A program made the position numbers and the translations under genes. The notes under the pieces are model-generated. The model searched no databases, was not told where the DNA came from, and saw nothing but the letters and a program-made list of their open reading frames with translations. From an uncultured Mycoplasmatota bacterium (GTDB lineage: Bacteria > Bacillota_I > Bacilli_A > RF39 > UBA660): DNA of 64,000 nt. Location of the stretch: contig CANOWY010000003.1 in the NCBI GenBank assembly GCA_947571135.1, forward strand, positions 11,333 to 75,332. The letters are read 5' to 3'. Shown one piece after another: positions 1 to 64,000 of the stretch. The stretch's first letter is position 1; each line of letters begins with the position of its first letter.

Positions 1-614
1 CGTTCACGATTTACAACTTCTTGTGGTACATCACTAATAAATACATAACTTGGTTTCATAGCAGCCGCTTGCATAGATACATCTTTTGCAACATCCTCAT
101 TTGCACCTTTCAATACTGTTAAAACAGCAATTTTACCACCCATATGTAAGTAGGCACCGAATACTTCATCACTATTTTTCTCTATTACTTCTATTCTTCT
201 TAAAGAAAGTTTTTCTCCAATTTTTGCGGTTTTGGCAATAATTAAATCTCCCACTGTACCATCTTCATCAGTAGAAACTTCCAATGCACTTTCTAAATCG
301 GTTACATTGCTTTTTAAAATAGCCTTACCAATCGTATCAATCATACCTGTAAATTCCTCATTTTTACTAACAAAATCAGTTTCTGAATTTACTTCTAAAA
401 TAACGGCTTTATTCCCCTCTACATATATATTAGCAAGACCTTCTGCGGCAATACGACTTCCTTTTTTTTCGGCTTTGGCAATTCCTTTTTCTCTTAAATA
501 ATCCATAGCAGCATCAATATCACCATTACATTCAGATAGTGCTTTTTTACAATCCATCATTCCAGCACCACTTTTTTCACGTAAGTCTTTTACTAAACCT
601 GCTGTAACTTCCAT
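1..614 (-). CDS. tsf: Elongation factor Ts, N-terminal about 204 aa; the 3' end runs off the window start
   Basis: Minus-strand translation from ATG 612-614 gives MEVTAGLVKDLREKSGAGMMDCKKALSECNGDIDAAMDYLREKG..., the typical EF-Ts N-terminus. It lies directly downstream of rpsB (rpsB-tsf operon order). Confidence 0.85.
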   Translation of the reverse strand, partial: MEVTAGLVKDLREKSGAGMMDCKKALSECNGDIDAAMDYLREKGIAKAEKKGSRIAAEGLANIYVEGNKAVILEVNSETDFVSKNEEFTGMIDTIGKAILKSNVTDLESALEVSTDEDGTVGDLIIAKTAKIGEKLSLRRIEVIEKNSDEVFGAYLHMGGKIAVLTVLKGANEDVAKDVSMQAAAMKPSYVFISDVPQEVVNRE

Positions 615-641
615 AACATTCAACTCTTTTCCATTTTATTT

Positions 642-1589
642 TTATTTTAAATTTGCAATTAATTCTTCTTTTTTCATAGAAGAATATCCTTTTAAGCCTT
701 GTTCTTTAGCAACATTTTTAAGTTCTGCCAAAGTCATAGAAGCATACTCTTTTTTCTCAGTTTCTACTTCTTCTATTTTTTCTTCTTTAAGTTGTTCTTC
801 TTTCTTTTCTTCTGCTTTAGGTTCAATTTTTTCTACTACACTATCCATGTTGACTTCTTTTGCTTCTTTTTTGCTTTTATCTTCTTCTGTAATATAATCT
901 ACCATCTCTAAGTTACGAGATTCACATATTGCATTATTTAAAACACCTACTACTACTTTGACTGCACGAACAGCATCATCATTTGCAGGTATTACAAAGT
1001 CAACGTCATCTGGATCACAATTCGTATCCACAAGTCCAAATACAGGAATATTTAATTTTCTTGCTTCACGAATAGCATTGGTTTCCTTTTTAGGATCCAC
1101 TATAATAATCGCTTGTGGAAGTTTATTCATTTCGCGAATTCCACATAATACACGATTTAATTTCTCATATTCTTTTCTTAGTCCAATCACTTCTTTTTTT
1201 GGAAGTACATCAAACACACCATCACGTTCCATAGTTTCAATTTCTTCTAAACGTTTTACTCTTCTTCTGATTGTTCTAAAGTTAGTAAGTGTTCCACCTA
1301 ACCATCTTTCCGTTACATAGTAACTATTACTACGAATCGCTTCTTCTTTGCAAACTTCACTTGCTTGCTTCTTAGTTCCAATAAAAAGAAAAGTTCCTCC
1401 ATTATCTGCGATTGCTTTGATCTCCTTGTAAGCGACTTCAAGTTTTTCTGCAGTTTTTTGTAAATCAATAATATGAATTTCATCTCTTGCTGCAAAAATA
1501 TACTGTTTCATTTTTGGATTCCATCTTTTTGTTTGGTGTCCAAAATGAACTCCTGCTTCTAATAAATAACTCATAGAAACAACGGCCAT
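642..1589 (-). CDS. rpsB: 30S ribosomal protein S2 with a C-terminal extension of about 65 aa ending in a Rho_N-like helix motif
   Basis: 315-aa ORF. The N-terminal two thirds reads [27 protein letters not shown]... (S2 signature). The C-terminus has a KE-rich linker plus [30 protein letters not shown]. Confidence 0.9.
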
Positions 1590-1707
1590 AAATTATTCCT
1601 CCTTCGTTAAAACATCTGCTAAGATCAACTTAGGACATCACCTCTTCGGCACTCGATAATCCTAATCCCTTAAACATGTCTATTTGCTAACTCATTTAGC
1701 CACTTGT

Positions 1708-1736
1708 ATTTTAGCAAAATATGGCATTCCTCGCAA
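1708..1736 (-). promoter_or_regulatory. Putative sigma-A promoter for rpsB-tsf: TTGCGA, 17-nt spacer, TAAAAT with TGc extension
   Basis: Reverse complement reads ttgcgaggaatgccatattttgcTAAAAT, about 115 nt upstream of the rpsB ATG. Confidence 0.4.
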
Positions 1737-1794
1737 GCATTTTTAATATAATATATAGCATTATAGAAAAAAAATACACAAAAAAGTCAAAATT

Positions 1795-2436
1795 GTGCTA
1801 AAATCTTTTCTTGAAAAAGTGGTGAAAAAAATGAAAAAAACTTTTATCGAAAGAAAAAGAGAAAACAAATTAGAAAAAATCCACCAAAAAATTCTAAAAG
1901 ATGCGAAAAACTACTCAGAAATTATAGTACTTTGCTTGGGAAATTATAAAGAAGATCTCCCTTTTTTCTTAAAATTTGCAACGCTTGTGGGTACTACTTT
2001 AAAAGAAAATAACTTTTCTATTTATGGAGATAAAAAAAATCCTATCTTACTCGATCAAAGGTGCGTTTGCCCTATTTTAGAAAAAATAAAACAAGATATG
2101 CAAGATGCATTCCTACTTGTTGTTATGACTTCTATCAGCGAAAATAAAAAAGACGTAGGCAACTTAAGTTATAAAAATCAACCCTATCTATTAGGAGACT
2201 TAAAAATTGGCAATGCTACGATTCAACTATGTAGTAGTTATGGAAAGGCACTCAATCCAAAAGAAAGATACCAAAAATACATAAAAAATAGTTTAAATGC
2301 TACTATTATAAAAAATATGATTACGGAAACTTCTCTCATGCTAATGAGTGCCATAAAAGAAAAAGAGGAAGAAACCATTTTAGAAAGTCAGCCAATGCCT
2401 ACTTTAAAAAAAGAAAAACGAACTTCCTTTATTTAA
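1795..2436 (+). CDS. Hypothetical protein, weakly YyaC/GPR-like (possible sporulation protease family). The likely true start is ATG at 1833 (MKKTFIERK...).
   Basis: 213-aa ORF with a GTG start in the track. The IVLCLGNYKEDLPFFLKFATLVGTTLKE segment resembles the VVCIGTDRSTGDSLGPLVG core of YyaC-type proteins. The call is from memory of that family only. Confidence 0.3.
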   Translation: MLKSFLEKVVKKMKKTFIERKRENKLEKIHQKILKDAKNYSEIIVLCLGNYKEDLPFFLKFATLVGTTLKENNFSIYGDKKNPILLDQRCVCPILEKIKQDMQDAFLLVVMTSISENKKDVGNLSYKNQPYLLGDLKIGNATIQLCSSYGKALNPKERYQKYIKNSLNATIIKNMITETSLMLMSAIKEKEEETILESQPMPTLKKEKRTSFI

Positions 2437-2659
2437 TTAACAAAAATCCTTTATATTGATGATAATAATTCTTTTTAAAGGCATTTAATAGTTCTTTATT
2501 TCCATCTCCATAAATAGAAATAACAATTTTGTCAATTCCATAATCGTCAATAATTTTAAATACTCTTCTTTCTAAAATGGAAATAGTATCCATCGTAATA
2601 TCATTTGCTACATCTACAAATAAAGTTTCATTTTTATAATACACATTCATTTTTTTCAC
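2429..2659 (-). CDS. Small hypothetical protein (76 aa), possibly a truncated STAS / anti-sigma-antagonist-like fold
   Basis: MNVYYKNETLFVDVANDITMDTISILERRVFKIIDDYGIDKIVISIYGDGNKELLN resembles the SpoIIAA-type pattern but lacks the C-terminal part. There is no partner kinase nearby. Confidence 0.25.
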   Translation of the reverse strand: MKKMNVYYKNETLFVDVANDITMDTISILERRVFKIIDDYGIDKIVISIYGDGNKELLNAFKKNYYHQYKGFLLIK

Positions 2660-2671
2660 CTATTAGAAGAA

Positions 2672-2703
2672 TAACAAAAAAGAATTCCTTTCGAAAGGAA
2701 TTC
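2672..2703 (-). terminator. Intrinsic terminator after queH
   Basis: Perfect 10-bp inverted repeat gaattccttt / aaaggaattc (2682-2703) with a 2-nt loop. It is followed on the minus strand by a U-run (A-run 2673-2681 on plus). Confidence 0.55.
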
Positions 2704-2738
2704 GACAAAAGATATGATTTTCTTTTTTTAACTATATT

Positions 2739-3374
2739 TTATTCTACACTACCATTCTCTTTTCCATATAAGCAGCCACAATAATCCTGACGATACAAAT
2801 TGTATTGTTTTGAAATTTCAATACTTTTTTTATACCCTTCTTTTTTCTTAAAATCAGAAACTAAAAACAAAAGTTTATTTTCGCTACTATTTTCATTTAT
2901 GTTTTTCTCAATTGCAAGTCCAAGAGAATTAATAACTTGGGCATCTTTATGAGGACTAACCGTTAAAGTAGTTCCAAAATAATCAAAATGATTTTCTTTG
3001 GCAAGTTTAGCACATTTTTCTAAACGAAGATAATAACATTTATGACATCTTGCTCCGCCTTCTTTTTCTTTCTCCAAATTTTTGGCTATCTTTTGAAAAC
3101 ACTCATGATCATAATCAATATCAAACATTTTAATAGGAAGATGACTTTCCTTAATATACCTTTTTTGTTCGTTTTTTCTTTTTATATATTCTTCAAATGG
3201 TTCAATATTAGGATTGTAATACAAGATTGTAATCAAAAAATAATCATTTAAGACATCTAAAACTGCCGTAGAACATGGTCCACAACAACTATGCAATAAA
3301 AGAGTTTTCTTCTCTTTAAAACTCTTTAGTTCCTTTTCCATTAAAGTATTATAATTAATCTTAATTACTTCCAT
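2739..3374 (-). CDS. queH: Epoxyqueuosine reductase QueH (DUF208)
   Basis: 211 aa with LLLHSCCGPCS near the N-terminus and multiple conserved Cys (CHKCYY, CGC) typical of QueH. Confidence 0.75.
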   Translation of the reverse strand: MEVIKINYNTLMEKELKSFKEKKTLLLHSCCGPCSTAVLDVLNDYFLITILYYNPNIEPFEEYIKRKNEQKRYIKESHLPIKMFDIDYDHECFQKIAKNLEKEKEGGARCHKCYYLRLEKCAKLAKENHFDYFGTTLTVSPHKDAQVINSLGLAIEKNINENSSENKLLFLVSDFKKKEGYKKSIEISKQYNLYRQDYCGCLYGKENGSVE

Positions 3375-3376
3375 AC

Positions 3377-4093
3377 TTATTCAATACTCTCCTTATTTTG
3401 AAACCATGCTCCACCATTATCGGAATCCAAATATAGAATTCCTTTTTGAGTTAATGTAGTATAGGATAGCGCATACATATCAAGTCTATCAATATTTACT
3501 AAATTAATATAAACCTCGTTTCCATCATTCATACGAAGTAAAAATCTTGTATCATCAAGAATAATATCTCCACTTTTACTTGGAGAATATTCAATTTCAC
3601 TAACAAGGGCTAAAGATTCTTTCTTTACTTTGGCAAGTTCTTTTACTAAACGTTCATACACATCACTTTTTACATAATTAATCAAAAACAGAATTCCTTC
3701 GTAATTTCCTTTTACAGTCTCTGTACCATTTGATAAAACATAAGTAGAATTATTTCGATTGTAAAAAAGAACGTGGGCTTCTTCTACAAAAATACTAACT
3801 TTCCCAAAAAGATTTTTCTTAACTTCTACTTTATTTATTAAATCAAGAGTAGAAATATTTTTTTCCATAGTACTAGTTGTATATTTAATCATTTTAGGAT
3901 AGGTTTTTAATCCTGCCACTTCGATAATTTCATAGTCTTTTACATAATAATTTCCTGAAATATAGATATGCTGAATGTGTAAATTAGATATATAATAAAC
4001 AAAAGAAGCAAGAAAAGCAATAATCATAACAAAAACAAAAAAAGCCCTCCATTTTATATGCCATTTCACTTTTTTTTGCTTATTCTTTTTCAT
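3377..4093 (-). CDS. divIB: Cell division protein DivIB/FtsQ
   Basis: 238 aa with a basic N-terminus, one TM helix and a POTRA-like extracellular domain. Position directly after murG matches the dcw cluster order. Confidence 0.6.
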   Translation of the reverse strand: MKKNKQKKVKWHIKWRAFFVFVMIIAFLASFVYYISNLHIQHIYISGNYYVKDYEIIEVAGLKTYPKMIKYTTSTMEKNISTLDLINKVEVKKNLFGKVSIFVEEAHVLFYNRNNSTYVLSNGTETVKGNYEGILFLINYVKSDVYERLVKELAKVKKESLALVSEIEYSPSKSGDIILDDTRFLLRMNDGNEVYINLVNIDRLDMYALSYTTLTQKGILYLDSDNGGAWFQNKESIE

Positions 4094-4114
4094 CTTTTGC
4101 CACCTACTTTTCGA

Positions 4115-5212
4115 CTATTTTATTAGTTCTTTAATTGCTTTATAAATTGTTTCGCTAGGTTTTACTTGCTTATACTTTCCCATATTTTCCTTTAGCACTT
4201 TTATTTTTTCTGAATTGTTGAGTAAAATATTAATTTTTTCTGCCAACACTTCTTTCGTTATTTCTTTTTCTTCTAATACTTCAATAACTTGATTTTCTTC
4301 TAATTCTTTTGCATTGTAATACTGATGATTATTGGCGACATTAGGACTTGGAATAATAATACTTGGTTTTTCTAGTCCTATAATTTCAAATAAAGTTCCT
4401 GCTCCTGCTCTTGAAATCACTAAATCACTAGAAGCCATAATGCCAGGCAAGTTATCAAAATACGGAATAATTTTAACTCCTTTGGTATTCGTAAGACTTT
4501 TCTTAAATTCCTCAATATTTATATTACTCCCAACAATATATAATATTTCATAAGAATTATGTAAATCACTATTTAAAAAAGCAAGCATTTTTTGATTCAA
4601 AGAAGAACTTCCTAAACTTCCCGCCACGTAAACTACTAATTTTTTTGAAACACTAAACCCAAGCAAAGTTTTATCTATTTTTTTTGTATGTAAGGCTCCA
4701 TCTAAAGAAGGGTGTCCTGTATAAATAATTTTTTTAGCCTTTTTTAAATATTCCATAGAACTTTTAAAAGTAACTCCTACTAAGTCAGCATAACGACTAA
4801 CTAAATAATTTACTTTCCCAGGACGACTATTTTGTTCATGAATAAAAGTTTTAATTCCTAATTTTCTTGCCGTTTTGATAACAGGATAGGTTACATAGCC
4901 TCCTACACCAATCACTACATCTGGTCGAAAACTTTTCATAAGATGTAAACACTTTTTTTCGGCTTTACGAATTAAAAAAATATTTTTAATATCACGTTTT
5001 ATATCTTTTGTAAATCCATAAATCTCTAAAGATTCATAAGGAATTCCTTTTTCTGGAACAATTTGTTTTTCCATACGATTGTGTGTACCAATATATAACA
5101 CTTTTACATTTTTTTCTCTCTTTTGAAATTCTTCTATTATAGAAAGAGCAGGATAAATATGACCCCCACTACCTCCAGCAGAAACAATTATATTCATACT
5201 ATCACCTATCAC
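4115..5212 (-). CDS. murG: UDP-GlcNAc:lipid I N-acetylglucosaminyltransferase MurG
   Basis: 365 aa, N-terminal NIIVSAGGSGGHIYPALSI (MurG G-loop), GT28 architecture. Confidence 0.85.
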   Translation of the reverse strand: MIGDSMNIIVSAGGSGGHIYPALSIIEEFQKREKNVKVLYIGTHNRMEKQIVPEKGIPYESLEIYGFTKDIKRDIKNIFLIRKAEKKCLHLMKSFRPDVVIGVGGYVTYPVIKTARKLGIKTFIHEQNSRPGKVNYLVSRYADLVGVTFKSSMEYLKKAKKIIYTGHPSLDGALHTKKIDKTLLGFSVSKKLVVYVAGSLGSSSLNQKMLAFLNSDLHNSYEILYIVGSNINIEEFKKSLTNTKGVKIIPYFDNLPGIMASSDLVISRAGAGTLFEIIGLEKPSIIIPSPNVANNHQYYNAKELEENQVIEVLEEKEITKEVLAEKINILLNNSEKIKVLKENMGKYKQVKPSETIYKAIKELIK

Positions 5213-5287
5213 AATTATACTACAAATTAAGAAAACTTATTAGCAAATGTATGGAAAACTGTAAAATAACTACATTCCTAACTTTAT

Positions 5288-6379
5288 TCACTTCCTACTA
5301 ATACTTAATATAATCCCTACGCTTGCCATACTAACAAGCAAAGAAGAACCTCCATATGATAAAAACGGTAAAGTAACACCAGTGACAGGAATAATACCCA
5401 CTACAACCATTAAATTTAATAGGGCCTGAATAATGATTCCAAATGAAAGCCCAAAAGCCAAGTATTTGCCAAACAAATCATTTTGTTTTAAAGAGATTTT
5501 TAAAGAGCGAAAAAAGATAAAAAAGAAAACACTTGTTACAATTAAGACTCCTAAAAAACCAAATTCTTCACTAATAATTGAAAAAATAAAATCAGTTTGT
5601 GGCTCTGGAAGATAAAAATGCTTCTGACGACTGTTTAAAAAACCTTGTCCAAGAAGACCTCCTGGACCTATTGCGTACAAACTTTGAATAATTTGAAATC
5701 CACTTCCTAAAGGATCCGTCCATGGATTTAAAAAGGAAACAATTCTTGCCATACGATATGGGGCTACAATAATAAGTCCAACAATTCCTATAAGTCCTAC
5801 CATTAAGAGTTTAATAAAGAAAGACATTTTAACTCCTGAAATAAAAATCATTACAACCAGGGTTAGTACAATCACCATCGCTGTACCAAAATCTGGTTCT
5901 AACATAATAAGTCCAAAAAAAACTAGAATTAAACTCATAATAGGCAATACACCCTGTTTTATATCTCGCATATTTTTTTTATTATTAGAAAGATACTTTG
6001 CTACATAAATAATAAGTCCTATCTTAGCAAACTCACTTGGCTGAATACCAAAGCCACCTATACCAAACCAACTACGACTACCATTGCGGATTGTACCAAT
6101 TCCTGGAATAAGGACAAGAAGCAACAGCAAAAAACAACCGAATAAAATTAAATTAGCCTTTTTGTAATAAAGATGATAATCCACTTTGGATAAAAAATAC
6201 ATAAGAAAAATACCCACAATGAAAAACATACCTTGTGCTTTAATAAATTTAAAAGGATCCTGAAACTTATACTCTGCCCAAATACTACTAGCAGAATAAA
6301 TCATAATAATACCAAACGTAGCAATTAAAAGTACTGCTATAAATAATTTATAATCTATTTTTTTCATATAATGCCTCAT
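5288..6379 (-). CDS. ftsW: Peptidoglycan glycosyltransferase FtsW/SpoVE (SEDS family)
   Basis: 363 aa polytopic membrane protein with SEDS motifs (GxxxNGSRSW, PEPQTDFIFS, LPFLSYGGSS). Sits between mraY and murG. Confidence 0.85.
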   Translation of the reverse strand: MRHYMKKIDYKLFIAVLLIATFGIIMIYSASSIWAEYKFQDPFKFIKAQGMFFIVGIFLMYFLSKVDYHLYYKKANLILFGCFLLLLLVLIPGIGTIRNGSRSWFGIGGFGIQPSEFAKIGLIIYVAKYLSNNKKNMRDIKQGVLPIMSLILVFFGLIMLEPDFGTAMVIVLTLVVMIFISGVKMSFFIKLLMVGLIGIVGLIIVAPYRMARIVSFLNPWTDPLGSGFQIIQSLYAIGPGGLLGQGFLNSRQKHFYLPEPQTDFIFSIISEEFGFLGVLIVTSVFFFIFFRSLKISLKQNDLFGKYLAFGLSFGIIIQALLNLMVVVGIIPVTGVTLPFLSYGGSSLLVSMASVGIILSISRK

Positions 6380-7043
6380 TGAATTTTATGAGGGAAACCC
6401 AAAAAAAAGTAACAAATTACTTTTTTTCGCAAAATTTCTTTATAATCGATTTTTTTAAAATAAGAAAAATGTATATCATATATCGTAACTTGGCCATTAT
6501 GGACTATATTATGCTTTTTTACTATCATTTGGAATTCATACAGGAATTCTCCATAACCATATGGATCATAAGAATTAATAAATCCCCTTACGCATGATTT
6601 CATAATCTTTCCAAGTTTTCACTTGTTCCATAAATTATTTCTACGTTAAAATAAATATTCACCTCTTTAAATATTAAATCTACTTCACTATTTTCAATAT
6701 GAGAGTTTACACCTCACCTTGGATAAGCGATTTCCAAGTTATTTTCTAAAGTTTCTTAAGGTATTTTAGTAGTATCACTTATCATTCTCACAATATAATT
6801 CCTGATATCTCTATTTTCCTTTGCTAAGGCCTTTTTTATAATTTTATCATTTAAATATTGAATATTTTTCATATTTTTTTCCATTCTGACTTTAATCTAA
6901 AAGAAAAGAAAATTCATAGCAAATGACTAATTTGGCAAATTAAAACAAAAAAAAGAAAATTGTATGCACAATTTCCCTTAAAAGATTAGATAATTTGTCA
7001 AATTGGAAACAAATCAAACTGTTTTCGTTCTTTTTTACTTTTT

Positions 7044-8036
7044 TTAAATCCAAACCCCATAAGTAATCGCTGCCATAGCAAGCAAGAAACCGATTACCCA
7101 AAATAATTTTACAATATCCGTTTCTGCCCAACCAACTTGTTCAAAGTGATGATGAAGAGGAGCCATTTTAAATATTTTTTTATGAAACTTTCGTATCGCT
7201 ATGATTTGGACAAAACTAGAAATTGTTTCAACAACAAATACACCCCCAACTAATACAAGAGAAAGTTCATGACGCGTTACAATCGCAACAGTTGCCAGAG
7301 CCCCACCTAAAGCGAGGCTTCCTAAATCTCCCATGAAGATTTTAGCAGGATGGGTATTATATAATAAAAATCCCAGTAAACTTCCTACTAAAAGAAAACA
7401 AAATATTGCCACCTCTTCATATCCTTGCATCCACCCTGTATTCCAAGCAATAATTCCAAAAGCCAAAAATGCGATTGCAGAAAGGCCTCCAGCAAGACCA
7501 TCTAGTCCATCTGTAATATTGACAGCATTAGAAGTACCTACTAAAACAAATAAAATAAAGATTCCAAATAACCAGCCCATATCAATACTAATTCCAATAG
7601 AAGTAATCCAAAGAACTGGCTCCCCTCCATTTTTCATAAATACATAAAAGAAGACAAGCGCAATCGCCATTTGTAGTAAGAATTTCGTAGTAATGCTAAT
7701 CCCAGCATTATTTTTAAACTTTATTTTTAAATAATCATCAATAAATCCCAAGAAAGCATAAGCAAGAAAAACAAAAATTAAAATAAATAAATTATGATTC
7801 ATTGTAATACTACCACGAATATAAAGCAAAAATAAGGAAACCAAGACAGGAACAATAAAGATAAAGCCTCCCATTGTTGGTGTCCCATTTTTCTTAAGAT
7901 GTCTTTCTCCAATAGTCAAACTAACATTTTGCCCTAACTTTTCCTTACGAGCAAACTTTACAAAAAAGAAACCAAATATCATGGAGATTACAAACCCTAG
8001 CATAATGGACATCGCTGCTTTTGCTAAAATTAACAT
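7044..8036 (-). CDS. mraY: Phospho-N-acetylmuramoyl-pentapeptide transferase MraY
   Basis: 330 aa with NAVNITDGLDGLAGG and MGDLGSLALGG motifs diagnostic of MraY. Confidence 0.9.
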   Translation of the reverse strand: MLILAKAAMSIMLGFVISMIFGFFFVKFARKEKLGQNVSLTIGERHLKKNGTPTMGGFIFIVPVLVSLFLLYIRGSITMNHNLFILIFVFLAYAFLGFIDDYLKIKFKNNAGISITTKFLLQMAIALVFFYVFMKNGGEPVLWITSIGISIDMGWLFGIFILFVLVGTSNAVNITDGLDGLAGGLSAIAFLAFGIIAWNTGWMQGYEEVAIFCFLLVGSLLGFLLYNTHPAKIFMGDLGSLALGGALATVAIVTRHELSLVLVGGVFVVETISSFVQIIAIRKFHKKIFKMAPLHHHFEQVGWAETDIVKLFWVIGFLLAMAAITYGVWI

Positions 8037-8106
8037 TCACATCACCCCGTATTCAAATTATACAATACTTTTTCTTAAAACGAATTCCAATCCATAAAAA
8101 TTGACA

Positions 8107-10014
8107 TTAGTTAGACAACATTAAAGAAATTTTACTTCCTTCCTCTGCATAATAATTTCCTTCTGGACTTTGATAAATTACTTTATCTCCACTACCAGAA
8201 GTAATAATTTGAAAGCCTTTCAAAGTTTTTCTGGCTTCTTCTAAAGTCATTCCTACCACATCTGGTAACATTGTGTATTTTGTATCCAACCAAGTATATT
8301 CTCTTGGCATTCCTTCCTTGCTTTTCTCATAACCATAAAGTTCAATCGCTGTTTTAAAAACATTCTTGGCAATTGGTGCCGATACAACTCCACCATATTG
8401 TGTTACTCCTTTAGGATTATCAATCGCTACATATACAACAATTTCAGGATGATCTGCTGGCATAAATCCCATAAAAGAAACAATATAATTTCCTACCATA
8501 TAGGCTCCATTTTGTACCTTTTGTGCTGTTCCCGTTTTTCCCCCAATTCGATAATTTTCAACATAAGCATTTTTTCCACTACCATTTGCAACAACACTTT
8601 CTAAAGCATACCTTACCATCTTACTTGTCTCTTCACTAATAACACGTACTCCCTCATCTGGAGTAAACAATTTTATTACACTATCAGTTTCAGGTTCTGT
8701 CATTTTAGAGACAATATAAGGCGTATGTAAAATGCCTCCATTTACCGCTGCAGATACGGCACGCACTTGTTGAATTGGTGTAACACTAATTCCTTGTCCA
8801 AAACTTGTAGTCGCAAGTTCAACAGGTCCCATTTGTTCTAATGAAAATAAAATACCACTTGCTTCTCCATTTAAATCTATCCCTGTTTTTTTACCAAATC
8901 CAAAACTTTTAATATAATTTAAAAGTCGTTCTGCTCCCAGTTTTTGTCCCATTATAACAAATCCTGGATTACAAGAATTTTCTACTACTTGAAGCATTGT
9001 CTCTGCGCCATGTCCACCTGCTTTCCAGCACTTAATTCTAGCCCCCTCCACTTGTATGGAACCACCATCATAATAATTATCATTAAATAAATTTATTGTT
9101 TGTTCTTCCAAAGAAGCCGAAAGAGTAATAATTTTAAAAGTAGAACCTGGCTCATATGTCATCCATATTGGTAAATTACGATTAATAACTTCAACGGATG
9201 ACGTCTGGTATTGATTTGGATTAAAATTGGGTCTTGAAGACATTGCCAAAATCTCTCCTGTATTTGGATTCATCGCCATAATAAGGGCTTGTTCAGGATT
9301 ATATTTGCTTACAACATTATCTAACTCATTTTCAATAGCAAGTTGTAAATCGATATCAATCGTTAAATCCACATTAATGCCATTTTGAGGTTCCTCATAA
9401 ACTTCTGTAAGTTCTAGTCTGTTTCCTTTGCCATCTGAAAAATACTTAATCGCCCCATCAGCACCAGTCAAATATTCATCATAATTTAACTCAATTCCAG
9501 ATAAACCTTGATTATCTATCCCAACATACCCTAATACATGAGATAAAACATTTCCATAGGGATAATACCTTTTGCTTTCCTTTACTAAGTATACCCCATC
9601 ATATCCTAAATTATTAATTTCTTCTGCAACATCATAAGATAATTGTCTTCCTTCAGGATGAACTCTTTCAATCGAGGTTTTTTTAGAAATATGACGATAC
9701 ATTTCTTCATAAGTCACATTTAAAATATTCGCAAGTTTCTTTGCTACTTCTTCTTTATTTTGAATTTGATTGGGAATGACGACTAAAGAAGTTGTCGTCA
9801 TATTAGTAGCAAGTACTTTTCCATTTCTATCTCGTATTTCCCCTCTATCCGCCGTAATCGGAAGTTCCCTACTCCACAACGATTCTGCTAAACTTGAGAG
9901 TTTATTATACTTAAATACTTGAATATAAAACACCCGAAAAATAACCGCAAACAAAAGTACACACACTACAACTAAACAAACACGAATACGTATATGGATT
10001 TGATTAAAAAACAT
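8107..10014 (-). CDS. Class B penicillin-binding protein (SpoVD/FtsI-like) with a C-terminal PASTA domain
   Basis: 635 aa: N-terminal TM, dimerisation domain, transpeptidase motifs STFK, SCN and KTGT, then a C-terminal PASTA (PDVVGMTLEEARKTL). Positioned upstream of mraY like B. subtilis spoVD. Confidence 0.85.
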   Translation of the reverse strand: MFFNQIHIRIRVCLVVVCVLLFAVIFRVFYIQVFKYNKLSSLAESLWSRELPITADRGEIRDRNGKVLATNMTTTSLVVIPNQIQNKEEVAKKLANILNVTYEEMYRHISKKTSIERVHPEGRQLSYDVAEEINNLGYDGVYLVKESKRYYPYGNVLSHVLGYVGIDNQGLSGIELNYDEYLTGADGAIKYFSDGKGNRLELTEVYEEPQNGINVDLTIDIDLQLAIENELDNVVSKYNPEQALIMAMNPNTGEILAMSSRPNFNPNQYQTSSVEVINRNLPIWMTYEPGSTFKIITLSASLEEQTINLFNDNYYDGGSIQVEGARIKCWKAGGHGAETMLQVVENSCNPGFVIMGQKLGAERLLNYIKSFGFGKKTGIDLNGEASGILFSLEQMGPVELATTSFGQGISVTPIQQVRAVSAAVNGGILHTPYIVSKMTEPETDSVIKLFTPDEGVRVISEETSKMVRYALESVVANGSGKNAYVENYRIGGKTGTAQKVQNGAYMVGNYIVSFMGFMPADHPEIVVYVAIDNPKGVTQYGGVVSAPIAKNVFKTAIELYGYEKSKEGMPREYTWLDTKYTMLPDVVGMTLEEARKTLKGFQIITSGSGDKVIYQSPEGNYYAEEGSKISLMLSN

Positions 10015-10354
10015 AATGGTTCTCCTTTATAAAATTGTATTATAAAAATGAAAAATTATGTTTTAAAAAATGGCTACCTCCATTATGAAAAAATTTTTTA
10101 TTTTTTAAATATTTTATAGAGTATACAACTTTTCTTTTGCCAATTTAAAAAATTAAGTATTGAAAATGATAGAATATAACAAAAAAAAATCCTTTTAACA
10201 AGGATTCAATCACACTTATAATATTCTTCACTTTCTTCAAGTCTTCTAGCATACCCTGCCGCAACACAAAAAGAATAAAGAAAGAAAAGATAGCATAACA
10301 AAACACCAATAAAAATATACTTCATAAAAAACAACCAACCTTACTAATCTGTTA

Positions 10355-11098
10355 TTAGTCTTCCCCTAAATACACCTCTATATTCTCATTTTTTAAAACT
10401 TTCAAAGGATTTTCATAAGTGAGTTTTTCAAACTTTTCAATGGTTATTAATTTAATAATCTCTTTTCTTATCTTTTTCATATTTTTAAATAATACATCAT
10501 CACTATGATGAATATCAGTGGCCAAAAAATGGTATTGATTATTCTTTAACATATACAAAAATAAGTGCTTGGCATGTTTCCCATATTTACCTATTATGTT
10601 AGAAAAATTCCCTTGAAATAAACACCCCATTTTTAAAAATTCCTCTATTAATTTATGATTCTCTTGCAAATAAAGATATCTTTCTGGGTGAGCAATAATA
10701 GGAACATAATCTCTACTACGAAGATAAAACAGAAGTTCCAACATTTCTTGCATAGGGCTAGAAACTGGAAGTTCAATTAATAAATAGCGACTCCCATTTA
10801 ATGAAGTAATTTCATTATGACGGAGTAAAGAAAGAATAGCCGTATCAATAAAAATTTCATTCCCTAAATACAAATGTATAGGAATATTCTCATTTTTTAA
10901 ATACTCTTTTAAATTTTCTAATTGCTCATATTTGGCATAATTATTGCAAACGTATTTACTGCCCGTAATATAATGCGGAGTTGCAAGAATATGGGTAATT
11001 CCCAACTTATACATTTTTTTTAGTAACAAAACACTTTCTTCTATACCTCTTGCGCCATCATCAATCCCGCATAGTATATGAGAATGTATATCTATCAT
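10355..11098 (-). CDS. cpsB: PHP-family protein-tyrosine phosphatase CpsB/Wzh
   Basis: 247 aa starting MIDIHSHILCGIDDGA (metal-dependent PHP phosphatase motif). Adjacent to a BY-kinase. Confidence 0.75.
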   Translation of the reverse strand: MIDIHSHILCGIDDGARGIEESVLLLKKMYKLGITHILATPHYITGSKYVCNNYAKYEQLENLKEYLKNENIPIHLYLGNEIFIDTAILSLLRHNEITSLNGSRYLLIELPVSSPMQEMLELLFYLRSRDYVPIIAHPERYLYLQENHKLIEEFLKMGCLFQGNFSNIIGKYGKHAKHLFLYMLKNNQYHFLATDIHHSDDVLFKNMKKIRKEIIKLITIEKFEKLTYENPLKVLKNENIEVYLGED

Positions 11099-11108
11099 TT
11101 AAAACACC

Positions 11109-11777
11109 TTACTCATAATAATTTCCATAATAACTGCCATGTATATCATTTGTACGATTCACAATAATTCCTGCAATATCCGCTCCAACACTCATTAAAC
11201 TTTTCTTAGTAAACTCTAATTCATTAGTTTTGGTTTGATTAACAGAAGATACAATAACAGTTTTATCTACATATTTTGTCAATATAAGAGAGTCCGTAAG
11301 ACCATTTACTGGAGTACCATCTAAAATAATATAATCAAATTTATCTGCTAAAGTTCGCAAAAGAACTTTTGTCTTTGGCGAATTTAATAACTCACTTGGA
11401 TTTGGAGGAACCACACCTTTTGATAATAAATATAAATTTTCAATACGTGTTCTTCTAATATAACTGTTAAAACGCACTTCTACATTTTCAAGTAATAGAT
11501 TAGAAAGACCTTTATCATTTTCAATTTCAAATATTTTATGAAGTCTTCCTTTTCTCATATCACAGTCCATTAACAAGACTTTACTTCCATTTTGAGCAAA
11601 TGCAGTTGCTAAGTTAGTACTAATAAAACTCTTTCCTTCCCCTGGAACAGAAGAAGTCACCAATATAGAACGTACTTTTTTATCAACTCCAGAAAACTCT
11701 AGATTTGTTCTAATAATACGTATGGCCTCTGCAACACTAGATTTCGGATTCTTATCGACAATGATCTCATCTTTCAT
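11109..11777 (-). CDS. cpsD: BY-kinase (capsular tyrosine autokinase) CpsD/Wze
   Basis: 222 aa with Walker A SSVPGEGKSF, Walker A' ILLMDCDMRKG, Walker B IILDGTP and a C-terminal Tyr-rich tail GSYYGNYYE. Confidence 0.8.
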   Translation of the reverse strand: MKDEIIVDKNPKSSVAEAIRIIRTNLEFSGVDKKVRSILVTSSVPGEGKSFISTNLATAFAQNGSKVLLMDCDMRKGRLHKIFEIENDKGLSNLLLENVEVRFNSYIRRTRIENLYLLSKGVVPPNPSELLNSPKTKVLLRTLADKFDYIILDGTPVNGLTDSLILTKYVDKTVIVSSVNQTKTNELEFTKKSLMSVGADIAGIIVNRTNDIHGSYYGNYYE

Positions 11778-12493
11778 TTACGTTTTCCTCCTTTTTTCTT
11801 TTTAGTATAATCTGGTACAGAGCCTAAAATTGTAAGTCCAAACTTTCTTTCTACATCATTAACACTCTTTATCGTAGTATCAAAATAATAGAAAATGAAA
11901 AGTACAAATATAGCAACTGCTACTCCTGCTCCAACATAAAGAATCACTTGTTTAGATATATTAAAATTAGAAGGATAATCTTCAATTTCGGCTGAATCTA
12001 ATATGGAAACATTGGACAAATTATACAAATCTTTTGCTTCTTTACTAAATACTTCCGCTACTTCATTGGCAATGAAATAGGCCTGTTTTGCAGAAGCATC
12101 TGTTACAGAAATCTCAATAATCTCTGTGTCTTTAACTGCGCCTACGTTAATCATTTTCGCAAGTTCGACAGTACCATACTCTAATTTTAAATTTTCAATG
12201 ACTTGATTTAATACTCTTCTACTTTTTACGATTTCTTGATAAGTACTTACTAATTTTGAATTTACAGTTAAATCAGATTGCGTAATACTAGAAGTTTCGC
12301 TACTACTAAATCCAGTTAATATAATACTTGTTTTTGAAGTATATTTAGGTTGTTGTAAAAAAACAGAATACAAACACCCTAAAGTAACAACAAAAGCAAC
12401 AATTGCAAAAAATTGAACACTTTTATTTAGAAAATATGATAATAAATCCTTTATATCAAGTTCTTCCATAACGCCTCTTCCTATTCTATTCAT
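11774..12493 (-). CDS. cpsC: Polysaccharide chain-length regulator / BY-kinase transmembrane activator CpsC/Wzd
   Basis: 239 aa with two TM helices flanking a periplasmic Wzz-like domain and a basic C-tail. There is a 4-nt overlap with the downstream kinase. Confidence 0.65.
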   Translation of the reverse strand: MNRIGRGVMEELDIKDLLSYFLNKSVQFFAIVAFVVTLGCLYSVFLQQPKYTSKTSIILTGFSSSETSSITQSDLTVNSKLVSTYQEIVKSRRVLNQVIENLKLEYGTVELAKMINVGAVKDTEIIEISVTDASAKQAYFIANEVAEVFSKEAKDLYNLSNVSILDSAEIEDYPSNFNISKQVILYVGAGVAVAIFVLFIFYYFDTTIKSVNDVERKFGLTILGSVPDYTKKKKGGKRK

Positions 12494-12552
12494 AATTATA
12501 TCATAAGGAATTTTCTTTGTATAGAAAAAAACCGAAACTTGTCTTTCTGCTT

Positions 12553-13461
12553 TTACTGCTTAATTTTATAAGTTAGTGGGATAATATTTTCACTTCTAAT
12601 AAAGTTTGCAATAAGTTGTTCTTGCTTTTTAGAAATGATAATCCCAATTGTTTTGTTGTGCATTGGTTCTTTTAGTTGCTCATCAATTAATTTCATATAA
12701 AACTCTATTTGGGCTTTATCTTCTTTTCTTAGTTCACGTAATTTTAGTTCTACTGCGAAAAAACAATTCAATTTATAATTAAATAAAAGAATATCAATGT
12801 AATAATTCTTGTTGTTATAACTTATTTTATATTGGTTATCGATTAACGCAAATCCTTCTCCTAGTTGACTAAAAAACATTTGTAATTTCACAAGAATAGT
12901 AATTTCTAAATCACGTTCAGAGGTAATTGCTTTATTCTTTTCAAGTTCAATAATAATAGGATTTTGCATCGTATCCAGAAGGGAGAATCTTTTGGAAGGA
13001 GTTATAATTTCAATTTTATCTGGTTTCTTTATCAATCGTTCATAAGCATTGTTTTTGATTTCTTGTATAAGTTCTCTTTTTGACAAATTCTTTGTTATAC
13101 AGATATTGATATAAAAATTCCTTTTATTTTCATCTTGAATCGGTAATAATTCGCGAATATGACTCCAAGTTAATTGGTGCCCCACTGGTGCACCTTTTTG
13201 AAAACATTGGAAAAATTGTCTAAATCTCTTTAAATTTGTAGCATCATAACCTTTACCATATCTCTCCGTATATTTCATACTCCATTCTTTAATTAAACCA
13301 TTTCCATACTTGGCTCTTTCTTTTCCACCTTGCGCTTCTACTAAGAGTCTTCCTATATTCCAATAGTTTTCTAAAGTACTTTGGTTTTCTTCTAATATTC
13401 TTACTTTTTTACTTACTTCATTCTTTTTTATAAACAATTCAATTTCTGTGTAATAATTCAT
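12553..13461 (-). CDS. DUF1016/YhcG-family PD-(D/E)xK nuclease-like protein
   Basis: 302 aa. The N-terminal part (YWNIGRLLVE...GKGYDATNLKRFRQFF, YhcG N-domain) and a C-terminal PD-(D/E)xK-like core (FALIDNQYKI...IDILLFNYKLNCFFAVELK) match the YhcG family. It is embedded in the cps locus. Confidence 0.6.
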   Translation of the reverse strand: MNYYTEIELFIKKNEVSKKVRILEENQSTLENYWNIGRLLVEAQGGKERAKYGNGLIKEWSMKYTERYGKGYDATNLKRFRQFFQCFQKGAPVGHQLTWSHIRELLPIQDENKRNFYINICITKNLSKRELIQEIKNNAYERLIKKPDKIEIITPSKRFSLLDTMQNPIIIELEKNKAITSERDLEITILVKLQMFFSQLGEGFALIDNQYKISYNNKNYYIDILLFNYKLNCFFAVELKLRELRKEDKAQIEFYMKLIDEQLKEPMHNKTIGIIISKKQEQLIANFIRSENIIPLTYKIKQ

Positions 13462-13533
13462 AATATCCTCCTACTATTATATATACACTGTAAATTGGTA
13501 TTTTCCTTTTTTTAAACAAAAAATACCTTCTTT

Positions 13534-14019
13534 TTATGAAGATATTTTGGCTTTACTTTTTTTCTTATCAAGTATATCCAAAAAAAGAACTCCTACACTT
13601 GCCCCACTTGTATCAATAAATACATCAAAAAATCTTGCAGTACGTTCATTTACAAATAATTGATGGAATTCATCAGTACACGCGTAGAAAAAACAAAACA
13701 ATATAGAATAAAGAAATGCATGTTTTACTTGATAATTTTTTAAAGTTAAAAATACTAAAACGCCAAGCAATAAATATATAATAAAATGTGCCCCTTTTCG
13801 AATCAAAGTCCTTGTATTTACAATATAATCTTCTTTTTCTTGCATAGTTGTCTCTTTCTTTAAGATTTCAGACTTAATTTCTAACGTTTTCTTTGCCACT
13901 TCATCACTTAATCCTTGGCTAGTTTTAGCATTTTGATTAGAAAAGAAAAAGATAGTCGCCATACAAAGAAAGACCAATACAGAAAGTAATATCCTTTTAC
14001 GCTTCATGTAAAACCTCAT
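13534..14019 (-). CDS. VanZ-like membrane protein
   Basis: 161 aa with an N-terminal TM and the VanZ core (CTDEFHQLFVNERTARFFDVFIDTSGASVG). Overlaps the LCP gene end by 23 nt. Confidence 0.6.
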   Translation of the reverse strand: MRFYMKRKRILLSVLVFLCMATIFFFSNQNAKTSQGLSDEVAKKTLEIKSEILKKETTMQEKEDYIVNTRTLIRKGAHFIIYLLLGVLVFLTLKNYQVKHAFLYSILFCFFYACTDEFHQLFVNERTARFFDVFIDTSGASVGVLFLDILDKKKSKAKISS

Positions 14020-15445
14020 TTATTTTTTGTTTTGCAACCTTTACACTATTCATATTAGGCTCCATAACATACAGTTTATATTTTGTTCCCATACTATGAG
14101 TATAGTCCATATTTCCACTTCCTGTTACTGCAAAAGATTCAATTTTCCAAGACGGCATTTTTTCGAGTTGATATTTTATAAATGAAGTAATTTCTTCCAT
14201 AGACATATCCGTTTGGAAAGTTCCATCTAGAGCATTTAAAATACTATTATACTTACTAATTAAAACTGTAGAATTCGTTAACTTCTCTAAAATAGCCGTC
14301 ATGACCTGTTGTTGATTTGCTCCACGATGATGATCTCCTGTCGTATAAGCATAACGTTCCCTAGCGTAGGCTAAAGCAAGTTTTCCGTCAAAATGATTCC
14401 AGCCTTTATTGATGAATCTACTATCGTTTCGAGGTTTGTATGCTAAATCCGAATTAATATCAATTCCTCCAATTACATCTACGACTTTCACAACCGTATT
14501 AAAGTTTACCCTAACATAATGAATAATATCAATTTCATAAAAATTTTCTAATGTCTTAATACTTTTGTCTATTCCATAAATCCCTGCATGAGTTAATTTA
14601 TCTTTTAAACCCGTTGTGCCAGCAAGTTGCACATAATAATCTCTTGGTGTATTTACAAACAAAATATGATGTGTATTTGGGTTTATAATAGCCAGTTGAT
14701 TTACATCACTTCTACCACGAGAACTTACAACGTCTCCCCATTGGTCAATTCCACTAATATAAAGAATAAATGGAGACATAGTAATTTCAGCATTCTCTTT
14801 TGTTTCCTCGTTTTCAATATGTAATTTTTCTTTTATCTCAAAAGTATAAATCACTTTGGTACTATTTTCAAAAGTATCTATCTCATCTTTTAAAATAGTC
14901 AAATAACTATCTTCCAAAACAATAGCGTCGGCTTCCTTTTCTAATAAAGCGTCCACTACACTACCAAATTCATCATTTAATACTTCTTGATACTCTATTT
15001 TACTTTGTAAAATATTTCGAATTTCTTCTTGATAATCATTATTTAAATAGAAAATCGTTTTCTCTTGTAAATCATCCATTTTTTGATAATTCAATTCATT
15101 AAGAACAATAACAGAAAAAGTAAGCGTATCATACTCTTGTTGTGTATTTTCAATAAAAGTATAAGTATTTTTAAGATACACCACCCCAAAACAAAACATA
15201 ACTCCAAAAATGACAAATAATAGAGAAACAATCACTTTTAAGCATTTATTCTTCTTTCTAAACAACAAAAAGATAAATAGTAAAAAGAAAAGAAAAACCG
15301 CAACAAATCCCCCTATTAAAAATTTAAAAGGAACTATGTTTAATTTTAGCAAAAAATAACTAAACCTACCACAACTTCCTAGAAAGAAAATCACAAATAA
15401 AGCACGAAGCAATATAGAAATTTTTTCCATTTTTGTTTTTTTCAC
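13997..15445 (-). CDS. LytR-CpsA-Psr (LCP) family polymer-to-peptidoglycan ligase
   Basis: 482 aa with N-terminal TM helices, an accessory domain and an LCP catalytic region (FVNTPRDYYVQLAGTTGLKDKLTHAGIYG...RERY). Confidence 0.75.
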   Translation of the reverse strand: MKKTKMEKISILLRALFVIFFLGSCGRFSYFLLKLNIVPFKFLIGGFVAVFLFFLLFIFLLFRKKNKCLKVIVSLLFVIFGVMFCFGVVYLKNTYTFIENTQQEYDTLTFSVIVLNELNYQKMDDLQEKTIFYLNNDYQEEIRNILQSKIEYQEVLNDEFGSVVDALLEKEADAIVLEDSYLTILKDEIDTFENSTKVIYTFEIKEKLHIENEETKENAEITMSPFILYISGIDQWGDVVSSRGRSDVNQLAIINPNTHHILFVNTPRDYYVQLAGTTGLKDKLTHAGIYGIDKSIKTLENFYEIDIIHYVRVNFNTVVKVVDVIGGIDINSDLAYKPRNDSRFINKGWNHFDGKLALAYARERYAYTTGDHHRGANQQQVMTAILEKLTNSTVLISKYNSILNALDGTFQTDMSMEEITSFIKYQLEKMPSWKIESFAVTGSGNMDYTHSMGTKYKLYVMEPNMNSVKVAKQKINEVLHEA

Positions 15446-15557
15446 AACTATCCCTCCTTTTTCTCTCCGTTATTCTAGCATATTTTTATATGAATAGATA
15501 GATAAACAGCAAAGCCTTACAGAATTTACTCCAATTCTATCCTTTATTCGGCAATTT

Positions 15558-16934
15558 CTATCTTTTTCTTATAATGTTTTTTATTTCTGCATAACAAGTT
15601 TTTAAAGTAGGATTCATAAAAACAAATAGTAAGAAAATGGTTAAAATTGTATAAAGAATCCCTCCATAAATAGCCCTACAAAAATATCCTGTTGTTAAAA
15701 ATAAAACCAAAATACACAAAATACAAATATAATCTCCACCCTTTAAGCGATATTCTTTAAAATGAAACTCTCCGATAACAAACCACAAAATATTAGTAAA
15801 CAAAGTAGCAATAGCAAAAGACTCTATTGTTTTAGATATAGCATAACACAAAAAATTCATGCCAAGAGAAAATAAAATGATAAATCCCATAATTCCAAAA
15901 TATTGATTTTGTTTTTTATTTGCTTTATACAAATTGGTATGTATACAACGAATAATAATAGAAACAACTTGAGAAGAAAAAAGTATAAATACAACATAAG
16001 AAGCCTCTTGGTATTTATCTAACCATATTTCAACTATAAATTGTATTGGATACACTAAAAAAATCATAAGAAAGGACAAAATCAACATAACCCTTTTGAT
16101 CAATACTATTTTCGTTTTATCGTTATTTTTACATAAATAATTGTACATCACAACACTTAAAGGACTAACAATTGTATTCATTAAATTCTCTAAACTAACA
16201 GCAAAAGAATAATAGGCAAAACGAACAATTCCTAAAAAATGATTTACTAACAAACGATCAAGACTTGTAAAAATTACATTGGAAAAATTCCCGAGCATTA
16301 AAAAAAATCCTTCTTTAATATTATTTTTTAAATAAGAAAATTGAAAAGAAGATTTGACTTTGCCAAATAAGGTATTCACTTCTAATTCTAAAAGGAGCCA
16401 ATAAACAAAATAAAATAAAATGTATCCTAAAATATAATAATTTGCATTGTCTGTTTTTATAATAAACAATAGAAAGAAATTCACAAAAAACGTAAACAAA
16501 GTATTTAAATTTGTAAATTTAGCATATTTGTCAAATTTTCCAGTGGCTTGATATAAATTTCTTAAATAATTGCCTATATTGATAGGTAAAATCGATAAAG
16601 AACAATAAAATAAAATAGAATTTTTAAGAAGAATGCTAATAAAAAGGCAAATAACTGTAACAAAGAATTGAAATATTTTAAATGTTTTAAATTCATATTT
16701 TACTTCAGAATTATTAATACACTGAATCTCTTTTCCACCATATTTTAAATACATTCCGTCTGAAAAACCTAAATGTAAAATTCCTATATAAGCAATATAC
16801 AATTGAAATAATTTAATATTGGAATAAGAATCAATCGATAACATCTTAGGTAAAACAAAACCTGTTATTACACTGATTATTAATCCCAACATATTTGCTA
16901 AAAAAACATAAACAAAACCTTTTTTTAAACTCAT
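15558..16934 (-). CDS. wzx: Wzx-type polysaccharide flippase (MOP superfamily)
   Basis: 458 aa, about 12-14 predicted TM helices, typical Wzx size and topology inside the cps locus. Confidence 0.6.
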   Translation of the reverse strand: MSLKKGFVYVFLANMLGLIISVITGFVLPKMLSIDSYSNIKLFQLYIAYIGILHLGFSDGMYLKYGGKEIQCINNSEVKYEFKTFKIFQFFVTVICLFISILLKNSILFYCSLSILPINIGNYLRNLYQATGKFDKYAKFTNLNTLFTFFVNFFLLFIIKTDNANYYILGYILFYFVYWLLLELEVNTLFGKVKSSFQFSYLKNNIKEGFFLMLGNFSNVIFTSLDRLLVNHFLGIVRFAYYSFAVSLENLMNTIVSPLSVVMYNYLCKNNDKTKIVLIKRVMLILSFLMIFLVYPIQFIVEIWLDKYQEASYVVFILFSSQVVSIIIRCIHTNLYKANKKQNQYFGIMGFIILFSLGMNFLCYAISKTIESFAIATLFTNILWFVIGEFHFKEYRLKGGDYICILCILVLFLTTGYFCRAIYGGILYTILTIFLLFVFMNPTLKTCYAEIKNIIRKR

Positions 16935-16938
16935 TTAA

Positions 16939-17799
16939 TCACTTACTTTCAAAAAACCTTTTTATCCAATTTTCATAATCATAATACTCTATAATTTCTT
17001 TAGAAATTTTTACACAAGGTTTTTTTAGAAAAGTGGGAAGTTTATCTAAAGAGTCTTCCCCTATAATAAAGATATTGTTTTTGTTATAAAATGAATAATT
17101 TTTAATATCTGCATTATTTGTAATTAATTTTTTTTCCAAAAATAAAGCCTCCATTGTACGTAATGTAAGTCCAGTTTGACCAGGTGCTAAAATATCTAAT
17201 AAACTTTTACTTTCGCTTACAATTTCTAAATAATCTTTATAAGAAATAAAGTCCGATTCCTTCTTTATTACTATTAATTTACTATGAAGATGAAGTCTTC
17301 TAAAAGAATTATCCATTTCATCTATACAATTTGCCCTTCCCTTGTCTCGTCCTAAAAACAGGATATCATACTTTAAATTCTTCTTTATTGGTTGCACTTG
17401 ATAGGTATAAAATTGAGGATTCCATTGAAGATGATATTTTTCAGAATCCTTTTTATCAAAAGTCCAAATTTCACTAATGTACGAATCATTAAGAATCCAG
17501 TGGTTATACTCCCCGATAACATTCCAATAATAAAATATAATTTTACAGTTCGGATTTTTCTTTTTTATATATTTAGAAATATTTGTTCTATACAAAGTAT
17601 CAAAAATAATAACACAATCTATATTTTTTATTCTTTTTGTCCAATTTCCAAAAAGAAGATAATTCATTTTTAATTTAGAAAATACTTTTAAAATCAATTT
17701 AGGAATTTTTTCTCTATAAAATCCATATATTTCTTTTTCACTTAATTGTGGAAAAAAAATAGTGAAAATATCATACCTTAAAATTATATACTTTTTCAT
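16939..17799 (-). CDS. Putative capsule-biosynthesis transferase (GT-B-like C-terminal motif)
   Basis: 286 aa soluble protein. LAPGQTGLTLRTMEALFLEKKLITNN resembles the GT-B C-terminal nucleotide-sugar-binding motif. The exact family is not recognised. Confidence 0.3.
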   Translation of the reverse strand: MKKYIILRYDIFTIFFPQLSEKEIYGFYREKIPKLILKVFSKLKMNYLLFGNWTKRIKNIDCVIIFDTLYRTNISKYIKKKNPNCKIIFYYWNVIGEYNHWILNDSYISEIWTFDKKDSEKYHLQWNPQFYTYQVQPIKKNLKYDILFLGRDKGRANCIDEMDNSFRRLHLHSKLIVIKKESDFISYKDYLEIVSESKSLLDILAPGQTGLTLRTMEALFLEKKLITNNADIKNYSFYNKNNIFIIGEDSLDKLPTFLKKPCVKISKEIIEYYDYENWIKRFFESK

Positions 17800-17901
17800 G
17801 TTTTATCCTTTCAACCTACTAACATTTCTTATTTTGACTACATTCTATCAAAAGACTGCATTTTTTAGATATTGGCTAACTATTTTTTACGACCGAGATA
17901 A

Positions 17902-18813
17902 TTAATTTTCTCCCCTATGATTTTTATGTATTATAATTTTAGGATTTTGAAAAATATTATTTCCTAAGGTTGTAATTTGCTTTACTTGGATGTTCTTTTT
18001 CCAAAGAACAAAAGGAAGCGAAATTTGATCTCGTAAACTAGAAGTATTTAATAATTCCAAAAACCATGCCTTTAATATTTCTATTGCCATTTTATTATGT
18101 AAATCTGAAACAATCATACCACACTCTGCCATACCATATTTTTTAGGAAATCCCTCCTTTTTATATTGTTCTATTTGACCTTGCAATAGTTTTTGATTTC
18201 CTTTTTTTAAAATTTTACAGGCTTCATATTCATCATAAATACAATGACGAAAACGATGTGTATGTAAAGCAATTCCAAGAGGGCCAACGCTATGAATTAA
18301 AGTAGAAAGATCTGAGATTATTTGCACACTTCCATCTACATAAATAGCATAGTCATACTCTTTAAATAACAAGGATGGATTTAATTTATAAAAACGATTT
18401 AAAAGGGTACCATTGCTTTTATACTTTTCCATTATTTCTTTCGGAATCACTTGAACGTTCCATTTTTCACTTTTTAGATTCCCGTCATCTGTAAAAAGAA
18501 TATAATCACAATTTGGCACTTTTAATAAAGGTTCTCTTACCTGATCGTAATTTCCTGTAATACACGTATATATGACTATTTTCTTATCCAACACTGGAAT
18601 ATTTTGAATATTGTACTTTGTTGGTTCACTGTTTTCATATTTTCTTATTTTATTATGAATCATTATCTTTTTTAAAATCGTAAAAATTTTACCTCGTTTG
18701 ATTAAATTTTTAAATTCCAATAATTTGGCTCCTACTCTATATTCTTTGGAATATAAAATAGCATTGTACTCTGTCACAATTTCTTCTAATGCTTCCATAA
18801 TCTCTTTATTCAT
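17902..18813 (-). CDS. DUF616-type (TOD1/MUCI70-like) putative glycosyltransferase
   Basis: 303 aa with an ITGNYDQV...ILFTDD...YVDGSV pattern. I recall this family from streptococcal cps loci, from memory only. Confidence 0.35.
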   Translation of the reverse strand: MNKEIMEALEEIVTEYNAILYSKEYRVGAKLLEFKNLIKRGKIFTILKKIMIHNKIRKYENSEPTKYNIQNIPVLDKKIVIYTCITGNYDQVREPLLKVPNCDYILFTDDGNLKSEKWNVQVIPKEIMEKYKSNGTLLNRFYKLNPSLLFKEYDYAIYVDGSVQIISDLSTLIHSVGPLGIALHTHRFRHCIYDEYEACKILKKGNQKLLQGQIEQYKKEGFPKKYGMAECGMIVSDLHNKMAIEILKAWFLELLNTSSLRDQISLPFVLWKKNIQVKQITTLGNNIFQNPKIIIHKNHRGEN

Positions 18814-18828
18814 AAAAAAGAACTCCTT

Positions 18829-19890
18829 CTAATTAAAAATACTTACATACGGTACTAGGGAACTATTATAAACGGTAAAGTTTAAAAAATAAAGAATAAA
18901 ACAAAGTCCTAAAACCGAGTAATAGATTCTTTTATTATTTTTATATTTTGAATATTCTATGGCATTTGGTAAACTAGCACATAAAAATACCCCGAAATAG
19001 AAACTAATACGAATCATTTCCCCTAAAACTGGTGTTAATGCTGCAAAACACACACACAAAAATTGTAGGTTCAAAAGAATTCGATTTTCAAATTCGTTCT
19101 TTTTTTCTTTAAATAAATATAACATAAAAAGATACAATAAAAAATTAATAGCAAAAAAGACTAAACTCATAGATTTTCCAATAGTAAGATAGTTAGAAAA
19201 ATGCCCCGAATCAAAAATAGAAAAAATGAAAGTAAAAATAAATTCTCTAAGTAATGTAGAACATAATAAAATCAATAACATTAAGAAAGTCTGCTTCCAA
19301 CCAATTTTAAAATGAACAACAGGATAAGCAATTAAAAAGACTAATGCTGTACGGTGAAACAATGTGGCTAGTAAAACACAAAGTATAAAAGGCATTGCCC
19401 TTTTTTGTTTCAAATAATCATAACTAAAAACCAAAACACTTGCCGCCAAAGTATGTCGCAACGCTGAAAAACTAAAACAATAGTAATTTAAAGAAAGGAA
19501 AACCAAATAACTTAATAACGGATTTTTAGAATACTTGTAAATAAAGCGACTTACTACCAATACATAAGGAATCGACATAATAGTCAAATAAAAATGAATA
19601 TTCTTACTAAACAAAGAGATAATTTTATTTAAAAGATAAAATAGCACCTCCGTTTGGTGGTTTTGAGTAAATTGAATGGTTTCTGCAAAAGATAAGTTTT
19701 TAATAATATTAAAATAAGGAATATAAAGTCCTTGTAAATCAACTCCCATTGAAGTGTCACGTAAAGCAAGCATTAAAAATAAAATAATTCCAATAAAAAT
19801 ACAATATTTTTTTTTATAATTTTTAAAATTCCTCTTCATGATAAAATAAGATATTACTACAATGAATACTAAAATAAGATAAGGTACCAC
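18829..19890 (-). CDS. wzy: Wzy-type (EpsG-family) polysaccharide polymerase
   Basis: 353 aa, about 10-11 TM helices with a large loop. Placed between glycosyltransferases and the flippase. Confidence 0.5.
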   Translation of the reverse strand: MVPYLILVFIVVISYFIMKRNFKNYKKKYCIFIGIILFLMLALRDTSMGVDLQGLYIPYFNIIKNLSFAETIQFTQNHQTEVLFYLLNKIISLFSKNIHFYLTIMSIPYVLVVSRFIYKYSKNPLLSYLVFLSLNYYCFSFSALRHTLAASVLVFSYDYLKQKRAMPFILCVLLATLFHRTALVFLIAYPVVHFKIGWKQTFLMLLILLCSTLLREFIFTFIFSIFDSGHFSNYLTIGKSMSLVFFAINFLLYLFMLYLFKEKKNEFENRILLNLQFLCVCFAALTPVLGEMIRISFYFGVFLCASLPNAIEYSKYKNNKRIYYSVLGLCFILYFLNFTVYNSSLVPYVSIFN

Positions 19891-19915
19891 TCTAAACCAC
19901 CTCTTTTTATTCCAT

Positions 19916-20635
19916 TTAATTCTTTTTTATTCTTTTCCAAAATTCTCTTATTAAAGATACTCTATTTTGAATCATTTTCAGTAAAGGATAATGATGCATA
20001 GCAGAAACATTTCCATAATGTCTACGATATTTTATTAATTTTTCTTTCATAAAATAGACACTTCCATATTTTTCACACAATAACCCTATCCATTGGTCGT
20101 GCATTTCAATTGTTTCTGGGATTGGTAAAATAGACTTTGCCATATCTTTAGAAAATGCCATACAACATCCCAGATATCTATTTTTGTATATATTCCTTAT
20201 TATACCAGATTTTGATTTACGATGTTCAAAAAACGAATCCATTAAATTTTGGGTTGTATCTTCATTCACAACAATACAATCATGTACTATACCTGTACAT
20301 TGTCTTTCCTCCAAAACTTCTAAAACTTTAGAAACTTTATTTTCTAACCATATATCATCTTGATCAGATAAAAAAATATACTTTCCACTACAATTTGCAA
20401 TTGCATTAGCAAAATTTTGCTTTACTCCTTTTTTAGGACCTTCTATTATTTTAATTCGACTATCACAAAATGATTTTATTATAGTAAGAGTATTATCTAT
20501 TGATCCATCATCCGAAATAATGATTTCATCATTCTCTTTTAAATTTTTTAAAATAGACGTAATTTGTTCTTTTATAAATCTTTCTCCATTATAAGTTGCC
20601 ATAGCAACAGATATAAAAAAATCTCTATCCTGCAT
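19916..20635 (-). CDS. Family 2 glycosyltransferase
   Basis: 239 aa with a FISVAMATYNGERFIKEQI...IISDDGSIDNT GT-A signature and a DxD (DQDD). Confidence 0.7.
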   Translation of the reverse strand: MQDRDFFISVAMATYNGERFIKEQITSILKNLKENDEIIISDDGSIDNTLTIIKSFCDSRIKIIEGPKKGVKQNFANAIANCSGKYIFLSDQDDIWLENKVSKVLEVLEERQCTGIVHDCIVVNEDTTQNLMDSFFEHRKSKSGIIRNIYKNRYLGCCMAFSKDMAKSILPIPETIEMHDQWIGLLCEKYGSVYFMKEKLIKYRRHYGNVSAMHHYPLLKMIQNRVSLIREFWKRIKKN

Positions 20636-20643
20636 ATATCTCC

Positions 20644-21894
20644 CTACTTTACTAATTTTTTTATTTCGTTTCTATATTTTTCGATTGATTTTTCTTTCGT
20701 AAAATTTTCTTCTAAATATTTTCTTCCCATCATATGTTTCTTAACAAATTGTTCCTTTTCGAAAATTATTTGTCTTAATTTTTCCTCAATCTCACTATAA
20801 TTTCCAGTTTCTGCTGTCACTCCACAATTTGATTTTTCAATAATATTCCACGCTTCTGTTCCAGGTTCTAGAATACCAAAAACGGGCACGTTTGAGGCTA
20901 GACAACCATAGATTTTACTAGGAACGGATACCCCTTTAATTCCTTTAGCATTTGTAACTAAATGCACATCCGCCGCATTCAAACTATAAATCAAATCCTT
21001 TTTATCTTGATAAGGGATAAACGTAATATTTTTCAAATTCTCTTCATTACAAAACTTTACAAGATTCTCTTTAATAGAACCTTCTCCAACAAAAGCAAAA
21101 ATAATATTATTTTCTTCTTTAAATTTTGCAATTATTTTTATTATATTTTCTAAATCATAATATAATCCAATATTTCCAGAATACATGATAACAAATTTAT
21201 TATCTAAATGGTATTTTTTTCTAAACTGCAGCACTTGAGTGTGATTCTTTTCTAAAGGATAAATTTCTTGTTCATTTATCCAATTATTAATCACAACATT
21301 ATAAGGAATTTTTTTATTTTTAAAACGATTTTCTAATGTTTTTTGCATATCCATTCCTACTGTCACTACTAAATCTGCTCTTTTACAAGAATGTTTATCC
21401 AGCCAAAAAAGTACTTTTAAAAGGAACTTATTTTTAGAATATTTTATGGCCATGATTTGTTCTGGATTAAAATCTTGAATATTGTAAATCAATTTCCCTT
21501 TCGTTAGCAAACGTCCCAAATTTCCTAAAATTCCTCCTAATATTGGAGGTTGTGATATAGTATACACAATATCTTGTTTTCCAACTTTACAAGTTGCTAA
21601 AAGGGAATTTAGAAAATAACTGGTTATGTGAAAAATTCTACTTTTTTTATTTTTTTTATTAAAATCACGTACACGTACTCTTATAATTCTGATTCCCTCA
21701 AATTCTTCCTCATAAAACCTTTTCGTTTTGTATTCTGATGCTATATTTCCTGTATAACAAGGAACAGAGCATATTACTGTAATAAGAAAATCATTCTGTA
21801 ACCCTTGGCATAACTCCGTTAATATTTGCGCCGTAGAAGCAACTTCTGGATAAAAATAATTTGCATACACTAACATCTTCTTCTTTTTTTCCAT
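20644..21894 (-). CDS. Family 4 (GT-B) glycosyltransferase
   Basis: 416 aa. The C-terminal half carries the GT4 pattern (FAFVGEGSIKENL...PYQDKKDL...ADVHLVTNAKGIKGVSVPSKIYGCLASNVPV). Confidence 0.7.
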   Translation of the reverse strand: MEKKKKMLVYANYFYPEVASTAQILTELCQGLQNDFLITVICSVPCYTGNIASEYKTKRFYEEEFEGIRIIRVRVRDFNKKNKKSRIFHITSYFLNSLLATCKVGKQDIVYTISQPPILGGILGNLGRLLTKGKLIYNIQDFNPEQIMAIKYSKNKFLLKVLFWLDKHSCKRADLVVTVGMDMQKTLENRFKNKKIPYNVVINNWINEQEIYPLEKNHTQVLQFRKKYHLDNKFVIMYSGNIGLYYDLENIIKIIAKFKEENNIIFAFVGEGSIKENLVKFCNEENLKNITFIPYQDKKDLIYSLNAADVHLVTNAKGIKGVSVPSKIYGCLASNVPVFGILEPGTEAWNIIEKSNCGVTAETGNYSEIEEKLRQIIFEKEQFVKKHMMGRKYLEENFTKEKSIEKYRNEIKKLVK

Positions 21895-21992
21895 TTATCT
21901 GTCACTCCCTCACATAAAAAAATAACTATACTGCTATTTTACATATATAGTTATCATATCATATTTTTACTCTTATTTTTATCCTAAATTGA

Positions 21993-22691
21993 TTATTCTG
22001 CACCATCTTTTTTAAATACTTGTACGATAGTTTTCCAAATAATTTCTAAATCCTTTTTAAAACTAAGATGCAAACTATAATTTTTTTCCAAAATCAAACG
22101 CTTCTGGAAAGTTGTATTGCTTCTTCCACTAACTTGCCAAATACCAGTTAAACCTGGCTTAGTAGAAGTGATAATTCTAAAGTAGCCTCCCATATCTTCT
22201 TTTTCAATGGGAAGATATGGGCGATTTCCTACTAAACTCATATCTCCTAAAAGTACGTTAATAAATTGTGGAACTTCATCTAAAGAAGTTTTTCTTAAAA
22301 ACCTTCCTACTTTTGTAATTCTTGGATCGTTCTTTACTTTTTTGTTTTTAAAATATTCATTTCTAAATTCTGGGTTTTTGCGCATTAATTCTACTAAAAC
22401 TTCATCAGCATTTGGAACCATGGTTCTAAATTTATACATATAAAAATTTTTACCATTTTTTCCTATTCTTTTTTGTTTATAAAAAATACTATGATAATCT
22501 CTATTGTAAAGAGAGATTGCTTTTATTATAAAAGCAAGTGGTAACATCATAAGTATTCCAAAAAAACCACAGAAAATATCAAAAGCACGTTTTACTTTGA
22601 AATACAAAGCATGGCTTACACTTGTGCTTACTTTTAAACTACTTTCTAACATCACACTATTGGTATTCATATAACCTTCTCCTTCAAACAA
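21993..22691 (-). CDS. Undecaprenyl-phosphate sugar phosphotransferase (Bac_transf, short PglC/WbaP-C type), the priming enzyme. The likely true start is at the second Met (MNTNS...).
   Basis: 232 aa with one N-terminal TM and motifs KFRTM, GLTGIWQVSGRS and DEVPQFINVLLGDMSLVGNRP. It is the first gene of the minus-strand cps operon. Confidence 0.8.
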   Translation of the reverse strand: MFEGEGYMNTNSVMLESSLKVSTSVSHALYFKVKRAFDIFCGFFGILMMLPLAFIIKAISLYNRDYHSIFYKQKRIGKNGKNFYMYKFRTMVPNADEVLVELMRKNPEFRNEYFKNKKVKNDPRITKVGRFLRKTSLDEVPQFINVLLGDMSLVGNRPYLPIEKEDMGGYFRIITSTKPGLTGIWQVSGRSNTTFQKRLILEKNYSLHLSFKKDLEIIWKTIVQVFKKDGAE

Positions 22692-22835
22692 TTTTTATCC
22701 CCCTGTTTTCTATTATCACTATTATAAAACATTTTTATAAATTTGACTATTAGTATAACATAAATTTTACAAAAATCCATAAAAACATGGCTTTTTTCGC
22801 TAAAAAATACTACCCAATTTCTGACAAAAAAACAA

Positions 22836-23132
22836 TTAGTCTTCACTAACTGCTTCTTTTGCTAGTTCTTTAAATAAGTCAAAAAATAATCTTCCTACTT
22901 CTTTAAGTTCATTTTCTTCTGTCACTTTTTCGATAGCCTCTTCGCCATCTTTTAAAACATATCTTGCTATCATTTGGTTACTTTCTATCAAATTTTCTTC
23001 TTTATCTACTTCTATTAAATAAAGATAAGTTGTATTGTTATAGTCTAACATATTGGCAATTGTATAATCTTTATCTCCATTCCCATCTTCACTTTCGATA
23101 GTTAATATTTTATATAGTTCTAATTTTTCCAT
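22836..23132 (-). CDS. DUF1292 (YrzB-like) small acidic protein
   Basis: 98 aa: MEKLELYKILTIESEDGNGDKDYTIANMLDYNNTTYLYLIEVD... matches the DUF1292 pattern. Confidence 0.55.
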   Translation of the reverse strand: MEKLELYKILTIESEDGNGDKDYTIANMLDYNNTTYLYLIEVDKEENLIESNQMIARYVLKDGEEAIEKVTEENELKEVGRLFFDLFKELAKEAVSED

Positions 23133-23133
23133 A

Positions 23134-25749
23134 TTATCTTCCTCTTCCTTCTGAAAGTTCTATGTCTTCACTATTGTAGAATCCTTCATATCCTTTTTCA
23201 TCCGCATTTTCATTCATAGCAAGTACACCTACTTGTTCTGCACCATTTGCTTCTATCGCTGCCTTTTTAGCCTTAGCGTCTTCTTCTGTTTCATAAATTG
23301 TTAAAACAGTTCCATTATATTCATAAACAATCCCCGCAACATCTCTTATGCTACTTTCTTCAAAATAAGGAGAAACACCATTTTGTTCGTTTGCAGCATG
23401 TACATCTTGTGTATACACATCTGCTCCCTCTTTGATAACAAAAGTATCATCAAATCCTACATTAGTATTCATTAAGCCATCCCATACTGGAGCATAATCA
23501 AGTTCATCTTTTTCTTTTCTGTCTTGGATATTCTCTTGTTTCTCCGTTACATTCTCCCGTTTATTATTTTCCGCATGAGTTTCATGTAATGCCTTAAGTC
23601 TTGTTTCATCAGCACTTATTTTATCCCCCATAGCAACTTCTTGAACTGAAGTTTTGTTCTCTTCCTCTATTTTTTCTAAAATTAGAGCATCTGTTTCTAA
23701 AACGGTTCCAGTAGCACTTGCATTTTTGGCCAACACTTCTTGGTCTATTACAGTTTCTATATGTTCGTTTGCTTCCACTAAAGGAACATCTTTAAAATCT
23801 TTTAATGAACCGATTCCGACAATGGTAGCAACCCCTACTGCAGCAGTTGTAACGGCAAACGCCAACCTTTTAGGATTTTGGGCAACACGACTATTCTTAA
23901 TTTTTAAAACATTTTGCAGATTCTTAGGAAGTAAATTTAAACATCTATGTACTTTCTCTACTTGATTAGAAATAATAGTTTTAAAACCTACTTTTTCTCT
24001 TTGCTTAACTTCTCTTTTTTCTTTTAACGACTCTAAATATTGATTGGCTTTAGAAAGAATTTCAGAAAAAACCTTTCTTTTTTCTTCTACTTCATATTCA
24101 TCAGAATTTAAAAATTTTTCTGGATATTCTGCGACTAAAGAAGTAAAATCATAAAGATCAACGCCTAAGTGTGTGGCTCTAAACATGACTTTTAAATTGG
24201 CAAGCAAAGCAAATCTTTTCCCTTTATTCAAATTATATAAGGTTCTTTTTAATTTCTTGATATTATGAAGTACTTCCTCTGTTTGATTTTCTTTATACAA
24301 ATCACTTAGTTGATTAAATATTTTCTTTTCAGCCTCTTCAATACTTTCTAACTTAACATCACTATCAATAATTTCAATATTGTTTTCAACGGCATACGCT
24401 TGTAATTCACGTTGTAATCTCTTATAATTCATAAAAATTTTATTAAATTGTTCTAAATGTCTTTTTAAAACGTAAAGGGGTTCTCCATTAATAGTCGCGA
24501 CTGCCATTACTTCATCTTTCGCAGAACGATTTACTACTTGGCTTGCTAAATGAAATAAATCTTGTTTTACATTTTTAAAATCAGCGTAAAGATCGGAATA
24601 CTTCATTTCTTGTTGTGTTGTATCTACCATGTCACTTGGCATATATCCTTCTTTTTCTTTTTCATACTGACGTTTTAATTTTTGCAATCTTCCTGTATAT
24701 CTAATAAAAAGTTCTCTATATTTTTTAGGGATTTCTACAATTTTTCCCTTATATTTCATACAAGTTTTTCTTCCCTTTAACTCGCCTTTTGCATTTAAAG
24801 TAAGAATATTTGCAATAATAAGACTTAAATAATCAATTTTATCTGTAAGAGAAAGTGTTTTAAAAAATTCTTCATCAACAATTACAGTATCTTCTTTAAC
24901 ATTAATTTTATTACTTTGTTCTTCTTTTATACTGTCTTCTACAACTTGAGAACTTTCAAAAGAAGGAACTATTTCCTTGACAAACTGAAGATTCTTTTCG
25001 TAGGCAGAAACTAGATTTTCTTCCTGCTGAATAGGAATCTCTGCTTCTTCCATATCAAAAAAATAATCTAGGGCACTTATAGTTTCATTTCTTAGCATTT
25101 CTATTTTTTGATTAATATCTTGAGATACATGTTTCAAATTTTGTGATATTTCATCATCAATTCTCTCAGTAGCACTCCCTAATTCTTCAATTTTATTCAT
25201 TGCATCCAAAGTATCTTGACTAAAATGTAAATTATCTCTTATCTTGACTTGTTCTAACATTTCGTTGTATTCTTTGGTTTGCAATATAGAATTATAAGTA
25301 TTTGCACTATTTGGATTGGATTTTAATCCTTTTTCATATAAGCGATTCATTTCAGCATCTATCATTTTTGCTTTTAAAGTAAGTAAGTTATATTCTTTTA
25401 AAATAGTAATAAGATAACCCCACTCTTTTTGAATCTCTTTCTCAGGAACAAAATGAATTACCCTATGATAGTGTTTTAAATTTTTTAATAAAATAGAAAG
25501 AAATTTAAAAAATTCCATTTCCTCTTTTAAACGTTCTTCCAATATTTTTCTTGAAATAGAATTAATGATTCCAGAACAAATAGAATCATATTCTTGCTTA
25601 AAATATCTTGTCGTTTCACAAACACGACCAAAATCAGGAAAATTTTTTACCACTATCTTTCCACTTATTATATCTTCTTTAAAATTTCTCAAGCCATCTT
25701 GGAACTCTGCTACTCTTTTATTATAAACGTCTTGGTTCATAACAAACAC
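23134..25749 (-). CDS. Large bitopic membrane protein of unknown function: about 630-aa cytoplasmic coiled-coil-rich region, one TM, about 230-aa extracellular C-terminus
   Basis: 871 aa. Single hydrophobic segment RLAFAVTTAAVGVATIVGIGSL around residue 630. No family recognised. Directly downstream of pbpB. Confidence 0.6.
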   Translation of the reverse strand: MFVMNQDVYNKRVAEFQDGLRNFKEDIISGKIVVKNFPDFGRVCETTRYFKQEYDSICSGIINSISRKILEERLKEEMEFFKFLSILLKNLKHYHRVIHFVPEKEIQKEWGYLITILKEYNLLTLKAKMIDAEMNRLYEKGLKSNPNSANTYNSILQTKEYNEMLEQVKIRDNLHFSQDTLDAMNKIEELGSATERIDDEISQNLKHVSQDINQKIEMLRNETISALDYFFDMEEAEIPIQQEENLVSAYEKNLQFVKEIVPSFESSQVVEDSIKEEQSNKINVKEDTVIVDEEFFKTLSLTDKIDYLSLIIANILTLNAKGELKGRKTCMKYKGKIVEIPKKYRELFIRYTGRLQKLKRQYEKEKEGYMPSDMVDTTQQEMKYSDLYADFKNVKQDLFHLASQVVNRSAKDEVMAVATINGEPLYVLKRHLEQFNKIFMNYKRLQRELQAYAVENNIEIIDSDVKLESIEEAEKKIFNQLSDLYKENQTEEVLHNIKKLKRTLYNLNKGKRFALLANLKVMFRATHLGVDLYDFTSLVAEYPEKFLNSDEYEVEEKRKVFSEILSKANQYLESLKEKREVKQREKVGFKTIISNQVEKVHRCLNLLPKNLQNVLKIKNSRVAQNPKRLAFAVTTAAVGVATIVGIGSLKDFKDVPLVEANEHIETVIDQEVLAKNASATGTVLETDALILEKIEEENKTSVQEVAMGDKISADETRLKALHETHAENNKRENVTEKQENIQDRKEKDELDYAPVWDGLMNTNVGFDDTFVIKEGADVYTQDVHAANEQNGVSPYFEESSIRDVAGIVYEYNGTVLTIYETEEDAKAKKAAIEANGAEQVGVLAMNENADEKGYEGFYNSEDIELSEGRGR

Positions 25750-25821
25750 TTCCTCTTTTATTATTTTTTATTATAACCGATTATCCTGAAAACTGCAAAT
25801 GATTTCGTATTCCTGAATTTT

Positions 25822-25847
25822 CTTAAAAAAGCACGTGAATACGTACT
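25822..25847 (-). terminator. Intrinsic terminator after pbpB
   Basis: Minus-strand RNA AAAAGUACGUAUUCACGUGCUUUUUU: a 6-bp stem (one G-U) plus U6, starting 7 nt after the stop codon. Confidence 0.4.
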
Positions 25848-25853
25848 TTTCTT

Positions 25854-27956
25854 TTACTCATCCGAAAGTTCCACTACAAGTGGTGTTGTTTTATCTATCA
25901 CTTCTCCTGGAATGATATTCATTGTTTTTACTTTCCCATATTTACCTGTTAATTCATAAGGCCAACCTAACATATTACAAAGTGTTACCACCTCATTTGT
26001 ACTCCACCCAATAATATCTGGCATTTTGTAAGTTGTATCATTTGTAAGAAGAATAACTTTCGCTCCCATTAAAACTTCTTCATTATTTAAAGGATATTGA
26101 TTAATAATATATTTTCCTTCTCCTAATACTATTGGGTTTAATCCTTTATTTTTTAACTCTTCCACCGTTGTAGTAAGTTGTTTAGAAATATAATTAGATA
26201 AAGCGATAATTTTACTATGATCTTCATCACTAATAGTATTTACAATTTTTAACGTTTTTGCTGTTTCCTTCACAACATTTTGGACAATGCCTGCAACATC
26301 AGCAGTTCCTCCTACAATTTGTTTAATTGAAATAAAAATGATATACTCAGGATCTTCATAAGGAAATAAACCCGCAAAACTTTTAATATAATCATATTCG
26401 CCCTTTAAATATCCCCCTTGCGGACTTGCAATCTGTGCTGTTCCCGTTTTTCCAATTAAGGTCACATTATCTGGAGCAAACTTATTATTAGATTTTACAT
26501 CATAAACGACTTTATGCATTAGTTCTTTAATTTTATCTGTTGTTTTTTTACTGGCAACTTTAGCAACTTCTGTTCGTCCATTTTCTTCTATAACTTTACC
26601 ATTTTCATCTACAATTTTAGAAACAATATAAGGTTTTATCATTACCCCATCATTAGCAACAGTCGTTAATGCTTGTAACATTTGAATAGGTGTCACTGTA
26701 ATTCCTTGTCCAAATGAGGCCGTTGCGACTTCACTTTCATAGGTAAAAGTAATTTTTCCATCGGCTTCACTTGGAAGTTCAATTCCCGTTTTCTTTCCAA
26801 ATCCCAACGTATCATAAAAACTTCGTAAATTTTTAGCGCCTAAATCTAAACCTAATATTGTCGCGGCTACATTACTTGAAAAAGCAAAACCAGTATCAAA
26901 ATCAATTTCTCCCCAACCCACATTATTATAATCATTTATCTGGGTACCATCACTCAGAATATAATGCCCAGATTGAAAAGTTTTTGTTCCATCATATTTC
27001 CCACTTTCAATGGAGTCCATAAAGGAAAATATTTTCATAACAGAACCTGGCTCATATTGATAAGAAACTAAAGGATTCAGATAACTATCCAAATCTTCTC
27101 TAGAATTCAAATCAAAATTCGGACTACTAGCACTTCCTAAAATAGCGCCAGTTTTAGCATTCATTATCGATAATGTCGCCCAATCATAAGTATAATTTTT
27201 CTTTAATTCTCCAATAGAATTTTCTAAAATATGCTGAACATCTTCATCTAGCGTTAAATAAATATTATTTCCACTAACACTTTTTTCTTCAATTACAGGT
27301 GTATTGGGAATTTGATACCCGTAAGCATCTTTTTGATATTCAATAGAACCATTTTTTCCCTTTAATATATCATTATAGTAATACTCTAATCCCATTTCTC
27401 CATTGATTTCGCCTTCGTCGTTGGCTTTCGCATACCCTAAGATAAAAGAAGCATATCTACCATTTGGATAATACCTTTTAACGCTTCTAACAAAATCAAG
27501 TCCTGGCAAATCTAATGCAAGAATTTTATTTTTATCATTTTCAGAAATTCCTCTTTTTAACTCCACTTGGTATTTATCACGATTTAATAATCCTAATAAC
27601 GTTTCTTTATCTCTTTCTAATATAGAACTTAAAACTTCTGCAGTATATTCCTTATCTACGACATGCTCTGGATTTTCAGAATTTTTGGTTCTACTCTCTG
27701 ATAAATACGCAATAACTGTATAAGAATTTACATCGGTTGCAAGTTCTCTTCCGTTATTATAATAAATAGAACCACGAGAAGCATAAAGACTACGCTTTTC
27801 AGTATTACGATTGCTTGCAAACGCCGTAAGATTTATCCCATCTACATCATTTGAAACAGATACATACACTAACTTTATACAAATAAACAAAAAGAAAAGA
27901 GAAACAAATAGCATGGTCATTTTTATATTAAATCTCAAACTATTCCTTCTCTTCAT
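25854..27956 (-). CDS. pbpB: Class B penicillin-binding protein PBP2B (FtsI-like) with a C-terminal PASTA domain
   Basis: 700 aa with SVMK (SxxK), SSN and KTGT motifs and a C-terminal PASTA (PDIIGWSTNEVVTLCNMLG). Follows ftsL as in the dcw cluster. Confidence 0.85.
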   Translation of the reverse strand: MKRRNSLRFNIKMTMLFVSLFFLFICIKLVYVSVSNDVDGINLTAFASNRNTEKRSLYASRGSIYYNNGRELATDVNSYTVIAYLSESRTKNSENPEHVVDKEYTAEVLSSILERDKETLLGLLNRDKYQVELKRGISENDKNKILALDLPGLDFVRSVKRYYPNGRYASFILGYAKANDEGEINGEMGLEYYYNDILKGKNGSIEYQKDAYGYQIPNTPVIEEKSVSGNNIYLTLDEDVQHILENSIGELKKNYTYDWATLSIMNAKTGAILGSASSPNFDLNSREDLDSYLNPLVSYQYEPGSVMKIFSFMDSIESGKYDGTKTFQSGHYILSDGTQINDYNNVGWGEIDFDTGFAFSSNVAATILGLDLGAKNLRSFYDTLGFGKKTGIELPSEADGKITFTYESEVATASFGQGITVTPIQMLQALTTVANDGVMIKPYIVSKIVDENGKVIEENGRTEVAKVASKKTTDKIKELMHKVVYDVKSNNKFAPDNVTLIGKTGTAQIASPQGGYLKGEYDYIKSFAGLFPYEDPEYIIFISIKQIVGGTADVAGIVQNVVKETAKTLKIVNTISDEDHSKIIALSNYISKQLTTTVEELKNKGLNPIVLGEGKYIINQYPLNNEEVLMGAKVILLTNDTTYKMPDIIGWSTNEVVTLCNMLGWPYELTGKYGKVKTMNIIPGEVIDKTTPLVVELSDE

Positions 27957-27971
27957 AAATAATCTCCTCTT

Positions 27972-28277
27972 TTATTGATTGGTGCCAACTACCTTAATAT
28001 TATCATAATTATAAGTTAAACCGGCTTCTTTTGCAACCTCTTGTATTTTATCAAGAGAAGCAAGTTCATCAATTTGCATACTTAAACTTTCATTTAAATT
28101 TTCTTGCGTACTAATTTTATTTTTTAACTGTTCTACTTCAATATTTGATTCAGATAAAAGCGCTTTCGTAAATACATTTGAAATGGGAACTGCAACAACA
28201 AGCAAAAATAATAAGCAATACAAAAGTTTTTCCCCTCTCACAATTTTAAATCTTTGTCCCATTTTATTCTTTTTCAT
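27972..28277 (-). CDS. ftsL: Cell division protein FtsL
   Basis: 101 aa with a short basic N-terminus, one TM and a coiled-coil extracellular part. Sits between rsmH and pbpB. Confidence 0.55.
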   Translation of the reverse strand: MKKNKMGQRFKIVRGEKLLYCLLFLLVVAVPISNVFTKALLSESNIEVEQLKNKISTQENLNESLSMQIDELASLDKIQEVAKEAGLTYNYDNIKVVGTNQ

Positions 28278-29209
28278 TAAATCACCTTTTCTATCACGCG
28301 AAGTTTTGCACTTTTACTTCGACTATTTTCTTTTATTTCTTCGTCACTTGCTATGACTGGTTTTTTATTTATAATTTGAATGTGTGGTTTATATTCCTCT
28401 GGAATATCTGGAAGCCCTTTCACCATCTCATCTACTTCACTATATTTTTTAAAAATTCTTTTTACAATGCGATCTTCTAAAGAATGAAATGTGATTACAC
28501 AAAGCCTTCCACCCTTTTTAAGTAAAGATATTGCATTGGGAAGTACATCCTCCAAAACATTTAGTTCATGATTAACTTCTATTCGAACGGCTTGAAATAT
28601 TTGTCTTTCTGGATGTTTTTCATAGAAATATTTAGCCCCCACAGCCGTTTCGATAATATGCACAAGTTCCCCTGTTGTGATAATTTCTTTTTCTTTTCGA
28701 TATTTTAAAATAGCAGCAACAATGGCTTTACTTCTAGGTTCTTCTCCATAAGTATAGAACATAGACAATAAATCTTCGCCAGAATAAGTATTCACAACCT
28801 CTTTAGCACTAAACTTTTGCATTCTATCCATTCGCATATCTAAAGGTCCATCTTGCATAAAGGAAAATCCTCTATTTCCATCATCGATTTGGGGACTTGA
28901 AACTCCTAAATCAAACAAAATCCCATCAACTTTTTGAATCCCTTCTTTTTCTAAATATTCTTTCATATTCACAAAATTAGTATGAAAAATTTTGAAATTA
29001 GAACTGATACTCAAAAGTTCTTTTTGAGAATAAAAAATTGCATTTTCATCTTGATCGAAAGCAAATAAATAACCTTCTTTTAAATTTTTTAAAATTAGAC
29101 TACTATGTCCAGCATATCCTAGTGTTGCATCAACATAGATTCCATTTTCTTTTAAATTTAAATTTGCGATTACTTCCTTTTTCATTACACTGTAATGTTT
29201 CATGACCAA
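28277..29209 (-). CDS. rsmH: 16S rRNA (cytosine1402-N4)-methyltransferase RsmH/MraW
   Basis: 310 aa: HYSVMKKEVIANL...YVDATLGYAGHS...FDLGVSSPQID, the canonical MraW motifs. Confidence 0.85.
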   Translation of the reverse strand: MVMKHYSVMKKEVIANLNLKENGIYVDATLGYAGHSSLILKNLKEGYLFAFDQDENAIFYSQKELLSISSNFKIFHTNFVNMKEYLEKEGIQKVDGILFDLGVSSPQIDDGNRGFSFMQDGPLDMRMDRMQKFSAKEVVNTYSGEDLLSMFYTYGEEPRSKAIVAAILKYRKEKEIITTGELVHIIETAVGAKYFYEKHPERQIFQAVRIEVNHELNVLEDVLPNAISLLKKGGRLCVITFHSLEDRIVKRIFKKYSEVDEMVKGLPDIPEEYKPHIQIINKKPVIASDEEIKENSRSKSAKLRVIEKVI

Positions 29210-29637
29210 TTCACATCCATAAATAGATTTTCTGCAATATCAGATAAATTCTCACTGCTTTGGTTTATAAATTCTTCCCATGCAAGTTTATCCCATATTT
29301 CAACACGGTCGTTAGCGCCGATTATCACACATTCTTTAGATAAACCGGCGTAACTAACTAGTGGAGAGGTAAGGCAAGTTCTTCCTTGTCGATCGAACTC
29401 GCATTCAGTAGCACCAGAAAAGAAGGTTCTTGTAAATGTACGGGCATCTTTTTTTGTAAAAGGTAGAGTTTTAATTTGTGCTTCTAGTCTTTCCCATTCA
29501 CATCTTGGATAGACATATAAACACTTTTCAAAGCCTCGTGCAATGATAAATCTTTCTCCTAAGCCGTTCCGAAACTTAGAGGGAAGCACAAGTCTTGATT
29601 TATCATCAATATTATGATGATATTCGCCCATGAACAT
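29200..29637 (-). CDS. mraZ: Transcriptional regulator MraZ
   Basis: 145 aa starting MFMGEYHHNIDDKSRLVLPSKFR (MraZ DXXXR motif, duplicated). Confidence 0.85.
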   Translation of the reverse strand: MFMGEYHHNIDDKSRLVLPSKFRNGLGERFIIARGFEKCLYVYPRCEWERLEAQIKTLPFTKKDARTFTRTFFSGATECEFDRQGRTCLTSPLVSYAGLSKECVIIGANDRVEIWDKLAWEEFINQSSENLSDIAENLFMDVNWS

Positions 29638-29845
29638 TCACATCCCCCACTTTCTACCACAATGTACCACTGTCTACCATTATATTACACAAATTTCCTG
29701 CAAAAGTAAATAGATTCCCTAAAGTTTTTTCAAAAAATTGACATAAAAAATACAACCTAAATGGGTTGTAAAATATACAAAAAAATATACCAGTTATCAA
29801 ATACGCAATAAACTTCTTTATAAATATCATTCTTTTATCAGGGCA

Positions 29846-29868
29846 TGTAAAAAGAGCCCTTAGGCTCT
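29846..29868 (-). terminator. Intrinsic terminator overlapping the efp stop codon
   Basis: agagcc-ctta-ggctct hairpin (29853-29868), followed on the minus strand by UUUUU. Confidence 0.45.
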
Positions 29869-30420
29869 ACTTGAATATTTACCATCTTTAGTAGATATAA
29901 TAATTTTTTCTCCAGTTTCAATAAACAAAGGAACTTTTACTTTATAGCCTGTTTCTAAAGTTGCATCTTTCATTGCGTTATTTGCTGTATTTCCCTTTAC
30001 AGCAGGCTCAGTTTCTACAACTTCAAATTCAATTTTTTCAGGAAGGGTGATTCCTATGATTTCTCCTTCATAAAAGTCAATTAAAATTTCTAAGTTTTCT
30101 TTTAAAAATTTAACATCGTCTCCTAAAACACTAGAAGAAATTTCAGTTTGTTCATAGGTATTTGTATCCATAAATACAAAATTATCACCATTTGCATAAA
30201 GATATTGCATAGGAGACTTTGTAATATGAGCACGATCTACTTTTGTTCCTGAATTAAAAGATACTTCTGTAATAGAACCTGTCTTTAGATTTTTAAGTTT
30301 CATTTTTACAAATGCGGCGCCCTTTCCTGGTTTTACGTGAGAAAAATCTTGTACAACGCAAGGAGCACCATCTACCATAATGGTCATTCCATTTTTAACA
30401 TCATTAACACTAACGTTCAT
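29860..30420 (-). CDS. efp: Elongation factor P
   Basis: 186 aa: MNVSVNDVKNGMTIMVDGAPCVVQDFSHVKPGKGAAFVKMKLKNLKTGS, with the conserved KPGKG loop. Confidence 0.9.
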   Translation of the reverse strand: MNVSVNDVKNGMTIMVDGAPCVVQDFSHVKPGKGAAFVKMKLKNLKTGSITEVSFNSGTKVDRAHITKSPMQYLYANGDNFVFMDTNTYEQTEISSSVLGDDVKFLKENLEILIDFYEGEIIGITLPEKIEFEVVETEPAVKGNTANNAMKDATLETGYKVKVPLFIETGEKIIISTKDGKYSSRA

Positions 30421-30432
30421 CTACTAAACCTC

Positions 30433-30606
30433 CTATTTTCCTAGTTTTGTTTCTTTGAATGTTGTTGTTTTTTTACATTTAGGACAGTATTTTTGTAATT
30501 CTAATTTATCTACAGTATTCTTTTTGTTTTTAATACTAGGACGTCTTGAGTATCCACATTCTGTACACTTAAGACCAAAAAATACTCTATTTAGATTTTT
30601 TGCCAT
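30433..30606 (-). CDS. rpmG: 50S ribosomal protein L33
   Basis: Manual translation gives MAKNLNRVFFGLKCTECGYSRRPSIKNKKNTVDKLELQKYCPKCKKTTTFKETKLGK (57 aa), with the C4 zinc ribbon and the DKLELQKYCP motif of L33. It is below the ORF-track size cutoff. Its stop overlaps the efp RBS. Confidence 0.8.
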   Translation of the reverse strand: MAKNLNRVFFGLKCTECGYSRRPSIKNKKNTVDKLELQKYCPKCKKTTTFKETKLGK

Positions 30607-30746
30607 GTAAGATACCTCTCTTTCTTTTTAAACTATATGTATTATATAGTAAAACGTGCCATTTTGCAAATTATTCTTCATTCTCTTTTTTTAAAGATTT
30701 CTTTTCGATTTTTAAATCATTAATTACAGAAATACCAAAACAACAA

Positions 30747-31487
30747 TTATTTTTTCTTTCTTTTTTGTTTTTTCATTTTATCACGAACCATTTTCATAAT
30801 ATCAAACTCTTTAGCATTGGCATTTTTCAAATTAGGAAAAGCCTCTAATAAACGTTTTGGATAAGTTTTAAATTTTACTACCCTTTCTTTCATTATTTTT
30901 TCAAGCATACCAGGTAACTTAGCAAGTTTTTCATTTTTTAATTCTTCACAAATAATAATTCTATTTCTTAAATTATAAGCGATAATAAAAGAATAAATCA
31001 TATCTAAAATGAAAACAACTAATAAACTATAGGCAATAATATTCATAGCAAGTGGGGAAAAATAACTTAATATTTTCGTAATAATATCATTCCCTGTATA
31101 AATAATAATTAAAGTCCCAAAACCAAAAAGTAAAGAATTAAATAAAAAAATACGTCCATGAACATTAAATTTTTCATCAGAATAATCCCACCATTTATTA
31201 TGAAAAATTTTTTCTAAAACAAAACTTGTTACATATTCTATTGCAGAAGTTATAATAGCCCCTAAAACAAAGACAATGACAGGATCCTCTTTAAATCTTA
31301 AGAGTAAAAACAAAATAAACAGACTTCCTACTCCATATATAGGACAATAAGGACCACATAAAAATCCACGATTGACTATTTTTTTTTGTTTAATACTAGA
31401 ACATACAATCTCACAAAGATACCCTACAAAACTGTACAACATAAAAACTAAAAATAAATACGGAAAATTCATTTGCATACGCCTCAC
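30747..31487 (-). CDS. Polytopic membrane protein, possibly DUF1113/'CmpB-like putative ABC-transporter' family
   Basis: 246 aa with about 6 TM helices, GFLCGPYCPIYGVGSL and a Lys-rich C-terminal tail. Family assignment is from memory only. Confidence 0.35.
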   Translation of the reverse strand: MRRMQMNFPYLFLVFMLYSFVGYLCEIVCSSIKQKKIVNRGFLCGPYCPIYGVGSLFILFLLLRFKEDPVIVFVLGAIITSAIEYVTSFVLEKIFHNKWWDYSDEKFNVHGRIFLFNSLLFGFGTLIIIYTGNDIITKILSYFSPLAMNIIAYSLLVVFILDMIYSFIIAYNLRNRIIICEELKNEKLAKLPGMLEKIMKERVVKFKTYPKRLLEAFPNLKNANAKEFDIMKMVRDKMKKQKRKKK

Positions 31488-31578
31488 CTATTTTAAGTAT
31501 AACATTTAATATTTTACTTGTAAATTAGCATAAAAAAAAATACCACACGTATACTTTTACTAAATTGGAGGGATTTAA

Positions 31579-32079
31579 ATGATTAATAAACAAGGTTTAT
31601 GGTTTGTCACATTATTTAGTTTAATATTAGTTTTAGGAATTTATTATGTTACAGTGAAAGACGATAGTAATCTACTCGCTCTACCAACTGCTACTACTTC
31701 AGGAAATGAATCTGAAGTAGTAGAAACAAATGAAAGCAGTATTTTAGTCTCTTTACGGGTACAAGATGAAGAAGAAATGCTAAAAGAAATGGAAAGTCTA
31801 CAAACTATTCTTTTAGACAACGAAGCAAGTTTACAAGAAAAAAATGATGCTTATAATTCTCTTCAAACACTAAACGCAAACAAAGGACGTGAAGAAAGTC
31901 TAGAAAAGAAAATAAAAGAAAAATTTAATTTAGAAAGTTTTATTAAAATTAAAAATGAGCAAATTAGCGTAACAATTGCTAGTAAGGAACATAATAATAC
32001 TGTAGCCAACAACATCATAAGAGCCATTCAAGAAGAATATGATACAAAAATGTTTATTGTTGTAAAATTTCAAGGCTAA
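31579..32079 (+). CDS. SpoIIIAH-like sporulation protein (membrane-anchored)
   Basis: 166 aa with an N-terminal TM and a C-terminal region resembling the SpoIIIAH/YscJ-fold domain. Lies near efp, as spoIIIA does in Bacillus. Confidence 0.35.
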   Translation: MINKQGLWFVTLFSLILVLGIYYVTVKDDSNLLALPTATTSGNESEVVETNESSILVSLRVQDEEEMLKEMESLQTILLDNEASLQEKNDAYNSLQTLNANKGREESLEKKIKEKFNLESFIKIKNEQISVTIASKEHNNTVANNIIRAIQEEYDTKMFIVVKFQG

Positions 32080-32172
32080 GCCTTATTTTAGGCATATACT
32101 CTCACTAAATCTTATCATACTTCATAAAATATTATAGATTATAAAAGTATTGAAAAGAAAGTGAGGATGCTC

Positions 32173-32385
32173 ATGAAAAAAAGTAGTATATTAACTATCC
32201 GTGAACAAGAAGTTTTTGAACTGCTCGTTTTAAATAAATCTACAAAAGAAATTGCTGAATTTTTAGGCATTAGTGAAAAAACGGTTCGTAACCATATTTC
32301 AAATGCAATGCAAAAATTAGGAGTCAAAGGACGTGCTCAAGCAGTTGTAGAACTTTTAAAACTTGGAGAAATTACGATAGAATAA
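32173..32385 (+). CDS. GerE/LuxR-family HTH transcriptional regulator (small, stand-alone)
   Basis: LTIREQEVFELLVLNKSTKEIAEFLGISEKTVRNHISNAMQKLGV is the classic LuxR_C HTH. RBS gtgagg at 32161-32166. ATG at 32173 is preferred over GTG at 32161. Confidence 0.7.
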   Translation: MKKSSILTIREQEVFELLVLNKSTKEIAEFLGISEKTVRNHISNAMQKLGVKGRAQAVVELLKLGEITIE

Positions 32386-32396
32386 TTGAAATTATA

Positions 32397-32430
32397 CTCA
32401 TCTAATAAGATGAGATTTTTTTATTTTTTT
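32397..32430 (+). terminator. Intrinsic terminator after the gerE-like gene
   Basis: ctcatct-aata-agatgag, a 7-bp stem followed by attttttttattttttt. Confidence 0.6.
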
Positions 32431-32476
32431 GGTATAAAAATGAATGTTAAAAATAAAATATATTAGGTGATTTATC

Positions 32477-33427
32477 ATGTTAAAAAAAGGGATTATTAAA
32501 AGAATAACAATTTCTTCTCTTGCACTTCTTATTCTCCTTATTACTTATTTTTTTCCCACCAAAATGGAGCAAAAAATTCCACAAACACTTAGTTATAGTG
32601 ATATCAAAACAAGTGCTATATACATTTTAAATAACACATCTTACGTTAGTCGCATTCCTATGAAAATATCTGCAAACGAAACACTTGATAGAGCAAAAGA
32701 AATCCTTACTATTTTAACGATTAAAAGCAAAGAAAGCGAATATTTACCCACTGATTTTTATGGGGTAATTCCAGTTGGAACAGTCATTCGTGATATTTCT
32801 TTAGATAATGGAATTATAAAAGTAGACTTTTCTAAAGAATTTCTAAATACAACCAAAGATTTAGAACGCAAAGTAATCGAAGCAATAGTGTTTTCTCTAA
32901 CGGAGTTAAAAGAAGTAGAAAATGTCCTTATTTTTGTAGAAGGAGAACAATTATTAGAACTTCCCTTCAGTAAAGAAAAACTTCCCCCTATTCTAAATAA
33001 AGATTTTGGAATAAATAAAGTTTATGATATTGAAAGTATTAAAAATACCACTAAAACAACTATTTATTATGGAAGTAAAACAAATGATACTTTTTACTAT
33101 ATTCCTATCACTTATATCGACAATAACCCACAAGAAAAAGTAGAAATTATTATTGAAAAGTTAAAAACTTCTCCATTATACGAATCTAATTTAGTAAGTT
33201 ATTTGCATGCTAATGCAGAAATGACCAATTATGAAATATTAGAGCAAGAAATAAAATTAAGTTTTAACAATTATTTATTAGATGATGTAACGAACGGAAA
33301 CGTTTTAGAAGAAGTAAAATATACAATTTTCCTTTCTTTACGTGATACTTATAATATAGAAAAAGTAGAATTTAATATTAAAAGTGATATAGAAAATTTG
33401 AATTTTGTTATAAATCCGCTTGAATAA
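32477..33427 (+). CDS. GerM-like lipoprotein / GerMN-domain protein
   Basis: 316 aa with an N-terminal signal/anchor and two GerMN-like repeats (spore germination/sporulation associated). Confidence 0.45.
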   Translation: MLKKGIIKRITISSLALLILLITYFFPTKMEQKIPQTLSYSDIKTSAIYILNNTSYVSRIPMKISANETLDRAKEILTILTIKSKESEYLPTDFYGVIPVGTVIRDISLDNGIIKVDFSKEFLNTTKDLERKVIEAIVFSLTELKEVENVLIFVEGEQLLELPFSKEKLPPILNKDFGINKVYDIESIKNTTKTTIYYGSKTNDTFYYIPITYIDNNPQEKVEIIIEKLKTSPLYESNLVSYLHANAEMTNYEILEQEIKLSFNNYLLDDVTNGNVLEEVKYTIFLSLRDTYNIEKVEFNIKSDIENLNFVINPLE

Positions 33428-33448
33428 TACAAAATATTATTATATAAT
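33420..33448 (+). promoter_or_regulatory. Putative sigma-A promoter for tRNA-Arg (TTGAAT-N17-TATAAT)
   Basis: TTGAAT at 33420-33425 (overlaps the gerM-like stop), an exact 17-nt spacer and TATAAT at 33443-33448, about 22 nt before the tRNA 5' end. Confidence 0.5.
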
Positions 33449-33469
33449 CAATATGTCCATGAGTGAAAC

Positions 33470-33546
33470 GTCCCGGTAGCTCAGTTGGATAGAGCATACG
33501 CCTTCTAAGCGTACGGTCATGTGTTCGAATCACATCCGGGACACCA
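33470..33546 (+). tRNA. tRNA-Arg (anticodon TCT), CCA encoded
   Basis: Cloverleaf folded by hand: acceptor GTCCCGG/CCGGGAC, D-arm TAGCTCAGTTGGATAGAGCA, anticodon stem TACGC/GCGTA with loop cTTCTAa, T-arm ATGTG-TTCGAAT-CACAT, and 3' ACCA. Confidence 0.85.
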
Positions 33547-33563
33547 CTTTAAGTATTATAATT

Positions 33564-33592
33564 CCTTAGAAATAAGGGATTTTTTTATTTTT
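33564..33592 (+). terminator. Intrinsic terminator after the tRNA
   Basis: cctta-gaaa-taagg stem-loop followed by gatttttttattttt. Confidence 0.5.
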
Positions 33593-33623
33593 GCTTTATT
33601 GTACCTATAAAAAAGAGCACAAT

Positions 33624-34562
33624 TTATACTTGTTCTCCTGATTCTATTATTTCCTCTGTTACATATATTTTACTGACTTCTTTTTTTAATCTTTTTACCA
33701 AAGTAAATTTATAAGGAATTTCTTCTATTTCTTCACGAACATTGACTAAGAATTCTTCTCTTTCCTCTTTATCTAAATTATTAAGCAAAGTAGAAAGATA
33801 AATACTTCTTAAAAAAGCAATTTGTTTTGTTCTACATAATCTTTCAGATATTAAACAATTTACTTGTTGAATAGCAAGATTAGTATTATATTCGTTTATT
33901 GTTTTCCATAACATATTTTTATCAAATACTTCTTCATAAATGATTTCTGTACTATATAATTCATAAGGAAAATGAAGTATTCTATCTTTTATATAAATTT
34001 GTTCCAATAATGTATTTAAATACGTGATTTCATAAGGAATACGTGTCACTTTTTCTTTTAATATTTTTTCACGTGGATTTTGACATGTAGAAATATTTAG
34101 AAAACGGAGACAATTTTCTAATTCTAAATCTTGAGAGATTGTATCTAAAATATAGTCTTCTTCTGAAGCATAAAATTTATTAATAGTTGATTTTTCTTGT
34201 AATAGTACTTCCCCTTCCTCATCTTTTATTGTTGAAGTAATAGGATTTTCTCTAACCAACTTTTTTAATTTTTCAGAAATTCTTAATAAAGCAAGGGATT
34301 GGTTATTTAAAACAATATAATTTTCTAATACACTATCATTGGATAATCCATAACATGTTAAAAATTTAAAATAGATGTCTTGCAAATGCGAAGCATAATC
34401 TTTTTGTAATGTTTCTAAAAGTTTTTCTTCTTTTTGGGTTAAATATTCTAAACAAGTAAATAGTGCTTCTTTTTCTGTTTTATCTTCCTCTTTTTGAATC
34501 CTACGATATAAATTATAGATTTGATGTGCATTTTCTATTAAAAATTCTATGATATTATGCAA
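33624..34562 (-). CDS. Hypothetical acidic cytoplasmic protein (312 aa, TTG start), driven by a poly-G-containing promoter
   Basis: Long ORF with no TM and no family recognised. Start codon is TTG at 34560-34562, preceded by an aggggtg RBS. A 7/8-bp hairpin plus U-run follows the stop, in the 33596-33630 area. Confidence 0.55.
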   Translation of the reverse strand: MHNIIEFLIENAHQIYNLYRRIQKEEDKTEKEALFTCLEYLTQKEEKLLETLQKDYASHLQDIYFKFLTCYGLSNDSVLENYIVLNNQSLALLRISEKLKKLVRENPITSTIKDEEGEVLLQEKSTINKFYASEEDYILDTISQDLELENCLRFLNISTCQNPREKILKEKVTRIPYEITYLNTLLEQIYIKDRILHFPYELYSTEIIYEEVFDKNMLWKTINEYNTNLAIQQVNCLISERLCRTKQIAFLRSIYLSTLLNNLDKEEREEFLVNVREEIEEIPYKFTLVKRLKKEVSKIYVTEEIIESGEQV

Positions 34563-34597
34563 ACTAAAACACCCCTGTCTTTTCTAATTTTCAAAAT

Positions 34598-34625
34598 ATT
34601 ATAACCCCCCCCCGATCGTTGTCAA
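34598..34625 (-). promoter_or_regulatory. Consensus sigma-A promoter with a G9 homopolymer in the spacer (TTGACA-acgatcGGGGGGGGGt-TATAAT); candidate phase-variable promoter
   Basis: Reverse complement of 34598-34625 reads TTGACAacgatcgggggggggtTATAAT. The spacer is 16 nt and 9 of them are G. It sits about 35 nt upstream of the TTG start of the 312-aa gene. Confidence 0.6.
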
Positions 34626-34691
34626 TAAAATTAAAAATCATATTAATAATATAAAAACTATTTTATAATTTATTCTTCCATTTCAACTAAA

Positions 34692-34730
34692 GAAAGTAGC
34701 AAATTATTCTTTAATAGTTTTGCTACTTTC
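34692..34730 (-). terminator. 12-bp perfect stem hairpin enclosing the stop codon of the 346-aa gene (terminator-like, weak U-tract)
   Basis: gaaagtagcaaa (34692-34703) pairs with tttgctactttc (34719-34730) around a 15-nt loop that contains the TAA stop. It is followed by UUUAGUU on the minus strand. Confidence 0.4.
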
Positions 34731-35744
34731 ATTTTTAAATTTCCACGGATTATCTTTTTCTCCTGTCCCTGATACTTTTAACCCAGATTTAAGAACAACA
34801 ATAGGTCGAATATAAGCGCTACTTGTAACTTCGGCATCAGATTCCATGAGTCTAATCCCTGAATATTCACTCCCATAACTATTTGAAACTTGTAGATACA
34901 AAGACACATTACGATATGTAGTGGCAGAAGTATGTTCATTTGTATAGGTACGAGTCGATAAAAAATAATTCCCTGTTTCGTTAGTAAAAACCTTATTACT
35001 GGCAAGCGTTCCTAAAGCATTTTGAAGCAAGGAAACATCTGTTTTATACGCTCTATCTCCACATCCTTGTGGCTCCAATGCCCCATCTAACCAATTTTTA
35101 TCATAAGTTCTATGATTCCAACAATTATTATTAATACCAGATAGACTATTATATATAATTAGAGACTGATTGCTATACCCTACATGTCTAGAACCATCTG
35201 TATATAAATCATTTTCATATTGTTTTGCAATATCCTGAATTGTTTGTACATAATATTTGTATCCATGTACACCAGTAAAATATATAGCAGTACTTGATAC
35301 ATATTCCGATACCATTTCGATTTTTCCATCATTTGTTTTTCTTATAACTCTCCACAAATTTAATTCGCTAGGATGAATAGTTTGATTTGTACTATAGCCT
35401 GTATAACTGTTTGGTACTGTATATGTTGTACTTTCAGGAGTCATTTCCACATAATCTCCTACTTCAACTACAGTTGTAAGTTCTACATCGTTATAATGAG
35501 GTCTAAAAACAGGGATTCTTCCCTTTAAGACATTAAATTCCTTTTTCTCTTCATAAAAAGCAAATGTTTTATAAAGTGTGATTCCACCTACTACCAGAAG
35601 TATTCCTATTATGCTTCCTACTAAGACTTTCTTTTGTTTTTGATTTTTATTAAACTTCTTAAATTCACCTGGGTTACTTTCTAATATACCCCCCCCCAGG
35701 CGTGTTCCTGAAGTTGGGAGGTTTCTTTTCTTCATTTTTTTCAT
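34704..35744 (-). CDS. Membrane-anchored surface protein of unknown function (346 aa) with a G9 tract in codons 17-19
   Basis: N-terminus MKKMKKRNLPTSGTRLGGGILESNPGEFKK (cytoplasmic), TM VLVGSIIGILLVVGGITL, then about 290 aa extracellular Tyr/Ser/Thr/Asn-rich domain with 4 Cys. Strong RBS ggaggag. C9 at 35689-35697 on the plus strand. Confidence 0.6.
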   Translation of the reverse strand: MKKMKKRNLPTSGTRLGGGILESNPGEFKKFNKNQKQKKVLVGSIIGILLVVGGITLYKTFAFYEEKKEFNVLKGRIPVFRPHYNDVELTTVVEVGDYVEMTPESTTYTVPNSYTGYSTNQTIHPSELNLWRVIRKTNDGKIEMVSEYVSSTAIYFTGVHGYKYYVQTIQDIAKQYENDLYTDGSRHVGYSNQSLIIYNSLSGINNNCWNHRTYDKNWLDGALEPQGCGDRAYKTDVSLLQNALGTLASNKVFTNETGNYFLSTRTYTNEHTSATTYRNVSLYLQVSNSYGSEYSGIRLMESDAEVTSSAYIRPIVVLKSGLKVSGTGEKDNPWKFKNESSKTIKE

Positions 35745-35944
35745 TTATATCTCCTCCATTTATTATATACTTATCATATCATATTTTTTTACTATTGTGA
35801 CAAATAAATAAATTTCCACGAAAATCCAAAAATGTAGTTTTCTTATGATATATTATAAAAATATTCTGTATTTCATAAAAAAAATGAACAAAATAAATTT
35901 AGATTATCAAATTTTTTACGTCTTTAAAATAATTTTATAACCGC

Positions 35945-35973
35945 ATAAAAAAATACTAGCCTAAACCTAGTAT
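35945..35973 (-). terminator. Intrinsic terminator after rpmF
   Basis: atactag-cctaaac-ctagtat (a 7-bp perfect stem) followed on the minus strand by UUUUUUU (A-run 35946-35952 on plus). Confidence 0.55.
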
Positions 35974-35998
35974 CTTTTAATCTGATAATATCTTTTTA

Positions 35999-36208
35999 TT
36001 ATTTCTCTTCAGATATTTTAATTACTTCTTTGTCTTTGTAATTCCCACATTTTGTACAAGCACGATGAGGTCTAATAGCAGCACCACATTTAGAACATGT
36101 ATTAATGGCTCCTACTTCTTTCTTTAAATGTGTACGACGCATTCTTTTTTTCGTTTTACTCGTTCTTCTAAACGGAACTGCAAATCTTTGAATGTCTAAT
36201 TGTAACAT
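35999..36208 (-). CDS. rpmF: 50S ribosomal protein L32
   Basis: ...[55 protein letters not shown] matches L32 ([10 protein letters not shown]4 ribbon). The likely start is ATG at 36206-36208 ([11 protein letters not shown]) with a ggaaggaa RBS. The track ORF is extended 8 codons upstream. Confidence 0.75.
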
Positions 36209-36212
36209 AATC

Positions 36213-36716
36213 TCATTCCTTCCCATGATCAAGTAACTCTGCCAATTTTGCTAGTCTCGGATCAATTTCATTTTTCTTTTCTTCTGTAAGTTCCCATCCA
36301 CTACCTGCGGTCTTTAAAATATTAGTACTTGCTTTGGTAGCACTAATGGGAATTTCCAATACAATATTCTCCCATAAAATCTCGCTAATATCAAGAGTAT
36401 TTTTACTTTTTTCATAAAAATCACCACAAGTTTCTTCAAGATTTTCGACTTTTTCTTCTATAAGACAAGAAAATGGATACTCTATTGGATCTAATGTAAT
36501 GGCATCTTGTAAAATAAATTTCCCGTTGGTTTCTAGATTTAGAGTCAAATTATTTTCATAGTCATAATTTATGTTTCCACTAACATGTAACTCTTTTATA
36601 TCCAAAATAGAAGCATTTTTATAGAGTTCTTTTTCTAAGAAAACTTCTTCGTCTATTAAAAGTCCAGTATTAGGTATTTTATTTAATTCTATAATCATCT
36701 TTTCACCTAAAAACAT
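36213..36716 (-). CDS. yceD: YceD/DUF177 family protein (23S rRNA accumulation protein YceD homologue)
   Basis: 167 aa acidic protein with two CxxC-type pairs, immediately upstream of rpmF (conserved yceD-rpmF synteny, ylbN in B. subtilis). Confidence 0.55.
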
Positions 36717-36795
36717 TATACTATAAAAAACAAATACAATCTACTTTATTTTTTATGTTCTCTTATGCTAAACTATGACAAAAGGAGTTTTATAT

Positions 36796-37908
36796 ATGGA
36801 GAAAATTGGTATTATTTGTGAATACAATCCATTTCATAATGGACACATGTATCATATCCAAAAAATAAAAGAGATGTATCCTGATTCTTTTCTAGTTTTG
36901 ATTTTAAATGGTTATTTTTTAGAACGAGGAGAAGTAAGTATCTTAACTAAAGAAGATAAGACCAAAATTGCACTATTTTATGGAATAGATTTGGTGGTAG
37001 AACTCCCTGCTTTATATGGAACACAATCCGCAGATATTTTTGCAGATATTTCTGTTACTCTTCTACATCATTTAAAAGTAGAAAAATTAATATTTGGAAG
37101 TGAGTTAAACGATATTTCTCTTCTAAACAAAATTGTAGAAGAAGTCGAATGTCCTACTTACCAAGAAACTGTACAAAAATTTCTTAAGGAAGGCATAAAT
37201 TATCCTACTGCTCTTTCCAAAGCCATTTCACTTAATATAGATTTTAACAACCCTAATGATTTACTGGCTATTTCTTATATAAAGGCTATTAAAAAACACA
37301 AGTATTCTATTACCCCACTCTCTATTAAAAGGACTAGCCATTATCACGATTTAAAAAGTACAGAAGAAATTATTAGTGCTTCTAACATTCGAAATAAATT
37401 ATTCCATCAAGAAGAAATTACAAATTACTTACCAGAGATAAGCCAAAAATCTATTATTCCTAACAACGACAAAACATTCTTTACTTTATTAAAATTTAAA
37501 ATACTAACTACCCCACATTTAGAAGAATTTTTGACAGTAGATGAAGGGATTGAAAATCGTTTAGTAAAATGTGTAAAGACAAGTAATTCTTTAGAAGAAT
37601 TTTTTAAAAATGTAAAAACGAAACGATATACAATGAACAAATTAAGACGTATGTGTATTCATATTTTACTGGGTATTACTAAAAAGGAAAATACAAAAAC
37701 TCTTTCTTATATTCATATTTTAGGTTTTAATAAAAAAGGACAAGCATATTTGAATAGCATAAAAAAAGAGATAGATATTCCTACCCAAATTAATAAAAAT
37801 TCTATAGAATACAAAACCGAAATAAAAGCCGCTATTTTATACGACTTATTACATAATACGAATACTTATAAATTTGAAATGCAAAATAAACCCATTCAAA
37901 AACTCTAA
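36796..37908 (+). CDS. tmcAL: tRNA(Met) cytidine acetate ligase TmcAL (YlbM/UPF0348)
   Basis: MEKIGIICEYNPFHNGHMYHIQKIKE is the HxGH nucleotidyltransferase N-terminus typical of YlbM/TmcAL. RBS aaaggag, ATG at 36796. Synteny with yceD-rpmF as in Bacillus ylbM-ylbN-rpmF. Confidence 0.65.
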   Translation: MEKIGIICEYNPFHNGHMYHIQKIKEMYPDSFLVLILNGYFLERGEVSILTKEDKTKIALFYGIDLVVELPALYGTQSADIFADISVTLLHHLKVEKLIFGSELNDISLLNKIVEEVECPTYQETVQKFLKEGINYPTALSKAISLNIDFNNPNDLLAISYIKAIKKHKYSITPLSIKRTSHYHDLKSTEEIISASNIRNKLFHQEEITNYLPEISQKSIIPNNDKTFFTLLKFKILTTPHLEEFLTVDEGIENRLVKCVKTSNSLEEFFKNVKTKRYTMNKLRRMCIHILLGITKKENTKTLSYIHILGFNKKGQAYLNSIKKEIDIPTQINKNSIEYKTEIKAAILYDLLHNTNTYKFEMQNKPIQKL

Positions 37909-37924
37909 TACAATTTTTAGAGTT

Positions 37925-38578
37925 TTATTTTTTTAACAATTCTCTTTGGAATTTAGTAAAATTAAATTCTTCATAATTAGATAATACTTGGGTTATAAAA
38001 TTTATTAAATCGTTATACATATCGATTTGTTCTAGTAAAGGTACTTCTTGATTAACAATAGACATTTCAATTCTTTTAAAATAAGCATCATAATTTTCTT
38101 GCTCTTTTATATAAGTATCCATTGTAATTTCTATCAATGATTCTAATATACTAAAAACGTCCTTTATTAAATTTCCCTTTTTATAGTAATCTATCAATAT
38201 GCTAACTAAGGCTTCCACTAAAATAAGATAAGAATCTAACATATTTTCTTTTTGTTTATAGGCAAGTATTTTTCTATTAAATCCATTTGGTAATTTTTTA
38301 TAAGGCATTCTCAATATCATTTCTGAAATTGGTCGGCGTAATTGCTCTTTTTCCATTGCATTTTCTATTTTTTCATTTTGTTGGTACATATCCTCTAAGA
38401 ACACGTCCATTTCTAAGATTTTTTTATTTCTTATCGTGGTTGTTTTCTCTGTTCTAGTTGCAAAAAATAAGTATCTTATTTTCTTTAAAATACTTTTGTA
38501 TATTTTTCTAAAACTTAAATTTGCATTTGCTTGTATTAATTCTTCTTTATATTTTAAAAATAGTGCTTCATAATCCAT
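37925..38578 (-). CDS. Hypothetical protein (217 aa)
   Basis: Long ORF with AT-rich-genome codon usage. No family recognised. Confidence 0.45.
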   Translation of the reverse strand: MDYEALFLKYKEELIQANANLSFRKIYKSILKKIRYLFFATRTEKTTTIRNKKILEMDVFLEDMYQQNEKIENAMEKEQLRRPISEMILRMPYKKLPNGFNRKILAYKQKENMLDSYLILVEALVSILIDYYKKGNLIKDVFSILESLIEITMDTYIKEQENYDAYFKRIEMSIVNQEVPLLEQIDMYNDLINFITQVLSNYEEFNFTKFQRELLKK

Positions 38579-38620
38579 AAAAAATATCTCCTTTTATAAG
38601 AGATACTTTAGCGCTTTCTT

Positions 38621-39022
38621 TTATCTTTGTCTAGAACTTTTTAATTTAGAGTCATTTATCCTTTCTTCCATTTCCCGTAATTCATTTACAGTATAATTTT
38701 TTTCTTCTTCGTTCAAAACATTTGCTAACATTTTAAAATTGAAACTATATTTTTTAGGGATTACATACACAAATCCTTTTTGAATGATTATTTTAGCATT
38801 TTCTCCCTTCAGATTTCTATATACTCTATTTTCTTTTTTCTGGTGTTGTTTCGTTTCTCTTTTAGGAATTAAAATTTCATATCTCTCTGTTTGTTTATTT
38901 TGGATAACAACTAAATCTTGATTCGAATAAGTTTCCGCTTCTTGATTTAAATACTTTTTTATTCGTTCTAGATTTTCTCTACTTTCTTCTAACACTTCTT
39001 TCATAAATTCTTCCCCTAACAT
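38621..39022 (-). CDS. Hypothetical basic protein (133 aa)
   Basis: ORF with a Lys/Glu-rich composition. No family recognised. Confidence 0.4.
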   Translation of the reverse strand: MLGEEFMKEVLEESRENLERIKKYLNQEAETYSNQDLVVIQNKQTERYEILIPKRETKQHQKKENRVYRNLKGENAKIIIQKGFVYVIPKKYSFNFKMLANVLNEEEKNYTVNELREMEERINDSKLKSSRQR

Positions 39023-39057
39023 TCACCATATTAAGAAATTTTGATAAGAATTGCAAG

Positions 39058-39876
39058 TTATTTTTGACAAGTAGGACAATAATACGTACTTCTTCCATTG
39101 ATTTTTTCCTTTTTTATTGTGGCTTTACAAACTTTGCATTCTTCGCCCTCTTTTTTATGCACCATAAGTTCCTGTTGGAAACGCCCAGTCACTCCCAAAC
39201 TTGAGGTATAACTTTTGATTGTCGTTCCTCCAAGTTCCATGGCTCTTTTTATAATTTTTGCAGCACTCTCGACTATGTTTTGCGCCTCCTTTTTCGTAAT
39301 CTCGCTTCCTTTTTTCAATGGATTAATTTTAGAAGCAAATAAAACTTCATTGGCATAAATATTACCAAGGCCACTAATGATTGTTTGGTCTAAAAGTAGA
39401 GTTTTAATGGCAATATTTTTATTTTTAAACTTTTCTAAAAGATAAGTACTTGTTAGTTCCTTTTCTCCGGGTTCAAATCCTTGTTTTTGAATGGCTTTAT
39501 TTGTTTCTAGTTCTTCCTTTTTAATTAATTGCATTCGTCCAAATTTTCTTGTGTCATGGTATCTTAAATCGGTATTATCTTGAAAGGTCAAAATAATGTG
39601 TTCATGTTTTTCTATTGGATTGTTTTCCTTTTTCAAAAAAAATTTCCCTTCCATACGAAGGTGACTTAACAAATAATGGTTTTCTAGTTCGAAAATCAAC
39701 CACTTTCCTCGTCTTTTGATATCTATAAATTCATTATTTTTTAACACTCTTTTAAATTCTTGTATATCGGATTCAATCATTTTTTCATAAAGTACTTGGA
39801 CATTTTCAATTTTTTTATATAAAATTTGCTTTTTTAATGTATTTCGTACGGTTTCTACTTCTGCAATTTCTGGCAC
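39058..39876 (-). CDS. mutM: Formamidopyrimidine-DNA glycosylase
   Basis: MPEIAEVETVRNTLK N-terminus (catalytic Pro2, Glu3), an H2TH region and a C-terminal C4 zinc finger CKVCKATI...YYCPTCQK. Confidence 0.9.
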   Translation of the reverse strand: MPEIAEVETVRNTLKKQILYKKIENVQVLYEKMIESDIQEFKRVLKNNEFIDIKRRGKWLIFELENHYLLSHLRMEGKFFLKKENNPIEKHEHIILTFQDNTDLRYHDTRKFGRMQLIKKEELETNKAIQKQGFEPGEKELTSTYLLEKFKNKNIAIKTLLLDQTIISGLGNIYANEVLFASKINPLKKGSEITKKEAQNIVESAAKIIKRAMELGGTTIKSYTSSLGVTGRFQQELMVHKKEGEECKVCKATIKKEKINGRSTYYCPTCQK

Positions 39877-39881
39877 TTTTA

Positions 39882-41147
39882 TTACTCACTTTCTAAATAT
39901 TCTTCTAGAGTTAAATCGTTATCCATTATATGATGTGCTACTTTACTATCCTCTACAAATCGAATATGCCATGGTTCATAGTTATATTTGGTTATTTTTT
40001 CTTTATATTCTGGATAACGAATAATGAATCCATAATCGGCACAATTGTCTTTTAAAAAACTATAAAAATCATCTAGTCTCTTATCAAATCCACTTAGCCA
40101 TTCTCCTTCTTTTTTTAAGCAGACATCTATGGCTAGTCCTAATTCATGTTCACTAAATCCTGGTTTAGCAACATAATTTTTAGCGTATTCGCTTCCTTCT
40201 TCCTGTTTTATTTGGTTATATATCTTTTCTTGTAACTCTTTTGTACGATAAGCACTTTCTACCTCTGCTTTATATCCGTTTTCATGCAAAAATGTTTGAA
40301 ATTTTTTCCAAGCCAAAAATGTATTTTCTTCTATATTACTATCGTTTATACATTTTGGATATTTAGAATGATATTCGACTATCTTATAATTGCATGGGTA
40401 TTTCAGTTCAAACTCACGATTTACCAAACCCAAATATTTATGGCATGAAGAAACGAGCCAGTCAAAGAGTAAACTTTCTCTTTCTATTTCTGGATGGAAC
40501 TGCACACCAAGCAATAGACTTCCATTTTCCGTGTATTCTATGGCTTCGTATACACCATCCTTAGATTCTGCACTTATACTCATATTACTAGGAACTCTTG
40601 CAATCGCCATTCCATGCAAACTGACTACATTTAAAGTTTCTTTCTTGACTATATCAAAAAGTAAAGTATTTTTTTCTATTTTAATACTATGTCTTGCATT
40701 TTCTATAGAATCCTTTTCTTTAGTTACCATATGAAAATGGATATTACCTTCTTCTAATTTTTTTAAATACGGATTCGTTTCTTTATTAATTTCGTAGGTT
40801 TCTTGAAATGTTTTTTCAGGACTTTTTTGTTGGTCTTCATAAATATTTAAAGCAGTGGCTAATGCTTGCGCTCCTAAACAGACGCCTAATAGAGGTTTTT
40901 TATTTTGAATTGCATCTTTTATTATTGGTATATATTCTTTTAAAATCTTATTCCCACCAGGCCATATATATCCATCACAAATAGAAGTAAATGATTCTAC
41001 ATCTCCTAGAATACCAATAGGAATACCTCCACTTTTTTCAATTTTCTCACTATACATAGTTACAAAATTTGCCTTATCTTGGTAAGGATCTGTTTCACTA
41101 TAAACAAATGTTGGAATAATTCCAATAATTGGTTTTTTCTTAAGCAT
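39882..41147 (-). CDS. Fusion protein: N-terminal class-I glutamine amidotransferase-like peptidase (C26 / gamma-glutamyl hydrolase-like), C-terminal VanY/M15 D-Ala-D-Ala carboxypeptidase domain
   Basis: N-half: PIIGIIP...GGIPIGILGD...LLGVCLGAQALA (Cys nucleophile elbow) and HGMA. C-half: SAYRTKELQ...AKPGFSEHELGLAIDV...YGFIIRYP (VanY SxHxxGxAxD signature) and EPWHIRFV. Confidence 0.6.
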   Translation of the reverse strand: MLKKKPIIGIIPTFVYSETDPYQDKANFVTMYSEKIEKSGGIPIGILGDVESFTSICDGYIWPGGNKILKEYIPIIKDAIQNKKPLLGVCLGAQALATALNIYEDQQKSPEKTFQETYEINKETNPYLKKLEEGNIHFHMVTKEKDSIENARHSIKIEKNTLLFDIVKKETLNVVSLHGMAIARVPSNMSISAESKDGVYEAIEYTENGSLLLGVQFHPEIERESLLFDWLVSSCHKYLGLVNREFELKYPCNYKIVEYHSKYPKCINDSNIEENTFLAWKKFQTFLHENGYKAEVESAYRTKELQEKIYNQIKQEEGSEYAKNYVAKPGFSEHELGLAIDVCLKKEGEWLSGFDKRLDDFYSFLKDNCADYGFIIRYPEYKEKITKYNYEPWHIRFVEDSKVAHHIMDNDLTLEEYLESE

Positions 41148-41164
41148 AAAAGCACTTCTCCCTT

Positions 41165-41674
41165 CTAATTACCATTTTCTTTGATTTCCTTTTGATTTAT
41201 TATCTTTACTAATTTATTGAATTCGATAAAATTCTTTTTATAAGGAACATGAATAAAAATTACTTTAGTTTGTTTTTCTGTACTATTCAAATATTTTAAA
41301 ACATGATAATAGGCATAATTACAATGAGATGTTCCTGGATTTCTACTTATTTTATAAGATATATTATTTTTCTTTAAATAATACATTAGTTCTTCTAGTG
41401 GAAAATTTGTTTCTAAAACATCCTGCATTTGTTTGCATATTATTTCTATGCTTAATTGTTTTATTAATGGCTTTTGCCCAAACATAATAACATAATCGTA
41501 TTCTTCTTTTAAAAACAACTTACCAATTTCATCATTTATTGTTGAATAATCATTTGTAAAAAGAAATCTTGAATAAACACTCGATAGCATTCCCAATAAA
41601 GTAGCCGAAGAAGTGTTTTTAAATCCTGTAAACAATATTCTATTTTGTCTCATACCAATCCTTACCATAATCAC
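41165..41674 (-). CDS. Pyroglutamyl-peptidase I (C15)-like protein, short form
   Basis: ILFTGFKNTS...GTSHCNYAYYHVL...IFIHVPY resembles the Pcp motifs (TGF, GxxxCN, FIHVP). 169 aa is shorter than typical Pcp. The N-terminus overlaps the polA 3' end. Confidence 0.4.
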   Translation of the reverse strand: MIMVRIGMRQNRILFTGFKNTSSATLLGMLSSVYSRFLFTNDYSTINDEIGKLFLKEEYDYVIMFGQKPLIKQLSIEIICKQMQDVLETNFPLEELMYYLKKNNISYKISRNPGTSHCNYAYYHVLKYLNSTEKQTKVIFIHVPYKKNFIEFNKLVKIINQKEIKENGN

Positions 41675-44225
41675 TACTTACTTTAAGGGGAACAGACAAA
41701 TGAATGGCGTTCGTCATTTTTTCCGTTACAATTTTAGTTACAATTTCTTTTTCACTTTCTAATAAATCTATAATAAGTTCGTCGTGCACTTGGATAACTA
41801 ATTTACTTTTTATATTAAGGCGTTCAAATTCTTCGTAGATTTCAATCATAGCCTTTTTAATAATATCTGCACTGGTGCCTTGAATCGGCGTATTTAGAGC
41901 AATTCTTTCTCCTGCCTGACGTACCATATAATTACTGGCATTTAACTCTTCAATGACTCTTTTTCGATTAAATAAGGTACGAACAGAGCCATTTTTATAG
42001 GCTTCAGCAACAATTTCATCCATGTAGTTTTTCACTCCTGGATAAAGTTCATAATATTTTTCAATAAATTGTTTGGCCTCTTTTTGACTTATTTCCAAGT
42101 TTTCTCCTAAACCAAAACCACTAATTCCATACACTATCCCAAAAATAACGGCTTTGGCAGTAGAACGCATTTGTTTTGTAACAGCAATTTCAGGTATACC
42201 ATGAATATCTGCAGCCACTTTTGTATGAATATCCATATTGCTATTAAAAGCATCAATTAATTCTTGGCATTTCGATATATGCGCAAGTATGCGGAGTTCT
42301 ATTTGAGAGTAATCCGCACTTAAAAAACAATCGTTAGTAGGAAGGAAGGCTTTTCTTATTTTTCTTCCTCCTTCGTCTCTTATTGGAATATTTTGAATAT
42401 TAGGTTCTACGGAAGAAAGTCTACCTGTTCTAGTTAAAGTCTGTTTAAAAATGGTATGGACTTTCCCATCCTCCTGAATAAAGTTTTCTAATCCCTCTAC
42501 ATAGATAGAATAAATTTTAGAAATATTACGATATTCTAATACTTTTTCAATAACAGGATGGCTTCCAAGCAATTTGTGCATGACTTTTACATCGGTTTTA
42601 TAGCCTTTTTGGGTCTTCACACCTCCTGGTAATCCTAATTTTAAAAATAAAATCTCTCCTAGTTGTTTGGTACTCGCTATATTAAATTCTTCTCCTACCA
42701 AATTGTATATATCATGGGATACTCGATCAATTTTAACTTTTAATTCGCATTTCATTTCCTCTAATATGGTTTTATCTACTTTTACGCCCGTAAGTTCCAT
42801 GTCCGCAAGCACTTTTAATAATGGCATTTCGATAGATTTATATAAATCATACATTTCTTCTCGTTTTAATTCTACAATAAATTTTTCATTTTCTTCTAAA
42901 ATAAATTTACTTTTTAGTAACATATCTTGCTTTACTTTCTCTAGTTCATAATTATTTTTGGCAATTGTATCTTCATATAAATCGACATCGTATCCTTCTG
43001 GTTTCATAAGGTAGGCTAAATCATCTTTAATCGTATAGTTTAAAAGATAAGATGATAACATCAAATCTTCTTCTACTTTTGGGGCTTTTAGTCCTAATCT
43101 ATGAAGGGCCACTATATTTTTCTTTTGATCGAAGGTGTATATATTTTTTTCCTTTAAAAGACTTAAAACATCTGCTATTAAATCTTTTTTTATAAAATAA
43201 GTATTGCTTTTATCTCTAATAGTCATACCCAAAATATTGCCAATATGATAATTGACATTGTCCATTTCTATATAATAGGACACCGTATCTTCTAATTTTA
43301 TCTGCTCAATACTCTCTACATCTATATAATTTTCTATAGTAGGAGAGGATTCTTTCTTATTCATTTTTTTTAAAAAGGAATAAAACTCTAATTCTTCATA
43401 TAAAGAATATAAGGCATCTCCTGTAGCAGTTTCTCCTTCGTATTTTAAGTCTTCTAGAGACTTAATCTCTAAAGGAACTTCGTTATAGATAGTGGCTATT
43501 TCCTTACTAATAAAAGCCATTTCTTTGTCCATTAACAATTTTTCTTTCATTTTTCCTTTTATATTCTCTATATTTTCATAGATTCCTTCAATTGTTTTAT
43601 ATGTGGCTAGTAAAGTTAATGCTGTTTTTTCTCCAATACCTTTTACTCCTGGAATATTATCAGAGGAATCTCCTGCTAGTGCTTTTAAATCAATCACATG
43701 AATAGGCTCAATTTTGTATTCAGCAAAAAAAGTAATTGGATTATAACGAATATGTCCTTTTTGCTTTAACAGTTTAATATCAACTTGTTCATTTATTAAT
43801 TGTAATAAATCTTTATCGCTTGAGATAATGGTTGCAATAAAATTGTCGTCTTCTACAACTTTTTTAGAAAGGGTACCAATAATGTCATCGGCTTCGAAAG
43901 GCGCAAGTTCAAAGTGTTTAATTCCCATAGCATCAAGCACTTTTCTTGCGTATGGCATTTGTTTAATTAAATCCTCTGGTGTTTCTTTTCTCCCATCTTT
44001 ATAAAAAGCATACTTTTCTGCTCTAAAATTCTTACCAATATCAAACGCTACGGCAATGTATTCTGGATTTTCCTCTTCAATTATTTTGTGCATCATAGAA
44101 ACAAATCCATACAAGGCATTCGTTGGAAATCCTTTACTATTACGCATGATCGATCCTGAGTATGCTGTTGCATAATAACTCCTAAACAATAAATTATTTC
44201 CATCTACTAATATTAACTTTTTCAT
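41640..44225 (-). CDS. polA: DNA polymerase I
   Basis: 861 aa with a 5'-3' exonuclease N-terminus (MKKLILVDGNNLLFRSYYA) and polymerase motifs (DYSQIELRILAH, KAVIFGIVYGIS, VHDELI). Confidence 0.9.
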   Translation of the reverse strand: MKKLILVDGNNLLFRSYYATAYSGSIMRNSKGFPTNALYGFVSMMHKIIEEENPEYIAVAFDIGKNFRAEKYAFYKDGRKETPEDLIKQMPYARKVLDAMGIKHFELAPFEADDIIGTLSKKVVEDDNFIATIISSDKDLLQLINEQVDIKLLKQKGHIRYNPITFFAEYKIEPIHVIDLKALAGDSSDNIPGVKGIGEKTALTLLATYKTIEGIYENIENIKGKMKEKLLMDKEMAFISKEIATIYNEVPLEIKSLEDLKYEGETATGDALYSLYEELEFYSFLKKMNKKESSPTIENYIDVESIEQIKLEDTVSYYIEMDNVNYHIGNILGMTIRDKSNTYFIKKDLIADVLSLLKEKNIYTFDQKKNIVALHRLGLKAPKVEEDLMLSSYLLNYTIKDDLAYLMKPEGYDVDLYEDTIAKNNYELEKVKQDMLLKSKFILEENEKFIVELKREEMYDLYKSIEMPLLKVLADMELTGVKVDKTILEEMKCELKVKIDRVSHDIYNLVGEEFNIASTKQLGEILFLKLGLPGGVKTQKGYKTDVKVMHKLLGSHPVIEKVLEYRNISKIYSIYVEGLENFIQEDGKVHTIFKQTLTRTGRLSSVEPNIQNIPIRDEGGRKIRKAFLPTNDCFLSADYSQIELRILAHISKCQELIDAFNSNMDIHTKVAADIHGIPEIAVTKQMRSTAKAVIFGIVYGISGFGLGENLEISQKEAKQFIEKYYELYPGVKNYMDEIVAEAYKNGSVRTLFNRKRVIEELNASNYMVRQAGERIALNTPIQGTSADIIKKAMIEIYEEFERLNIKSKLVIQVHDELIIDLLESEKEIVTKIVTEKMTNAIHLSVPLKVSSDYGKDWYETK

Positions 44226-44506
44226 TTACTTCCTCCATATATCACTATATAAATCCATTATAACATTTAATTTTCTAAATAAAAGAAAAAGAACTAGTAT
44301 TTTTAACAGGTTCTTCATACTTTACTTCTTTTATTTTAACACTAACTTCATAGGAAAAACATCTATAATCTTTAAAAACATTTTTAAAGGTATTTATTGG
44401 TATGGATCCTCATATCTAGAATATTATTGTGGTGTTATCTCTAACTTACTTTCGAGTTCTTTTTGCGCATAACCGCAACTTTTACCTATTTCTTTTATAT
44501 TTTTTT

Positions 44507-44611
44507 TCAGTACTTCTTAGATTTTCTTACCCTTTTAATGTCCCCTCCTCCCAAGTTTATTCCTGAAGTTAGGAGGGCTTTCTTTTCGTCTTCCTTCTAT
44601 CTTAAATTCAT
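44507..44611 (-). pseudogene. Degenerate 5' fragment homologous to the start of the 346-aa gene (interrupted G tract, in-frame stops)
   Basis: Minus strand reads ATGAATTTAAGATAG|AAGGAAGACGAAAAGAAAGCCCTCCTAACTTCAGGAATAAACTTGGGAGGAGGGGAC... It aligns at about 80 % nucleotide identity with 35680-35740. It encodes KKALLTSGINLGGGD versus KKRNLPTSGTRLGGGI and has a TAG at codon 5. Confidence 0.45.
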
Positions 44612-44642
44612 TATAAATTATTTTTTTTGATTTTCAATTATC

Positions 44643-44665
44643 AAAAAAGGAAGAATCTTTCTTCC
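44643..44665 (-). terminator. Intrinsic terminator after polC
   Basis: ggaagaa-tct-ttcttcc (a 7-bp stem) directly after the polC stop, followed on the minus strand by UUUUUU. Confidence 0.6.
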
Positions 44666-47600
44666 TTAAAACAAACTTAATTGACTTGTTTCTGGCATTC
44701 CTTCAAAAATACCCATGATTCGCATTTTTTCAATAGTAGATTGGTTTACTTTACCACGATTGCTAAAGTCTTCCACACTATAAAATTGTTTCTGCACTCT
44801 TTCTTCCATAATTTTAGTGGCAACTGCATCTCCAAGTCCATCCAAACTTCTAAAAGGAAGGATTAAAGCATTTTCATCTTCTACCATGACAAAATTGTTA
44901 CCATCGCTTTCTCGAATATCAATCATTTTAAAACGAACTCCTCGAGCACTTGCCTCAAGTGCAAGTTTTAGCGTTTCCAATAAAGACGCATCTTTATTGG
45001 TTGCCTCATGCCCTTTGCTTTGAATATCCAAAATTTTGGCCTTAATCGCATCATAACCTTTCACCATCGCATCAGGATCAAAATCTTGAAATCTGGTAGA
45101 AAAATAAGTGCAATAATAGACTAATGGTTTATGAACCTTATACCAGGCTATACGAAAAGCACTTGTAACATAGGCTGCAGCATGGGCTTTGGGGAACATA
45201 TATTTGATTTTTTGACAAGAAGTAATGTACCAATCTGGGATATTATACTCTTTTAAGGTATTTGCATGTTCTGCCCAAACATCAGGCTCTCTACTCGCTT
45301 TTCCTTTACGAACAAATTCCATGATTTTAAACGCCTTAATAGGCGGTACACCCTTATTCATAAGTTCCACCATGATATCATCACGACATCCTATAACATC
45401 TTTAAATGGGCATATATTGTTTTGTACCAAATCTTGTGCATTTCCAAGCCACACATCGGTTCCATGAGCAAGACCTGATATTTTTACTAGTTCGGCAAAA
45501 GTAGTCGGCTTTGCATCTTTTACTAGTTGTATCGTAAAGGGAGTACCAAACTCAGGAACACCAAGAGTCCCTGTATCACACATAATCTCTTCTTTCGTGA
45601 CACCTAAAGAATCCGTTCCTGTAAATAATGCCATCGTTTCTTTATCATCTAATGGTACTTCTGTTACATCGTCTCCAGTTAAGTCTTGAATCATACGAAG
45701 TTGGGTTGGATCTGTATGTCCCAAAATATCTAATTTTAAAACATCGGCATCTATAGCATGGTAATCAAAATGAGTAGTTCGCCACGCACTAGTAGGATCT
45801 TCTGCTGGGAACTGAAAAGGTGTAAAATCGGCTACCTCCATATAATCAGGAATAACAACGATTCCTCCTGGGTGCTGTCCAGTAGTTCTTTTAACACCTG
45901 TACAACCTTTTGCTAAACGTTCTGTTTCAATGTTACGCATTATAATGCCTTTTTCTTCACAATACCCTTTTACATACCCGTAAGCCGTTTTTTCGGCGAC
46001 AGTACCAATTGTTCCAGCACGATAAACATTATCTACTCCAAATAGTACTTTGGTATATTCATGGGCACTGGCTTGATTTAAATCAGAGAAGTTAAGATCA
46101 ATATCTGGTACCTTATCAGCATTAAATCCTAAGAATGTAGCAAAAGGAATATCATGACCATCTTTGGTCATTTTTTCTCCACACTCTGGACAATTCTTAT
46201 CTGGAAGATCAAAGCCACAAGAATACATAACACCTAAAGGCTCTCCCTTTTCATCATTAAATATACTATTCTTACATTTTGGACAACGATAATGAGCAGG
46301 CATACTATTCACTTCCGTAATTCCCATCATATTGGCTACAAATGAGGACCCAACTGATCCACGAGAACCTACTAAGAACCCCTCATCATTAGAATGCTTC
46401 ACTAACTTTTGCGCAATCAAATAAATAACATCATAGTTAGCCCCAATGATTCCACCTAGTTTTTTGAATGCTAGTTTATCCATTTCATCTTCGGTTTTCT
46501 CTTGTATATCTTCCTCTGCTAAATGCTTCTTCACCATATCTTTAACGGCTTCTTTTCCTTTTAAAATCGTCTCATGAATTAAAGCAAAAGCCTTTGCTTC
46601 ATCACTTTCTTCATTCTTACAAGCCTGAATTAATGCATCTCCATACAACTCTTTGGCAAGTCTCTCTTCAATATTTAAAGGCAAAGGACTTCCATACAAT
46701 TCATCTGCTTTGGTATAAACCAACTCTGTCATAGTTTCCACAGAATGAGGAATTTTTGGAGCAAATGGATTAGGGGTATCAATAATAACTTCAATTTCTT
46801 CCACTTTTCCAGCAATTTTATTTGGATTATCAATAATAATCTCTTTACGCGTTTCTTCATCTAAAAATGAAAAATCCTCCATCATCTCTTCTGTAGTTTT
46901 TAAATATTGATTAGGAACTTCAATTCCTTTTCTTTTTAAAGGATGCAATTTGCCATTGAATTTTTGGTTAATAATAATTTCGCGATAAATTTTATCTTCC
47001 TTTTTTAAATTATGAACATCCCCTGTTGCCACCACTGGTTTTCCGGCTTCTTTGGCAACTCTAATAATTCTTTTTAAATACTCTTCTGCCGCAGAAACAC
47101 TTGGAAATTTTGCATCTGCTCCTATCAAATGCGAAAAAGCGCTAATAGGTTGCACTTCAATGTAATCATAAAAACTCATCATGTTTACTAACTCTTCATC
47201 TTCTTTTCCAGAAGCCTTATCAAAAATTTCTCCATGAATACAGCCAGAACCAATAAGTAATCCTTCTCGTAACGCTTCTACTTCTTTTCTTGGAATTTTA
47301 GGTTGTTCATTTTTATACAAATATTTCGTATTCGCAATCGAAACAATTTTAAATAAATTTTTAAGACCTGGTCTATCTTTTGCGATTAAAGTAGCATGGA
47401 AAGGAAAAGCAAAACGAACCAAAGACTCCATATCGATATTGGCAAGTAAATCATCTGTTGTACTGATATTTTGGTCATAAAGGGCTTTTGCCATTTTGTG
47501 AAATGCAAGTGCCGTTCCTTCTGCATCATAATCCGCTCTATGGTGTTTTTCTTCATCCCAAGGAATGTCTAGTTTTTTAGTTAATGTTTGTAATTTATGA

Positions 47601-49540
47601 TTAGGCCACTCAGGATGAAGCATTCGAGCCATACTCATTGTATCTAAAACTGTCGCATTAAATTCTTTAAAATGATACTTATTACAAGCCGCTCTCATAA
47701 AAGAGATATCAAACTTTGCATTATGCGCGACCATTGGCAAATCTCCTACCCAATCTAAGAAACGTTTTGTAACATTTTCCTCTGAATCTTTTCCCGCTAA
47801 CATTTCATCCGTAATAAATGTAAGTTCTGTAATTTTTTTAGGAATGGGACGATGAGGATCAATTAACTCATCAAAACGATCTACTATTTTCCCACTCGCT
47901 ATTTTTACGGCACCAATCTCAATCATTTGGTCACTTCCCGCATAAAATCCTGTTGTTTCGGTATCAAATACAACAAATGTATCTTCCAATAAATTATAAG
48001 TACAATTATTTACAATAATATCAACATCATCGGCAACTACATTCATTTCTGCCCCATATAAAACTTTAAAACGATCCTGTTCTTCCCTCCCCTTGTTATA
48101 ATCACATACGGCATGATAAAGGTCTGGGAAGGCTTGTACACAGTTATGATCTGTTACGGCAATGGCTTTTTGCCCAATTTTAATAGCGTGTTTTACTAAA
48201 GTTTTTGCATCAATCACACCATCCATAGCACTCATCATCGTATGCGTATGTAACTCTATTCTAGGATTATCGGTTTGTTCCATTGTAATCTCATCTTTCG
48301 ATTCAATACTTTCATATTTTAAAATGGTAAGCACTAAATCTTTAGCAAAGTCATCTCGCTTTACATTCCCCTGAAAACGATACCAAGCCCCTTCTTTCAA
48401 ATCCTTAACAATACTACGAAATTCTTCTTTTTCATTAGGTCTTTTAAATACTTTCGCAAGCAAACTATTTGTTTTGTCACTAATCTTTAAAGTAAGAATA
48501 TTTATCTTTTCATGTTCCATAACGTCTTTTCCAAAAATATAGGCTTCAAGTGTAATATTGGCAATATCTCCCATAATATTATCAATCGCCGTTACATTCC
48601 CTGTAATAGGGCCTTCATTCATTGACTTAGGAGAAATTTCTTGTTTTTCAATCGTTTCTTCTTCCTTATCTAAGGACATAAAATCATTTACAGTTAGAAT
48701 TAAAGCGTTAGCATAAGAATCTTGTTTTATTCTTCCTGAAAAACGATACCAAAAGCCTTCCCTAAATTCTTCTTTTAATTTTTTAAATTCTTCTAGTTCA
48801 CTCGGTTTTTTAAAAATTTTAACAGATAATTGACTGGTTTTATCACTGATTTTTAATGTAATAATATTCACTTTCTCATGTTCCAAAGTATTCATTTCTA
48901 AAACATAACCTTCTATAATGGCTTTTCGAATAGGCTTTTTTATTGTTTCTAAAGAAGTGACTTCTCCTTCTAATAATTCTACATCTGATTGTTTTGGGCT
49001 TGAAAGAATAACAGGAATTTCTGCCGTCTTATTTTTTTCTATATCTTCCTTTACTTCTCTATTTAATTCTTCGTTTAAAATACTGGTAAGTTCGTATTCT
49101 CCTAATCCATAAGAATAAAGTTTAGACGTAATTCCTTTTGCTTCTTTTTTTACTTCTGCTTCTTCCATACGAGTACTCACCTCAAGTGTAATAATTTCAT
49201 CTTCGATTGTCACTAGAGCGTCCATTAAATTCACTAAAGATGGTCTTTTTTTCGTCAAATCTTTAATACAATCTTTTAAATACACTAAAATATCATCATG
49301 AGAAATTTCATCATACACAAAATGAATCGCACACTCTTTTTCTTGATTGATTTTATTCATAGAGGCTTTTAGAATTTCTTTGGCAATAGAAATAGGCAAT
49401 ACTGCTTGGAACTCTAAATAAACTTCAAATATATTTTTTTGTTTTAAATAAATCACTTTTTGGACACTAGCCCCTTCAAAGTCACTTTCTTTAAAGGCAT
49501 AGTTTATACTTGTAAAAAAACGCTTTAACTCTTCTGTCAT
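44666..49540 (-). CDS. polC: DNA polymerase III PolC-type (Gram-positive replicative polymerase)
   Basis: 1624 aa with OB domains, PHP, an inserted DEDDh exonuclease (FVVFDTETTG...HNAKFDISFM...HRADYDAEG), a Zn finger and the pol III alpha core. RBS aaggag. Confidence 0.95.
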   Translation of the reverse strand: MTEELKRFFTSINYAFKESDFEGASVQKVIYLKQKNIFEVYLEFQAVLPISIAKEILKASMNKINQEKECAIHFVYDEISHDDILVYLKDCIKDLTKKRPSLVNLMDALVTIEDEIITLEVSTRMEEAEVKKEAKGITSKLYSYGLGEYELTSILNEELNREVKEDIEKNKTAEIPVILSSPKQSDVELLEGEVTSLETIKKPIRKAIIEGYVLEMNTLEHEKVNIITLKISDKTSQLSVKIFKKPSELEEFKKLKEEFREGFWYRFSGRIKQDSYANALILTVNDFMSLDKEEETIEKQEISPKSMNEGPITGNVTAIDNIMGDIANITLEAYIFGKDVMEHEKINILTLKISDKTNSLLAKVFKRPNEKEEFRSIVKDLKEGAWYRFQGNVKRDDFAKDLVLTILKYESIESKDEITMEQTDNPRIELHTHTMMSAMDGVIDAKTLVKHAIKIGQKAIAVTDHNCVQAFPDLYHAVCDYNKGREEQDRFKVLYGAEMNVVADDVDIIVNNCTYNLLEDTFVVFDTETTGFYAGSDQMIEIGAVKIASGKIVDRFDELIDPHRPIPKKITELTFITDEMLAGKDSEENVTKRFLDWVGDLPMVAHNAKFDISFMRAACNKYHFKEFNATVLDTMSMARMLHPEWPNHKLQTLTKKLDIPWDEEKHHRADYDAEGTALAFHKMAKALYDQNISTTDDLLANIDMESLVRFAFPFHATLIAKDRPGLKNLFKIVSIANTKYLYKNEQPKIPRKEVEALREGLLIGSGCIHGEIFDKASGKEDEELVNMMSFYDYIEVQPISAFSHLIGADAKFPSVSAAEEYLKRIIRVAKEAGKPVVATGDVHNLKKEDKIYREIIINQKFNGKLHPLKRKGIEVPNQYLKTTEEMMEDFSFLDEETRKEIIIDNPNKIAGKVEEIEVIIDTPNPFAPKIPHSVETMTELVYTKADELYGSPLPLNIEERLAKELYGDALIQACKNEESDEAKAFALIHETILKGKEAVKDMVKKHLAEEDIQEKTEDEMDKLAFKKLGGIIGANYDVIYLIAQKLVKHSNDEGFLVGSRGSVGSSFVANMMGITEVNSMPAHYRCPKCKNSIFNDEKGEPLGVMYSCGFDLPDKNCPECGEKMTKDGHDIPFATFLGFNADKVPDIDLNFSDLNQASAHEYTKVLFGVDNVYRAGTIGTVAEKTAYGYVKGYCEEKGIIMRNIETERLAKGCTGVKRTTGQHPGGIVVIPDYMEVADFTPFQFPAEDPTSAWRTTHFDYHAIDADVLKLDILGHTDPTQLRMIQDLTGDDVTEVPLDDKETMALFTGTDSLGVTKEEIMCDTGTLGVPEFGTPFTIQLVKDAKPTTFAELVKISGLAHGTDVWLGNAQDLVQNNICPFKDVIGCRDDIMVELMNKGVPPIKAFKIMEFVRKGKASREPDVWAEHANTLKEYNIPDWYITSCQKIKYMFPKAHAAAYVTSAFRIAWYKVHKPLVYYCTYFSTRFQDFDPDAMVKGYDAIKAKILDIQSKGHEATNKDASLLETLKLALEASARGVRFKMIDIRESDGNNFVMVEDENALILPFRSLDGLGDAVATKIMEERVQKQFYSVEDFSNRGKVNQSTIEKMRIMGIFEGMPETSQLSLF

Positions 49541-49582
49541 ACTTTAACTCCTTTACTTATAAATTTTCAAAAACAAAATTCA

Positions 49583-49837
49583 TTACTTTTCAATTTTCTT
49601 TTCTACCAATTTCACATATCCAACTTCTCTATTATAACCTAATTTTTCATAAAAAGATTGCACAATTTTATTTTCATTTTGTGTTATAATGTTAGTGAAC
49701 CACTCCATCCTCGAATGAGGGCAAGGTGGGGCTTTTTTTTGCATTTCTTTAGGATAAATTACTAAACCATATTCATTTGAAGAAAATAAAAGTTTCACTA
49801 GAATATGGAACTGCACCGTCGTCTCCTGATTCATCAA
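49583..49837 (-). pseudogene. Possible decayed GNAT-family acetyltransferase remnant in the polC-dnaE spacer
   Basis: The C-terminus ...NENKIVQSFYEKLGYNREVGYV resembles the GNAT motif-B/C end (fYeKlGF). The upstream part is degenerate (VIYPKEMQKKA for the canonical V.PeyqgkGIG). A second short ORF in another frame (MSVIAYFDESGDDGAVPYS, 27 aa) abuts it. An A8 tract lies at 49731-49738. Confidence 0.3.
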
Positions 49838-49938
49838 AATATGCTATGACACTCATAATTACAACATCCTCTCTTTTATATTTTCCATAACTTTTTTCTT
49901 TACTTTCAATCATTAAGAAAAGAAAATATGATAAATTT

Positions 49939-52842
49939 TTATTTTTTAATAATATTGTTAATATTGATTTGATACTTATCAAATCTCTTTGTGACTCTTC
50001 CTTGCATTTCCACAATATCTTTTACATGCAAATCTTCCACTAAACGCATTTGACGAGCAAATACTACAAAGGAAGAAAAGCCCGTTTCATCACTTGCTTC
50101 TACAAAAGCCATTTCTTCTCCTGTTTTCGTTTTTGTTTTTCTAATACTTTCTATAAGAACTACACATCTTACATATTTATCAAAGTAATTTTCTATGTTT
50201 TTTAATTTCATTATGCGTTCCCCAGTATAAATAGAAGAAGGATGATTTGTAATATAAAATCCATAACTTTCCAATTCCAATTTATTTTTATTTTCTTCCT
50301 CTTCGTATGGTTTTAATATTGGTTTTAAAAGAAGTGGAGAATCTACGGAACTTGCAATTTCGGCGTAATTCATAACAACGGATAAATTTTCTTTTAACGT
50401 TGTCATATTCCCAAAACATTCCAATGCACCTGCATGAATCAAAGTTTCAATAATTTTCGCATTCACATTTTTATGTATAGTACGTGTTACAAAATCAACA
50501 AAATCTAAAAACAAACCATTTTTTTCTCTTTCTTCTAAGATACTCGTAATAGTAACGCTCCCTAACCCTTTAATAATAGAAAGAGGAAGAATAAGTTCAT
50601 TTTTTTTCACTTCATATACATTTTTACTCACATTAATACTAGGATGGACAATCGTTAAATCATGACTTTTGGCTTCTACTAAATATTCTTTCGTTTTGAT
50701 TTCACTATCTATACTCATATTCAGTAAATTAGTTAAAAAATAAGTAGAAAACTTCACCTTTAAATAAGCCATCTGGTACCCTATCAAAGCATAAGAAACA
50801 GAATGCGATTTATTAAATCCGTATCCAGCAAATTTCAAAATCAAATCGTAAAGTTCTTCTACTGTTATTTTAGAAAATCCCTTTACTATGGCTCGTGATA
50901 AAAACTTATCTCTTTCTGATTCAATAACTTCTCGCTTCTTTTTACTCATAGCACGCCTTATGATATCTGCCTCGGCATAACTATATCCCCCTATTGTAAC
51001 TAAAATTTGCATGACTTGTTCTTGGTAAACAATAATGCCTTCTGTTTCTTTTAAAATAGGCTCTAATTCTGGCAATAAAAAGGTAACTTTTTCTCTTCCT
51101 TCTTTTCTTTTGATAAACGTACTAATGTTATCCATAGGTCCTGGACGATAAAGAGCAATCGTCGCCACCAAATCACTAAAATTTCTAGGTTTTAACTTTT
51201 GTAAAAAACTACGCATTCCACTACTTTCATATTGAAAAATACCTGTCGTATCTGCTTTGGTAAATAAGGAAAGAACAGAAGGATCCTCTAAATTAATTTT
51301 GTTTAAATCGACCTTTTTCCCTGTATCATTTTTAATCAATTCTAAAATATTAGCGATTATCGTTAAATTCTTAATAGCGAGTAAATCCATTTTTAAAAGA
51401 CCTAGTTCTTCTAAATATTCCATCGTAATACCAGTTGAGATTTGTTTCCCCATTTTAATAATCGGAATAATATCATCTAAAGGCACTTTGGAAATGACAA
51501 CCCCCGCCGCATGTGTCGAAATATTTTTTTTAATTCCTTCCAGTTTTAAACCAATTTTATATATTTTTTGCAAAATCTTATTTTTTTCCAACACCTGTTT
51601 AATATTATCATTTTGTAAATTTTCACGTAAATCTTTTCCTGAATTTACTTCCTTTATTAAAGTTTCAAAATCACGTTCATTGTATTCAAAAATACGAGCC
51701 ATATCGCGTAATACCAATTTGCTTTTTAAAGTGGCAAAAGTCATAATAGAGGCTACTTTCTTTTCTCCATAACGTCCTCTAATATACTCAATCACTTGCC
51801 CACGTTTTGTATTCTCAAAATCAATATCAATATCAGGCATCGTGACACGTTCAGGATTTAGAAATCGTTCAAATAACAAATTATACTTTAAAGGATCAAT
51901 ATCGGTAATTCCTAAGGTATAACAAACCAAACTCCCCGCGGCACTTCCTCTTCCAGGACCTACAAACACATTGTTTTTTTTCGCAAACAAAACATAATCA
52001 TATACAATCAAAATATAATCAACAAACCCCATATTTTTAATGACACTGAGTTCATAGTCTAAACGAATTTGGTATTCTTCTCTAGCCTCTCCTTGTAAAC
52101 GTTTTAATAGTCCCTTTTTCGTAAGTCCTTTTAAATAAGCATACGAATCTTTTTCCTCAGGATTGTATAATGGAATGTAATTCTCATTCTTGGGGATTAC
52201 AAGCGAAATTTCTCTTGCAAAAGCAATTGTTGTTTTTTCATCTTCTAAAGATACATTTTCATGATAATAATTATTTTCATAACTTTGAAGCGTATAATCG
52301 CTAACATGAATATCTTCTTCTATCATTTTTAAATAATCTAAACAAATCGTATCTTCTTTTTTTAAAGAACGAATATTTTCTACATAAACAATATTCTCCC
52401 CTTTTAACAAGGCATGCGTTTTTTCATATTCATTTTGATATCCAATGTATACTTTCTTAAAACTATTGGTTACTTCCTCATAAATAGGAAGAGAATGAAA
52501 AGGCACAATCACTATCACTTCATTATGATACATTTCCAAATCTATAAAATTAAGGTCTCTTTCTGTTTTAATGGTATGGATTTTTAATAGATTCTGATAC
52601 CCTTTATAATTTTTAGCATATAAATAAAGAACACTATTATTTATAGAAACTTCAAATCCGATAATGGGCTTGATATTATTTTTTAAACATTTGTTATAAA
52701 ATTCCATAACTCCATACAAGTTTTCATCAACAAGAGCACACGCAGATATGTCTTTTGTTTTTAGGAAGGCAATTAAATCGTCCACACGAATGGTACTTTT
52801 TAGTAAACTATAATCTGTGGTTATTTTAAGTGGTACATACAT
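49939..52842 (-). CDS. dnaE: DNA polymerase III alpha subunit DnaE (short, about 967 aa)
   Basis: N-terminal PHP (MYVPLKITTDYSLLKST), the pol III alpha palm/fingers (PDIDIDFE, GRGSAAGSLV) and HhH. Lacks a long C-terminal extension. Confidence 0.9.
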   Translation of the reverse strand: MYVPLKITTDYSLLKSTIRVDDLIAFLKTKDISACALVDENLYGVMEFYNKCLKNNIKPIIGFEVSINNSVLYLYAKNYKGYQNLLKIHTIKTERDLNFIDLEMYHNEVIVIVPFHSLPIYEEVTNSFKKVYIGYQNEYEKTHALLKGENIVYVENIRSLKKEDTICLDYLKMIEEDIHVSDYTLQSYENNYYHENVSLEDEKTTIAFAREISLVIPKNENYIPLYNPEEKDSYAYLKGLTKKGLLKRLQGEAREEYQIRLDYELSVIKNMGFVDYILIVYDYVLFAKKNNVFVGPGRGSAAGSLVCYTLGITDIDPLKYNLLFERFLNPERVTMPDIDIDFENTKRGQVIEYIRGRYGEKKVASIMTFATLKSKLVLRDMARIFEYNERDFETLIKEVNSGKDLRENLQNDNIKQVLEKNKILQKIYKIGLKLEGIKKNISTHAAGVVISKVPLDDIIPIIKMGKQISTGITMEYLEELGLLKMDLLAIKNLTIIANILELIKNDTGKKVDLNKINLEDPSVLSLFTKADTTGIFQYESSGMRSFLQKLKPRNFSDLVATIALYRPGPMDNISTFIKRKEGREKVTFLLPELEPILKETEGIIVYQEQVMQILVTIGGYSYAEADIIRRAMSKKKREVIESERDKFLSRAIVKGFSKITVEELYDLILKFAGYGFNKSHSVSYALIGYQMAYLKVKFSTYFLTNLLNMSIDSEIKTKEYLVEAKSHDLTIVHPSINVSKNVYEVKKNELILPLSIIKGLGSVTITSILEEREKNGLFLDFVDFVTRTIHKNVNAKIIETLIHAGALECFGNMTTLKENLSVVMNYAEIASSVDSPLLLKPILKPYEEEENKNKLELESYGFYITNHPSSIYTGERIMKLKNIENYFDKYVRCVVLIESIRKTKTKTGEEMAFVEASDETGFSSFVVFARQMRLVEDLHVKDIVEMQGRVTKRFDKYQININNIIKK

Positions 52843-53160
52843 ATTTACGACACCCTCCTGTTGTTACTTCTATTATAGCAAAGAAGACATTTTCTGGATA
52901 TAGGAAAGAACAAATTTTTATTAGAATATTGACAATTTTTATTTTTCTTTAGTTAAAACAGATCGGATTTTTGAAACAATTAAATCTGCCTATTTTTTCT
53001 AACAATTACCAAATAATTTAAAAAAATACTTACTATAAGAAGTGTTATAACTTAAATTGACAAGAATTTTAAAGTTAGAGAAAATACTATTTATTGTAAA
53101 TATCGCTTGATTTCTTTTCTTAATTTTCATATACTAAGTATCCGAAAGAGGAAAATCACT

Positions 53161-53721
53161 ATGTCTACAAAGAAAAATAATGAAACTGTTACAAGTGAAA
53201 AAAATACTTTGCAGTTGATTGAAGATTTTGGAAATTTATTTGAAAGATTTATGCTATTTACAACTCCTAGAAAGATTTTAAAAGAATTGGATTTAAATTG
53301 GCAACTTATACTCCTTACATTAGAAAAAGAGCAAAAAAATAATATGGATATTTTTCAAACGTTACTTGCTCTTCTTCGAACAAAACTAGACTTAATTTAT
53401 GAAAGAAATAACAATACCTTAGGCGCATCAGCAGAAATACTAAATGGTGATATATATTATATTACTTATGGAATTATGGCAAGTATTCTTTTTCAAATTC
53501 GATTTATAACAGATACTACACTTGGCGAGGACATAAGTTATTTTGATTATAGAGAATATAATAAATCTTTAATCTCTCAAGTCAATGGAAAAATTGGCTC
53601 AACTTCTTTAGAAAAATTACAAAAAGAACAAAAACAAAGAATACAAGAATTACAGAACAATTATAAATTACAACTACAAAATTTACTAGAATTGCAAAAT
53701 AAGCAAGAATTTACGCTTTAA
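53161..53721 (+). CDS. Hypothetical protein with a Q/L-rich coiled-coil C-terminus (187 aa from MSTKKNNE)
   Basis: RBS aagagga precedes ATG 53161. The track ORF starts 18 codons earlier at a weaker site. No family recognised. Confidence 0.45.
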   Translation: MSTKKNNETVTSEKNTLQLIEDFGNLFERFMLFTTPRKILKELDLNWQLILLTLEKEQKNNMDIFQTLLALLRTKLDLIYERNNNTLGASAEILNGDIYYITYGIMASILFQIRFITDTTLGEDISYFDYREYNKSLISQVNGKIGSTSLEKLQKEQKQRIQELQNNYKLQLQNLLELQNKQEFTL

Positions 53722-53729
53722 ATTTTTAA

Positions 53730-53758
53730 TTGACTTCACTACTCTTTCTTGTTAAAAT
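53730..53758 (+). promoter_or_regulatory. Putative sigma-A promoter TTGACT-N17-TAAAAT upstream of helD
   Basis: ttgacttcactactctttcttgttaaaat. Followed at 53807-53838 by a 7-bp hairpin plus a T-run, then the RBS and helD ATG at 53865. Confidence 0.4.
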
Positions 53759-53864
53759 GAAGAAGACTTTTTTATTTACAATCTATTATTTTTTTACACC
53801 TTAGTGGCTCGAAAGATTATTTCGGGAGTTTTTTATTTGCCAAAAATAGAAAGAAGGGAAAAAT

Positions 53865-55871
53865 ATGAATGCAAACGAAAAAAAATTAGAAGAACAATAC
53901 TTAAAAAAAACTAGCCATTATTTAAATGAACAAATAAGCAAAATGGAAAAAGATATCTTTTTAGATACAGAGAAAATCAAAGAATTTAGAAGATATGCCT
54001 GGGAAAACAAAGGGGGAATGGACAAGCAGGAATTAAATGCAGTAAGAACAAGTGATGCCCAAGAAGCCATGAATCTATTAAGAGAACGTACATATTTTAA
54101 GAAATTATTAAAAATCAAAAGTAGTCCTTACTTTGCCTCTATTATTTTAGAAGATGAACAAAAGAAGAAACAAAAATTATATATTGGCATGACCTATTTA
54201 AAAGATGAAAACTTAGACAATTTGATTTACGATTGGCGTGCTCCTATTAGTAGTGTATTTTATGATTATGAAACAGGTCCTGCAAAGTACGAGGCTCCTA
54301 TGGGAATTATTGAAAGTTACTTACACCAAAAAAGACAATACAAAATTGAAAACCAAAAACTATTACGTATTATCGATAGTTCTATTAATATTGATGACGA
54401 AGTGTTACAAGAAGTTTTAGCAAGTGAATCTAGTGACAAAATGAAAAATATTGTCACAACCATCCAACAAGAACAAAATAGTGTCATTCGAAATACAAAA
54501 GACAAACACTTAATTGTTCAAGGAATTGCAGGTTCTGGAAAAACCAGTGTTGCTCTTCATCGAATTGCTTTCTTACTTTACAAAATCAAAAACTTATCTT
54601 CTGATAAAATTTTAATCTTCTCCCCTAACCAAATATTTACAGAATACATCTCCGATGTTTTACCAGATTTAGGAGAAGAAAATACTTTACAAACTACTTT
54701 TCATGATTATTTATCTAAAATTATTAAAGAATACAAAACGGTAGAATCATATATTGATTTCTTAAATCGTCATTACTTAAATCAAAATGCTAGTATAGAA
54801 CTTATAAAATACAAGCAATCCAATGCTATCATAAAAGATTTAGAAAACTTTGTTTCACATTACGAAAAGAATACATTCTTTAAAAAAGGATTTACTGAAA
54901 ATAAAATATACGAGTACACGAAAGAAGAACTAAATTTTTTATTCCATCAGCGCTATTCCACTGTTCCTTTTTTTGAAAGATTAGACCAAATGGCAACCAA
55001 GTTTTCTGAAAACAACTACAATGGCAGCAAAAAAAAGAAAGCCACCTATTATAAACTTCTATTGGAAGCATTGGAAATAAAAAAAGATTATAAAAACATT
55101 CTAAAACAATTTTATAAAAGTATTTTCTTTAAAGAACAGATTACGGAAATGGAAATTCAAAAACTAAACAATACCAAAATGATTTCCTATGATGATGCTC
55201 TACTACTAGTCTACTTAAAAGGATTACTGGAAGGATTTTACTATGAAAAAGATATAGAACAAGTCGTGATTGATGAAGCACAAGACTATAGTTATTTGCA
55301 ATATAGTATCCTTTCTAAAATATTTAAAAAATCTTCTTTCACTATTTTAGGAGATATTAACCAAAACATAAACCCATTTTATAACTATGATACGTTAAAT
55401 GAACTTACAAATATTTTTCCAGGAAAATATATAGAACTTACCAAAACATATCGTTCTAGTGAAGAAATAATAGAATATGCAAACCAAATCTTGGGATTAC
55501 ATCACATTTGCGCTATTCGAAAAAAAGTACAAAAGCCAGTTATCATTCGAAAAAACAATTCTACCTTAAAAGAAGATATACAAAAATTAAGAGATAATTA
55601 TAAATCTTTAGCCATTATTACTAAAAATACAGAAAGTGCAAAACAACTTTATGAACAACTAAAAAAAGATTTCAATTTATCTTATGTAGATACAAATACG
55701 GAAGAGTTTATAAAAGAATTTGCCATCATGCCTGCTTACTTAGCAAAAGGTTTAGAATTTGATGCCGTTTTAGTATACCAAAATAAAGAAAACCATTTTA
55801 CAAGTAATGAGAAAAAACTCTATTACGTTGCTGTAACTCGAGCACAACATGAACTTTATATTTATGAATAA
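53865..55871 (+). CDS. helD: HelD-type (helicase IV-like) UvrD-family DNA helicase, RNA-polymerase-associated
   Basis: 668 aa with an N-terminal HelD-specific domain, Walker A VQGIAGSGKTSVALHRIAFLLY and Walker B VIDEAQDYS. The C-terminal helicase motifs are UvrD-like. Confidence 0.65.
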   Translation: MNANEKKLEEQYLKKTSHYLNEQISKMEKDIFLDTEKIKEFRRYAWENKGGMDKQELNAVRTSDAQEAMNLLRERTYFKKLLKIKSSPYFASIILEDEQKKKQKLYIGMTYLKDENLDNLIYDWRAPISSVFYDYETGPAKYEAPMGIIESYLHQKRQYKIENQKLLRIIDSSINIDDEVLQEVLASESSDKMKNIVTTIQQEQNSVIRNTKDKHLIVQGIAGSGKTSVALHRIAFLLYKIKNLSSDKILIFSPNQIFTEYISDVLPDLGEENTLQTTFHDYLSKIIKEYKTVESYIDFLNRHYLNQNASIELIKYKQSNAIIKDLENFVSHYEKNTFFKKGFTENKIYEYTKEELNFLFHQRYSTVPFFERLDQMATKFSENNYNGSKKKKATYYKLLLEALEIKKDYKNILKQFYKSIFFKEQITEMEIQKLNNTKMISYDDALLLVYLKGLLEGFYYEKDIEQVVIDEAQDYSYLQYSILSKIFKKSSFTILGDINQNINPFYNYDTLNELTNIFPGKYIELTKTYRSSEEIIEYANQILGLHHICAIRKKVQKPVIIRKNNSTLKEDIQKLRDNYKSLAIITKNTESAKQLYEQLKKDFNLSYVDTNTEEFIKEFAIMPAYLAKGLEFDAVLVYQNKENHFTSNEKKLYYVAVTRAQHELYIYE

Positions 55872-55890
55872 AAAACTAGTATTTACAATA

Positions 55891-56454
55891 CTAATTTTTT
55901 TCTACAATTTTTTGATAAAACGATTTAAATTTATTTACTAATCTCTTTTTTCTACTCAGAGAATTCAAATTTTGCTCTGCATAAATACTCATAATCTCTT
56001 CTAATGAAATATTTCCATAATAAAATACTTCTTGTTCTGAGTCATGCATACCACAAATAATTTGCTTATAATCTGCCACATTTGGTAAATTAGCCCCCAT
56101 GCTTTTCAAAGCGATATTAGATAGACTAGCAGCTCCTGTACCAATCGCAACAGTAGCAATATGTTCTCCGTCCGTGGGTATTTTATCAAAACACTCTTTT
56201 ATAATTTCAGTTTGATCCTCGTTCCAACCATTTTCACAAGAATGGCAAATCAAGGCATGAAAAGTTTTATCTCCAATCTTCTTAGAAAGAACCGTTCCTA
56301 ACTCATTTTTCCCACAAAATTCTAACTCAGGCCAATATTTTTTTGAAAGCGACCATGCAAAACCACAATCAATACTACCTTCAGTATTTAACGCAAAAGC
56401 AATATGTTTAGCCTTTGTTTCAAATATATCCCCACGAAATGTTCTTGTTATCAT
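55891..56454 (-). CDS. Macro-domain-like protein (putative ADP-ribose binding/processing), stand-alone
   Basis: 187 aa. The N-terminus RTFRGDIFETKAKHIAFALNTEGSIDCGFAWSL (GDI...N-cap plus Gly-rich loop) and VAIGTGAASL resemble macro-domain motifs. The assignment is tentative. Confidence 0.35.
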   Translation of the reverse strand: MITRTFRGDIFETKAKHIAFALNTEGSIDCGFAWSLSKKYWPELEFCGKNELGTVLSKKIGDKTFHALICHSCENGWNEDQTEIIKECFDKIPTDGEHIATVAIGTGAASLSNIALKSMGANLPNVADYKQIICGMHDSEQEVFYYGNISLEEIMSIYAEQNLNSLSRKKRLVNKFKSFYQKIVEKN

Positions 56455-56538
56455 AAAAGCGCTCCTTTTTCACAAGAAATAAAATAACATAATTGCATAG
56501 TTATAGCAAGTTTAACTATATTTTTTAAGCATAAATAT

Positions 56539-56567
56539 TTGACTAAACGCATATTTAATGATAAGAT
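56539..56567 (+). promoter_or_regulatory. Putative sigma-A promoter for rpmB (TTGACT-N17-TAAGAT)
   Basis: ttgactaaacgcatatttaatgataagat, about 30 nt upstream of the ggaggtg RBS. Confidence 0.4.
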
Positions 56568-56596
56568 TTTATAGAAAGAAATTTTGGAGGTGCAAA

Positions 56597-56755
56597 ATGG
56601 CTAAAAATATATCAAAAAAGAAACCTTTAACTGTAAATTTAAGAAGTAAAGCATGTAATGCTGTTAAATCTCGTCAAAAGCCAAATTTACAAAAGAAAAA
56701 AGTAAATGGTAAAACTGTATTAATCAGTGCTAGAGAAGCCAAAAAAATGGCATAA
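56597..56755 (+). CDS. rpmB: 50S ribosomal protein L28
   Basis: MAKNISKKKPLTVNLRSKACNAVKSRQKPNLQKKKVNGKTVLISAREAKKMA matches the L28 pattern (NLQK..VNGK...SARA). RBS ggaggtg at 56587-56593. The track ORF is extended 13 codons upstream. Confidence 0.75.
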   Translation: MAKNISKKKPLTVNLRSKACNAVKSRQKPNLQKKKVNGKTVLISAREAKKMA

Positions 56756-56758
56756 GAA

Positions 56759-56790
56759 AAGATTTCAAAAACTGAAATCTTTTTATTTTA
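56759..56790. terminator. Bidirectional intrinsic terminator between rpmB (+) and rpe (-)
   Basis: aagatttca-aaaac-tgaaatctt, a 9-bp perfect stem flanked by an A-run upstream and a T-run downstream. It overlaps the rpe stop codon. Confidence 0.6.
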
Positions 56791-57430
56791 CTACATTTTC
56801 CAATTTTTCAATTTGTTTATCAAAATTAGCACTTTTGCAAACATAAGAACCTGCAACAATTCGATCTAATTTGTTTTCTTTTAAACTTTTTATCGTATCT
56901 TCGCTAATCCCACCATCAACACTAATTACAAAATGTAAATCTTGTTCCTCTCTTATCTTTTCCAAATAAGAAATCCTTTCTGTAGTTTCTTTTAAAAACT
57001 TTTGTCCTCCATATCCTGGAATAACAGACATAACAAGAATTATATTTATTTTTTTTAAGTAAGGAATTAATAAATCAATATTAGTTAACGGATTTATGGC
57101 AATTCCTACCTTGACTTCCTTACTCTTTATATACTTAATTAATTTATTATGATCAGAAGTGGCTTCAAATTCATAAATAATACTTTCTGGTTTTATATAA
57201 GAAAATACATCAATAAATTTTTTTAAATGCAAAGTCATTAAATGCACTTCTTTTGGTTTTCTACTATTTTTTAAAGTATCTAACATCGATTTATCAAAAG
57301 GTGTTCTATTATTTACAAACAAACCATCCATGACATCTACATGAATAAAATCTGCTTTTGATTTATTAATCAATTCTATTGTTTTGTCAAAACTATATTG
57401 ACTACTTAAAAAAGAAATGGAAGTTTTCAT
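56783..57430 (-). CDS. rpe: Ribulose-phosphate 3-epimerase
   Basis: 215 aa. S41 and H67, plus D70 and D184 (VMDGLF, HLMT...GADFIHVDVMD-like) and C-terminal GADI-like motifs. It is downstream of rsgA, as in Firmicutes. Confidence 0.8.
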   Translation of the reverse strand: MKTSISFLSSQYSFDKTIELINKSKADFIHVDVMDGLFVNNRTPFDKSMLDTLKNSRKPKEVHLMTLHLKKFIDVFSYIKPESIIYEFEATSDHNKLIKYIKSKEVKVGIAINPLTNIDLLIPYLKKINIILVMSVIPGYGGQKFLKETTERISYLEKIREEQDLHFVISVDGGISEDTIKSLKENKLDRIVAGSYVCKSANFDKQIEKLENVVK

Positions 57431-57442
57431 ACTTCTTTCCTC

Positions 57443-58273
57443 CTATTTATTCTTCAAAAAACTTAAATAACTTTGGTAACGAGTTTCTAAAATACTATGG
57501 TTTTCTACTGCTTCTTTCACTCGACAATCTTTTTCCTTATCATGCATACAATTTTTAAAAGGACAGGCATATTCTCCAAATTCTATAAAACTATTTCTTA
57601 TTTCTTCTTTTGTAACTTTACCGAAATCTAAACTAGAAAAACCAGGAGTATCTGCTATATAAAAACGTTTAAATTTAAAAAGTTCTACATGACGTGTTGT
57701 ATGTTTTCCTCTCCCTAAACTTTCCGAGATTTCATCTGTTTTCAAATTCAATCTCTTATCCATTTTATTAAGCAAAGTACTTTTCCCTGCACCAGTTTGT
57801 CCAGTAACAACTACAATCTTTCCCTTTAATAATTTATTTAATTTTTTATGTTCGCGATTGGTAATGACTTTATATCCAATAGTTTTATAATACTTAATAA
57901 GTGCTTGCATTTCTTTTTTTTCATTTTTAGTAAGTAAATCTAATTTAGTAAAACACAACACTGGTTCAATCTGATGAAGAGTTACAATACTAATCATCTT
58001 ATCTAATAAATTTAAAGAAAGATTTGGTTTTTTTACACTTGTTACAATAAGGGCAACATCCACATTCGCAATTTGAGGTCGCAATAAAGAATTTTTTCTT
58101 GGAAGCATTTTCATAATGTATCCATTGTCTAAGTCAATTTCACAATAATCTCCGACAAGAGGAGTAATAGAACAATTTCTAAACTTTCCTCTTGCTCGGC
58201 AACCGATAATACTTCCATCTTCTGTTTCTACTGTATATAAATTACTAATAATTCTAACAATTTTACCTTTCAT
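57443..58273 (-). CDS. rsgA: Ribosome small-subunit-dependent GTPase A (RsgA/CpgA)
   Basis: 276 aa with an OB N-terminus, a circularly permuted GTPase (G4 TKLDL before G1 GQTGAGKST) and a C-terminal Zn finger CPFKNCMHDKEKDCRV. Confidence 0.8.
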   Translation of the reverse strand: MKGKIVRIISNLYTVETEDGSIIGCRARGKFRNCSITPLVGDYCEIDLDNGYIMKMLPRKNSLLRPQIANVDVALIVTSVKKPNLSLNLLDKMISIVTLHQIEPVLCFTKLDLLTKNEKKEMQALIKYYKTIGYKVITNREHKKLNKLLKGKIVVVTGQTGAGKSTLLNKMDKRLNLKTDEISESLGRGKHTTRHVELFKFKRFYIADTPGFSSLDFGKVTKEEIRNSFIEFGEYACPFKNCMHDKEKDCRVKEAVENHSILETRYQSYLSFLKNK

Positions 58274-58276
58274 ACT

Positions 58277-60019
58277 TTAACATTGTCCTAATTCTCTAAG
58301 AGTATCATCACACTCGCCTACTCCACCATCGCCATTATTTCTAGCAACTTCTATCGTTAAGGTTACCCCTGCTCGAATTACGAAGTCTTTTGGCTTATCT
58401 TGACTAATGATTTTACCATCTGGTTCTTCATTCGTCACAACTTCATTTACCTGTAGTTTTATACCATATTCATCACAAAAGGCTTGGATTTCTTCAATGC
58501 TATAACTTCCATCTGTAAAATCAGGATATTTGCTAATAATATTCGGTATATAAAGGGTTATGGTATCTCCAACACTTGCTTTTTCTCCCGCCTTTATAGA
58601 TTGGTCAATAATCTCTCCATCTTTAGCCGTTTCTGGATTATCTACATCCTTCTTCTCAATTAAAACTTGTAATCCTAAGGCTTCTAACGCCCCTTTTACT
58701 TCTAAATAATTTTTTTTCAAGTAGTTTTCTATCGAAATTTTAGTATCTCCCATTGATACAAATAAAGTAATTACAGTATTTTTAGTTCTTTTGCTATTGG
58801 CAGCAGGATTTGTTTTAATAATACGCCCTTCTGCTATTTCACTACTTGACTGTTCTTGCTGCTCGTCACTTACACTAAATCCAGCATTCTGTAACTCCTC
58901 GATGGCTTCCTGTATTGTCTTATTCGTAACATCTGGCACTGTAATTTCTTTTTGATTGGTAATTATTGGGATCAAAACCACTACAGAAGTTATTATGACT
59001 ACAAGTCCTGTAAAAATTGAGGCTAAGGCAATTAATAATTTATTTTGTTTCTTTAAATCATTTTTAGTAATTTGCTTTGCTATTGGAACTTCACCATCAC
59101 TTTCTTTTTTATTTCCTTTTAATAATTTGTTTGTCTTTGTATCATCAAAACTATTTTCTGGATATTTAAATTGCACTTTTGCTTCTTTCGCTCTTGCATC
59201 CTCCATACAAGTTTTTAAATCTTCATGCATTTCCCTAGCATCTGTATACCTATTTTTGGGATTTTTGGTCGTTGCTTTTAATATAATATTCGCTATACTA
59301 TTTGGTATAGTTGGCAACTCTTCTTTAATATCTGGCATAGGTTCTCTTAGATGTTTTAAAGCAATTTCAACTGCATTGTCCCCACGAAATGGCAATTTTC
59401 CAGTTAAAAGTTCATACATCACGATTCCCATTGAATAAATATCACTTTGTAAACTTGATCCGTTTCCATTGGCTTGTTCAGGTGGCAAGTAGTGAACACT
59501 TCCCATCACTGAATTTGTTTGTGTAAGTTGCGTTGCATTCATCGCCATCGCAATTCCAAAATCTGTGATTTTTACAAGACCATTTTCTAAAATCATAATA
59601 TTTTGCGGTTTAATGTCTCGGTGTATAATATAAGAATCATGAGCAACACTCATACCATCTGTGATTTGCATCATAATATCAACGACTTCACTGGTCGTTA
59701 GTTTTCCACGTTTTTTAATTAAATCTTTCAAATGTTTTCCTTCAATATACTCCATTACAATATAGTAGTTTCCACTATCTTCACCGACATCATAAACCTC
59801 TACGATATTTGGGTGATTTAAACTACTTGCAGATAAGGCTTCCCTTTGAAAACGATGAACAAATTTTTCATCACTTGCTAAATCTCCCCTTAAAAGTTTT
59901 ATGGCAACATTTCGATCTAAAATTGTATCATAAGCAAGATAAACGTTTGCCATTCCTCCTTCTCCAATAGATTTAATTACTTGATAGCGATCACTAATCT
60001 TTTGCCCCTTCATAATCAT
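58277..60019 (-). CDS. pknB: Ser/Thr protein kinase PknB/PrkC-type with extracellular PASTA repeats
   Basis: 580 aa with Hanks kinase motifs (VAIK, HRDIKPQN, DFGIA, SVHYLPPE), a TM and C-terminal PASTA-like repeats. Confidence 0.85.
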   Translation of the reverse strand: MIMKGQKISDRYQVIKSIGEGGMANVYLAYDTILDRNVAIKLLRGDLASDEKFVHRFQREALSASSLNHPNIVEVYDVGEDSGNYYIVMEYIEGKHLKDLIKKRGKLTTSEVVDIMMQITDGMSVAHDSYIIHRDIKPQNIMILENGLVKITDFGIAMAMNATQLTQTNSVMGSVHYLPPEQANGNGSSLQSDIYSMGIVMYELLTGKLPFRGDNAVEIALKHLREPMPDIKEELPTIPNSIANIILKATTKNPKNRYTDAREMHEDLKTCMEDARAKEAKVQFKYPENSFDDTKTNKLLKGNKKESDGEVPIAKQITKNDLKKQNKLLIALASIFTGLVVIITSVVVLIPIITNQKEITVPDVTNKTIQEAIEELQNAGFSVSDEQQEQSSSEIAEGRIIKTNPAANSKRTKNTVITLFVSMGDTKISIENYLKKNYLEVKGALEALGLQVLIEKKDVDNPETAKDGEIIDQSIKAGEKASVGDTITLYIPNIISKYPDFTDGSYSIEEIQAFCDEYGIKLQVNEVVTNEEPDGKIISQDKPKDFVIRAGVTLTIEVARNNGDGGVGECDDTLRELGQC

Positions 60020-60765
60020 TTTTCTTCACCACTTTCTTTTATTTGTAAATAAGCGATTGATACATTATCTTGTCCCCCTCTGGCATTACATTTACGAATC
60101 AATTTAATGACTTTTTCTTCTACTGTAAGCGTTGTATCATTTAATACTTTTTCGATTTGCTCGTCATTTAGCATATTGGTTAGACCATCACTGCATAAAA
60201 GAACAGCATCAACAGACAAATCAACATCAAAAATATCAAGTTCTACTTTTTCCATTGCTCCAAGTGCTTTCATAAGCACATTTTTTTTGGGATGGTATTT
60301 TGCCTCTTCTTCTGTTAACTGGCCTGTTTCTACAAGAAGATTTACTAAAGAATGTGGTTTTGTTACTTGATGCATTTGTCCATTTTTTAAAACATATCCA
60401 GTAGAATCCCCAATATTTCCAAAAATCAAATATTCTTTTGTTAGAAGTGCTAATACAAGAGTAGTTCCAAGGCCTTTTGCGTTTGGGTATTTTTTTGCAT
60501 ATTCGATAATTTCATTATTTACTTCACTAGCATTATCATTAAGCCAATTTACAGCATCTAATTTAGAGCCAATAGACGGTGTATTACTAAATCTTTTTCC
60601 AAAATGGGTTACTGCAAGACTTGAGGCTACTTCTCCAGCACGATGACCACCCATCCCATCTGCAACCATTAAAAGATATTCATTGCTAGCATTCTTTAAT
60701 ATTGTGACACTATCTTCATTGTGACTTCGAACACGACCCGCATCGGTTAAATAAAAACTTTTCAT
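60016..60765 (-). CDS. stp: PP2C-family Ser/Thr phosphatase (Stp/PrpC)
   Basis: 249 aa: RSHNEDS, VADGMGGH, GDS...DGL and GGQDNVS metal-binding motifs. Overlaps the kinase gene by 4 nt. Confidence 0.8.
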   Translation of the reverse strand: MKSFYLTDAGRVRSHNEDSVTILKNASNEYLLMVADGMGGHRAGEVASSLAVTHFGKRFSNTPSIGSKLDAVNWLNDNASEVNNEIIEYAKKYPNAKGLGTTLVLALLTKEYLIFGNIGDSTGYVLKNGQMHQVTKPHSLVNLLVETGQLTEEEAKYHPKKNVLMKALGAMEKVELDIFDVDLSVDAVLLCSDGLTNMLNDEQIEKVLNDTTLTVEEKVIKLIRKCNARGGQDNVSIAYLQIKESGEEK

Positions 60766-61793
60766 TTTTCCACCTCTTTGCTCCTTAACTGTCCACAGGC
60801 AGCAGATATTTTACTACCAAACTCTTTTCTGATGGTGACATTAATACCGTTTTCTTTTAAAGTGGCACAAAATTTGCTAATTGTTTTTGCATCACTTTTA
60901 TAAAGATGAATGTGGTTTGTTTCGTTATAAGGAATCAAATTTACATAAATATTCATACCTCGTAAAACACTCGCCAATTCTCTCGCACAATCTTCACTAT
61001 CATTTATCCCTTTAAGCATAACATATTCTATGGTTACTCGTCTATTAGTATGTGCAATATAGTCACGAATTGCTTGTATTAGTTGACTAATATTATACAC
61101 TTGGTTTACTTTCATGATTTGGTTTCGTATGGCATCATTTGGGGCGTGCAAAGATACTGCCAAATTAATTTGGATATTTTCGTTCATTAAATCATAGATT
61201 TTAGGGACTAAACCACTTGTCGATAATGTAATATGACGTATCCCAAGTGCAAGTCCTTTGGCATCATTGATAATGCGAATAAAAGCAAGAACATTTTCGT
61301 AATTATCTAAAGGTTCTCCAATCCCCATAATGACAACAGAAGAAATTCTATCTCCAATGTCACTCTCTATTTCTAAGATTTGACTCACCATTTCAAAAGA
61401 CTCTAAATTACGAACCTTTTTTAGTCTACCACTTTCACAAAAACGACATCCCATATTGCATCCAACTTGACTCGATACACAAAGACTAATTCCGTAATCA
61501 TGGTACATAACAACGGCCTCAATATAATTGTTATCTTCAAGTTCAAACAAATATTTACGAGTTAAGGTATCTCTTTCTCTACGAATAATTTTCGGTCTTT
61601 CAAAAGAAAAATCATTTATTATTTTCTCACGAATTTCCAATTTTATGTTAGTCCACTCTTCTACATTCGAATTTTTCTTTTCATAAAGCCATTCAAATAC
61701 TTGCAAAGCCTTAAATTTTTTTTCACCGATACTTAAAAAATAGGCTTCTAATTTTTCTCTTGTATATCCGTAAATATTGTCCATAGTTCTCAC
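60762..61793 (-). CDS. rlmN: 23S rRNA / tRNA m2A methyltransferase RlmN (radical SAM)
   Basis: 343 aa with CVSSQVGCNMGCRFC (CxxxCxxC radical-SAM), GMGEPLDN and a C-terminal catalytic Cys (ISAACGQL). Confidence 0.9.
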   Translation of the reverse strand: MRTMDNIYGYTREKLEAYFLSIGEKKFKALQVFEWLYEKKNSNVEEWTNIKLEIREKIINDFSFERPKIIRRERDTLTRKYLFELEDNNYIEAVVMYHDYGISLCVSSQVGCNMGCRFCESGRLKKVRNLESFEMVSQILEIESDIGDRISSVVIMGIGEPLDNYENVLAFIRIINDAKGLALGIRHITLSTSGLVPKIYDLMNENIQINLAVSLHAPNDAIRNQIMKVNQVYNISQLIQAIRDYIAHTNRRVTIEYVMLKGINDSEDCARELASVLRGMNIYVNLIPYNETNHIHLYKSDAKTISKFCATLKENGINVTIRKEFGSKISAACGQLRSKEVEK

Positions 61794-61842
61794 CTAATCC
61801 AATTATAGCACGTTTTTAAAAAAAGAAAAAATAGCCAAATTG

Positions 61843-62388
61843 CTATTTCTTAGGAATATATTTTATTTTTAAATTTCTTGCTAACTCTTCATTTTTATCT
61901 GTATACTTGCTATACAAAATTTCTCTTATTTCTTCAAAAGAGTAGCCTTCCCTTTCTAGTTCTAAAAATTCTCTGTGAAGAATTTCATAAGATGTCTCTA
62001 CACTTTCTAAATTCCCATCTTCCCCTTCTGAAAAAATAAGTTGTTCATTTTTTCTATAATTAGAAATTCTAAAAGCACTATATTCTAAAGATTTATTACA
62101 ACGTATACATTTACAGAAATACGTAGTAGTATTAGTTAAAAACCTATTATTTGAATACATAAAATAATGAAAAGGATGAGGACATTCTTGTTGGAATTTT
62201 TCTTCATATTCTGACTTTTTACGTTCATATTCTTCTTGTAACTTTTCTCTATCATACAAAGCCGCATTGTATTTTGCTATCAAAGGAATCATTTCTATCT
62301 CAGCAATATATTCTTCTTTGTCTTGAATACATTTTGATAAATTTGCCATTTGTTCTTTTAGTAATTCTAAAGTACTTTTTTCTTCCAT
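61843..62388 (-). CDS. Hypothetical protein with a Cys-cluster (putative zinc ribbon)
   Basis: 181 aa: coiled-coil N-terminus, CPHPFH...CKCIRC and an acidic C-terminus. No family recognised. Confidence 0.45.
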   Translation of the reverse strand: MEEKSTLELLKEQMANLSKCIQDKEEYIAEIEMIPLIAKYNAALYDREKLQEEYERKKSEYEEKFQQECPHPFHYFMYSNNRFLTNTTTYFCKCIRCNKSLEYSAFRISNYRKNEQLIFSEGEDGNLESVETSYEILHREFLELEREGYSFEEIREILYSKYTDKNEELARNLKIKYIPKK

Positions 62389-62464
62389 AAATTCATTTTC
62401 CTTCTTTCAATTTTCTATTCTAACATAATATTTTACAAAAACAAGAAAAAAACATATATTGCTT

Positions 62465-63082
62465 TTAAAACGCAAAAGACAACTCATACGTTTCATTTCC
62501 TTTAATTATGGTAATACTTTCAATTTGGACTTCATCTGTAATCACTACTATTTTTAAATTTTCTTCGATAACGGTATATTCATAAGTTGTTTTTTTATCT
62601 TCTTCCACAATATCAGAAGCAGAAGCAGGTATATTTTGAATAAAGTCTTCTAAATAAGAAAGATTTACGAAATCGGAATCAATATTTTCATAAAGAGAAT
62701 TCCATTCCTTTTTCTCTTCCATTAAAATTTCATAGACAATTCCATCTTCAATGCTATATCTTATAATCCCATCTGCTCGTTCTCTATATCCTGTTGTAAT
62801 TTCATCTGTTACTGTACCCTCATATTTTACAGTTCCTTCTGAAGTGGAAACTATATATTTAAAAGAATAATCCTCCTTTGAAAAACGATTCCATTTCACT
62901 TCATAAGATACTTCATTTGTTTTAGGTATTTCTTTTTTCGTCGCATCTTTTGGGCTACTAAATTGATTTACAATAGTAACAATTCCCATTAACAATGTTA
63001 AAGAAACAATCCAAATAATCAAAACCATCAAAGAATGCCATCTAGGGTGCTTCCAACATTTTTTCAAAAATTCTTTATTCAT
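62465..63082 (-). CDS. Hypothetical membrane-anchored protein (N-in, extracellular beta-rich domain)
   Basis: 205 aa with an N-terminal TM (LMVLIIWIVSLTLLMGIVTIV). No family recognised. Confidence 0.45.
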   Translation of the reverse strand: MNKEFLKKCWKHPRWHSLMVLIIWIVSLTLLMGIVTIVNQFSSPKDATKKEIPKTNEVSYEVKWNRFSKEDYSFKYIVSTSEGTVKYEGTVTDEITTGYRERADGIIRYSIEDGIVYEILMEEKKEWNSLYENIDSDFVNLSYLEDFIQNIPASASDIVEEDKKTTYEYTVIEENLKIVVITDEVQIESITIIKGNETYELSFAF

Positions 63083-63086
63083 ATTT

Positions 63087-64000
63087 TTAACCTACTTTTT
63101 TATTTGTGAATTCTTCCTTATTAATTCCATTTAGATAATCTTTTATATCCATTTCTTTCTTTCCAAATGGTTTGACTCTTTCTAAGTAAATAATTCCATC
63201 TTGACAAGTAACACCCAATCTTTTTTTATCCAAAACGAACTTGCCTACTTCCTTATTCGTTCCTTCTTCAAAAGTGGCTTCTAGTACCTTCATTTCATTT
63301 CCATCTAGCAAAAAGTTAGCAATTGGCCAAGGATTTAACCCTCGCACTTTATTTAAAATTTCCCTTCCTGTCTTACTAAAATCAAGTTTTTCTTCTTCTC
63401 TTTTTATATTATAAGCATACGTTACTTCGCTTATATTTTGTTTTATTCTTTCATTTGTTCCATTTATAATACTTGGCAAGGTTTCAATTAATAAATCGGC
63501 TCCTATTTGTGATAATTTTTCATGAAGGGTTCCTACATTATCATTTTCTAAAATTTTGTATTCTCTTTGGGCAATAATATCTCCACTATCCATCGCTTCA
63601 TCCATATACATTATTGTAATTCCCGTTTTTTCATCACCATTTAACAAACATTTGTGAATCGGTGCACCACCTCTATACTTTGGAAGAAGAGAAGCATGGA
63701 CATTAATACAACCAAGACTTGGATAATCCAAAATGGCTTTTGGAATAATCTGTCCGTAAGCACAAGTTATAATAATGTCGGCCTCAGTATTTAAAACCAC
63801 ATCAAAATCTTCTCTAATCTTTATAGGTTGGAATACTGGAATACCTGCTTTTTCTGCCTCTACTTTCACTGGGGTTTTGGTTAAAACTTGTTTTCTACCC
63901 ACCGATTTATCAGGTTGAGTCACTACCAAAACCACGTTTGTATTCTCTATTAACTTTTGCAAAACAGGAACTGCAAAATCAGGAGTTCCCATAAAAATCA
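63087..64000 (-). CDS. fmt: Methionyl-tRNA formyltransferase; the 5' end runs off the window
   Basis: ...IFMGTPDFAVPVLQKL, the SLLPKYRGGAPIH motif (HASLLP...GG) and the C-terminal fmt domain. The ORF continues past position 64000. Confidence 0.85.
   Translation of the reverse strand, partial: IFMGTPDFAVPVLQKLIENTNVVLVVTQPDKSVGRKQVLTKTPVKVEAEKAGIPVFQPIKIREDFDVVLNTEADIIITCAYGQIIPKAILDYPSLGCINVHASLLPKYRGGAPIHKCLLNGDEKTGITIMYMDEAMDSGDIIAQREYKILENDNVGTLHEKLSQIGADLLIETLPSIINGTNERIKQNISEVTYAYNIKREEEKLDFSKTGREILNKVRGLNPWPIANFLLDGNEMKVLEATFEEGTNKEVGKFVLDKKRLGVTCQDGIIYLERVKPFGKKEMDIKDYLNGINKEEFTNKKVG

Follow-up and report, generated by a model that had tools for sequence, protein, structure and literature searches.

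A probable gene remnant between polC and polA in an uncultured member of the Bacilli, and the putative poly-G surface-protein family to which it points

Contingency loci based on simple sequence repeats (SSRs) have been studied mainly in the Proteobacteria, the Campylobacterota and the Mollicutes. In the poly-G genes of Campylobacter jejuni and Helicobacter, and in the poly-C/G genes of Neisseria and Haemophilus, the length of a tract early in the coding region sets the reading frame. In such homopolymeric-tract genes the tract length varies between samples, most paralogues are OFF, some interrupted tracts are fixed ON, and decayed family members are common. One report describes autotransporter genes of Campylobacter that "exhibit lineage-associated distribution and decay" (PMC7168839). 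A different organization is found in the multigene families of Mycoplasma (Vlp, Vsp and Vpma), the bodies of which are divergent; in vpma and vsp the 5' untranslated region and the N-terminal coding region are conserved (PMC2268961).

The gene family considered here shares with the homopolymeric-tract genes an early coding tract of G9 or G10 whose length sets the frame, lengths that differ between samples, a majority of paralogues in the OFF state and a few interrupted tracts fixed ON. It differs from the contingency genes of the Proteobacteria and Campylobacterota in its hosts, which are spore-forming low-GC gut Bacilli (GerM, SpoIIIAH), and from the homopolymeric-tract genes in that the tract is embedded in a 5' cassette (promoter, leader and N-terminus) whose nucleotide sequence is conserved both among paralogues and between species. 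An earlier note on this DNA, made from the sequence alone, likened the genes to the variable surface proteins of Mycoplasma, and as an analogy this is fair: both are multigene families with a conserved 5' UTR and N-terminus and with divergent bodies. However, the family is not a member of the Vsp, Vpma or Vlp families, as it lacks a lipobox, a recombinase and inversion sites. The 346-aa protein that represents it has no Cys in residues 1-70 and a predicted transmembrane (TM) helix (35-68) in place of a lipobox, the ORFs scanned between 30.7 and 52.8 kb include no recombinase, no inversion sites were found, and the copies are direct instead of inverted. Switching would depend on a G tract in the coding region, and not on promoter inversion or on a poly-A tract in the promoter. 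A literature search returned no description of the gene family, which adds a case from the gut Firmicutes to the SSR-based contingency loci.

The window, the whole stretch of 64 kb that was analysed, has a GC content of 29.2% and belongs to an uncultured, spore-forming low-GC member of the Bacilli. Domains of PolC, PolA, DnaE, GerM and SpoIIIAH were detected in it with Pfam, and its closest database relatives are metagenome-assembled genomes (MAGs) named 'Bacilli bacterium' or 'Tenericutes'. Both polymerase genes, polC (44666..49540) and polA (41640..44225), were assigned with Pfam; they lie on the minus strand, as does the 440-nt spacer between them, which is wholly occupied by degraded gene sequence. 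PolC itself is 1624 aa long in the window and 1505 aa in the relative L032. Rfam at the gathering threshold detected only a tRNA in the whole window, and with E-values up to 10 it gave nothing relevant on the polC-polA spacer, the best matches having E > 1. The source of comparison is an intact family gene of 346 codons (34704..35744, minus strand), with an uninterrupted G9 tract at 35689-35697 (minus strand); its product is predicted to consist of an N-terminal tail, a TM helix and an extracellular domain of the alpha/beta type.

The 5' end of this gene recurs in the spacer. In the 64 kb the degenerate core CCTCCYAACTTCAGGAAYA (19 nt) has exactly two occurrences, one at 35703-35721 and one at 44558-44576, where 0.05 are expected from shuffles. 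Both copies are on the minus strand, which bears out the orientation proposed in the earlier note; they are direct repeats, 8.8 kb apart, and the longest exact word that they have in common is 11 nt. The similarity had been put at 60-70 nt with about 80% identity. An ungapped core of ~55 nt around CCTCC..AACTTCAGGAA..TGGG is indeed close to ~80% identical, but the similarity as a whole is longer: a sensitive blastn search of the spacer against the 5' region of the 346-aa gene yields one alignment of 161 columns with 68% identity including gaps (E = 2e-12). The Smith-Waterman score of the relic against this gene is 34, compared with 14.7 +/- 2.3 in 1000 dinucleotide shuffles (maximum 25). Positions 44511-44667 (minus strand) correspond to the 346-aa gene from its promoter through the leader into the first ~33-35 codons; the similarity sets in at the -35/-10 region (44637-44610) and extends as far as approximately codon 33, near 44511 (..TAAGAAGT..). 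In an alignment of 16 copies the best match of the relic is the copy of the relative L021 (80.8% over 125 columns); the other copies reach 49-66%, and the window's own 346-aa gene 56% over the aligned columns.

Within this segment the remnant of the leader and first codons extends over 44511..44600 (minus strand), as delimited by the alignments to L021 and to the 346-aa gene, with the core CCTCCTAACTTCAGGAA at 44560-44576. The interrupted G tract GGGAGGAGGGG at 44542-44552 (minus strand) is the counterpart of the G9 or G10 of the intact family genes. Upstream lies the relic promoter, TTGAAA-16 nt-TATAAT (44610..44637, minus strand), which matches 11 of the 12 consensus positions and lines up with the 346-aa gene and the MAG copies at their -10 regions. 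Compared with the closer relative L021, the similarity takes in a hairpin as well: a terminator scan located a hairpin and T-run at 44647..44667 (minus strand) that starts at the stop codon of polC (AAGGAAGAAAGATTCTTCCTT). This hairpin is the terminator of polC in the window, yet it is part of the repeated cassette.

The earlier note had inferred that paralogous genes exist which share a conserved 5' leader and N-terminus, and such a family was found. When 185,579 species genomes were scanned for exact matches to the pattern CTCCNAACTTCAGRAANNNNNNTGGG, 17 loci were obtained, the window's own species not being among them, so that the copy counts are those of other species. Fourteen of the 17 are genuine copies in four related MAGs (with 3, 4, 6 and 2 copies); the remaining three, from unrelated phyla and with dissimilar flanks, were rejected as chance matches. 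The alignment of 16 copies confirms that the 5' UTR and the N-terminal coding region are conserved among the paralogues. In 12 of the 14 copies the layout starts with a T-rich stretch, a -35-like TTGaAA, TATAAT or TATACT, ..ataGAtGGAGGaaa.. and ATG AAA AAg.., and ends with CCTCCCAACTTCAGGAA, five or six variable bases and then the G tract, after which, where the contig extends, TAC ATT AGA AAG TAA AAG AAA CCC AGG is found. The order TATAAT/TATACT..GGAGG..ATG..CCTCCCAACTTCAGGAA..G tract is present in all 12 copies that have their upstream flank on the contig; in L011 and L014 the contig breaks off upstream before the whole promoter, or the greater part of it, is reached. Roughly half of the copies are located at or near contig ends, as expected of repeats that break assemblies, an effect that SSR loci of this type have on metagenome assemblies. 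Copies of the cassette inside one MAG have near-identical 5' regions. The 784-aa gene of L022 carries the 5' cassette without the 346-type C-terminal domain, and a distant subfamily, P0006, is without the LPTSG codons but has kept a G10 tract.

One of the genomes concerned, GCA_964537805.1 (L013/L003/L029), is titled 'uncultured Muribaculaceae bacterium'. It contains Spo0A, six copies of the cassette and a polA that is 87% identical to that of the window; it looks as if the taxonomic label is wrong or the bin mixed.

The sequence of the 346-aa gene marks it as a probable poly-G phase-variable contingency gene, in which slippage at the G9 tract (codons 17-19) would shift the frame. G/C runs of at least 6 are found only twice in 64 kb at 29% GC, both at the locus of this gene. 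When one G is added or removed in silico, every complete gene of the family toggles between a stub of 19-24 aa and its full length. Ten MAG copies have G10 and are OFF (ON at G9 or G12), the L017 copy has G9 and is OFF (ON at G10 or G7), and two MAG copies end at a contig edge inside the tract. Interrupted tracts that are fixed ON were observed twice, GGGAGAAGGG (512 aa) and GGGGAGGGGG (P0002, 331 aa). The question raised earlier, whether full-length paralogues elsewhere carry G tracts, can thus be answered affirmatively: 11 of the 13 complete copies (12 from MAGs plus the window's gene) have an uninterrupted G9 or G10, and the P0006 genes have G10 besides. It is plausible that the tract is kept by selection in the family. 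The earlier proposal that the G9 is a derived state has to be reversed; since the uninterrupted tract is the family norm, it is the interrupted tract of the relic that is derived. All 11 uninterrupted copies in the MAG assemblies are in the OFF frame, which leaves room for expression by transcriptional slippage.

Length polymorphism was observed for the window's own gene as well. In five assemblies from different samples its 5' ends are identical except for the tract, which is G9 (ON) in the window, L001 and L002 and, in the OFF state, G8 in L033 and G7 in L034 (called as a 246-aa ORF, P0001). This is the pattern that slipped-strand phase variation predicts, although the contigs concerned have a low coverage (~1.7-5x according to the contig names), at which homopolymer miscalls are possible. 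A second G9 tract is found nearby at 34605-34613 (minus strand), in the promoter spacer TTGACA-acgatc-G9-T-TATAAT of a 312-aa ORF (33624..34562); with G9 the spacer is 16 nt long, with G10 it is 17 nt long. The window, L001 and L002 have G9 in this promoter tract. G10 is found in L033 and L034, the same samples in which the 346-aa gene is OFF (G8 and G7). The two switches may be coupled, on the strength of five assemblies of low coverage.

The 346-aa protein has 146 homologues in a large protein database, annotated at most with an occasional pilin-type N-terminus, and it has no match in Pfam, NCBIfam or PHROG. An AlphaFold model built from 84 homologues (pLDDT 84.5, and above 90 across most of residues 90-340) predicts a disordered, basic N-terminal tail followed by the TM helix (residues 35-68) and a domain of the alpha/beta type. 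Foldseek gave no significant match of this model in the PDB and a weak match in BFVD to a phage DUF6273 protein (E = 4e-3), and a profile search against the PDB sequences returned nothing. The predicted extracellular domain may represent an uncharacterised fold family. Based on the modelled topology, membrane-anchored surface proteins are a reasonable reading of the family.

The copy in the spacer carries several disabling lesions. Its alignment with L021 contains a clean gap of 16-17 nt near 44596/44597, exactly over GATGGAGGAAAAAAAT(G), the ribosome-binding site and start codon; L021 has GATGGAGGAAAAAAATG precisely at this position. A Shine-Dalgarno (SD) sequence and an ATG are present in all 14 MAG copies and absent before the relic copy. 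The in-frame TAG at codon 5 that was taken earlier as a sign of decay is meaningless, because it was counted from an ATG at 44611-44609 that overlaps the -10 box TATAAT (44615-44610) and is rejected as the ancestral start, the real SD and ATG having been deleted. The other signs that had been put forward hold. The G tract at 44542-44552 is interrupted, by two G-to-A changes, where the intact gene has a pure G9. A downstream gene body is lacking as well: going downstream the family homology ends at ~44511, and tblastn detected no encoded family C-terminal domain near the relic.

Directly behind this point lies a second relic, which the earlier note had missed: a small XRE-type HTH pseudogene (44331..44510, minus strand) that has no start codon and contains in-frame TAA codons at 44424-44426 and 44394-44396. 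A tblastn search of the window with the 62-aa HTH protein of L017, which itself scores as Pfam HTH_3 (XRE type), gives a single match, 44501..44358 (48% identity, gapless over 48 aa, E = 2e-10), which includes both TAA codons; with the stops repaired, the pseudogene scores above the Pfam HTH_3 cut-off. In L028, the closest relative found (polA 92% identical), an intact HTH gene of 65-84 aa lies directly upstream of polA, and the two TAA codons of the window align with a Q and a K of this gene. It is followed by a terminator-like hairpin and a TGTTATAAT promoter, both as in the window. There, the hairpin GAAGAAC...GUUCUU with its U-run occupies 44277..44336 (minus strand; -13.6 kcal/mol, z = -2.7; conserved in L028), and polA has its own extended -10 promoter TGTTATAAT at 44257..44265 (minus strand), from which point on the window, L028 and L027 are homologous. 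The remaining spacer sequence matches the DNA immediately behind cassette-type genes in L017 (twice), L019 and L022. A search of metagenome contigs with a 21-mer of the junction between the HTH relic and polA gave one unrelated chance match only.

Small XRE/HTH_3 genes (62-84 aa) directly follow cassette-type genes in L017 (twice), L019, L010 and L022. The small HTH ORFs identified in the relatives are L017:2863-3051, L017:468-644, L019:2069-2245, L010:4974-5159, L022:4327-4479 and L028:77-271. The window's intact gene, P0002 and P0006 are without a following XRE/HTH_3 gene, and L017 has a further HTH ORF, divergently oriented, before its second surface-protein gene.

The gene order around the two polymerase genes was pieced together from two relatives, L017 for the polC side only and L028 for the polA side only; polC, a family gene, an HTH gene and polA are found together on one contig in none of the relatives compared. 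In L017 (the mouse-gut MAG MGBC143693) polC has the same 3' end as in the window (..GMPETSQLSLF*). Next come an intact cassette gene, which has the 346-type C-terminal domain, and an HTH gene, and then another surface-protein gene with another HTH gene behind it; polA is absent within the 460 nt after this last gene. The L028 contig begins 19 nt upstream of the HTH gene. L021 was considered as a polC-adjacent orthologue in view of its matching hairpin and was rejected, since what lies upstream of it is a gene for a GH25 enzyme and an ORF of 115 aa. In another relative, whose polA is 81% identical, polC is separated from polA by a 248-aa gene on the opposite strand and then a LysR gene, and in two other relatives polA is not adjacent to polC. 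L027 and L028 encode an identical PolA protein but have different upstream genes, the C-terminus of a protein of 193+ aa (L027:2-583) versus the HTH gene (L028:20-274). This difference is a strain-level replacement upstream of polA, and the polC-polA interval is a variable spot. As the homology of L027 to the window begins only at the polA promoter, the region upstream of it appears dispensable for polA.

Taken together, the element in the spacer is very probably a dead remnant of a module consisting of a family gene and an HTH gene, in other words an ordinary pseudogene. The module would have comprised, in this order, a hairpin, a promoter, a leader, a poly-G surface-protein gene and a small XRE-type HTH gene, and sequence comparison suggests that it was once located between polC and polA. 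A deletion of 16-17 nt took away the ribosome-binding site and start codon, two G-to-A changes interrupted the G tract, and the gene body went with a deletion of at least ~0.9 kb, from about codon 35 to the start of the HTH gene; the HTH gene itself lost its start codon and acquired two nonsense codons. The succession of these lesions is conjectural, as is the present lack of function. The features are those of bacterial pseudogenes in general: significant homology to a functional gene, lost translation signals, truncation, nonsense codons and intact counterparts in relatives, here in L017 on the polC side and in L028 on the polA side. Nothing essential sets the relic apart from these, apart from the setting, in which two adjacent genes have decayed together into a spacer between essential polymerase genes. 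What counts against a dead remnant is that the promoter hexamers are still near the consensus (11/12). Transcription from the relic promoter, or some use of the transcript, is possible; at most, a non-coding RNA of ~300 nt would be expected, reaching to the hairpin before the polA promoter. The relic itself is of little importance, but it explains the unusually long polC-polA spacer and cautions against taking such repeats as regulatory elements. Its main interest is that it points to an unannotated, possibly modular family of poly-G phase-variable surface proteins in uncultured gut Bacilli.

The earlier note had kept open a role of the conserved segment as a cis-regulatory or recombination element, and neither is favoured by the short shared word of 11 nt, the separate promoter of polA or the upstream DNA that differs between close strains. 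As a functional cis-regulatory RNA or sRNA, the leader would fold into a CCCUCCU/AGGAGGG hairpin that controls polA or titrates a factor acting on the mRNAs of the family. A near-consensus promoter is indeed in place (44637-44610), the anti-SD:SD hairpin described earlier does exist (-16.2 kcal/mol), and the spacer sequence is 100% identical in three samples. However, 11 of 200 shuffles gave folds of equal stability (z = -1.7), so that a special stability of the hairpin did not stand; in the 5' regions SD/anti-SD folding has z-scores of -0.6 to -2.0 with invariant pairs and was set aside as evidence, and the complementarity stems from the Leu-Pro codons CTC CCA beside the G run. The three samples appear to represent the same strain, in which case their identity is uninformative on constraint. 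Given also the terminator-like hairpin between the relic and polA, polA's own TGTTATAAT promoter as the starting point of the L027 homology, the marks of decay (the deleted SD/ATG and the stops in the fused HTH gene) and the lack of any Rfam match, we consider a regulatory RNA very improbable.

It is equally hard to regard the segment as a recombination substrate, that is, a silent partial copy that donates sequence to the expressed 5' end by pilS-type conversion or in the manner of the Mycoplasma vrs, and that could lock or unlock the G tract. Such a role would fit its orientation, the same as that of the intact gene 8.8 kb away, the fact that the difference is located precisely in the G tract, and the near-identical 5' regions within one MAG, which suggest concerted evolution. 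An exact word of 11 nt and an identity of 68% with gaps are, however, too little for efficient RecA-mediated exchange, and if the direct repeats were to cross over, polA, fpg, rpmF, yceD and further genes would be lost. Moreover, the 15 ORFs scanned (30.7-52.8 kb) include no recombinase, and the relic resembles the L021 copy (81%) more closely than the family gene of the window (56%), with no sign of recent conversion; we therefore judge this role very improbable. A fortuitous similarity could be imagined between purine-rich, RBS-like stretches in AT-rich DNA, the GC content being 29% and both segments being A-rich with GGAGG-like words. Yet the observed score of 34 is never reached by the shuffles (maximum 25), the core pattern is expected 0.05 times, and other genomes contain the segment together with its flanks in 14 copies, which leaves chance a negligible probability.

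A wider reading goes beyond the dead remnant favoured here, and we put it forward as a doubtful possibility only: hairpin, promoter, leader and poly-G N-terminus (plus the XRE gene in a subfamily) might form a portable frame for expression and phase variation that is transferred or swapped among loci in uncultured spore-forming gut Bacilli and combined with differing bodies, the polC-proximal site being a hot spot of turnover and the relic the footprint of a replacement. It is prompted by the hairpin that the relic and L021 have in common, with homology starting at the stop codons of unrelated genes, by the bodies between cassette and HTH gene, which differ (as in the 784-aa L022 gene), by L027 and L028, with the same PolA protein and different upstream genes, and by the OFF frame of all 11 uninterrupted MAG copies. 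The terminator hairpin before the relic recurs with one mismatch before the intact L021 cassette (L021:2576-2596), and the hairpin homology starts at the TAA stop of the upstream gene, which is polC in the window and a secreted-looking 115-aa ORF in L021. In L017 and L032 polC has different terminators, without the window's hairpin. These observations are a hint that the upstream hairpin belongs to the cassette and moves together with it.

Finally, the P0006 subfamily shows a variant arrangement of the tract. In L004/L005:9979-10030 the G10 directly follows an ATG (aATGGGGGGGGGG). The annotated ORF begins at this ATG, before the G10, and an upstream ATG that is preceded by an SD sequence is out of frame with it, so that two alternative starts in different frames meet at a single tract.
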